From Adineta vaga (taxonomy: Eukaryota; Animalia; Rotifera), in contig CP075493.1 in the NCBI GenBank assembly GCA_021613535.1, forward strand, positions 3,100,001 through 3,164,000: DNA of 64,000 nt, written 5' to 3'. Each line of letters opens with the position of its first letter. The first letter of the stretch is position 1. Position numbers and translations under genes: made by a program. The notes beneath the pieces were generated by a model, which saw only the letters and a list, made by a program, of their open reading frames with translations, ran no database searches and was not told the DNA's origin. Shown piece by piece: positions 1-64,000 of this stretch.

Positions 1-18
1 ATTTAATTTCTATCGTAG

Positions 19-101
19 ACGAATTACTTGCCGAAAAGGAAAAGTACAAGGGTGTCAGCGACGAACTCGACATGACATTAAACGAATTGTCGGGTTATTA
101 A
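19..101 (+). CDS. TPM: Tropomyosin, last coding exon (gene starts upstream of window)
   Basis: After acceptor ...tcgtag the exon reads (D)[26 protein letters not shown], the typical invertebrate tropomyosin C-terminus. Confidence 0.9.
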
Positions 102-649
102 TCAATGATATCAAATTATCTTGGTGGCGGTGGCGACAACACAAACAACAGCTAGCATTTTTTTCTACATGTTTTTCCTCTTTCTTTTTTCTTTTTTTGT
201 CTATTATACCTAAATAACCTTTCTGTGAATTTTTTCATGTGCACGGCAATGTCCGGGGGGACACAAGGTTGCTTTCTTTTTTTTAATTCTACTACCATAA
301 CAAAACAATGGTTTTTTGTTTTTCTTTATCTAATTAGATCATGCACACTTACACACATTTTTCTTCTTCTTCTTCTTCTCTCTCTCTTTCTCTTGAATTT
401 ATCATATTAATGTCTCTATAACTAGTTCAGTCTTTTTTCTTTCGTTCTTTAAAACTATTTCAAATCGTACAAATAAAAGACAAACAAAAGAAACCAAGAA
501 CTATTAAAATAGTAAAGAAGTTAAACATTATGATGTAAGAAACGAACAAAGATAAATATGATCTTACCGTGCGTTTTGATAAGAAACATATAGGCATGAT
601 TTTATACTTACATATTAAAAGAGATACTTCAGAAAAAAGAAAAAAAAGG

Positions 650-3153
650 ATGAATACGAATCTTGATCAACAATTAGAGACAATCGAACGAAATAGTAAA
701 GGATGGAAAACATTAACTTTCTATGATCGATCATTGTTACAACAACTTACTACATGTTTACAATCATGTTTAACTATTATATCAGATAATACTTTTCTAA
801 ATATTGTTATTAATCGACGACCACAAGTATTCGATATGTTCGAATGTATTGCAACACATTTATTCAAACAATGGAAACATCAAAAACGTTCATTGACTAC
901 TGAACAATTGAATTTCTTAACAATTGTCGGTACATTCAATCGACGAATAGCTTTAACATTACAAAATGATAATGATGATCCTTATAGTAATGAAGATGAT
1001 AATGAACAGAAAGATAATAATCTTGAACATCAAAAACGTGTTCGTGAATTATTATTTGATAATAATGAGAATTTATTCGATATTTTAATGGAAATCTTAC
1101 CATCTATAAGTGAAAATGATGTTAATTTTATTGAAATGATTTTATCATGGTATGAATCTTATATCTTTTTTGAACATAGTTACATAGATTCAACATTAGA
1201 TGAAAAATTTCATTTATTTTATAATCAAATTATTCAATGTTTGAAATCCAAAGGATATGAACGAAGTTTACTAATATTCGATCATCATCAAATATTAATA
1301 ACAACTGTTCGTCATCGATTTTATTTAGGTATGTGTACAATGGCGATGGGTATACATGTCAATTGTGATGACAATGAATGTGAAGATGCTAAAAATCTAT
1401 TAGAATCCTATCTCTCACGTTATATTACATTTATACATCATTTTCTAATTGATAATCAATTAAATTCATTAAATAGTTTAGTTAGTATTACTGGTATCAT
1501 ATCTTATCTAGTTAATTATACATTGATTATCGATAGTGATAATAAACAACAATTATTAATGGATTTATTTTCGATTATTCTTCATGAAAAATTCTATGAA
1601 AATATCACAATTAATTGGACAACTTATGAAACGATTTTAATTGATTCAATCATATGTTATTTGATTATTTATTGTTATGATAATCGTTTAATAGTTCGTC
1701 AAATTATACGAATAGATGAGAATTATATTTCAAAACTTGAACATTTAATTAATCATGCACAAAATATTGGTAATCGTCGTATAGCAATTATGACTCAATT
1801 ATTCTTACTCATTCTAACAAGTTGTACAAAACATGAAGATTTATCTCAAAAATTTTTTCTTCTATGTTTAACATATATTCAAATGTCTTTAGATAATACC
1901 TATTCATATCATTATAATCGTATACCAATGAGTTTATTTTTTAAAAGTATTATACATATTATGAAAGATGAATCAATTCAAGATATTATTGCTAAACATT
2001 ATTTAAATTTATTAACCAATTTAATTATAAATTATCAAGAAAATCATTTACATGATAATCTTATCTATCGAGAATGTACAATGATTACATGTACGCTTTT
2101 ATGGTCATTATCATTTAATGAAACAATTCGAAAAATTTTAAAGCAATATGATGATAAATTTTTTCATATTTTACAAACAATTAATACAAATACGAATGAA
2201 ATATTCGTTAAACAAGCGACTTGTGGTTTACTTTATAATTTAGATCGATTAGATTTTGATAAAGTAAGAATAATTGATACAGTTGTTATTGAATATGTTT
2301 GTTTTTCATCTAGAATTGTTCGATAACTGATCATAATTTTGGTAAAACTATTGGTATAAGTTATGATATATCTGATCAAGAGACAGTGCAAATGATTGAA
2401 CAAGAATTAAATAAAAATGGTCATCGTGTATGGACAAATTATGATCATATGAATGATCAATTCATTCCATCGTTTATATCTCTAATGAATAGTACGGAAT
2501 ATTTAATTATTTGTCTAAGTGATATGTATCGAATGAATAATCGTTGTCGTACGGAACTTCTCTATGCGACAACATCGGGTTGTTGTGTTCTCTCGTGGAA
2601 AGTTCAAATACCAACAGAGAATTCTGAAGAAAACGAACAAATTCGTATTCGTGCAATTGAAATATTACTTAAACGTATAACACCAATTGATAAGAATACT
2701 ATTTCAAGTACAGATATTACACATGTTACAGTTCATATGGAAAAACGTTCGACACCGACAAATTTCAATCGTCGTCGACGTACAAAAGAAATTATGAATT
2801 TAGAAAATTGGACAACTACAGAAGTTTCAAGATGGTGTCAATCATTGAATATACCAGGATTTTCGAAATTAATAACAAATTTCGATGGACAAAGTGTTGT
2901 GAAATTATATGAATTTTGTAAACAGAATTCGACTGAAACTATAGCCATATTAAATAATGATTTACATCATATATGTGAACAAGAGAATATATCTGACATA
3001 CAGATATCTCTTCATGAATTCATACGTTTTCAAATTGAAGTTGAAAAAGTAATCACATCATCTGAATTAGCAAGTTCATCCCTATCATTAACATCATTAA
3101 AACCGGAGATTTACAAAAAACGATTGAAAATTCGAACATGTTCTATTCTTTAA
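650..3153 (+). CDS. ARM/helical-repeat + TIR_2 + SAM-like domain protein with C-terminal CaaX motif (2 exons; intron 2264-2313)
   Basis: Exon 1 is helical with ARM-like LLWSLSFNETIR...ATCGLLYNL. Splicing gtaaga..tag joins in frame to TIR motifs IGISY..VW..YLIICLSDMY..CRTELLYA, then SAM-like LENWTTTEVSRWC..FDGQSVVKLY, ending KKRLKIRTCSIL*. Confidence 0.8.
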
Positions 3154-3735
3154 TATCATCGTACATTGTCTATGTTTTGTTTTATAATAAATATCATTCG
3201 AGTTTGAATTGTCAAAAGTTACAAAAGAAATTCATTCTTTAGTTTTCTTTTATTCAATCAGTGAACTTTCACATACAGTAATAAAAAAAAGAACGGATGA
3301 TTTCTGCTTGTTTTTTTTAACGTCTCAGAGATGTTTTCTTTTCTCAATTGTTGACTATCATAAAGAAAAAAAAATGCTTGTGCTAGAGAATTTTCCAATG
3401 AAGAGAAAAAAACCAACAAAAAGAAATGAACACACCGGACAGAAATCAAGAATGAAGAAAAAAAAGGAAGCTGCTGAATTTTCATGTTTACTTTGTTTGG
3501 TTTTTTTTAAAATAAGAACTTAGAATGAGTTAAACAGAACAACAAGCATGATGGAGGCGGAAATCATTTGGAGAAGAAAAAGAAGAAGATAGAAGAGAAC
3601 AATGTATGCTAACAGTTGCTTTTGTTTTGTTTTGTACAGTTACACAAGAAAGAAAAAAAAGAAAAATCGATTTTAATGCATACATTGATGTATGTCAAGA
3701 ATAATATAACAAATTGTTCATCTTAGTTTTTCAAT

Positions 3736-5254
3736 TTAATCGAAACTGCTTAAAAGATAGTTAGCTGCTAATTCTTCATTGCGATCACAAGCGAGAAAAG
3801 CTTCAATGACACGATTACGTTCAAAACCCATGTCTTGTAACTAAATGTAAGAGAACAATAATCATTGGAAATGACGGGAAAGAATGACATACTCTGTTTA
3901 TTGCTTGTTGATCTTGTGGCGAAAGAGTAATTGTGACAGTGCCCGGTGGTCCATGACCGCCTGCACCTCCAGCACCAACACCACCTTGTAATGGATCATC
4001 ATCATCACCTCCATCATCACCTTCATCAGCTTGATTTAATAATTCAAGAAATTCTTGTGGTCGTTGTTCAATTAACTAAAGAAAATGAAAGTAAATGAAG
4101 ATTTTTCTTCAATTATTTCACATGAATTTACTTGATAGAGTTCTGGTTGAGTGGCTTGTAATGTTTGCATGAGTGTTTGAAGTTGTTCAGGGTTTTGTTG
4201 AATTAATTGACGAAGTGCTTGAAATTGTGGATTTTGACTTAATTCAGATAGATCATCTATGAAAATAATTTTCAATAATCAATACACTATTCGATTGAAA
4301 TCAAGTAAAAGATTATTTTTACGAAATTAACTATCTCCGAAAATCTATGCTTTACAAACAATTCTTACCGTCTCCTCCTCGTCGACCACCTGTTGAACTT
4401 TCTGAACCAGTAGGTGTTTGGCCTGATCCACCTTCTTGGCTTGCTGTTGAGCCTTCATTGAGAATAGGAATGTTACCCTAAACAGAGATGAAATATAATA
4501 GTAATAATGTACAAATCTTTTTTTCATTATATCTATTTAATCTACCGTAATTAAATATTCAGCAGCACGTTCCACATGATAGAAACTGGCACGTAATGCA
4601 AGTTCAGCTTGTGCACGATCAAAGCCCATATCGGTTAACTCACGTAAAGCTTTTTCTCGAACTTCAGCGGATAGAAATGCATCTTGGGAAGCAGCTGGAG
4701 CATTTTCACTTGATGGAGCTGGTCGTGCTGGTTGTTGTTGTGGAGGGGCTGCAGCTGGTGTTGCAACATTAGGTGTACGAGCTTGTGTACTAAATGAACA
4801 AAATGGTCACTTTTTTCTGACGAATAGTATTCATAAACAAACCCAGTAGCTCCTGAAGGATTACTTGGTGCAGCAGCGCTTGCTGTTGTCTATTGAAATG
4901 AAGAAAGAAATATTTGATTTGATTTGAAGATAATCGTTCTCTTACTGCTTGAGGTTTAGGTACTGCTTGTTTGACAACAACAAGAAAACTTTCTGGAGTG
5001 ATGGCATAAGATTCCAAAGTTTTCGCATCTTCGAGAATTTTCCCCGAAAAGATCAATTTAACTGCATCAGCCTCATATTTATCTTTGAGATCTTTTGCTG
5101 CTATCTTTTCTTTTATTGTTTTTACCTAAGAATGAAAAAAACAAAATTTCAAAGAATTAATTTTTGATTTCATTTAAATATGTCTCACCGTATCAGATAG
5201 TTCACATTCAATAGTAAATTTTTCATTTGAAAGTGTCTTTATTTGAAGTTGCAT
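3736..5254 (-). CDS. RAD23: UV excision repair protein RAD23 (UBL-UBA-STI1/XPC-binding-UBA), multi-exon
   Basis: [13 protein letters not shown] (UBL), [22 protein letters not shown]1 [44 protein letters not shown]2 [27 protein letters not shown]. Confidence 0.95.
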
Positions 5255-6673
5255 TATTGATTAATACGTCCAACAAAAAATGAAATAAAGTAGATAATGC
5301 TCTAGAATAGAAGGCTATATATAAAGCAAATTTCGATGAATCAATATTACATCGAAGAAGAAGAAAAAAAACAACAACACATAGATTATGGAACACTCCA
5401 TGTTTTTTCTTTTTGATTATTGTCTATGATCTGACGGCATATAACGTGGCGACAAACAAACAAAAAAATGAATAATTTTTAAAAGTAAGAAAATAATTTG
5501 ACTTCGAACTAATTTCTCATTTTGTAAATATAGATATATGAGAGAGTTAAAATGAATTCTAAGTTTGTTTTAATGATATTTCATACGAATGATGGCGCTA
5601 CATCGTGGTAATGGATCGATTGCATGCAAGATAGAAAAGAACTAAGGCTGTTCATGACCGATAAAGTTTAATGAATGATTCAATGGGATAACCCGAAAAC
5701 TATCTGTATACCGATCAATATCAACCTTAATATTGTAATAAGGAAATAGTTGCAATTATCACCAAAATCAATATTTCTGTGTACATGATGTCTCTACGAA
5801 TTGAAACTATTTCCCATCCAAATGATGAAAATTATAAAAAAATGAAAGTAATTATCTAACCAAGTGAAACGGAAACATGTGATACCACCATCATATTTTT
5901 AAGATGTTCATGAACAACTGACACCACATTGTCGCAAAATAAAATGAATGATTGACCATCTGGTAAAGTGTTTAGTATATTTTCTAGCCTATTCCATTTA
6001 GTCGAAACTGATTATTCATTATATGAAAATGAGTAATACGGATAGATTTGTTTGTTTTTTCAAAATAGTACAAAATAATAAAGGTGAATATCTGAAATAT
6101 GTATTTTTTATATAAACATTTCTTTGTATTGATAGTCATGACCGTTTGACCTGAAACTGTATAATGATATATATATATATACTACGTCGCTTCGTTGACC
6201 TTTCCTTGTTAACTACATTTTCAACTGTTTAATTGCCATAACTATGAGTTATTAACACATTTAACATTCTAAATTTTCATCTTTCTTCAGTATTGAAATG
6301 AAATGCATAAGTGAATGAAGTATTTGTCAATAATACACTAATTTCGTCAAAGAAAGAAATGATGATAAATTCATTCTTTCAAATTTAAAAAAATAATATG
6401 ATATAGAAACAAGAAATTGAACAAATAACTTCAACTAATTTTCTTATTTTATCTAATTTTTCAATATTGACATTTGATTTATTTTAGATGGTGCCACAAT
6501 CGTTGTGTTTATTGAAACAAAGACCTTTTATTTTCTACCAATCATATGATTACAATACAATCTCATCTGATGATGATGGGTTATTTGAATTGTTGAATGA
6601 TTTCATCTCTTTTCATCGTTTTCATGTCGATGAATATTTTAATTATCTATTAGTTTAGAAAGAACAAATAATA

Positions 6674-9600
6674 ATGAATGAAGAAAAAGAAGATCCGATC
6701 TTAGCTGCTCCAAATCCTGTTAAAGATGAATCAATACCAATGGAAACAAATAATATCGATTCAACATCTGATGAAAAAGATAAAATTTCTCTTAGTTATG
6801 ATCAACGACGAATAAGTCTATTAAATAATCCCACATACGGTGTTATTCTTGCATTTTTGGATAAATTTCGTGGTAATATTGATATACAAGATTATCCATT
6901 GCATTTATTAGAAGAAAATCTTCTAAGTGATGAAGAGAATAGTAAATGAAGACGAATTTTTATCAAATTTATTCATTTCCTTTTCGTTCACTTTTTTCTA
7001 GTTAGTCGACGTTTAATTGATTTTCATTTAACTTTATTAAAACGAATATCATTGGGTAAAGGTGCCCAACGAGATAAATTTGTTTCAATTATAACTAAAG
7101 TAAGATTTAAATATTAATTGTTTCTAAATAAATTATTGTCTTATAGTTTGCCTATCGTTTCGATTTTGATGACGGAGATTACCTACAAATCAATGGATAT
7201 TCACATGCACAAATTGATATAAAACTTCGTATTTTAAAGGTATGAAAGATCAAAAAAAAACATTTCATCATTTAAATTTCGATTTTTAGAATTTGTTGGA
7301 AACACAATTCGATCATAATCAAGCATTCAAAACAGCTTTAGTAGAGAAACCATCGTTTGAAATTCGTTCACAAGCATTCGGTCGTGATCGTTCTGGTGCA
7401 TTCTATTGGTTATTTATGGTAAAATGATAATATTCTATTTGATTGAATATCTATTTTCATTCTATAGGATACTGAATGTTTTATACGATTATTTCGAGAA
7501 AATACAGATGATGATCGTACATGGACATATATTGCTACGTGAGTTATTGATTACTTTGATTTATCAGTTTAAGAATTCAAATATTTTTAGAGATAAAGAT
7601 GAACTAGAAAATTTTATGAAAATCCTTTTAACAGATAATATTCTTCGAAAGAAATTTCCTGGTAAGTTTTCTTGACAATAATTTTTGTGCAAATAATCAT
7701 GTGTTTTGTTATTTTCAAGATTGGAAATTTACTCATGAACCTTTCAATTCCATGGAACCATCGAATGAATTTCAAGAACGTTATGCTCCACTTCCTGTTA
7801 CTATAAAAAAAGAAGATATTAAATCACCTACTCCGCCACTATCTCCCATCGGTAGAAAGAAACAACTTGAATAGAAAGGAAACGTTAACTATTCTTATTT
7901 TAATTTAGTTTCTCGAATCAAACTTGAAAAGAAAGCCACTACTAAATCTAAAAAAGTCGTTTCTCCACCACCTGTAATCAAAACTGAAGTACACTCTGAT
8001 CAAGAATCATCGAATTCAGGTGATAAAACTGATCGACGTTCACCTGTTCCATCTACCGAACAAACTAATGCGAATGTAGCACGACAAGAAATAAATAATA
8101 ATCAAGAAGATGAAGAATTGAAAAGTCCAACGAGAAAATCACGTACTCGACGAAAATCTGCTACTTGGAGTAAGAAAAAACGACGAACAATATCCAATAC
8201 ATCTAAAAAAGACGAACAAGAAGAACAACAACAAGAAATTCTTCCAACAAAGTCACCAACAAAAGGACGAAAACGTAAACAAATCATTATGGATGACGAA
8301 GATATTCCAGTGACGAAAAAGAATGATGAAACTAGTCAAGACAAGGATAATATTCCAATTCTAATGGATGATGATTCGAATTGTAATGATCTACCAATTG
8401 CTTTACGTCGTTCAAGACGTGTTCGAAAAGCACCTACTACTGAACTTCCTTCAATTACATCTAGTCCAACAAAATCTGCTTCACAAGTAAGTTTCAAAAC
8501 ATTATTTAAATCATACGAAAATGCAATGTTTTCCTTTTTTAGGTCCTAAATAAAAAGAAATTAACAAATGGTAAAGGCAAAACTTCTAGTCAACCAACTG
8601 TTAAAACATCTTCTCAATCACATAAAAGTAAAAGCAAAAGTAAAAGTAAAAATGGTCGTAAACGTCGACGAGGTGGAAAATCATCTGCAAATGGTGTTTC
8701 ATCATCGAGTGAAGATGAACATCAACCATCTGAAGAAGATGAAGATGAATATAATTCAGATGATTATCTTCCAACAAACAGACAATCAGAAGAATTTGAT
8801 GAGGATGAATTATTAGAAGAAGAAGATGATAAGGATGAAGAATTTGTTCCTCGTCGTTCAGCAAAAACTGTCGCTAAACGTCGTGGACAAATGAATGAAA
8901 ATAATATTGAAGATTCACAATCAACATCAAGTGCATGTTGTATTTGTTCAAAAACTGATCGACCTGAGGCATTATTATTATGTGATGATTGTGATGATCC
9001 ATATCATTTAGAATGTCTTAAACCAATTCTATTAGCTGTCCCAGATGGAGATTGGTATTGTCCATTATGTGAACAAAAACGTTTTTCTGATAAATTAGTA
9101 GAAAAATTCATTCAATTGATCAAAGAATATGAAGAACTTGAAGTCAAACGAAAACAATGTATGTCGAAACGAACAAATCGTTTAGCCAATGTTATGTTAA
9201 ATCTTGATCGAATGGTTAAACGATCATCGAAAAAACGACGTACAAATGGCATTGCTTATAGTGATGAAGAAAACGAAGAGGAAGAAGAAGAAGAAGAGGA
9301 AAATAATGATAATCGATCAGAGGAAGAAGAGGATGATGATAGTGTCTATGGATTTAAAGATGATGGCAATATTGAGGGAGCAGAAAAATCTAAACGGCCA
9401 TCATCATCATCTCGAGGTCGAAGAGATCGACATGAAGTTGAAGAACCACACACGCTCGGTGTTAGATCTTGTCGACGAAAACCTCAAAATTATCGGTTTG
9501 ATGATTATGATAAAAAGATGAAAGCAGCAATGTTAGAATCTGGAGTGGAAGATGAAGATTTGGACAAAGAGTCAGGTATGCAAAACTGATACAATTCCAA

Positions 9601-11027
9601 CAATTCTATATTCATTTTTGGTAACTTAATATTTAGATGTATCAGATGGAGATGATAAGAAATCAACAAAAAAACGTGCTGGTTATGAAAAAGACGAAGA
9701 GTTTGAAGGTATCACTGTTAAACAAGATGATGAATTTGCACCCGATGAAAACAAGTATTGTTTACCTTGTTTTGCTGAAAAATTAATATTTATATTGTTC
9801 TATTCAATAGTTCGGATGCCAGTGACAGTGAAGAAGAAGAAGAAGACTATAATGATGATGAAACAAGTGAGGATGAAGATTGGAAAGGTAAACGGCGATC
9901 ATCGACAAGAAAGAAACCCATTACGAAGTAGAAAAACGCTCGTTTGATTCTTTTAAATTTTAAGCCATTTTATTTTTCGTAAATTTAGATCAAATCGTCG
10001 AAAATCGAGAAACAAATCCGATGATGATGAAGATGATGATGACGATTCTCGTACGTTATATTTCGATGGTTTACTTACCAATTGACTTATTTTGTTTGAT
10101 TTTAGTTTCTGATACTGAACTAAGTCGTTTTCAAACAGCAAATACAACCAAATCAGAAACAAATACTGATTGTGATTTAAATGATACGGGTAATGATGAT
10201 ATAAGACGATCATCACGAACGGCGTCACAAAGAAATTATGCGAAACAACAAGATGATAGTAATGATGATGATGATGAAGATCTTTTCGAAAATGGTCGTC
10301 CACCACCGAGACGTATGCGGTATAAAAAACGCCATGGTAGTGATGATTCATTTGTGGACGATGATGATGATTATGAAAAATTACAACGAAAACGTAAAAT
10401 AGTTAAATATGGAAAAGTAGTATCACGATCAAGTATAACGGATCATTTGAAAAATTTCGTCGACGAAGATCAAGAACAAGAAGAAAGCAAACAGTCCGGT
10501 ATGATTGATATATTTTGTTTTTCTTGTTTATTGAGAGGAAGTTTCTTTTTTCTTTTTATAGCATCAGCATCACAAGATGGAGTAAAGGAACCTGTAGATG
10601 ATAATTCAAAAGAACCAAATAAAGTTCCACCAACGGAATCTAATGAGCCACAACAATCAGATGATGATGATGATTTTCCAGATGAACAAGAAATTTTCAA
10701 AGCAAACGGTCTACTGAAGTTACAGAAAACTCTCACGGCACCGGTAAGTTTTTGCCTTCATTTATCTACATTTTACATACGACAGATGATTCACAAACAT
10801 TTTCTTTTTCCTCAAAGAAGCCTACCAGTTTTCGACCAGCATTTGGTGCTCCAACTCATTCATATCAACATGCAATAGTCGATCCAACAGCCCGTTTTGC
10901 CATGATTCGTCCGCCCATTCGGCCTGCAATGAACAATGGTTATCCATCCAATGGACATGATCCGAATTTAGGAGGCGAAACTCATCAACCGAGTGAAATG
11001 AATGGTCATAATGGTCCAACCTCATGA
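6674..11027 (+). CDS. RSF1: Remodeling and spacing factor 1-like chromatin protein (DDT/WHIM-like N-terminus, PHD finger, acidic tail), multi-exon
   Basis: YGVILAFLDKF, KLRILKNLLETQFDHN, FGRDRSGAFYW (WHIM-like), PHD CCICSKTDRPEALLLCDDCDDPYHLECLKPILLAVPDGDWYCPLC, then R..NYRFDDYD as in RSF1. C-terminal exon boundaries less certain. Confidence 0.8.
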
Positions 11028-11494
11028 CAAATCCTAAAGTAAAACTAATCCATAAATAAAATAAAAGACAATCGATATGATAAGATCTTTTCTCTCTCTC
11101 TCTCTTTTTCTCATTCATGTACACTATTCATTTTCTTTTCTGTTGTTCATTGTCAACACTGAATGTGATTGTATAAACACATTTAGAAAGTAACTAAAAA
11201 AGTAGTTTTTTTTTTCGTCTCTTTTTTTTGTCAATATGTATTGTATTATTATTATTATTGGCACATGTGTTGCCCTCCAATTAGTTATTCAGTCTGTTGT
11301 TGCGTATGCTTGTACATTTCATTTTTTCTCATTTGACCAACAAAATTCAAATAACAAAGACACGCATATATTATGTACATCCCATAAAATGCCAATGATC
11401 GATTTTTTTTTCTTCATTTTTTCAATAATATTGGTAGTTTTTGTTTTCATTTTCTTCGATAATTCTTAATATTCTAGATAATGATTAGACAATA

Positions 11495-14400
11495 ATGAAT
11501 TATTCAAAAGTTTTCTTAATCTTCATTTTATTTATTGTTAATTGTCATGGAGTAAAAGATAAATTCGTTTCAATTACACTTGATGCTAAATGGTTAGATA
11601 CACCATTACATCAAGAAGCAAGGTAAAAGAAGAATTATGTACTATTAAGAAAGACTCATTTTTGTTTTTCTTTTGTTCTCTAGTGAATTTCTTGCCACAC
11701 AAAATAGACAATATTTTTGGTCATTAATTAATGATGTTAGTTCATTCGACTTGTTCACACCGGATGCGCGTATGAAATAAAATATGAAACTTTTTTTGTT
11801 TTGATTTCTGTATTTTGTTTTTCAGTTGGTTCATCACAGAATTATCATGATCAATTGCTATCATTTAGTAGTCAATATTTAAATACAATAACAAATACTC
11901 TCTTACGTATGGCACTTGCTCTACGATCTTATTCACCAGCTGTTCAAATGATGCGTAAAATGGCACATGATACTGGTATGACACGACAATGTTCAACATT
12001 TGTGGATATACATGGTGTTTATACATGTAATGTTGAAGAGATTGATAATCTTATTGAATCAGTAGGCGAACGGTAAATCTATAGAAAGTTGTATTGGATT
12101 ATCGCATTATCTAGATATTTTGTTGTTTAGGTCAAAATTTTTGTTACCGTTTGATCATCATTTTCCAGGAAAGTCGAATGATGAAGATAAATCGGTTGTT
12201 ACTGTTGTTCTCTACGGTGATTTTGGTGATCAAAATGAATTTAAATCATTCCATAGTAAACTTTCATCATTGGCATTAAATGGCAAAATTGATTATGTTC
12301 TACGACATAATAGTAAAGTAAGTAAATCAATATTTTACTATTCAAATGATACTATGTATTTTATTTTCTAGACTTCGAATGAAAATCGACGAAAAGTTCG
12401 TTTAGCTGGTTACGGAGTAGAGCTACAAATAAAAAGTACAGAATATAAAGCAACTGATGATTCTAAAGTAAGTTTTTTTTTCTGTTTCAAACTTATTCGA
12501 TCTTATTTTCATTTATTTAACTTTAGATTCGTGATGATCAAATGAATGATACAGCTGCTAAAGTTAACGATGAAAAACAAGAGGAACAAATTCATGGTTT
12601 TGTCTTTTCAAAACTCAAAGGTATGACGATCTTGATTAAATCTACATGTCATTCATTCTATTCTTAATCTTTATAGAACTTTATCCAGAAAAGCAAACTG
12701 AATTAAATGAATTTCGTACGTATCTTCTTGATGGTTCCGATCCAATGACACCTTTAAAAGCATGGCAAATGCAAGATCTTAGTTTACAATGTGCATATCG
12801 TGCATTAACTGAAAAAACATTGGACGAAGCTTTTAATACATTAGTTGAATTATCACAAAATTTTCCATCTCGTGCTCGGTAAAGAATGAACTCGAACATT
12901 AAATTTCAATAAAAATCTTCTGTTGTTTTCTTTTTCTAGTCTTCTATCCAAAGTAAAGATTGATTCTTCATTTCGTGAAGCTCATCGTTCCAATCAAGAT
13001 GAATTTCGTAGTCATATGGAACTTGAAGCTGGTCAATCAGCTTTATTTATTAATTCAATTCCTCAATCATTAGATACAATTGATCTTTATGTCCTATTAA
13101 ATACATTATTAAATGAAGGTCAAATGATGGAACGTCTTCATATGATTGGTTTAAATAAAACTCATACACGACAATTACTTACAAATGAATTAAATATTCA
13201 GACAATAAATTATATTCTTGATTTTCGTCATCCAGCAATACTTTGGTTAAATGATTTAGAAAAAGATTCACAATATTCCAAATGGCCAGCGAGTTATTAT
13301 GATTTATTACGTAATAATTTCTTTGGTGGTCTTCGTACAATACGTAAAAATCTTTATAATCTTGTTGTAATTATTGATCCATCACAAATTGATACGTCAT
13401 ATGAATTAATAAAGAATCTGGAATCTTATTTTGTTCATGAATTACCCATACGTATTGGTTTAGTAATGATTACAAATGATGAATATAGTATTGATCTTTA
13501 TCGTGCCTTTCGATATCTTTTAAAACAACATGGAAATCCTACACGTGCATTAGCATTTCTTAATGAATTATATAAAAGTAAAAGTACAGATGTACAACAA
13601 ATCTTTTCAAAGAAAGCAAAATATTCCGGTAGTTTATCGGCTATATTTGATGAATCAAATTCATTTGAAACAGAACGTCAAGAAATGAATTCATATTTTG
13701 AACAAAGTGGCCTATCACGTGGTATTCCACATGTTTTATTCAATGGAAATCCTTTGACTGCTGATGAATTATTACCTAGTGCATTTGAAGATGTCATTAC
13801 AACGCGAATGTTAAGAATGCAATTTGATATTCAACAACAAGTTTATCATGGACAATTGAAAGATTCCGATAATATTATTGAAATCTTAAATACAAAACCA
13901 AATGTTGTTAAACGTTTAAATCAACGAATCTTTGGACAAACAGCATCCATGCCAACAGTCTATGTCGATTTATCTATGATCAATGGACAAGCAAAAGATT
14001 TATTGGATGCAGAAAAATTTCAAACGTTACACGTCCGTGAACAAGCATCTGTTATTATGGCTAGTATGATTTATTTAGGAAAAAAAGATGAATTAGGACA
14101 ACCACTCTATCCAATCACCTTATGGATTGCTTGTGATCTTGATCGACCTGATGGAAGACAATTATTTTTAAATTCATTACTTTATTTAAAGAGTCATACA
14201 CATGCAAGATTAGGTTTATTAGTAAGTCAATTCTATTCTTATTGAATAAAAAAAGAACTTTCTTTCTCTTATGTGTTTCAAGGCATCTTTCGATTCGGAA
14301 TCTCGTCCTAGTAGTCATCCAATAACGAAAGCTGTTTATACGGCTATTCGACTTCTTTCACCACCAATCGCTCGTACATTTATCATGAAATTATTGAAAG

Positions 14401-16657
14401 ATGAAAGTGTTATTGAAGATTTATTAGCACAAAGAAAACCTTGGTCTGATGTAACTGTTAGTGGTTTAAGTAGTCAAACACTTGAACAAGAAATTGCATC
14501 ATTTAATGATAATATTTTTCGATCACATTCAACTTTTCTTGAAAATGGTCTTCATTTAGCACCAGGATCACGTGCTGTTCTTGTTAATGGACGAATTTTA
14601 GGTCCATTACATAAGAATGAGCAATTTACGGAAGATGATTTTATTCTTTTGGATAAACATTTATCAACAACAATCAATGATCGTTTAATACGTATGGTAA
14701 ATAAATTACAATTATCGAATGATCCATCACAATTATCCGATCTTCTTATGCGTATATCATCCATTGTTAGTCAAAATGATAAAAATTCTTCACCAGTAAC
14801 ACGTAAACAGACACCACGTATATCGACAACATCAAAAGGACTACTTCATTTACCAGCACAACATGTTAATGAACCAGCCTTTTTAGTTGAAGCAATTGTT
14901 GATCCAGCTTCACGTGATGGTCAACGAGTTTTATCTTTAATGTCTGCTCTCCGTCAATCAGTTAATATTGACCTTATTATATATTTCAATTGTAAATTAC
15001 AATTATCTGAAATGCCATTGAAAACATTCTATCGTTATGTTTATGATATTAATTTGCAACAAATGCCAAGTGCTCTATTTCAACATGTACCTGAAACACC
15101 AATATTAACATTAGGTATGGTAACACCAGAATCATGGATGGTGGAAGCAGTTACTTCACCATATGATTTGGATAATATCCATTTGAAAGATGTTCCTGTT
15201 GGTGTAAGTGCAAATTTTGAATTGCAATATTTATTAATCGAAGGACAATGTTTTGATGAAACACAAAGTTATCCACGCGGTTTACAATTAATTTTAGGTA
15301 CAAATAAAACGAAAAATATCTTTGATACAATTGTGATGGCTAATTTGGGATACTTTCAATTGAAAGCATATCCTGGTGTATGGCATTTAAATTTACGTGA
15401 AGGTCGTTCCGAAGATATCTATGCAATAGCATCTCATGATAATACAGATTCATCAACACGAACAAGTCAACCCGTTATTGTTGCAATACGTTCATTTGAT
15501 GCACGATGGATTAAAGTACACGTTGGAAGAAAACCCGGCAAAGAAAATGAAAAATTACTTGAAGATTCATCGGATGATTCACCAACTGGTTCTGGTAGTA
15601 TTTGGGATTCATTTAGTTTTGGTGGTTCATCATCATCGGGTTCAATTGGAACAAAAATTGATGAAATTACTGATGATACAATCAATATCTTTTCAGTTGC
15701 TAGTGGTCATCTTTACGAGCGTTTACTTCGTATTATGATGTTAAGTGTTCTTAAAAATACGAAAAAACCAGTTAAATTTTGGTTTTTAAAAAATTTTCTT
15801 TCACCTATCTTTACAAGTTTCTTACCACATTATGCACAAAAGTATAATTTTACATATGAACTTGTTCAATATAAATGGCCAAAATGGTTAACAGTTTATC
15901 CGACAGAAAAACAACGTGTTATATGGGGTTATAAAATTCTTTTTCTCGATGTATTGTTTCCATTGGATTTAAAGAAAGTTATTTTCGTTGATGCTGATCA
16001 AGTTGTTCGAGCAGATTTGGCAGAATTACGTGATTTAGATTTACATGGTAATGCTTTTTTTTTGTTCGAATCAACTTCCTTTTCTATAGTTCGCTTTTAG
16101 GTGCACCTTATGGTTACGTTCCATTCTGTGAGAATCGTCGCGAGATGGATGGTTATCGATTTTGGAAATCAGGCTATTGGGCGAGTCATTTAGGGCATCG
16201 ACGTTATCATATATCTGCACTTTATGTGATTGATTTGAAGAAATTCCGTAAAATAGCTGCTGGTGATCGACTTCGTGGTCAATATTATGGTTTAAGTCAA
16301 GATCCGAATTCTTTATCGAATCTTGATCAAGATTTACCCAATAATATGATTCATCAAGTTAATATTTATTCATTACCAGAAGAATGGCTTTGGTGTGAAA
16401 CATGGTGTGATAATGAATCAAAAAAACGTGCAAAAACCATTGATCTTTGTAATAATCCACAAACAAAAGAATCAAAATTAACAGCAGCAACACGTATCAT
16501 TTCAGAATGGACTGATTATGATCAAGAAATAAAAACTCTTATGAATCAATGGGAAGAAGCAGGTAAACCAAAATTAATACTAACAACATCAGCAACAAAC
16601 ATAAAGAATGTCGAGCCAACTGATTCAGCCAACACACATGATCCTACCGAGTTGTGA
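11495..16657 (+). CDS. UGGT: UDP-glucose:glycoprotein glucosyltransferase (GT24), multi-exon
   Basis: Signal peptide [82 protein letters not shown]-retention-like ending HDPTEL. Confidence 0.97.
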
Positions 16658-17196
16658 TAAACTAAAATTAAGTGCTTTTTATCCTTGTCTTTTCTAAAAA
16701 ACAAACATACATACATTCCCTAGAAATTTGTTTTTCTCTCTCTCTCGCTCTTTCTCTCTCTTTCTTTTGCTCATGCTTTTCATGTTTTCATCTTTCGTTC
16801 TTTTTCTGACCATTTATCTCTCGTTGTTAAGCCGTTTGTTAAAGTGACTGGTTGATATTTTCAAAATATATTTTGTTTTGTTTGTTTCCGATTATGATTA
16901 TCAGCAAGGAAAAGTTTGTTTCTTTTTTTGTTTGGTGTACGTGAATTAATAACATTGATAAACGATTTTTAGGTAACATAGATTATTTCTTTTTCTTCCA
17001 TACAAGATACTTTAAAGATGAATATTGATATGCAAAGCTTGGTTTTTTATATTATCAAATGAATTAATACCATTACGAAAGTGAACTCTACACATAAAAC
17101 ATTAGCGTAGAAATAATCTGTCACTTCACAGAAAAAAGAGAATGAATGATGATACACAAGAAATTCATTCTTAAATCATTGAATATAGAAACAGAA

Positions 17197-20186
17197 TTAC
17201 TCCTTTTGTTCTATTGAAGTTAATTCAGGTTTTGATGCTGATGGTTGCCAATTTTCACCAAGCCAAACAAGAATTTTAGCTTCATGTTCAGCTAAATCAA
17301 GAAAGACTTCATTATGATCAACTTTAACATCATAATCAAATGTCCATTCATGCCACCAACCATTGTTAGGCATATTCGGTACACGATAATGAGCTAGAAT
17401 TAGACAAGAAAATTCATTCGATTCTATCATAAAGACAAGAAAATTGTCTTACCAAGATAACTACCAGAGATATTTACAATAACAACAACACATTCACCTG
17501 AGGTCGCCCTAAATATTCAAAAAATAAACAACCAATCAATCGAAGAAGACTGATATGTTATACCATCTTTGATAAGCTAATACTTTTGTATTATAATCTT
17601 CATGTATAAAATTAAGATTTGTTTGAAAAAATGCTTTATTTTCTTTTCGTAGAAGTACTAAACCACGATAGAATGCTAGAAGATTTTTATTCAATCGATT
17701 AGCATTATCTTCACGATCAGCAATTAATGACCAATCTATTTTAGCAGTATCAGGTGTTTTCTCTTTGTATCTATGATGAAAATAATTATCAAAAGAATAT
17801 TAAATAGAAAACAACTTACTCTCCAATCTCTTCTCCTGTCCAAATCATTGGAATACCAATACTTGTCATTTGAATAACAACACCAAGACGAATACGTTTA
17901 AAAGCTTCTTCACCAAATATACTTCGTTCTTTACCTAAACTTAACATTCGATGAAAGAATCAAATGTAAATATACATATATGTACCTAATTCAACGAGCA
18001 TTCGATCATGATCATGATTTCCAATGTAATTAACAACATTTGTTACACCTAAAAATCCTTGTTGTCGACAATCAATCACCGATTTCAATCGACCAATATC
18101 TGTATTATCATGAAGTAATATATCTCGTATAATCCAGTAGAAACTATCATGCCAACCTGAAAATAAAATTCCATTTTTTTGTAAAAAAAAAAGATCAGAA
18201 TTATTCTCGATAATCTTACATCCATCCATAGGTCCATCAATATTTGTGATACAAGGTTCATCAGGTAGAAATTCTGCGACACAATAGAATGGTTTGGGTC
18301 CAGCTGCTTTCTTGGCTTCTCGTACAACCCAATGAAGAAAATCGAAATTTTGTATTTGACGTGCAGCATCAAATCGAATACCATCGATATGAAATTCTTC
18401 AACCATATAACGTATTGAATCACCGACAAATTTACGTGCTGGCCAAATATTATATTTTGGATCGAAAAAATCTTTTCAAGAGAACATTCATGCCGAAGAA
18501 GATAGTTTCTATCTAAATGAAATTACTTACTATAGTTCCATTCAGGTCCCCATGACACTAGATAGAGGACGAGTTTTTTTTAGATTTGCTGATTTTAGAA
18601 AAAAATGTGATTCGATTTACTAGTTATATCTTTTGGATTATGATGATACCAATAATCATGATCTATTTGTGTCAATGGTGATGAACAATCCGAATGATTG
18701 TATACCTAAACATGTGCATTAATATAGGTGACATATCATAATCATTGATACATGAACATACACCATCTAAAATAACTCGAATGCCATTTTTATGCATTTC
18801 ATCAATCATTTCTTTTAAATCTGCTGTTGTACCATAACTTGTTTCAATAGCAAAATAATATCTTGGATTGTATCTAACAAAGATATTTATAAAAGAATTC
18901 GATCCATAGTAGAAATATACATACCCCCTGAGAAAAATCAATTTCATCGAAGAAATGATAATATTTGGTTGAATTATAGATTCAAAGAGAAATAGTTCAG
19001 CTTACCAAGAATGATTTCCTATAAATTAAACAAATAGTTTACTTCCATTATTGAAATATTTCTATATTTACCAGGATATTCTTTAATTGGCATTAATTCA
19101 ACTATGAAATGAGAATAAATTTCGTCGGTGTAAAACATCGATAGCAAAAAAAACAAATACATACTCGCATTAATACCAAGTTCTTTCAAATATTCAATTT
19201 TTTGTGTCACATGTTTGAATTGTCCACGAGAAAGTGGATCATCGTCTCTCGCAGCAAAATCTCCCACATGAAGTTCATAAATAACAAGTTCTTCATCAGG
19301 TGGTAATGAACAATGATCATATTTCCATTCATATTCATCTGAATAAATCAATTGTATTGATATCTATTAAATCTCCTCTCGAAATTCAATTCATACCAAT
19401 AACTCGTTTGCCATTTTTGATTGTTAAGATACCAACAGCTTTATGTGCATCATCTAAAAGATCGTACGAGGTTATGATTATCATGTTAGTTTTAAATAAA
19501 AACAAAATATATATTTACCTGTTCCACGTTCATCAACATCTGTAGCATATGGATCAACGAAAGTATACCAAATTTCTGTAAAAGTAGCTTCATGTTCACG
19601 TTGACGATTTCGTTCTCGAATTTCATCGATAAGTTTAGCATGTGCTTCGGTTTTTTCCTGTTTTTCCGTTTGTGCTGAAAACGAATCAGATCATGTATTT
19701 AATTTTCCCCCTTCTCAAAAAAAAAAGAAATCAAACATAGCGGATATCTTACTCATTTCTTTAAACTCATCATCATCATAATTGGGCAATGCAGGTTCTG
19801 GTTCTGTTTCAAACCAAGATTTTGTTTGAACTATTAACAGAAAAGAATTAGTCATACTCAATTGTATTCGATTTGAACATTTATTACTTTTAAATTGATA
19901 ATGGAAAATGCCATCAGCTAAATCGACAGTTGCTCGAAAATAACCATCAGATTCATCTTTTTCCATAACTAGCAAAACATTTCATATTGTTATGGAATGA
20001 ATATTTTTATATAAGAAATCTTACGAATATCCACACCAAACATTCGAACATTGGCATTCTTTAACTATCAACATAAAGTTTTAAAAGCTACATATATATC
20101 TATAAATCATGATATGAACAAGTACATACTCTCAATGCTGCTTGTTTATTGTACGGTGCAAAGAGTGTGAATGTAAATGGTGCCAT
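17197..20186 (-). CDS. GH13 alpha-amylase / glycogen branching enzyme-like protein of bacterial (cyanobacterial) type, ~19 introns
   Basis: Spliced: [93 protein letters not shown] (nucleophile Asp), VAEF (acid/base Glu), NYIGNHDH. Confidence 0.9.
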
Positions 20187-21008
20187 GTAAACAGAATCTG
20201 GAATTGAATAAAAGAATACGACTTTTACAGCGAGTGATCGATAGATAAGTGATGAAAGAATAGTTTTACTGCTGTACCAAGAAAATATCTACACTTCTTT
20301 GTTATATAAAACAATAGACAAATCAATCGTATGTCATCGTCAAAAGACTTATCGAAAATGTACGTTATTTCATCGAACGAATTTACTGAATGACATTTCT
20401 CGATAAGAACTTATTCAGGTACATATTGATATGCTTACTAAAGTTCAAAGTTCACTTTTTTTCCCCCAAGATTAATCTAAAATCAACATTGACAGTAAAT
20501 TTCCAGTTGTAATGTACTCGATCTTCGAGAAACAAACAAATTTCATCTATGCTTACTTTTGGAATATACGATTCCATCTTTTTGTGAATATGCAATACTT
20601 ACATTCAATATGTCACAGAAAACAGATGTATATGATTGTTTCTACTAGTTAAACTATTCGATATTGTAAGAAAGAGAAAAGAAAAGCGCCAGTTGTGTAT
20701 ATACGAATAAGCGATATCGCCAGAATAAATACATATATCAAACTATGGTTGATTGTATCTGTATTTTACAGCATGTACTGATATAATTTATAAACCAATC
20801 GTATTAGAGCAAGTGGTTCTATCTGAAAAAAGTTAGTCTTTTCTTAGTGTTAATTTTTTTTATTAGAATAAACGAGAAAAGAATTCGGTTGAAAAAGAAA
20901 CTGAACCGCACAAAAAAAAGAATACAAAGAAAGAAGTGAAAAGTACGGGTAGACTGGTGATAACAAATGAACGAAAAAATCGATAGAAATCAACATCACA
21001 GTGAATCA

Positions 21009-22683
21009 TTAAAATTCATCAATTATATCGGGAATTTTTGCTATGACATTTCTAACCATTTCAGTTTCTTCGTTAGTTATATCCGCTGGTAAAGATTTCA
21101 TGGCTGGAGACGCTTGAATTTCATCATAGGTTGCTGGACGATCGGCTTGTTTTATTCTTAATCTAAATAGAAACAAAAATTATCTGATCAATTCATAAAG
21201 AAATTGAACTCAATAATCATCGGACGAAAACACAGTTAAAATTCTCTCTTTACAATTATTAGATGTGACCAAGAGTGTTAAATCTATGTATTTATCTTCT
21301 AATACGTAATATAACTTACAACCAAACGATCAAGTGTTGTAATTCTGTTGATAGATTCGTTGGTGGTTCTGGTACCCATGTCATAATTGCACTCATAATT
21401 CCTAATGCATTCATTTTAGCGAATGGATGTTGACCAGTTGCTATTTCCAACTAAATAAATTGCATAAAAGAAAACTTGTTTTTTTTGAAACTCATAACAT
21501 TTTATTTACCGTCGAAAGACCTAATGCCCACATATCCGATCGTATACCATAACCTTCCGGTGATTGGGATGCATCAATTCGTTCGGGCTAGAAAGAAAGA
21601 AGCAATCAAATTGTTTTTCGTCTAATTTGAAATTTACCGCTAGATAAACTTGTGTGCCTTTCATCATTGTATGTGCGACTGAATTTGTCAATTGACCAGA
21701 TATTCCAAAATCACAAATTTTAAAAATAACAGGATTTTGTTTCACAAGAATATTTGATGGTTTAACATCTCGATGAAGTATACCTTTTGATTTGAGAAAT
21801 TGTAATGCATCAACAATCTCGAAAAAAGAAAAGACAACTAATAGTTCATGAAAAAAGGAGACTTTGCATTCTCTTACATGATTTATCATTCGTCTTAATA
21901 ATATATCTAAATGTTGGGTTTCTTTGATTTTATGCATTGTTGTATAGAATTTCTCCATGGATGTATCACATGCTTCCATACAAATAACAACGTGACTTTC
22001 TTTCTATGAAAATTCATAGACAAAAATAAGATAAAATTAGAGGAAAGCTTTTGAACAAACCTTATCGATAAGTCCAGCATAAAATCGAATAACATGAGGA
22101 AAATTACATGAACCAACTGTACGAATTGTTTTTAAATCTGTTGTAGCTGTATAATCAGCAGCATTGTTTGTACTCGGCATTAGACCTAATCTCTATTTAC
22201 AATAAAAAAAACTGTTTGTTTAGTGTTTCTCATAAGATAAAGAACTAAACAAATGAATATTTCAATTCTATCGATCTCACTTTTTAAAAATAATACATAC
22301 TTTAACAGCCATTTTAATATCTGGATGATTTTCAACTTCCACTAACATTACACTACCATAGTTTCCATATCCAAGCTTTCGTATATCAACTAACATATTT
22401 ACATTAATAGTTACATCTTCTCCGTTGTAATTAATCACAGCGTCTTCACCAACATCAGGTAACCTAAAGAAAATAATAAATTATTGTTTCACAAATATCA
22501 AATTTGATATATTTACATATAAGTATTATCAGCTGCTGGTTCCACTTGTTCACCTGTATAATCAGGAAATTCCACACGAACTAGAAAGATCATTATATAA
22601 AAACATGAATTGATTTTATTAGTTGTTAGTTACATACATCTGAATTTCTCCTTTCGATCCCGTTTCGATGATCCTTTCGACAT
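21009..22683 (-). CDS. Dual-specificity MAP kinase kinase (MKK3/4/6/7-like), multi-exon
   Basis: LGYGNYGSV, MAVK, HRDVKPSNIL, DFGISGQLTNSVAHT (SxxxT activation loop), YLAPERID, YGIRSDMWALG. Confidence 0.88.
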
Positions 22684-22912
22684 TTTTCAAATAATAAATA
22701 CAAACGAAACGCTGTCTTGTCTTGTTATGTTTTGGTACAACCACACAAAATAATGAATCATACATTCCATACATAATCAACTTAACCAATTGTAGAACAA
22801 ATGAAAAGCCTCTATTCCTATTTTCTCATTGGTGATTGAATCTGTCTGATGAGAGAAGAACGAGTCGAAATACGTTTCTTTCCCTAGCTAGCTAGACTAA
22901 ACTACGTTACAG

Positions 22913-25900
22913 ATGACTGATGCGTACGTTTTTCAATGTTTTCTCTCATTTTTTCATGTTCAAATCTGTTTAATTTCATAGAAAACAACGATTCGATCAA
23001 ATTGCAAAAACACATAAAGAAAATATACGACGAATACTATCAAACGAAGACTCTCAAACCACTATAGATTCAAATGATGATGGCAATCTTATTGAAGAAA
23101 TATTGAATAAAACAAGAAGTTCATTCAATGCCGGTATTGAATCATTTTTTATCTACAAATATTCATTATTAAAAGAATAGAAAACTTGTGGTTTCGATGT
23201 ACATCCTTTGAGTTTCTTTTTGAATAGGTTCTTCGGATGATTTCGGTCGTACTTATCAATATCTCATTGATTCATTATCATCAGGTGCTAATATATGTCT
23301 AATATGTATTGATGTAATACAAAAGAAAGATGCAGTTCGTATAGAATTCTATGTATATTTCCATATATTTTCATTTCTTTTCTTAAGATTTGGAATTGTT
23401 CATGTTGTTATTCACCATTCCATATCGTTTGTATACAAAAATGGATTAAAGATGGAATATATCAATCATCTACAGCAAATAACAGTGAAACAAATGCTTG
23501 GCATTGGTAAGATTCTTTCCCAACAAAAGAATTTTTGTTTCTTTTTCAAATATTTTATTTGTTTTTTCACAGTCCAAAATGTCGAACGGAATTTGACCAA
23601 AAAGATACACCAAAACGTTATTTATGTTATTGTCAAAAAGAAATTGATCCACAATTTGATCCATGGTTAATTCCTCATTCGTGTGGACAAACATGTGGAA
23701 AACGATTACAACCTGAATGTGGTCATATATGTTTATTACTTTGTCATCCGGGACCATGTCCACCGTGTCCTAAACAAGTAAATGTTCGGTGCTATTGTAA
23801 TCAATCAAGTCCAACAGCACGTCGATGTGGTTTTAAAGGTTGGTCATGTGGAAAATCATGTTCGAAATTATTATCCTGTCAACAACATCGATGTGAACAG
23901 GTATTATTTAATTTATATCAAGAGTAAACATGTATATAAAAAGCATATTCATCGATTAGGCTTGTCATCCTGGAGAATGTTTACCATGTCAGAAGACAAG
24001 TGTTCGATCATGTCAATGTGGAAAGACTAAAGCAATACGAAATTGTATTGAATTAAATTTTCAATGTGATCAAGTAAGTTGATTTTGATGAAACTAAATT
24101 ATACCATTGAAAACTTCGAGTTATTTTTAGCTATGTGGTCGTTTATTGAACTGTCAAATTCATCATTGTAAACGAATATGTCATAAAGGTGAATGTGGTT
24201 CCTGTCCTCGACAAGGCGTACGGACATGTCCATGTGGTAAAACAAGTAAGAAAGTTTGAAAGAATTTCTTTTTTTCTATATTTTTATTTGTTTTTGTATT
24301 TAGAATATGAAAATTTACCATGTTCAGAAGATGTTCCAACTTGTGGTGATACATGTGATCGAAAACTTGATTGTGAACTTCATCGATGTTTACATCGGTG
24401 TCATACTGGTGATTGTGAATCTGTAAGAAATTTTATTGTATCATATGTAAAAATGAATGAATTTTATTCTAAGTGTCGACAAGTCATTATGAAACGATGT
24501 CGATGTGGTTTAAAAGAAAAATCCATTCCATGTTGTCAAGAATTTCTTTGTGAAACAAAATGTACACGCATGCGAGCATGTGGGAAACATCCATGTAAAC
24601 GTAAAGTATGTGAATCATTTATTTGATTTCGATTATTTGTTATAACTGATCGTTTAGTGTTGTGATGGTAATTGTCCACCATGTCAAACAGCTTGTGGTA
24701 AAACGCTAAGTTGTCGAAATCATAAATGTCTTAGTGAATGTCATCGTGGTCAATGTTATCCATGTACACATAAAGCCGATGTAACTTGCGCATGTGGAAA
24801 AACATTCATAACGGTTCCATGTGGTTGTGAAAAACAAACACGAAAACCACGTTGTAATGAATTATGTTTGTAAGTTTTTATTTCCTCAATGAAAATCGAA
24901 ATCGAAGAAAAGTTATTTGAATGAATAGAAAACCATCCGATTGTCATCATATTGAACGTGAACCACATTTATGTCATTTTGATGAATGTCCAAATTGTAA
25001 ACAACAATGCAATTTACCATTGAAAGGTTGTGCACATTTATGTTCAGCAATATGTCATGATTCAGCATTGATTAAGGAAGAAATTAATGCCTCGAATACA
25101 CCATGGGGAATGAAAGAGAAAGAAAAATTGATTAGGAAAACTTTACCTTGTCCATCATGTCAAGTACCGATGACTGTATCGTGTTTTGGTCAACATAGAG
25201 TATGATTAATGCTCATTTTTATAAAAAAGAAAAGAATTCATAGAATCCTTTTCTTAGACACAAACTTTTCCATGCTCGTCAGCACGACCATTCTGTTGTG
25301 GTCAATTGTGTAATCGAATCTTAAAATGTCAAAATCATTTGTGCAATCGAGCGTGTCATGTAGTCACTGGTATATCAAATCAAACTGATGTAAGATAACT
25401 ATTTACATGAATATTATTTTATTCAATAAATACAATATATTAGGCTGGTAACGAATGTATTAAATGCGAAGAAATGTGTACTAAAGAACGACCATCGGGT
25501 TGTCAACATTCCTGTCCATTAGCGTGTCATCCAGAGAAATGTCCACCATGTAAACAACGTCTTAGAATGCGATGCCATTGCAATACACAAGTAATCTATA
25601 GTGATTGTCAAACATTCACAAATGCAAATGAAGAAGTAAAAGAAAAGATTAAATCATGTGGAAAACCATGTCCAAAGAAGGTAAAGAAAAAATGATCTAT
25701 GAAGTTCAAATTCTTTGTTAAAACATCGTTTTGTGTATAGATTGCTTGTGGTCATTCATGTACCTTTTCATGCCACTCTGGTTCATGTTTATCAGTGAAT
25801 AATTGCATGGAATCAATTCAAGTTCGTTGTGTATGTAAACGTATTCAACAAGAAATTCCATGTCATGAAACAAATGGAATTAAAAATTTTCGCTTACCAT

Positions 25901-26205
25901 GTGATGAATTATGTGCTGAATTGAAAAAGAATCGAATAGTAACGCCGCCAACTCCTCCTGTTGTTCAATCGATAATTGAAGAACCTAAAGCATCTATTGA
26001 AGTTGAAACTCCACTAGCAAAACGAAAGAATCGAAAAAATCATTCGAATAATGAAACCACACCATCTGTCAATTTAACTCCAACGGTGAAAAAATCTCGA
26101 CCACGTCGTTTTATTTGGACATTAAATAAAGTTATTGTTTTATTTGGACTTTTTACTTTTATTCTAGTTTCATTGATTATTTATATGTTTAAACATATTG
26201 CTTAA
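22913..26205 (+). CDS. NFXL1: NF-X1-type zinc finger protein NFXL1, multi-exon
   Basis: RING/PHD-like [63 protein letters not shown], many NF-X1 Cys repeats, C-terminal TM segment [20 protein letters not shown]. The 11-nt first exon (MTDA) is inferred. Confidence 0.92.
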
Positions 26206-26254
26206 TGTTTTCATCAGGAATCGAACGGTTAATTTGTTTTAGATTTATTTTTCT

Positions 26255-27341
26255 ATGTCTTGCCCAACTACAACATCAGATAATCATCAGTATACAAAAC
26301 AATTTGCTGATTATTTAGAATATGGAATTCATTTTCCTGAATTATCACAAATTCGGCAACTAGATGTCTCTTTACAAGGTTAGAAATGAATCAAACTAAA
26401 TATTTCTTTTTCTTTGAGTTATTTAATCGATCTATTAGTCAGTGAACATGTTTTTTAAACATTTAGATTGTCATCGTCGGATTCGTGAAATAACCGAAAA
26501 TCTACGTAAGAGCAATGACTATCCTGGCGAACAATCAGTACGATAAATCAATTCTTTAGATTTTGATTTTCTTTTCAATTCTATTTTTAGCAATTACAAA
26601 CAATGTTAATCAATACATTGATACAAGCGAAATCAATTGGCGACAAAAAAATGGAACTAAGTCAACAAATGCTTGATGCTACGGAACGACAATCAAAAAA
26701 ATTGAATATTGCTTATCAAAATAGTGGTAGATTTCAAGAATTTTATTTCGAATTTTTTTCTATCAACTTATCATTATTTTAGTTGAATCAATGAATCAAC
26801 AAAATTCATTACCCGAAACTAATGTTATTGATTCTGACAATGAATATGATTCTGAATCAGGTTTTATTAAAAAGTTTTTCTACGAAAAAAAAATATGTAT
26901 GATTTGTGTTATTTAGATCGTCATCGTTCTTTATGGAAACGAAAAACAACCATTGCTCCATCCGTAAATCTAAAACGTCGATGTGTGGTCAATTCCGAAC
27001 AAACAGACAAACTGTCTAATACTGAACGTGATAAACGAAAAGTCGTTCAACGTACTGTCAATGCAACGATTCCAACTGGCAGACGATTGAGATTAAATAA
27101 TGAATCATCAAATACCCAATCAGATGAAACAACTTATTGTTTATGTTCTCAAGTAAGATGAAAAAACAACGCCAGTTTTGAATTATATTCATTGTTATTT
27201 CTTTAGCTTTCTTATGGTTCAATGATTTTATGTGATAGCAAAACATGTGAAATTAAATGGTTTCATTTCAATTGTGTTCATTTAACTACGAAACCAAAAG
27301 GCAAATGGTTTTGTCCTAATTGTCGAGAAAATCGAATTTAA
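26255..27341 (+). CDS. ING: Inhibitor of growth (ING) family PHD finger protein, multi-exon
   Basis: N-terminal ING-like helices ([33 protein letters not shown]) and C-terminal [51 protein letters not shown]. Confidence 0.88.
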
Positions 27342-28124
27342 ACAATAAAATTCTTCTTTTTTTGTATAATCAGATAATTCAAATCATCAATTTTGAATTT
27401 CATCATCATGAATATGACGTTGAGTAATCTCACTTACTGACAATTAAAAAAGAAATAATAATGTCAACAGATGTGAGTAATGAAATGAAGTTTACTCTCG
27501 ACGTTTCGTTGCATCGATGAATAAATAATAGAATTTCACAACATACAGAAAGATGTTAGTGACAAAAGTTCTTGTAAGATTCAACTATATTAGATGTTAT
27601 TGAAGTGTCAAAAACAGATTATTTATGTCAGTAACAAGATTTATTCTTTATATAATTAAAAGAAATACAACATTCTAAATTCTTATCTTGCATTTTTTAA
27701 TAATAACTTGTCATTTGTTTGTATATGATAAAGAAAAATTATTGTAGACAATGTTTCCGTTTTGAATAAGAACCATGACATCTGTTGCATATTTGAATTC
27801 CATTGGGATATTAATTTATGATCTGTCCTTTTTTTTCCCTATTTCTACATATTCATTCATTGAGCTTGTATAAAAGCATGAATTGTTTTTTTATTGATAG
27901 CTGAATTAAATAGAAAAAAGAAGAAGAAATTTCTAAGGTGTTTATGTTTTGTTGTGAATAAGTGATAAAAGATTTTCTGATACGAATAGACGATAGTATG
28001 ATAGACTACAAAAAAAGAAAATCAACAAGATATTGAATAACAAAAATAGACTTGTTGAATTTTTACTACACGTATATGTGTGTGTGTGTGTTTTATATTG
28101 GAGTTCATTTCTGTAAGTTGGAAT

Positions 28125-28515
28125 TTATTTACGATGAGTTTCAATATCAGCTTTCAATTGATCAACATTGGCACCAACAACTCTGTGAACTTCTTTGCCA
28201 TCTTTGAAGAAAACGAAGGTTGGCATAGCTTCAACATTGAATTCTTGAGAAACAGCTTCACCTTGATCGACATCACATTTAAGAAAAACTACGGAATCTT
28301 TGTAGTCACCTGAACTCCAATCTTCGATCTTTGGTGAAATACGTAAACATGGTCCACACCATCTAAAGAAAGATAAAGAATGATGCTTCTAGTTTTGCAA
28401 AATTTCGTGTAAATTCTTACGTAGCAAAGAAATCTAACACAATGAGTTTGCCTTTATTTTTTCCACTTTCAAATTCAGCTTGAAGTTCTTCGAGTGTTGT
28501 AATTGAATGAACCAT
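28125..28515 (-). CDS. TXN: Thioredoxin (2 exons)
   Basis: MVHSITTLEEL..LIVLDFFAT|WCGPC..FLKCDVD..VEAMPTFVFFKDGKEV.RVVGAN. Confidence 0.96.
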
Positions 28516-29596
28516 GTTTGAAAGATCGTTTAACGAAATATAAAAAGATAAAATCTAAAAAGAAAAATAAGTTTTATTAGTCGACCCGTGTAGAAGAATA
28601 TCTTTTGTAGTTTTGTTTGCAAATAGAAATGTTTGAGAAAAGAAATAGTAGTCAGACATTTTCTTTTCTCATTCTCTTTCTTTCTCTATTAGACACGTAG
28701 CCCTTTTATAAGAGAAGAAGAAGAAGAAGAACCTCTATTTCGACGAGATGAAAAAATAAATATTACTAATCAAATGATTCTTTCGTTAAATGAAGAAAAT
28801 CTGATCTCATATGATTGTATAAGAAATAGATATGTAAATACGAACGAAAAAAAAATAAAATATGCCGTATATAGTCAAATAAGATCAAATACTAGTTGTA
28901 CCAATCGATGATGACTTTAAAGTGCGAGCCTGCCACCATTTTTCATGTTTTTACTGCCATTTTTATCTTGAAGATGAATAATATAAGTTTTATATGCAGG
29001 AGTTTTGCGTATTTCCAATCTTTACTTAATAGTTCGTCTATAAATGATTCTAATTATACAAATGATTGACACGAAATAAATTCGCAAAATTTTTCTTGAC
29101 GAAAATAAAAATGAAATTGTTCTACACGAAATTCTTTTTATTCGATGAGAACATTACGACTGGTGACTAGTGCCATCTGATTAATACTAGTGAAAACGAT
29201 TGAGTAAGTCAAATTCAAACTTCAATCAAATTGTACATGAAACTATAGTGTAATTATGATAATCAAAAAAGGGTACGATTGAACTAAACTAAGAATAAAC
29301 TGATGGAAAGAATAAGAGTTGATTTATAAGAAAGAGATTTAGCATGTATTTAAACACATTATTTTCTATTCTTCACACACAACCGAAATTGCAATTAATT
29401 CAATCAATCAAAGGAACAACAAAACAGATACAAGAATTGGTTTGATCACGTTATTAGGAAACGCGCCGAATAAATTATAAAGGATGTTTTCTTGTTCTAA
29501 TGAAGTGTCGATTTAGTCTTTTAACATGATTAAGAATAAAAGTTGGTTCGTCTTCTGTTCTGTTTAAAAATAAAAATAGAATCGAACTCAAATTTC

Positions 29597-30222
29597 AACA
29601 TTTGGCAGCAGTAAGTAGTTTTCACATCTATCATGAATGGAAAAGGTGCAAATTTAGGATATCTATTCGAACGAATTGTTCAAATAAATTCAAAAGTCAT
29701 TGAACAAATCGTTTATCTACACCGCTTCCTGTCACATTCAGGTTCCATGTTCAAATTTTGATGCCAAAGCAAAAAAATTCAACGGTAATACTGACGAAGA
29801 CGTGGTTACTTTGCTAACTTTATTAGAAGAAAATATGAATGATAATGAGCAATCATCCTCATGGAAGGATTTTGAACGTCAATTAAATTTACAGTTTTAA
29901 CCCATTCATTTTCAAGAGCATTTGCATCAACAATTATTAAATTTACGATAAAAACAATCGATTCACGATTACATACAATCATTTCGAATTATTATTGGTT
30001 AAGTCCATCACATGAATGAATAAATACAAATCTTGTTATTTGTCAATGAGTTATCATCTAACACAAGTTTGTATGTCCGTTGAAAACACTCACGAACAGC
30101 ATACCCCATTCATCACATTGAAAGAAGCTCTAATGGCAGCACCTTTTCTTCTTTTACCTAATTTTACTTTACCATTCATCGTAGTGACTGATGCATCTAT
30201 GCTTGCTGGTGGTGGTGAATGA
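29597..30222 (+). mobile_element. Degenerate Ty3/gypsy LTR retrotransposon relic (gag-like and RT-RNase H connection fragments)
   Basis: FITLKEALMAAPFLLLPNFTLPFIVVTDAS matches the gypsy pol F..LK..L...P.L..P....PF...TDAS motif. KKFNGNTDEDVV resembles a gag N-terminus. ...caaca tttggcagcag could be an LTR end plus primer-binding site (weak). Confidence 0.7.
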
Positions 30223-30699
30223 TGTCTTATATTTTGTTTTTAGATTATGTACTTAAACTAAATACGGGTTCTTGATGTTATTGAGTATTTACCTCGATCA
30301 ATCTAATCGAAAAAACATAGTAATGTATTGAAAAAGCCTAGGCATTCGCTAATTATAGTTGTTTTACTACTTTTGTTCCTTCGATTATATACGTGTATGT
30401 ATGTATGTATGTTTTACGTTCTGGTATACAAAATTGTTTTTCATTATGACGTCTAAACTAATAGAACGAACAAGAATAAATATAGGAAGAAAGAAAAAGA
30501 AACATTTTTTCATGTCTTGTATTCAATAACCTTTTGAAAACGTTTGGTTATATAACACACACAGTCAACTATAAGAACATATATTTGAAAGCACGATTTG
30601 ATTATGGTCGAATTTTCAGAACGAAATAGAGGTATGTTATACTGAATCTATTAAAAATAAATACTAACTGAATATATTCTATTAACAGAAAATCTCGTT

Positions 30700-31854
30700 A
30701 TGGATGAATTACAAACTAAACGATATTTTCAGCATAGTTGGTGCCGTATACTACTCATTCTAGGGGCATTTATTAGTTTTATTATTACTTGTATATTCAA
30801 TGGATTAGCTGGACAAGGACCTAATGGTATTAAATTTCTTTTCAAAACTTTTCTATCATTCGTTTATATTTAGCGGTATTCACAAGACAAACAGGACGTG
30901 TTAGTGATCAAAATCCAACAGAATTTACACCAGCTGGTATGAATGAATTTCCTAAAAAAAAGAAATTTTGTTGATCGTTGGTTTCTTTTCTCTTAGGTTG
31001 GACATTTAGTATTTGGGGCATTATTTATTTTTGGCAAGCAGCATGGTTAATCTATGCTATAAGTCGAATTCCAAGAAAATCAAATGTTGATTATTTATAT
31101 ATTCTTCCAAATACACTTCATTTCACGGTTTTCGTACTTTTTATAATAAATATGGGTTTGAATATCACATGGCTTATTTTATGGGATCGTGGATATTTTG
31201 GAGTAAGTAAATAAATTCAAATCGAAATCAACTGATTGATTTGTTCTAAAGTGGTCATTCTTTATTCTTTTGGCAATGTTTATTACAATTACTATACCAA
31301 TGATTATCACTCATATTCTCCTACAGCGAAATCGACAAAGTTATGTGAATTCAAATCGGTAAGAATGATATTTTTTCTTTTAGAAAAACGATTCATATTC
31401 TATCGTCTTGTTTATTTCAAGATCATTGGATATTTGGCTCGTACGTGTATTTGTTCACAATGGTTTTGCTATCTATGGTACATGGCTTTTTCTTGCAACA
31501 TTATTAAATTTGACTGTATGGATTTCACAAATCTACAACCAAAATCCTTCATCTGTTACCGATGCATCAACAGCTGCACTTAGCATTGTCCTTATTGGAA
31601 TTGTCGTTTATTTCATTTGTGAAAATGTCATCTTCTATTCCTCAATGGCCTATACATTTCTTCCATGGTTTGTTCTCATCTTCGCTCTATGCGGTATAAT
31701 CTCAAAGAATGCTCAACGAGACAATATTCCTGCTAGGAATAAATCATTCGTAATGGCTCTCTTAATCATCTGTTGCATTTTATTTCTAATTCGTCTAATC
31801 TTATTCATTGTACGTTATGTAAGAAAACAAATTCCAACTGCCCGAGATCCTTAA
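30700..31854 (+). CDS. Multi-pass membrane protein, TspO/tryptophan-rich-sensory-like family, multi-exon
   Basis: Spliced IFNGLAG..VSDQNPTEFTPAGWTFSIWGIIYFWQ, NMGLNITWLILW, NGFAIYGTWLFLATLLN; about 8 hydrophobic segments. Confidence 0.7.
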
Positions 31855-32294
31855 ACTAATAAACAAAAGATGATTCTTTGCTTTTAATAATTCATATTTA
31901 TGTGAACAAGAAAAAAAGAAGAAGAAGAAGAGAGAAAAAGAGAAATTTGATAAGCAGATGTTCACAAAGTAACTAGAAAAAAAAAATTCTATGTACATAC
32001 AAAGAAATGATTGCAATAGATGATAAGATAGATAATTGAATTATGCAGGAAATCAGTATAAAATAAAAGATCCTGTTCTGCATATTTCAACGCTAACAGA
32101 TAAAAAGAAAAGAAAATTTAAAATTGTCTTAAGAAAGAAATTTCACTGTTTTAATTTATTCTTGTTGACATATACACTTATATCTCTAGTCTAGATAAAA
32201 GAATAAGAAATGAAGTTGATATTAGTTACGTATACACATATAATGGCAACAAGGGAAGAAGAAGAAAGAGAAGAAAATATATTTTTTTTTGTAA

Positions 32295-35071
32295 TTAATT
32301 ATAACGTGTGCGACTATTAGAATTAGTTGATGGATGATAAGAATTGATAATAGGTGGAATCGCTGGTGATACTTTCTATAAAAGAAGAAAATATGGATGA
32401 AAATTTCGAATATATATCTTCAGATTTTTACCATTGGTCTTTGCTCAATTTCAATCTCTTCAACAATATTATTTGGTACATGACCAACTTCACCAAGAAA
32501 ATTTCTTGCACGCCACCATTTCTTTGAACTATCTTCAATTTCAATTAATTCACCACGATGTACAGTTAATTCTTTCGCATTATGACCTTTACGATCGATT
32601 TTGACAGCACATATTCTATTAACATAAAGTTGAAATAATCATTTTTTTTTCTTTTCTTCTCGAAACACTTGTTTTTTCTTTCTTACTTTGCTCCAGCACG
32701 TTTACGATCAATAGCCCAAGCATGTTCATTTTGCATATGAGCGTTATAATCTTCTAACATACCGTTTTTAGGCGAACGATTTAAAGTTGAACTATCAAAA
32801 TGTGTTGCACTTGGTGAAGGTTGACGAACAAATGTTGTGTTATAATTTGTTGTTAAACCATTGTTATTTGGTGGTTGCTAAATCATACATATATATATAT
32901 ATATATTCAAATGATCAGGTATATTTAACATACACGAGCATTTGTGGTTGTGGTCGTTGTAATCCAAGCTGATTGTTGTTTCTCATCAAATTGTGTGAAT
33001 GGATGAGTTGTAGTTGTTGTTCGTTCAGTTGTACGGGCAGATGAGAGAGGTAGTGTTGGAGGAGGATGACCAATAGATGCATCTTGGATCCAAATGGCTC
33101 GACCTTCGTAAAATACTGGTCGATAATCGGAAAATTTTGGTATTGATTCATCACTGAAATGGAATATTAAAATAGAAAATGTCATTTTAATTTCTAAATC
33201 ATAGATTTTTACCCTGTTCGAATCCATGCTGGACCAAGATTACGTAAAATTTCATGTTCTTTCGATGTTAGACAATTCAATAATAATTCTTTTGCTTCTT
33301 TTCGCAATGCTGGTGTCCAAACTTCTTGTGTTATCTGCACATGATTTGCATGTTTTGAACGTAATGTATAGATAATAAATTGTAATGGTGATAATAAATA
33401 ATGAACTAATTCAGGTGCATTTGGATTATGTATAATATGTTTAAGTTCGCCTAATAAATTAAATGAATGTTTAAATTTTTGTAATATATCAATAAAATAA
33501 CGATCATCTGGAAGTTTTTCTACCATTTGTTTTAGGCCAGCTAAGAAGAAGAAAAATGAATTCTTATTGAAATGAAATTGCATGAAAAGAATTTACTCGT
33601 TGATTTCTTTTCTTTTCGTCGATAATCACGTTCTAATTCTTTGGTATATTCCATCACTGCTTCAAGATAACGTACAAATAATTCAATATCATCAAAACAT
33701 TTATTTAATTCTTCTGTTAAATGTTTATAATAATCTGTTGCTTGGACAGTTGTTTGTTGAGTTAGTGTTCGTGTTTGTTGACTACCAGGCATGTATGATG
33801 GATCTATAGGTTGTTGGTTTACTTTTAGAAAAGATTAAAAAGAAAGATTGTCATGTTACTTACGATTCATATGTGTTGATTCTGTCATTACATGCTGCAT
33901 TAAACCAGGTCCAGTACTACCGTGATATGAATCGGGAATAGGATGATCAAGTAGACCACGTGTTTCCATTGTAGCACTAATGTACAATAAGAATAATTCA
34001 ATTGTGCAATGAAATAAATCTCAATTATTCAACATAGAGAAGGTCTTTTTCTTTGTTCGTATGAACGACTAACTTACTCGACATACTTTCAGCTTCAAGG
34101 TAACATTCTGTACGTGTCAAAAGTACATATAACAAGGATTAGTGTAAAGTTTTACTTCTAATTAAGTAGTGTTGACAATATATTTACACAGTGAACAATC
34201 AATTCACACACACACACACACATGCAATTCGAAGATCAGTTCATGTATTCTTACCTTTTGGAATGTTTTAATGGTTTACCAGTAGCAGTTCGAATACTAT
34301 CAACAAGTATTCTTGCTTCATTATTTGAACATTTAAATACAACAACCGGTGATGCATCACTATTTGTTGAATTACTAGCATGACTTGTTGTTGATACTAA
34401 TTGTCGATCGATGAGACGATACATAAATATATCATTAAGTGTATCGGGTACATCAGCATGTACACACGTTGGATCGACAATTTCAAGTGGAATTGTTTCG
34501 GCAATAATCTAGAAAAGAAAAACAAAAGAGAAATATATTACAAAAAAATTTCAATTCGATATTACTTGTGTTCCTCGATCAAATATAACCAATGAACGAT
34601 CGGTAACATATAAAGAACATGGTTTATTAATAAAACTTTGAGTTTGTTCCTTTTGACGTAATTTACTAACAACTTCGGCCGAATAAAAAGTATCTAAATA
34701 TCAATAGGGATATATACAAATATGAAAATTTCTCAACGAACTTCGTCTATCTTCAATTCGTACAATTGCTAACAGGGAAGCATCAACACGAAATGCTCGT
34801 GATAAATCAAGATTGTGTGCATTAGAATATGAACGTGATGGATAACCATCAGCTAATAGATGATTCGATAGAGGAGGTGAAGTAGTTTGGTCTAAATGAA
34901 AAACATAATATTTTAAATTTTCATTTCTCAAAGGAAAAACTTATTTTCTCTAAAATAAATATTACAAGACAAACACATACCATTATAGTGTTCAGTGAGG
35001 CGATAACGTGGTATAGAATAGTTGACAGGTAGACCGGCATGCGGTATCGATGGATTTTGAAAATAAGTCAT
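32295..35071 (-). CDS. EPS8: EPS8-family adaptor (PTB, EGFR-binding region, SH3), multi-exon
   Basis: LNKCFDDIELFV, FIDILQKFKHSFNLLGELKHIIHNPNAPELVHYL, LLNCLTSKEHEILRNLGPAW, SH3 HNAKELTVHRGELIEIEDSSKKWWRARNFLGEVGHVPNNIV. Confidence 0.9.
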
Positions 35072-37466
35072 CTTTCGAATGTATTTATTTACCTCGCCTA
35101 CAATGTATTTCTTTCTGATGAAGAAATAACGAGAGTTCAATACTGATTTATATAATGAAATAAAGAGAAAACGAATGGATGTTGATAATCGACGTGTGTC
35201 GTTTTTCGAACTCTTGATTCCTTCCTTTTTTTTTCTTCTCTTTTATCACTCTCTTGAATTTCCTTTTCTTCTCTATATCTCTACTTATGTATGTGTATGT
35301 TCGACGGATAAAAAAAAACGAAAAAAATAATAATTGTCCTGTTTATAACTAGTAGAGTCCTCCTTCTTCCATAGGAGACAGACGACGACGATCAGTTTAG
35401 AGAAATAGAAGAAGGAAAAAGAAGAAAAAAAATGAAAAGAAAGAGAGAAGTAAACGAAGAGAAAAAAACTTGACAAAACTTTATCCAAATAAAAGAACGA
35501 AGAGTGGTATAAAAGGAACTATATTCTTCCTACGTATCGGTCAAATAATTCAAGACAGAAATGAAAGAAAAAACCGAAAATGAAAAGGAAGAAGAGATAT
35601 CTTATTGCTATTCTACTTGTCACACTTTATTCTTCACACATAGACGCTGTAAATCGAACAGATCTATGTGGGTGAATGTTCTTTATCACTAAACTAAAAG
35701 CAAAACAGCAAGCAATAGCAGCAAACACTAATCGAACAATCAATATATATGTAAAAAAAATTCGTGGCGGAGCGTGTAAGAAAAGAGAGACGACAATTTA
35801 CATTTCACTTACCGATAAAAATACTACAAGATTTAAGAATACAAAAAAGTATTCAAACATGAAATATTTTCACGAAATTCGTACCTGAAGATTTCCAGTG
35901 TTCTTTATGATTATTCGTTGTACGTGTAGGCATCGTATTACTATGAAAAGAATTCGAGAAAAAAATAAAAACAAAACCTAGAGGAAAAAAGTTTGAGTGT
36001 ACCTATTGATTTCTTGCTGTTGAAGCCCTCGACGAAGATGACTGAGCATAATGATCTAGAAATAAATTTTAAAAAAATCGTTGTTTTTTTCTCTTCATAT
36101 TTGTATCAAAAGATAAGTGTTATGTGAACATATATTCACTCCTATGTACAACAAAAACACTCTATTAAATGAACAAGAAATCGACAGAAGTCATGTCGCC
36201 TACAACAAGAACAAAAGAAAGTTAATCTCCGTTTAAACAAGACACTAGTGTTATTTCAAGTCAATAAAATTAACCTTAAACATGAAACAGATGATCTTTT
36301 GATCTCATATGCAATAGCTTGTCTACACTAGCCTTGACTTTCAAATACAATTGATTGAGTTATTTTTTTTCTTCTACAATATACATTTTTATTAAGGAAT
36401 GTACAGATATTTCGAATCGAGAACACTTGATCAGATGATCAATTGAGTGAAAATGCGCAACTTCAAAAAAGACGGAACAGATGCAAACGAAATGCAGACG
36501 AAAACAACGCATGAATGAAAAAAGAAAGGAAACCATGAATATATTACTAAGAACACACGCTTTCCGCGTGCATGCATATTTATAAGCAAGAAAAACAACC
36601 ATTGTTTGTACTTTAAAATGAAAATATTCTTTTTTTTTCCAGGGTACTTATTAAAGGAAAAAACTCAATCGAAAACGATAATTCTTATCATGATCCATCA
36701 GGTGAATCATCACGAAATAGTGTATATAAATATGCATATGTATATTCGAATTCAAACGGTTTAATATTTTTGTTTGCTGTAAGAAGAGAAGAATTACACG
36801 AAAAGATTAAATATCTTTATGTTTTTTTATTTCAAGATATCCGAAATAACCAAAGAAAAATGATATTCGATATCGATTGGGATTAATCGACAACGATTAC
36901 CATTATGATGAAATGCTGTCTCAAATCAGAAGAAGACGGAACTTTATCTTAGATATTTTCTTCGAATGAACTACAATTCTAACTTGTTTACGTGCATACT
37001 GACCTGAAACTTGTTAACTAAAGAATAATAAACAGAGATAAATATTCTCGAAATGAAAGGAATAATGAATTTTCTTATACAGACGATTCGATTCGATCGT
37101 TGTGACTACGAAAAATTCTCATCAATAGTCCGTGCTGTATCCGAGAAGTGCACAGATCAGATGTGTACAATCTGACGTAGGATTTGAGTAAAATGAAAAA
37201 AGATTTACATTTCAATAATTTTAAATTTTGATATTTTTTAAAAAAAATTCGTTTTGTCATTTTACTCTATTGAACATTTTTTCATCAAAAGTCTTTAATA
37301 TATTCCTATTGGCTGTTTTATCGAACCAATAAGATTTCGAAAAATTATCATCATCATCACCAAACCACCATGGAGTTCTACTTCTACTTGTTTAGTCATT
37401 TGTTTTCTATTATTTGCAAACAAAAACAAGTTCGTCTTCTATAGATTAAGTTTTGATTCAATAATC

Positions 37467-39149
37467 ATGACAAGCGAATATTGGGTTATATCTGTCCCAG
37501 GCAAAGCATCAGCACGACAAAACTATGATGAAGTTTGTCGAGCAACTGGACGCGATCAATTGTCACAAAATTTTATGTTTAACATTCCTGATTTAAAGGT
37601 TCATTCACTAACTGTAATCAAACATATTGCTTGAAAATTGTTCATTTTTTTAGGTCGGTACTTTGGATTCACTTGTAGCACTTTCCGATGATCTTGCTCG
37701 AATTGATGGTTTTATCGAAGGGTAAAGAATTACAATGTTGTCTTCATATTCACTTTCCAATAATATGTCTTTAGAGTTACTAAAAAATTGACTCAATTCT
37801 TTTTTCATGACGTCCTCGAGGATGATCGTAATCGGCTTGCTGAAAATCTTGTTGTTGGTCAAAATGGTGGTATGTTTTCTTTAATGTTTATTCTTTTATA
37901 TCTTAATTGAAAATTTTACTTAGTTAATCCAATACTTTATGTAACCGATTTTCAATGGGATCATGCCAAGTATCCAATAAAATTACCATTAAGAAGTCTT
38001 TCGGAAATTATTTCAAAAGTATGTTATCGTTGTCATATAATTAACTACATCATTTCTATCTTAACTAAATTTTGATTCTCATGTTTTAATATCAATCGTA
38101 TCATATTATTTGCAAGTCATTTCTATACTTTATTATCTTTTTGCAGGCAGCAACACATATAGAAAGCGAACTTAAACTACGAAGTCAATCTTATAACAAT
38201 GTTAAACAAACATTGGATTCATTAGAAAAGAAACAATCGTATGTATTTTAGTTAAGCATTGTAGTTGGAAAAAACCTTTGAATTGTTTCTAGGGGTAGTT
38301 TATTGACACGTAGTTTGAATGATGTTTTAAAAAAAGAAAATTTCGTGTTGGGCAGCGAATATTTGAAAACATTACTCGTTTGTGTACCGAAAACTTTAGT
38401 GAATGATTGGCATGCAAAATATGAATCATTGTGCACAATGATTGTTCCACGTACAACAGAATTAATCACACAAGATCAAGATTATGCATTATTTTCTGTT
38501 ACTTTATTTCAAAAAACAGAAGATACATTTCGACATAAATGTCGAGAAAATAAGTAAATAAACTCGAAATATATCGAATCAATGTATAATTTATGATGAA
38601 TATTTTTAGATTTACAGTACGAGATTTTACATATGATGAAAAAGCAGTTGCAAATGAACGAGAAAAAATGCATGAACTTGAAACTGAACGACAAAAACTT
38701 TATGCAAATCTTGTTCGTTGGCTTAAAATTAATTTTGGTGAAATTTTTTCAGCATCAATTCATATTAAAGCTTTACGAGTTTTCGTCGAATCAGTTCTTC
38801 GGTATTTTCATCATTGATTTAAGGAAATACATATATTCTATTTGATCTGTAATAGATATGGTTTACCAGTTAATTTTACTGCTATGATTATTCATCCATT
38901 GAAAAAATCAACAAAACGCTTACGTGAGGAACTTGATAAACTTTTTGGTTATCTTGATCAATCAGGTCAATCAAAACAAGATGAGGTATGAGAATTTGCC
39001 TTTTTAATATCTTACATGATTGGTTTTTTTCTTCTTCTTTTTCTAAATAGCAAATTGACATTCCTGGTGTATTTTCTTCTCAACAGGAATATTATCCATA
39101 TGTTTATTTTAAACTAGATTTTGATTATATTGAAATGAATACGAAATGA
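37467..39149 (+). CDS. ATP6V1C: V-type proton ATPase subunit C, multi-exon
   Basis: MTSEYWVISVPG, FNIPDLKVGTLDSLVALSDDL, FQWDHAKYP, GSEYLKTLLVCVPK, LVRWLKINFGE..HIKALRVFVESVLRYGLP, EYYPYVYF. Confidence 0.97.
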
Positions 39150-40298
39150 ATGAAGATTTCCAACCTATTTATCTTTCCATATCTATTTTTCGTGCAATTC
39201 GTTTATTTTTAAATGTATATGTGATCATTATCTTTTTTTCTTTCTCCTACCTATTTATTTCGAATATAGATCAAAGAGAATCATTTATATTACTTTCCTA
39301 ACAACTATATAAGATATCTTTTTAATTAGTTTTTCGTTCATAGATGTTACCTCGAAGAATAATGTGCAATGTATTTTCTCTTTTCCTTCAAAAATAATAA
39401 AAATTTTATGCATTTATGTGTCTGAATGATTGAAAACAAAACGGGAGTTTGAATAGATCATTAATGAACAATTCGAAAGTGAAAAGAAGTCTAAAACGAA
39501 TTGATTAAATTTAGCAATGTTGATTATTTCTTGTGTTTATCATTTCAAATACACATCTGAACATAATTCGTATTCCTGTTATAATATCAGATTCTCTATC
39601 ACTGTTCGTTTTTGGTTGATTTAATCAATTATAGTGTCGTCTATGTTTGTCTATCAGTGAGAACTTTACAACAACTTGAATTTCGATTATTTATGTAAAT
39701 ATACTTTAAAATGCGTTATTATATTTTATTGAAATTTTTACATACGTCAACAGACGAACACCTTCGGTACTTTAAATACAATGATTCAAGTCTGATACAC
39801 GTCATATTGTATAATCTGTGGTGTTTAAAAAATCGGACATAATCATTGCTAAAATTTGTTGTACTTTCTGTCAAAAATCAACATGTGAATTTTTACAAGA
39901 TAGGATCAGATTTTTGTTGGAAGTCGCGTGTTTGATATCACACAATATCGAAATGTTTGACATCACTATAACTTTTTCATGACAAAAATACCACTCAATG
40001 AAGACAAACTTCGATATATAACCATTTACTTAAGCTTTTATTCCGGCAACTAAATAAATATACACTTAGTAAAAGGTATAAAATAACAAATACCTTTTCA
40101 TTATCTTAAATCAATAGAAATTATGTTGGATAAAATGGTGAATTCAAGATGGAAATTAATAAAAAAAAACAACAACAAAAGGATAAGTAGCATAAGGAAG
40201 TTGACTGCTATAGGCAAACGAACATTCATTTCTAGAACAACAGAAAATCTTTGTTCAATATTGATTTCTATGGTAATTTAATTGAATATAGACGAATT

Positions 40299-45932
<5,634 letters not shown>

Positions 45933-48900
45933 GATTTTGTCTATTTCGTGTGAATCGTAACTAGTTGTCCATCAAACTATATTTCTACTCTCTCTCTCTC
46001 TCTCTCTTTCTATTTTTTCAATGTCGTGCGTTTCAGTTATGACATTAATAAATAATACGACAAGTTGTCGAAGCTCACATATAGAACATGTATATATCTA
46101 TCTCTCTCGCTCTCTCTTTATGTATATTGAAGACAAATAGAAGAAATACACTACTATATTCTAGTATTCGATGAAAATATCTCGACAAATAAAGTCAATG
46201 AGAATTAGATGCATCAGTCGGCGATCATCGTTCGATGTTTTATCTTCTCCAAAGAAGAAGAAAAAAAATTGAACGCAAGAAAAAACTTCGACGAGAGAAG
46301 AAGAGAAGAAGAAAAAAAATAACCGACGTCAATTGTCTTTATTCAATATAGATGGTACGATACCGTCATCACTGTATCAATGTGCATAGACAAAAAGTTT
46401 TTCATTTTGTTTGATTACTAACTGATTAGTGTGTAACACGCAAAACGAAGTTATTTTCGATAGATAATTTGTGTCATAGACAGAAATAAAAAAAGGAAAT
46501 AATCAATTTTATTCAGACAAAAACAAAAAGATTAAAATTAATAATGCAAAACAAGAAAAGCGTGTACATCTCAAGAGATTTTGATTTGATAGTTTTTCTT
46601 TTCAAAGATTATTTGTTATAAGTAGAAACAATGAATTTTTTGTGAAGAACTTTTCCTAATCGAGATTTCAACTCGAAATTGATACATTTATCTAAGTAAG
46701 AATAAGATTATTTTCTTAAACGAATTGATGATGTTCGAGAACTCATGTATAATATAATCATACGCTTGTACAATCTTTATTTTATGATATTACACTCAAT
46801 TTGATTGTTTCTTCGTATGTCATCAGTAACAAACATCTGTCCCATGGTTAATTTGATTATGTAAAATCAATATATTTATCATGGTTAAATTTATTCAAAT
46901 ATTACTCTAAATTTTAACGACTAGATTCTATTCGCTCGCTAAGTTTCATCCTATCCATTCAAAGAATTTCACACTTGATTTTTTATGATTTGATATTGAA
47001 ATCTGTTATATAACTTTTGACTAGATTAGATTTTCTTCCATATGTGTATGTCAATGTTGAATTAGAGTGATCAATTCCCTTGTTACTATTGTAATCATAG
47101 TAGATCAGAAAAGAATGCGAGAATGTGTGTGTGTGTGAGAGAGAGAGGGAAAACAATCAAAACACTCTAACATACATTCTACACACATACGTCGATTTGT
47201 TCTGTTCTTCGAGCATTCATCTGATCCGGTTCCAACGGAACTAACTTTCTCTTTCTCTGGTGAGAACGATGGGAGAGAGAGAGAGAGAGAAAAAAAGCAA
47301 AGCCACTTATTAGCACTTCTTGTGTTGTTTCTATAACAGTTCTTATCTTTTTCAATATGTCGAGAGCTCTTAACCAATCTCTTTTTATCTCTTGGAAAGT
47401 TCGAAATGCATGCCAACAACAGCAGCAGCAGCAGCATCAAGACCATTCATATACATTTAGTGTATTCTATATAGGCATATAATGGTATTTTAATGAGAAA
47501 AGAAATACTCTTACACATATACAAATCTGATAAAGCAAAACGCATCTGTACAATAGTTTCATCTTAATTATAATCTCTTATCCATAGAACTACATAACTG
47601 AAATCATCGACATCTGTTTAGTTTTTAGATTTCCATATAGAACTTACATGAAAAATAATCGTTTAATAATTGCAAATAAACATAATTAAATATGAATAAA
47701 TTAAATTTTAATAATAATCTAAAAGTATTAGGAAATTCATTAAAAAGAATGAAACATTTGTCGATAAAATAATTTCATCTCCTATTAGCTAAATGCATTA
47801 GACAAAGAAAACTTCTATTCTAGTCTGGTCTATTCTTATAAAAATCTAACTTAACTAATCATCGTTTTAAGAAATATCTTATCAATCAATTTATATGAAA
47901 AAAGAAAAATGCATGTCAGATTTCTTTATTAAAACATGTGAATCTGCTAAAAAGAAGTCATGGCATTGAGAAAAAAAAAAGAATCATCAATCATGTATTC
48001 TTTCATTTTCAAGAACTTCACCATCTTTGATCATTCAAGTACTTTCTTACAAAATAATCATATCTTACTAAAATCTTTTACGATGATAAACTTTAACTGT
48101 AACCTATAGTTCCAATGCTAAGACGTAAGAAAGTCTGACACTTTTACATGTCTTTATTCTATGTTTGTCGATAGTGTTTTGCCTTTCTTTCTCTCTCTCT
48201 CTCCCTCTGCTTTTCTTCTGCTAAATATACTGCTTACGTCAATATAGACAACACAAAAAAAAAGAAGAAAAATCGGTAAAGTAAAAAATAAGGTCGATGA
48301 GAAGAAGCAGAATGGTTACTCTTGTTATACAGTGTCATATGTTTCTCTATCACGTGTATACTCTTTTCAAGGCAATATCTTATTCATTATCTTTGATAAA
48401 ATCAAAAACAAAAGTAAATGTTTCTATCTACAAGATTTAGACAATGACCGGATGTTAAGTCTGACAGTCATTAATTGCGTCAAGAAAGAATTATTAATAG
48501 AATCATATTTGTTATTTAATCTATTATTTCGATAAGAAATCAAAAAATGATCGATGAAATTCAACTCGAAAGTGATTTGTTTTGTTTCATTTTGATATAT
48601 GAACCGGTTATTGTAAGAGAAATCTTTATCAAAACGTTGATTAACTTTTTCGTTTACTTCAATCATATCAATCTATGGATTCATACTCGAGAATGGATGT
48701 CGAAGTACGTAGATTCTATTTACAATAAAGAATATATATCTCTGATCGTGCATATGTTAATAAAAATATGACAGAAGTGATTGCATAGTTTTATACATAC
48801 TTAATAATTAATCGCAATGAAATAATTGTTATACAATAACCTTGAATTCACAATAATAGAATATTAATTGTGAGAAATCCTTCGATGTGTCGTTATTGAT

Positions 48901-49491
48901 GTAGAGTATAAGAAAAAGAGAAGAAATTGAGAAATGCAATGCCTTTCTTTTCCACTTGAAGAAAAATAACAATATGTTCAAGTAGGAAGTCCAGTACTTC
49001 TGCTTTGATTTAATTATTTAGAAAAAAGAATTCAGTAGAGCATGCCAATCATGAGTTCTTTTTCTTTCAAAGTAATCCATAGATGAAAAAAAAATGTCTT
49101 TGACGTACATCAACAAGTTTTCTTTCGTAGATAAAAAAAAAAAGAATTCTAGTTTTATTAAATTTTACTACATATTAATGATGGATTAATACGTGTTTTC
49201 TATGAAATGTCTTTGTGCACCTGTAAAAATAGTGACAAAGAAAACCTATTGATATATACATATAAGTCATGTACACCACTTATGTTTTGTCATGAATTGG
49301 TTATTTATTAACATTTCAAGTATAGTCTTTTCTTCTTAGAATATCTGTGTAGGAGTGATATATGGATTTGATCGTGTCAAATTGAATATAGTCAGATTGA
49401 ATGTTATTGAAAAGAACTTATGAGAATTAAATAATGTAATTACATACATTAGAAGTCTGTAGGAACTAAAAAGTCAAAGTAATTTCTATTG

Positions 49492-50710
49492 TTATTTCTT
49501 CTTCTTCTTCTTTCGTTTTTGTTTAAAATATCGAATAGTTGTTCCTCTCCACCAAGCTTGAATTCGTTTAATAGCTTCTTCTTTTTGTTTTTGTTGTTCT
49601 AATAAAACTTTTTCATGAATCTTCATTTGATTGTATTCATCAACGATTATTTTCATTCGTTGATATTCATCATACATATCTTGTCGTTGTCGTTTTAATT
49701 GATTAAATTCATGTCGAAATTGTATCAATTCTCTTTCGAAACGATATGTTTCGTTTTGATAATGTTCATACCATTTTTTACTCTGAAATTTCATTTCATT
49801 GCTTTGTTTTATAAAAATTTTGATTGTTTCTTGATGAACAAATTCTGTTTGTTTCAAAATTGTTTCATAAGAATGAATTGTTTTCAACGAATTTTCTTCC
49901 ATGTGTGATAACATCGTGTCCATTGTTGAATATGATTCGTTTTCCAATCATTTGCATAACGTTGAGCTATTTTAGAACGATATTTTTCTTCCATAAAATG
50001 ACTTGTTAGTTGAAATTTAATTTGTTGAGATTGATCAGTTTGAAAATGTTTTCTAATAGAAGTTAATTCGTTAATTTTAGTTTGAGATATATTCAAACGA
50101 TTGTTTAGTTCATTTAATTGAATAGATGGTAAATGATTATGTATATGAAGAATAGAAGTTTCCAGATCAGTTTGAGATTCAAAAAGTAAAGCATGAAATA
50201 GTAGAATAAGAATATGAAAGAAATATTGAATTTTCTTATCATTGAAAATTATTGGCGAAGATGATAATCGGAAATCATCGGAATCGATATTTTCGAATTG
50301 AAATTTACTATTATTATTATTATTATTATTCTGATTGAAAGAAGTTATTGACAATGCATTATGAATGATATTGAGTTGATCAAAAGCATCTTCGAAAACC
50401 ATGGCTAATTCATATGCATGGATCTTCATTCGATTTGATGATGGAATGGAAGAGGGTTGATCTACAAAAGGTTGAAATAGATGAATTTATTCATCATGCA
50501 AGTGTCACGCGAAGATATTTTCTTTGTCGGATATTGATTGATTGATTGATCGAAATAAAGTATCTATAGAACTAACGAATACTTAGATCATGTATTCAAT
50601 CTCATACCATTTATTTCGGTCTGTGAATGAGTCATCCATTGACTATTCATTTGTGGTGTCATTTCCAAATCAAATATATGTTTATCAAATTTATTTAAGA
50701 TTGTATTCAT
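49492..50710 (-). pseudogene. IQCG: IQCG/DRC9-like coiled-coil IQ-motif protein with a 1-nt frameshift near 49945 (pseudogene or assembly error); 5' exons uncertain
   Basis: VFEDAFDQLNII, long coiled coil and C-terminal IQ motif AIKRIQAWWRGTTIR with a basic tail. Two overlapping ORFs (49884-50429 and 49492-49947) join if one base is added at TGG[G]AA AAC. Confidence 0.65.
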
Positions 50711-51758
50711 CACTCTAATATATATATATATTAAATTATTCAATTAGAACATCTTCAGTTAACGTGTAGTTCAGACTTACGGAATATAATCGACTGATAC
50801 CATTGTAAACTATATATTTCAGAAAAATATGATAAATTCAGGCGCCTTCTTGCATAGTCATATTTCAACTCAATTAGCCTACGTGAAATATAACATCTTT
50901 CCTTTTTTTCATCGATTTATTCAAAAGTAATGATCACACCGACGTCTATCCATTTGTTGTCTGTATCTTTTTGTCTCTCTCTCTCTTAAAGATTTTCTTT
51001 CGTGTAAATAACATTCAGAAAAAGAAAGCACATAATTGAGTGTAATAAATGAAGAGAAAAATCTTATGTGTGTATCTATGACAATGAACAGAGAAAAAAT
51101 AATGGATCGTACAAGAACATAAGGGTTTTTAAAAAGACCAAAAATGAAGAGTGTACATATATATATATTTATGTGTGAACAAGAAATTGTACAAGAATAG
51201 TAAAATATGTGCAGGCATATGTAATAGATATATTTGTAAACCAAACGAGAACTTGTTGTTGATCTCATCATCACAGAAGAAGAAGAAAAAAGAATGTCCT
51301 CACATAAGTATTTGATGAATTCGTATATACATAGAGACGAAGGAATGGGAGTAAACAACAATTAGAAGATCAAGAAAAAGTAAAGAAGGATGAACTCAAG
51401 ATGAGAACAAAAAAATAAATAAATAATATACATCAACATCACCACGTTAAACGTGATGGAAGTTGAAACTATCTATCAAAGTAATTCAAAATCGAACTCA
51501 TGGAGACGAGAAATGACCGTAGAAATAGTTCTAATCTAGAAAACATTGTTTTCTTTTTCCACAAAAGGACAATATATATATATATATATATGTGTGTATG
51601 TGTGTGTTTGTGTGTATAGATAGATTGATATATAGATATAAAGGCATCAAGAGAGAGAGAGAGAGACACGATTGACAGCAAAGAAAAAGAAACGTCACGC
51701 GGGCAAAGAAAAATGGAGTAGTAGAAAATAAACAAGCACATATACGAATATCGTCAGT

Positions 51759-54700
51759 TCATCCTTTTACTTTTTGTCCTCCAGATGAATTAAATGATCC
51801 ATTAGGTGTTCCATTTGACTCTCGACAACCATTTTGTATAGGCATTGGAGTTGCACTTTTACTTGGTGGTGATGGTTCAATCGCTGCAGTATTATTGTTA
51901 TTATCGTCTATCATTGGATAACAATCACGACAAACACGTACGGCACGAGAATTCAATGCTGGAATAATTTTATAATAATTCGCACAACTATTACAGAATA
52001 CATTGCCACATTCTGAAAAGAAAAGAAAATATTGTCTTAAATATGTATTTAATGAGGGAAAATCCTACTTCGACAATGATGTTTTCGTGAAAAAGGCCAT
52101 TGTTGAAATTTTGAATGACATGAATGACATGTATGAACATTGAAATCGGGCATCCAACGTGTCACAGTTCCTTCTGTATTATCAATTTTTTGCCATGATG
52201 CACATGACGATGTTTCAACACTATTTATATTACTTTGTGATATGGTATCCATCCTTGGTGATGTGTTCTATTAAAGAGGAAAAAAACAAATTTAATTCGA
52301 AGAAAAATGAAGAAGAAAATCAACAAACATGATTATTATTAGTAGTACTAGTATTGTTAAATTTGATCAATGTATGAACGAATTTTTGCATTCGTCGCAT
52401 ATGTTCATGAAGACTTTCGATCTGTTGGACATATGCTCGTTCTTTTTCTAACATTCGGGATGTAATTTGATCAGGAATTTTCGTTAAACCATCGACATCA
52501 ATACGTTTTCGAACAGATTTTATTGTTTTATTCGACGTTGACGATTGAGTATGGGGTATCTAGATAGAAGAAAAAGATGTATTATTCGTTTGTGATAGAA
52601 AAACAAAACAAACAATTCGTTGAGGTTGATTAGGATCTTGTGAATTGATTTTTGTTAATGACCATGCTTCAGATAAACCTGAACCTGTACTTGATGTTGA
52701 ATTTGTATGTTTTCGTGGCCGTGACATTGTTCGTAAGATATTATCAACACTGCTAACATTCAATGGAAAACGTTGGAAAGATAATGCTAATTGAGTTATA
52801 TCTGGTGCAGAATCATCTGTTGCAAAACTTTGTCGTTTCGCTTGATTATCTGGACTATCATGACCGTTTGTATTAGGTAGAGTAACAGTTGATGGTGGAG
52901 TGATATTATTTGTATTCGGTGTTGTAGGAGTTGATAAACCATTAATAGGATTATTGGTCATGTTATGATTACTACCATTGAGTGTACCAAGATGATGTGG
53001 TGGACCAAATAAACTATTTGTAGATGTAGAATTTTGTAAACGATTTGATTGATTGGAATTTGTGGATGTTGTATTGGTATTATTTGCATTTCCAGTACGA
53101 ATGGTAATCGAAGATGATTCTAGACTTGCTGAACCACTTAAACTTGGATCGGATGTTGATCGATGTAGACCAGTTGTTAATGATGTTGAAAGATCTTCAT
53201 ATGATTGTAAATGACCAGGTACTAAAGATGATGAAGATGAAGGATGTTCAGATGAACCAGCAGGTGTATAACGAGTATCACGTAGATATAAATTTGACCA
53301 TATACGTAAATCACGAACTGAATATGATGGATATAAAACCTTGGTAAAAAAAACAAACAAATAATATGCTTTGATTGACAAATATATATAGACAATCATC
53401 TTACTTCTTTTCTTGTCTCATCAAATAAATGATTAATAAATTGTGTTGATTTTATATTTAATAAACTCCAAACACTTAATGTTCGTGTCTCTAAATTGGC
53501 TGTTGTTCGTTCAAAATCTGTATTACATAAAAATGTACCATGTAAACAAGTATATGTATGTGTTGCTAATTTGAGCTAAAATAAAAAAAACAAATTCTAT
53601 TCACAAACACGAATTTTTTTTTCTACATCGTATCTTACAAGAAACATTTCATTGAATTCAAATGCAACTGGATTTTGAGTAAATAATTGATAGATACAAT
53701 CTAACCATTGAAGAAATACAGGACTTCGTTCATTAGGATCATTTGCACCAATACCATGACCGCATCGATCACCAAATTTATGTCCGAATGCAACCCATTC
53801 CCGTTGTATTAAAATTTGAAAACCTTCTATTGTTCGATAATATGAATCAAGCATAATTTCAGCTAATGTTGTTATTTGTGGTGTTCGATCCCAACCATCT
53901 GAACAATGCACAAGGACAGGTCTACTCTGTTTATCGACAGTTGCAACTACAAAAGATGCAGCACCTATTAATGCTGATAGATTATGTAACCATCTTGTCG
54001 ATTCTAATTGTGAAAGCCAACTAAACAAGAAATCGAACAATTAAAATCTTCTATATTTTCATTCATCAAACTTACTTTTCACCTTGTGCTGCATTTGCAA
54101 TAGCAACACGTAACATTTGGGCACTTTTACGAATAGCATGAATATTTGGTAGATTCATAAATTGTACATCACAATCGGTATAATACGGTGGATATTCAAA
54201 ACCACCGCCTTTGGCACGATTAGCAATTGCTGCAGCATAACTTCGTGCATCAAGAATTAATAAACGATTGGAACTATTTTCACCTAGAAAAGAAATTAAA
54301 TATGTTTTTTTTTCTTCTTTTAATTCATGTTTATTTCATTGAGTTTTACTAACGAGAAACGGAATCATTTGTTGCAATATTACAAGCATTAATGATTGCT
54401 TGGATCATTTTTTCATCTTCTTTCGAACGCCAAAATAACCAACCAATTTCAGGTTGACTTGTTCGAGCAATAACTGCACCATTACAATGTCTATTAGAAA
54501 AGAAGAAAAAACAAAAATGATCGTTACTTTCGAAAATGTTCGCATAAGAAATCTTTTCATTACCTCCAAACAATCGTAGGAAATCGCCGATAGGATCTAA
54601 ATTTTGCAACTTCACCAATTTCTTCATCAGTTATCGAAGATGGAACAACACAAAATTCCGGGTAACTAGTACACAATTTATAATTATGATTAATTTCTGT

Positions 54701-55303
54701 TAATCTCCAAGGATATGCATCCAATTGTAAACGTATTAATTCATCTTGAAAATGATCACGTAATGAACGTTCTTGATTTGGTAAAGATGAAGCAAATTTA
54801 ATTGCAAATAAATCGTCTAAACAAGTTGGAATTGAAATTGATTCAGTTAATTTTCTTAACCAATAACAACATTTTTCTGTTGTAAAAAATGTTAAACGAA
54901 ATGAACGAATATCTTTACATTGTATGAATAAATAATTATCTTTAATTTCAACTATATCAATTAAACGTATGGGACAATTAATAAATGAACAACACGATTG
55001 ATTTGTAAATATAAATAAACGATATGTTGTTAAATAAATAATTCCATCGGATAAATCTGTTCCATGTTCAATATATTCTTCTCCAGCTAGGAAATCAAAT
55101 GGTAATTCATTTAAATCAATTGAACGTTTATTCATTTTCTCAATAGGTAATTCATTGGATATAACTGGAAAGGATTGTAATGGTGATAATGTTGTACATA
55201 AGGATTCTGAAGGTTGTTCGATTGGAATACTGTTTGATACTTCACACAAATGCATATCTTCTTCTTCAACCATAGTCACCGGTGATGGAACTCCGACAAC
55301 CAT
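51759..55303 (-). CDS. MTMR3/MTMR4: Myotubularin-related phosphatase MTMR3/4 (PH-GRAM, PTP, coiled coil, FYVE), multi-exon
   Basis: GIIYLTTYRL, YKLCTSYP, FRSYRRFP, catalytic VLVHCSDGWDRTPQ, FGHKFGDR, FYVE WMPD..C..C...SRKHHCRKCGNVFC..C..VRVCRDC. Confidence 0.95.
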
Positions 55304-57240
55304 TTTGTATTCTTTAAAATAGATATGAAAGAGTTTTATTCTAGAAAATCAATTTTACATAAACATCTAAAACAAAGATTAAAAAACCCAATGAATTCAA
55401 CCTTCAAAATATAAACCATATGATCGTCTGATATGATGTTTTAATAATGAGTCACGTCTAGACAATCGTTTTGTTTTATCCTATACCGTAATATTTACAT
55501 TACATACATGTTTTTCTTTTCCTATAGATTGACATTACTTCCAAGTGTGTTTTAATCACCAATTAAAACGAAAGAAAAATTTCAATGGAAAAAATGCTTT
55601 GATAAATGATAAAAAAAAATAAACGAAATAATCATATGAAAACAAAAGTAACTTGTTTTTTGTGTCTTAAGAAGAGGTGTGAGGGGGATGGGATGGTTGG
55701 GGTTGAGAAAAAGCGTTAGATAAGTGAATCATTTGATCATTGTGTTGATTTTGTTCAACCAATCGAATAGAGGTAACTAAGATCAACAAAAGTTTTTCTA
55801 TAAAAGATTATTTTCCTATTCTCTTCGAATATTATTTGAAAATTTTACGTTAAATTATCATATGTAATTGAGTACAATCAGTGACATCTATATTTCATCG
55901 CTCAAATGATGACCAATCGTGAAGAGTGATGTAAGACAGCTGATATGGGTAATAACGAACATCGGTCAGATGTCATGGGAATGCGAAAGAATGTTCTATG
56001 CATGCGTCATAAAACAAATTTGAAACCATGGAAAAGAAACGAAATGATAAGATAACATATTGTTAAATTATCATAATAGAATCAAAACATACTAAAATTA
56101 AATGTATAAAATATGACGGTTAATGAAGTGGGAACATTTCCAATGGATATTATTTCGTTCTTTCCGATATAGACGTAATCATATACTTTAAATTTAATTA
56201 ATTTCGAGAGAAAAATACATGTGTCGATCATAAGTAATACGCGTCGTGATACAAATCTACTCTATGTGTTAGCTCATGAATAGTATCGATTTAGCACGAC
56301 TGATTCAATGATGATTCTAGCAAATCAGAAATGAAATTCGTCTAAAATAATTGACATACTTCAGACAAATGTTTTCACTAGGTTCGTATATCAATCAATG
56401 ATATGCTTTTGTCATAGTCGATTCCATTTAAATATTTTATGTCAAACCTATAGAAGTAATATGTTGATATTATTTTTGAATAACAATCACATGACATTTT
56501 AAGTAAACTTCATCTTATTTGTTGAATGATAAATCATCATAGTTTTCAGTCGTATCTCTCTATATTGACAGTTTAATATTACTTCAAAAATATTAATTCT
56601 ACCACTTTCTAATTTAATCACAAACTTATTTATTTTATCGTAGTAGTTTAATAACGAAATTGTAGTTACTAAACCTTTTCTTCTCTTTATATTTTGAATA
56701 GGATCAAAACAATCATATATTTAATTAGAAAAGAATCCATTCAAACTAAATTCTACTTATAATTCAATCAAAAATTTGATTCTCTCTCTATTACATAATC
56801 ATTTTGATTACCGCTGAGAGAATTTCTTAAACGTTTAACGCATCACATAATATTTAAAAGAGATTTTAACAAAAGAATAATCGTTTATTAAATACCATCC
56901 AAGAAATGAACTTGAAAGACAATTATTTAAACAACAAGATAAGAACATTAAGTAGTGGTATAAAAAGGCAGAGAAGGTAGTGGACGGTTCAATGAAGTAA
57001 AATAAGACGATGACATTGCCGATGAGAACAGGAAAAATTTGAACATTGGAAGCGATTTTAACTGATTCCATATGTAATTTTCATGAAACTTCATTAACGA
57101 GCAATAAAGATACATCAATATATAACTAAAAAACAATAGGAGATGACTTCATAAATATCCTATTTACAAATGTAACTGAAACGTGCAACTGTGATAAAGA
57201 CTTACTAGTAATCTTCAATATCGTCTTCATTCGAACAAAA

Positions 57241-57946
57241 TTACTTTTTACCACCTCCACCACCACCACCACCTCCGCCACCACCGCCTCCGCCAAAGCC
57301 ACCACCACCTCCGCCAAAGCTACCACCACCACCACCTGGACAACCAGGGGCACCGGGCATACCAGGGCTTCCAGAACTACCCCCTGCTCCACCATTACCG
57401 CCGGAACAACCGGAATTCAACCAATGCCACCTCCTCCACCGCCACCATTATTGCCATCGAAGAACCCGGCACCACTTCCTCTATTAAAAATAAAAGTAGG
57501 TCGAACAGGGGTACCTGAGCTACCTCCATTGCCGCCGGCACCACCAAAGCCGCCAGCTGTTCCAGGCATACCCGGGTTTCCAAAGCCACCTCCATTGCCA
57601 CCAGCACCACCAAAGCCACCAGATGTTCCAGGCATACCCGGGTTTCCAAAGCCACCTCCATTGCCACCAGCACCACCAAAGCCGCCAGATGTTCCAGGCA
57701 TACCCGGGTTTCCAAAGCCACCTCCATTGCCACCAGCACCACTAAAAATACAAAAATGAGCTTAAACATATTTCCCATCTACCACAATCTACACTTACCC
57801 AAGCTGTTGACCAGAAACCATGACTAGAAAGAAAAAATTAAACATAAAATATTTTTAAAACATTATGACGTATATTCCCTACCTTGAAACAAAAAATTTG
57901 CCATTATCATCAGCAGAAAAGTGATTCGAATGACGCTTGCCATCAT
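57241..57946 (-). CDS. Secreted glycine-rich protein A (exons 57946-57883, 57823-57799, 57741-57241; apparent 1-nt frameshift near 57419)
   Basis: Signal peptide MMASVIRITFLLMIMANFLFQ|VMVSGQQL, three GGAGGNGGGFGNPGMPGT(S/A)GGF repeats, stop after GGIG; the Gly-rich frame resumes shifted by one base and ends GGGKK*. Confidence 0.75.
57522..57741 (-). repeat. 66-bp coding tandem repeat (~3.3 copies)
   Basis: ccaggcatacccgggtttccaaagccacctccattgcc recurs at 57562, 57628 and 57694. Confidence 0.9.
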
Positions 57947-59104
57947 TTAATGCTTCACACCACTAATTTAAATAGTTGATGATTGCTGCACGTATTTAAA
58001 CGATAAGATCAATGAATCACCAATTATTTAATTACACTTCTCACCAACAATATTGTTTCGTACCAGTGAACAAACTGTGAACGATATCACGAAAAAGTGG
58101 AAAACCATCTGCTTTTATACAACTCTATACACCCACTCAAACACAGACATACAAAGGAATAGAGAGAGAGAGCGAAAGAGATGCACTCTTATCGAAATAT
58201 TCCGATCGGATAACAAAATATTCACATACAAAGAACGAAAGAAAATCATAAGCGTACAAACTGAACAGTTTTTCTTCACAATATTCATCGCCATAAATGT
58301 GTCAACAATCTTTCCAAAAATCCCATTTTTATATCTCGCACTCGCTCACTAACAAGATCTTGAGTTAATCGATAATTAAAATGCTTTTCTCTCGATATTT
58401 ATCAACATGTTTCGCCACTCATTGTCGATCTCTCGCAATTTGTTCACCTATCATCTATGTCAAAGTACAGACAATCATTCCATTCATCAGTTCAACATCA
58501 TCAACATTCTATTGCTTTTGAGATTGTTTTGTTCATCAGCAATTAATCGGTACTATATTTCGAAGTCGATCTTTCCTAGCATGCATAGAAATACGATCAG
58601 CATCTGGATCAAATCAACATTTCTCCAGGCTTCACATTCGTTAACAGTGCACATTTCGAACGATAGAGATCATCATCGTATTCACGATTATCTACGCGTG
58701 CATTTCTTTGTCACACGTGATTTTTCGACTGATGTATTTCCATGAATGATTTATTTTATTATCAGTACTTGCCGTATCTATCATCGCCCTATGATGTGCC
58801 AATGTCCACCGATTCGATGGACGTTTCACTCTCCCTTCCTCTCCTCCTGTTCTTTCTAGATTTTCTGCATTCTTCATTTTGTTTTACATTTTGAATGGTC
58901 AATTTGTTCGTGCAAAGTTCGATTCTCTTTCTCTTAGTTGTAAATACCGACGAAGAAAAGACATGATTTTTCTCTATCTCTCTCTTTCCTATTAATTGTT
59001 TTGACCTCGATATCTCTGTATGAGTCATGAATTCCCGTTATTTTTCCCTTTTCTTCTCTCTCTCTCTCTCTCTCTCTCTCGGATTTCTCTCCTTTGTGTT
59101 CACG

Positions 59105-59113
59105 TATATAAAA
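59105..59113 (+). promoter_or_regulatory. Candidate TATA box for peptide gene B (mirror copy near 61509-61517)
   Basis: tatataaaa about 120 nt upstream of ATG 59227, retained in both arms. Confidence 0.45.
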
Positions 59114-59226
59114 ACCCGTACTATTCTGCATTCGGATCATACGATACAATCCAATCGATCTTTCTCGTTTATTCAACCTCAATACATTAGTCAATTATCC
59201 TTCTCGTTTATCATCCAAACGTCACA

Positions 59227-59529
59227 ATGATACCCACTTTCTCTCGCTTTCTCTACTTGCTTGTTCTTGCATTATTGATCGTCTCGCAAGGTATGTTCGC
59301 ATAGTTTTCTTCATGTTCCACAATTTCTATGGATTGATTGTTTTTTTGTGTTTTAGTCATGGTACAAGCTGGAGTTACATCGTAAGTAGAATAACGATTT
59401 TTGGTCGAAGATTCACACCACTAACTCATGTCTCTGTGTTTTAGGGCTCGTGCTAAGCGTGGTGGCGGTGGTGGTGGTGGCGGAGGCGGTTGGGGCGGTG
59501 GCGGTGGTGGAGGTGGTGGTGGCAAGTGA
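59227..59529 (+). CDS. Secreted polyglycine prepropeptide B, 57 aa (exons 59227-59290, 59357-59381, 59445-59529)
   Basis: MIPTFSRFLYLLVLALLIVSQ|VMVQAGVTS|ARAKR-G10-W-G10-K*; canonical gtatgt/ttttag and gtaagt/ttttag introns; AATAAA run at ~59733-59750. Confidence 0.85.
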
Positions 59530-60852
59530 TGAAACAATTAGATGGAGACGATGTGTGAGGTGCGAGTTCGAACTACAAGCAAAATTCCAACATACATGGT
59601 CAATGTAATTATGTGCGACTGCAAACATCAAAACCTTTCATTCATGATCAACATCGTCTCCACTCATCTCATTTACATCTACACTCGCTGTAATGTTGTG
59701 TCGTGTAGTCAATTCGAGTCTTTTTCTTACTCAATAAATAAATAAATAAATAATTGTCATCATCACATATAAATACGTTTCTCCTGATTTTCGAATGAAT
59801 GCTAATTGAATCGTGTTGCTTGAACATGAAATAGAAGAATAGGATTGATTTCAGTGTACGTTACTTTTCTTATAGTGTATGCAGCATTAGACGATCAGAG
59901 GTAAACTGACAAACATCGAAGCCATTGAAAGAAATTTTGTTGGTATGTTTCATGTGCATGATGTATCAAACTCGGTTGCAAAATGGAATTCATAGAATGT
60001 TGACACGAATGTACTTTGAGAGTTGAAAGAGATGAAGTAAGAGAGATCGAAATGTATCAAATGTACAAAGCAAAAGTAGAATATGAAAGAGATGTCAGTA
60101 TACCTAGATCACTATGGCATATATGAACAATCACTATCAGTTGGCACATTGTGTTTTCGTACATTTATTATGTCTTGTCAAATTGATTGCCATTGAACAA
60201 CGAGAACTAAGTAACAAGTGAAGTTCGTGAAATGTTGTAAACATGAGGAATGAACTACAATTCAGTTGCATTTGACTTTTCTCAATCAACATTCGATGAC
60301 AACTGAATCGAACCGTTGTGGATAAGAATCAGAGTAAATGCGACAGATAAATTTCATTGTGTTTGTATGAGCAGTGAACAAATGGAATCAAATAAAGGTA
60401 TAAGAAAGAAAAAAGCAGAAATAGTTTGAATAAGATTCGTACGTTCCAAAGTATAAAACACATGTTCGTTTCCGCTTCTCGTAAGATTATTGGAACCAAC
60501 CGTTGAAAAGGAAGTAAAATATATTGTTTATTATTCAAACCAAGTGAAAAACAATTTCAAGTGTGATATTTTCATGGATTGTTATTTACATTTGGAAAAA
60601 AAAGTGTGTTTAAATTCCAATAAATGAAAATGGAGGAGAAGTAAGCTAACAACAATGTAAACAGTATTGATTGTACAACGAGCATTGCATCTAATAATCT
60701 GAAAAAGAAGTACAGAGCGACTAAGTCTGTCATTTGCTCGAGAGTGACATAATAACTACATCTTTTTGTAAACATACGAGCAGAACATCTTTCATCAGAT
60801 TATTCTGTGTTTTCGTCGACTTTCTTTTCTTTGCAAAATAGAAGAACTACTC

Positions 60853-62580
60853 TTATATATGATGAGGACAATTATTTGTTTATTTATTGAGTAAGAAAAA
60901 GACTCGAATTGACTACACGACACAACATTACAGCGAGTGTAGAAGTAAATGAGATGATTGGAGACGATGTTGATCATGAATGAAAGGTTTTGATGTTTGC
61001 ATTCGCACATAATTACATTGACCATGTATGTTGGAATTTTGCTTGTAGTTTGAACTCGCACCTCATACATCGTCTCCATCTAATTGTTTCATCACTTGCC
61101 ACCACCACCTCCACCACCGCCACCGCCCCAACCGCCTCCGCCACCGCCACCACCACCGCCACGCTTAGCACGAGCCCTAAAACACAGAGACATGAGTTAG
61201 TGATGTGAATCTACGACCAAAAATCGTTATTCTACTTACGATGTAACTCCAGCTTGTACCATGACTAAAACAGAAAAAAACAATCATTCAATAGAAATTG
61301 TGGAACATGAAGAAAAACTATGCGAACATACCTTGCGAGATGATCAATAATGCTAGAACAAGCAAGTAGAGAAAGCGAGAGAAAGTGGGTATCATTGTGA
61401 CGTTTGGATGATAAACGAGAAGGATAATTGACTAATGTATTGAGGTTGAATAAACGAGAAAGATCGATTGGATTGTATCGTATGATCCGAATGCAGAATA
61501 GCACGGGTTTTTATATACGTGAACACAAAGGAGAGAAATCCGAGAGAGAGAGAGAGAAGAAAAGGGAGAAATAACGGGAATTCATGACTCATACAGAGAT
61601 ATCGAGGTCAAAACAATTAATAGGAAAGAGAGAGATAGAGAAAAATCATGTCTTTTCTTCGTCGGTATTTACAACTAAAAGAAAGAGAATCGAACTTTGC
61701 ACGAACAAATTGACCATTCAAAATGTAAAACAAAATGAAGAGTGCAGAAAATCTAGAAAGAACAGGAGGAGAGGAAGGGAGATTGAAACGTCCATCGAAT
61801 CGGTGGACATTGGCACATCATAGGCCGATGATAGATGTGGGAAGTGCTGATAATAAAATAAATCATCCATGGAAATATATCAGTCGAAAAATCACGTGTG
61901 ACAAAGAGATGCACGCGTAGATAATCGTGAATACGATGATGATCTTCATCGTTCGAAATGTGCACTGTTAACTAGTGTGAAGCCTGGAGAAATGTTGATT
62001 TGATCCAGATGCTGATCGTATTTCTATGCATGCTAGGAAAGATCGACTTCGAAATATAGTACCGATTAATTGCTGATGAACAAAACAATCTCAAAAGCAA
62101 TAGAATGTTGATGATGTTGAACTGATGAATGGAATGATTGTCTGTACTTTGACATAGATGATAGGTGAACAAATTGCGAGAGATCGACAATGAGTGGCGA
62201 AACATGTTGATAAATATCGAGAGAAAAGCATTTTAATAACTGATTAACTTAAGATCTTGTTAGTGAGCGAGTGTAAGATATAAAAGTGGGATTTTTGGAA
62301 AGATTATTGTCATATAGATGACGATGATATTGTGAAGAAAAACTGTTCAGTTTGTACGCTTATGATTTTCTTTCGTTCTTTGTATGTGAATATTTTGTTA
62401 TCCGATCGGAATATTTCGATAAGAATGCGTCTCTTTCTCTCTCTTTCTCTCTTCCTTTATATATCTATATATATATTTCTGTGTTTGAGTGGGTGTATAA
62501 AGCTGTATAAAAGCAGATGCTTTTCCACCTTTTCATCATATCGTTCACAGTTTGTTCACTGGTACGAAACAATATTGTTG
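60853..62580 (-). repeat. Right arm of large inverted repeat (~1.73 kb)
   Basis: Reverse complement of 58045-59772; unique spacer 59773-60852. Confidence 0.95.
61092..61395 (-). CDS. Secreted polyglycine prepropeptide B', 57 aa (exons 61395-61332, 61264-61240, 61176-61092)
   Basis: Mirror copy of B: MIPTFSRFLYLLVLALLIISQ|VMVQAGVTS|ARAKR-G10-W-G10-K*; one V/I change and four synonymous changes. Confidence 0.85.
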
Positions 62581-62597
62581 ATCCATCTATCTTATCG

Positions 62598-62605
62598 TAT
62601 AAATA
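62598..62605 (+). promoter_or_regulatory. Candidate TATA box for gene C
   Basis: cttatcgTATAAATAagtgc about 50 nt upstream of ATG 62652; homologous cttatcgTTTAAATAcgtgc lies upstream of gene A on the minus strand (~57990-58008). Confidence 0.5.
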
Positions 62606-62651
62606 AGTGCTGTGATCGTCAACTCGTTGAATCAACTGTGCGAAGAATCAA

Positions 62652-63246
62652 ATGATGGCAAGCTTCATTCGAACCACTTTTCTGTTCGTGATGATTTTAG
62701 CAGTTTTTTATGAAGGTTTGAAAATTTTTTAGAGAAAAATAAAGCATTTTGTATGGAGTTTGTTTCATTTCAGTTATGCTAGTCACACAGGGTGCTGAGT
62801 AAGTATTTAAAATGTAAGGAGTGTATTTTATTGTTTGTTTTATTTCAAGATTTGGTGATAGACCGAGTGTTGCGACGGCTATAAATATGAATATTTCTGC
62901 GATCGAAGAAAGTATGATTCGTGAAAATGGTACTGCTGCTCCGCGTAGTGTTCGTGGTATGGATGGTGAGAAAGGTGGTGATGGGGTGGGTGGAAAGGGT
63001 GGAAAAGGTGGAGACTCTCAAGGCGGTGGAGGTGGAGGCCCTCAAGGCGGTGGAGGTGGAGGCCCTCAAGGCGGTGGAGGTGGAGGCCCTCAAGGCGGTG
63101 GAGGTGGAGGCCCTCAGGGCGGTGGAGGTGGAGGACCTCAAGGCGGTGGAGGTGGTAGTGGTGACAAGGGTGGCGGAGGTGGTAGTGGTGGCAAGGGTGG
63201 CGGTGGCGGCGGCGGAAGTGGTGGTGGTGGCGGTGGTGGAAAGTAA
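62652..63246 (+). CDS. Secreted glycine-rich preproprotein C (exons 62652-62715, 62774-62798, 62850-63246)
   Basis: Signal peptide MMASFIRTTFLFVMILAVFYE|VMLVTQGA, pro-region ending RSVR, then GMDGEKGGDG..(GGGGGGPQ)x5..GGGGGGK*. Confidence 0.85.
63018..63155 (+). repeat. 24-bp coding tandem repeat (QGGGGGGP) x5-6
   Basis: caaggcggtggaggtggaggccct repeated in tandem. Confidence 0.9.
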
Positions 63247-64000
63247 TTTCACTTGAACGGGGTAATGCTGATGATGAGTGGTAAGGATACAACACTTATT
63301 ATTTGAAACTTTCTTATTGTCAATACTTTTTGTGAAACGTAGATCTGACTGCTTCACTGATAATTTCAATGTTACTATTTTTAACATATCTCGGGATCAA
63401 TTCTTAAGTATGGGTAGTGTAGTGGCATAATTATCACAAGTGAAAACGTCGAAAAATTCTCTTCTTTCAAATATTTTTACTGTCATCGTCAGCATCACTA
63501 CCAATGTTCACCCCTTTAATCCACCAACTGTCGTCGGTCTCGTTTTTTCGTATTAATTCAGTTGTATATGGGATTGTTCTTTTGTTTGATTCTTAATAAA
63601 CGATTCATTGTACTTCTAAATCATTGTTGAAGAAATTACGAGGGAAAGCGTTTGGCTTTTTTGAATGATCAATGTCGTATATGAAGAGTAATTAGCTTGA
63701 TAGAATAGAGAAGAAACGAAGTAACTTGCGAGAATCGAAATACTCTTTGAAATTCAGTTTGTCTGTCAATCTTGACTTACTTATAAAATAAGAAAAAGCT
63801 TTATATTAAATGCAATCGATAGTTTAGTTTGTTCAAGGGAAGCGTAAACAATATATGAGATCGGTTTCGATATTATAGTTGATTAGAATTGTAGCCACAA
63901 CTTGTCATCATTCGAGTGTCGAAATGTATACTTGTTGAACAGAAAAAGCAGAATAATGATTTTTGAAATTTGATGATATAGAGAAGAAACTGTTGTGTTG

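Follow-up and report, generated by a model that had tools for sequence, protein, structure and literature searches.

Snow-flea-type polyglycine II antifreeze proteins are built of Gly-X-X repeats, which form a bundle of about six polyglycine II (PGII) helices, and these proteins have ~80 residues or more. The Glycine Rich Secreted Peptides of nematodes (NLP-27..34 and the CNC caenacins) are a recognised group of antimicrobial peptides (PMC10414684), and antibacterial activity has been reported for leptoglycin (22 residues, having a G9 run) as well as for snail mucus peptides having a G8 run (PMC7554965). Synthetic molecules of the type Gly_n-X-Gly_n, in which the core is hydrophobic, assemble by themselves into polyglycine II sheets once n reaches 4 (PMC4077438; PMC9716523), and the use of such sheets for LPS capture has been reported (PMC8709477). 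Precursors of amidated-type neuropeptides are known from rotifers (PMC10730642).

The gene described here, referred to as the GWG gene, is located in a 64,000-nucleotide stretch of Adineta vaga DNA (the window, being the whole stretch that was analysed; positions without a contig name refer to it). The short introns, and the Rotaria proteins among the relatives found, agree with a bdelloid rotifer. This rotifer gene is real, has three exons, is transcribed and is correctly spliced. Its translation has a layout in which a signal peptide is followed by a short pro-piece, the RAKR sequence, G10-W-G10-K and the stop codon.

Structure and transcription of the three-exon gene

In copy A of the gene, which is on the + strand, exon 1 (59227..59290) has 64 nt and ends in phase 1; its translation over 59227-59289 is a 21-residue hydrophobic leader that begins with Met. 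Intron 1 (59291..59356, 66 nt) and intron 2 (59382..59444, 63 nt) both have GT..AG borders, and the exon 2 between them (59357..59381, 25 nt) codes for the last residues of the signal peptide and the first ones of the pro-piece. Exon 3 (59445..59529), being in frame from 59446, codes for (S)ARAKR, G10, W, G10 and K, after which there is the stop codon. When the three exons are joined by script from the window, a frame of 57 codons is obtained. The signal peptide feature, as read from the sequence, consists of the exon 1 leader with its hydrophobic core, followed by a V-Q-A site. The convertase-type site RAKR is found in all three copies of the gene, and the copy A precursor ends with Gly-Lys. 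The mature part contains a single Trp, neither Tyr nor Phe, and no repeated GGY/GGW units. Its Gly codons are a mixture of GGT, GGC and GGA, not a pure slippage run, and the Trp codon (TGG) is one substitution away from the Gly codon GGG.

Read contigs from four runs were aligned to the 1501 bases of the region 58700-60200; these runs consist of assembled contigs, which show presence and carry no expression level or condition. The contigs of runs X8 (2013) and X9 (2023), coming from separate studies, lack intron 1, jumping over 59291-59356 exactly at the GT..AG borders (with the joint at 59290/59357), and they cover exon 2, after which at 59382 they continue, as loose ends, into the opening bases of exon 3. 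In its length, the X8 contig can accommodate the entire coding sequence. Since the whole-genome DNA search finds no intronless copy, these spliced contigs must derive from cDNA, the RNA nature of the runs being otherwise only a guess, and because both of the predicted junctions are used in such cDNA-type contigs, the gene model cannot be put down to a chance open reading frame. The X9 contig has zero differences from copy A. Four differences from copy A are seen in the X8 contig, including a copy-C-specific C>A at 59225; one spliced contig thus matches copy A and one matches copy C, so that at least two copies are transcribed. All four run "organisms" are at least 95% identical, and therefore none of them is a divergent orthologue. 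The initial annotation had proposed a three-exon gene for a 57-residue protein with RAKR and G10-W-G10-K, and this is confirmed by the exon joining, the translation and the spliced contigs. It had also named splicing in another frame, or a lack of expression, as observations that would speak against it; the contigs show transcription, and splicing in the predicted frame.

Contig starts of the cDNA type are seen at 59154 and 59165. A TATA-like box, TATATAAAAA (59105..59114, + strand), is located ~40-50 nt 5' of the first transcribed bases seen and may function as a promoter element; there is also a (CT)n run upstream of copy A, at ~59050-59081. The 5' contig ends give no indication of trans-splicing: no AG precedes 59154, and the nine loose letters do not resemble the bdelloid spliced leader. 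The 3'UTR of copy A (59530..59765, + strand) has AATAAA at 59733-59738, and its region is covered over 59526-59718 by contigs of X1, X7 and X8.

Paralogous copies within a cluster of glycine-rich genes

The search of the genome (100.8 Mb in six contigs, ~30% GC) finds three copies, all of them with introns: copy A (C1:3159227, + strand), copy B (C1:3161395, - strand, being 61092..61395 of the window, with exon 1 at 61332-61395, exon 2 at 61240-61264 and exon 3 at 61092-61176) and copy C (C1:3169695, + strand), which is 5.7 kb beyond the end of the window. The mature part of copy B (reverse strand, 61092-61175) is identical to that of copy A, and the two coding sequences differ at Leu14 (CTT/CTA), at residue 19 (Val19Ile) and at Gly36, Gly37 and Gly40 (GGT/GGC in each case). 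This matches exactly the earlier description of three synonymous Gly changes, one synonymous Leu change and one V/I change in the leader. Copy C has an extra GGT after the Trp codon, and its sequence is G10-W-G11-K. The statement that the Gly counts are unchanged is therefore correct for A and B and incorrect for copy C, and the idea of a fixed, symmetric 10/1/10 design is contradicted, because copy C has the 10/1/11 arrangement. If the products were amidated, two of the genes would yield G10-W-G9 and the third gene would yield G10-W-G10. The precursor length is 57-58 residues across the three copies, and in none of them has the frame, a splice site, the RAKR sequence or the Trp been lost.

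The copies are part of a cluster in which seven genes of a common exon plan lie within ~13 kb; they are arranged in pairs, head to head, as N1(-)/A(+), B(-)/N2(+) and N3(-)/C(+), with one further gene at 65980. Copies A and B are within an inverted duplication of the tail-to-tail type, whose arms measure ~1.9 kb (57881..59749, which includes the shared head-to-head promoter region, and 60872..62717, which pairs with it); these arms are 93-99% complementary, dropping to 75% in the outermost segment. The neighbour N1 (57241..57946, - strand) is a larger secreted Gly-rich paralogue with a 64-nt exon 1, a 25-nt exon 2, three ~60-nt repeats reading GGAGGNGGGFGNPGMPGTSGGFGG and the end GKK. The neighbour N2 (62653..63246, + strand), also a secreted Gly-rich paralogue, has five GGGGGGPQ units and the end GK, and a further larger secreted Gly-rich paralogue is found at L020, ~1980-4436. 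Exon 1 is a 64-nt, phase-1 exon with a terminal Gln (Glu in N2) in all cluster members. Exon 2 of A, B, C, N1 and N2 has 25-26 nt, and in the GWG copies and N1 it starts with (V)MV; these five genes have a Gly-rich last part with a GK or GKK terminus. The Gly-rich parts of the larger paralogues cannot be aligned despite the common first two exons, and the larger members are without an RxKR directly preceding the Gly-rich part. The GWG gene is the smallest member of the cluster.

Searches with the leader exons find the cluster genes nowhere in the genome but in this cluster; poly-Gly tracts as such are common in the A. vaga genome. Pfam gives zero matches for the exons or the neighbours, and Rfam gives none for the 64-kb window. 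The searches for relatives were run exon by exon, and none was found outside the A. vaga genome, these queries being short and of low complexity, so that such blanks do not show absence. The same reading applies to the exhaustive HMMER search with the 30-residue exon 3 piece, which gives 0 matches. In the ESM Atlas merely unnamed short clusters are obtained, with scores at chance level, and the genomic ORFs of 33 and 34 residues have no exact match in the collection. N2 as an orthologue query retrieves low-complexity bacterial matches and nothing else. A metagenome scan for G6-W-G6 codons gives at least 120 loci, which are essentially poly-G homopolymer runs; one AT-rich locus (L081) proved to be a poly-G run inside an intron.

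The cluster adjoins a myotubularin-like phosphatase gene (51166-55321, - strand), whose ohnologue is at C4:11159032 (69% amino acid identity). The corresponding side of the ohnologous region (C4:11126001-11156000, 30 kb) has neither a Gly-rich gene nor a leader exon. In the bdelloid contigs L147 (77% DNA identity) and L144, a ZNFX1-like helicase gene is present at the syntenic place of the cluster, directly upstream of myotubularin; the contig of the closest relative, L145, stops before reaching this site. As far as these comparisons extend, the Gly-rich cluster appears to be young and lineage-restricted. The contig L144 (ENA ERZ26165376, 20.9 kb), with 69-75% DNA identity across the myotubularin gene, has ~50% GC throughout, compared with 30-32% in the A. 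vaga genome, L145 and L147.

Divergence between the copies and rival explanations

The divergence between A and B is 2.9% in the coding parts (5/174) and 3.6% in the introns, UTR and upstream region (52/1461), and the copies in general differ by 3-5% throughout, coding and non-coding alike. Because the coding divergence is about the same as that of the flanks, the copies are simply young. When the mutation spectrum of the non-coding parts is used as the reference, an excess of synonymous changes is seen in the three copies (5/6 of the substitutions in the coding sequence, P 0.008-0.011) and between A and B alone (4/5, P 0.024-0.031), these values being based on few substitutions, of which the GGT/GGC swaps within the repetitive tract may be non-independent events. 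An open frame of 67 codons in the 3'UTR (59542-59745, + strand), beginning 13 nt past the stop codon of copy A, is rejected as a second coding frame: with respect to B and C, 5/5 substitutions are non-synonymous, and its stop codon is lost in B and C. Fisher's exact test for the comparison of the two frames (synonymous to non-synonymous, 4:1 in the coding sequence and 0:6 in the 3'UTR frame) gives ~0.015 by hand calculation. These numbers lend weak support to the view that selection acts on the predicted protein frame. The selection on the protein that was suggested earlier is in agreement with the synonymous excess and not with the coding divergence, which is no lower than that of the introns and flanks. 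Between B and C the exons and introns are identical except for the additional codon and a single synonymous difference, whereas the upstream 1.1 kb (58100-59226 compared with L020:4560-5694) differs by 4.9%. This pattern suggests gene conversion that did not extend beyond the transcribed part, or a staggered duplication.

It is conceivable, though rather doubtful, that the GWG gene is a young and effectively neutral by-product, being a truncated or slippage-shaped duplicate of the cluster that is transcribed via a co-copied bidirectional promoter and yields a functionless peptide. The uniform 3-5% divergence of coding and non-coding parts, the variable Gly number, the signs of gene conversion between B and C, the missing counterpart in the ohnologous region and at the syntenic site of the relative, and the abundance of poly-Gly tracts in the genome would all be expected from such an origin. 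However, the synonymous excess is seen in the coding frame and is absent from the 3'UTR open frame, 3/3 copies retain the reading frame together with the two splice sites, RAKR and Trp, at least two copies are transcribed, and the GGT/GGC/GGA mixture differs from a pure slippage run. Should there be no such peptide, the locus would amount to no more than an expressed and short-lived branch of a family of low-complexity genes.

An unlikely function is that of a soluble host-defence peptide (antimicrobial or antifungal), of the invertebrate glycine-rich type, that targets microbial envelopes. The signal peptide, the composition of Gly plus an aromatic residue, the Gly-basic C-terminal end, the location in a fast-duplicating local cluster and the antimicrobial nematode, leptoglycin and snail mucus peptides mentioned above point in this direction; the single aromatic residue, the absence of Leu and of a repeated YGG/GGW motif, the near lack of charge and the lack of amphipathicity do not, and no homology is detectable with these short, low-complexity queries. 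The proposal that the product works via a receptor, as an amidated neuropeptide or hormone of the classical kind, agrees with the prohormone-like order of leader, dibasic site and terminal Gly-Lys and with the rotifer precursors already known, but it is most improbable when considering that no conservation is seen and the length varies, that there are almost no side chains for recognition and that the family consists of large Gly-rich secreted proteins. The explanation that is tentatively preferred over these three, while still falling short of being probable, is that a convertase-processed oligoglycine peptide undergoes extracellular self-association, or co-association, of the polyglycine II type. 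It is favoured because the family consists of large secreted Gly-rich proteins, because the peptide is without charge or amphipathicity and because synthetic Gly_n-X-Gly_n molecules with an n of 4 or more assemble into polyglycine II sheets. The predicted arm before the Trp has 10 Gly, and the arm after it has 10-11 in the precursor and 9-10 if amidated, such that both arms exceed the threshold of at least 4 Gly of the synthetic molecules (PMC4077438). Points against self-association are the varying Gly count of the paralogues, the single substitution that separates the Trp codon from a Gly codon, a coding divergence that is not below the non-coding one, the blank searches for relatives outside the A. 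vaga genome, the missing cluster in the ohnologous region and at the syntenic place in a relative, the lack of an identified PHM gene, and the one free N-terminus of a linear peptide compared with two in the synthetic molecules.

Predicted processing and comparison with known systems

For the self-associating peptide, the predicted precursor would enter the secretory pathway, where signal peptidase would remove ~27 residues and a proprotein convertase would cleave after RAKR; a carboxypeptidase would subsequently take off the terminal Lys. The product would be an oligoglycine of 21-22 residues with one central Trp, perhaps amidated. Outside the cell it could serve as a coating, an adhesive or a matrix component, perhaps with a microbe-trapping function, and not as a receptor ligand. 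Amidation of the C-terminus is an assumption made from the Gly-Lys end. The genome has eleven matches to the convertase P-domain (PF01483) and many to PF01082. The two best copper type II monooxygenase loci (G000:C6:4738391-4739242 and C2:12935858-12937171) resemble dopamine beta-hydroxylase much more closely than PHM, and ~10 further PF01082 loci, of greater divergence and with several exons, are found at various places in the genome; no PHM gene is identified among the PF01082 loci, the shorter exon matches not being assignable.

A similar layout is seen in an unrelated single-copy ORF (L004:1398-1670, being G000:C5:8924954-8925226, + strand), in which a 19-residue hydrophobic leader is followed by SDRIKR, Gln, 36 uninterrupted Gly (mostly GGC) and IGSGSGSGGG. 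The search finds no relatives of this ORF, and the genome contains no paralogue of it. The ORF may encode another secreted precursor of a polyglycine that is released at a dibasic site.

The literature searches turned up no homopolymer-like peptide that is released from a prohormone-type precursor. The processed GWG peptide, if it is made, would be a secreted product of the classical prohormone route with hardly any side chains and a natural counterpart of the synthetic oligoglycine nanosheets, and it would provide a handle on the role of Gly-rich secreted genes in a desiccation-tolerant, pathogen-exposed rotifer. In a more specific form, for which the chance appears small, the peptide would be a natural "tectomer", i.e. 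an encoded, convertase-released oligoglycine forming extracellular polyglycine II sheets in which the central Trp is the hydrophobic seam; such sheets could be a desiccation-proof coating or adhesive, or an LPS- or microbe-binding sheet. More remote is the variant in which the free N-terminal oligoglycine would be a decoy nucleophile for Gram-positive sortases. The cluster itself appears to show how young secreted genes arise via duplication of head-to-head pairs, inversion and gene conversion.

Compared with the described systems, the mature part, with its 21-22 residues and without Gly-X-X periodicity, does not resemble the snow-flea-type antifreeze proteins. The leader, the RxKR site and the Gly-Lys before the stop codon are shared with the precursors of amidated prohormones, which are processed by PC, carboxypeptidase and PAM; unlike for these prohormones, neither a conserved bioactive core nor orthologues are found for the rotifer precursor with the short, low-complexity queries, and the PHM gene is not identified. 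The predicted peptide and the tectomers, being synthetic biantennary oligoglycines, both have two oligoglycine arms about a hydrophobic centre; however, in the tectomers the core is an alkyl diamine and both arms have free amines, whereas the rotifer peptide runs from N to C through the Trp and has one free N-terminus.

Leptoglycin and the snail mucus peptides are natural, secreted, ~20-26 residues long and near-neutral, with uninterrupted G8-G9 runs (PMC7554965), and the rotifer peptide would be alike in these respects. Their flanks are hydrophobic and rich in Leu/Val, whereas the rotifer peptide is 95% Gly and has its sole hydrophobic residue in the centre. As for the nematode Glycine Rich Secreted Peptides, these and the rotifer gene are both short secreted Gly-rich precursors with aromatic residues, in rapidly duplicating clusters of tiny-exon paralogues. 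The nematode peptides, from another phylum and without demonstrable sequence homology, have many Tyr/Trp in repeated GGY/GGW units, whereas the rotifer peptide has one Trp in 21-22 residues. Judging from its sequence, the GWG gene would be an odd, extreme form, young and species-restricted, of the secreted glycine-rich peptide precursors of invertebrates.
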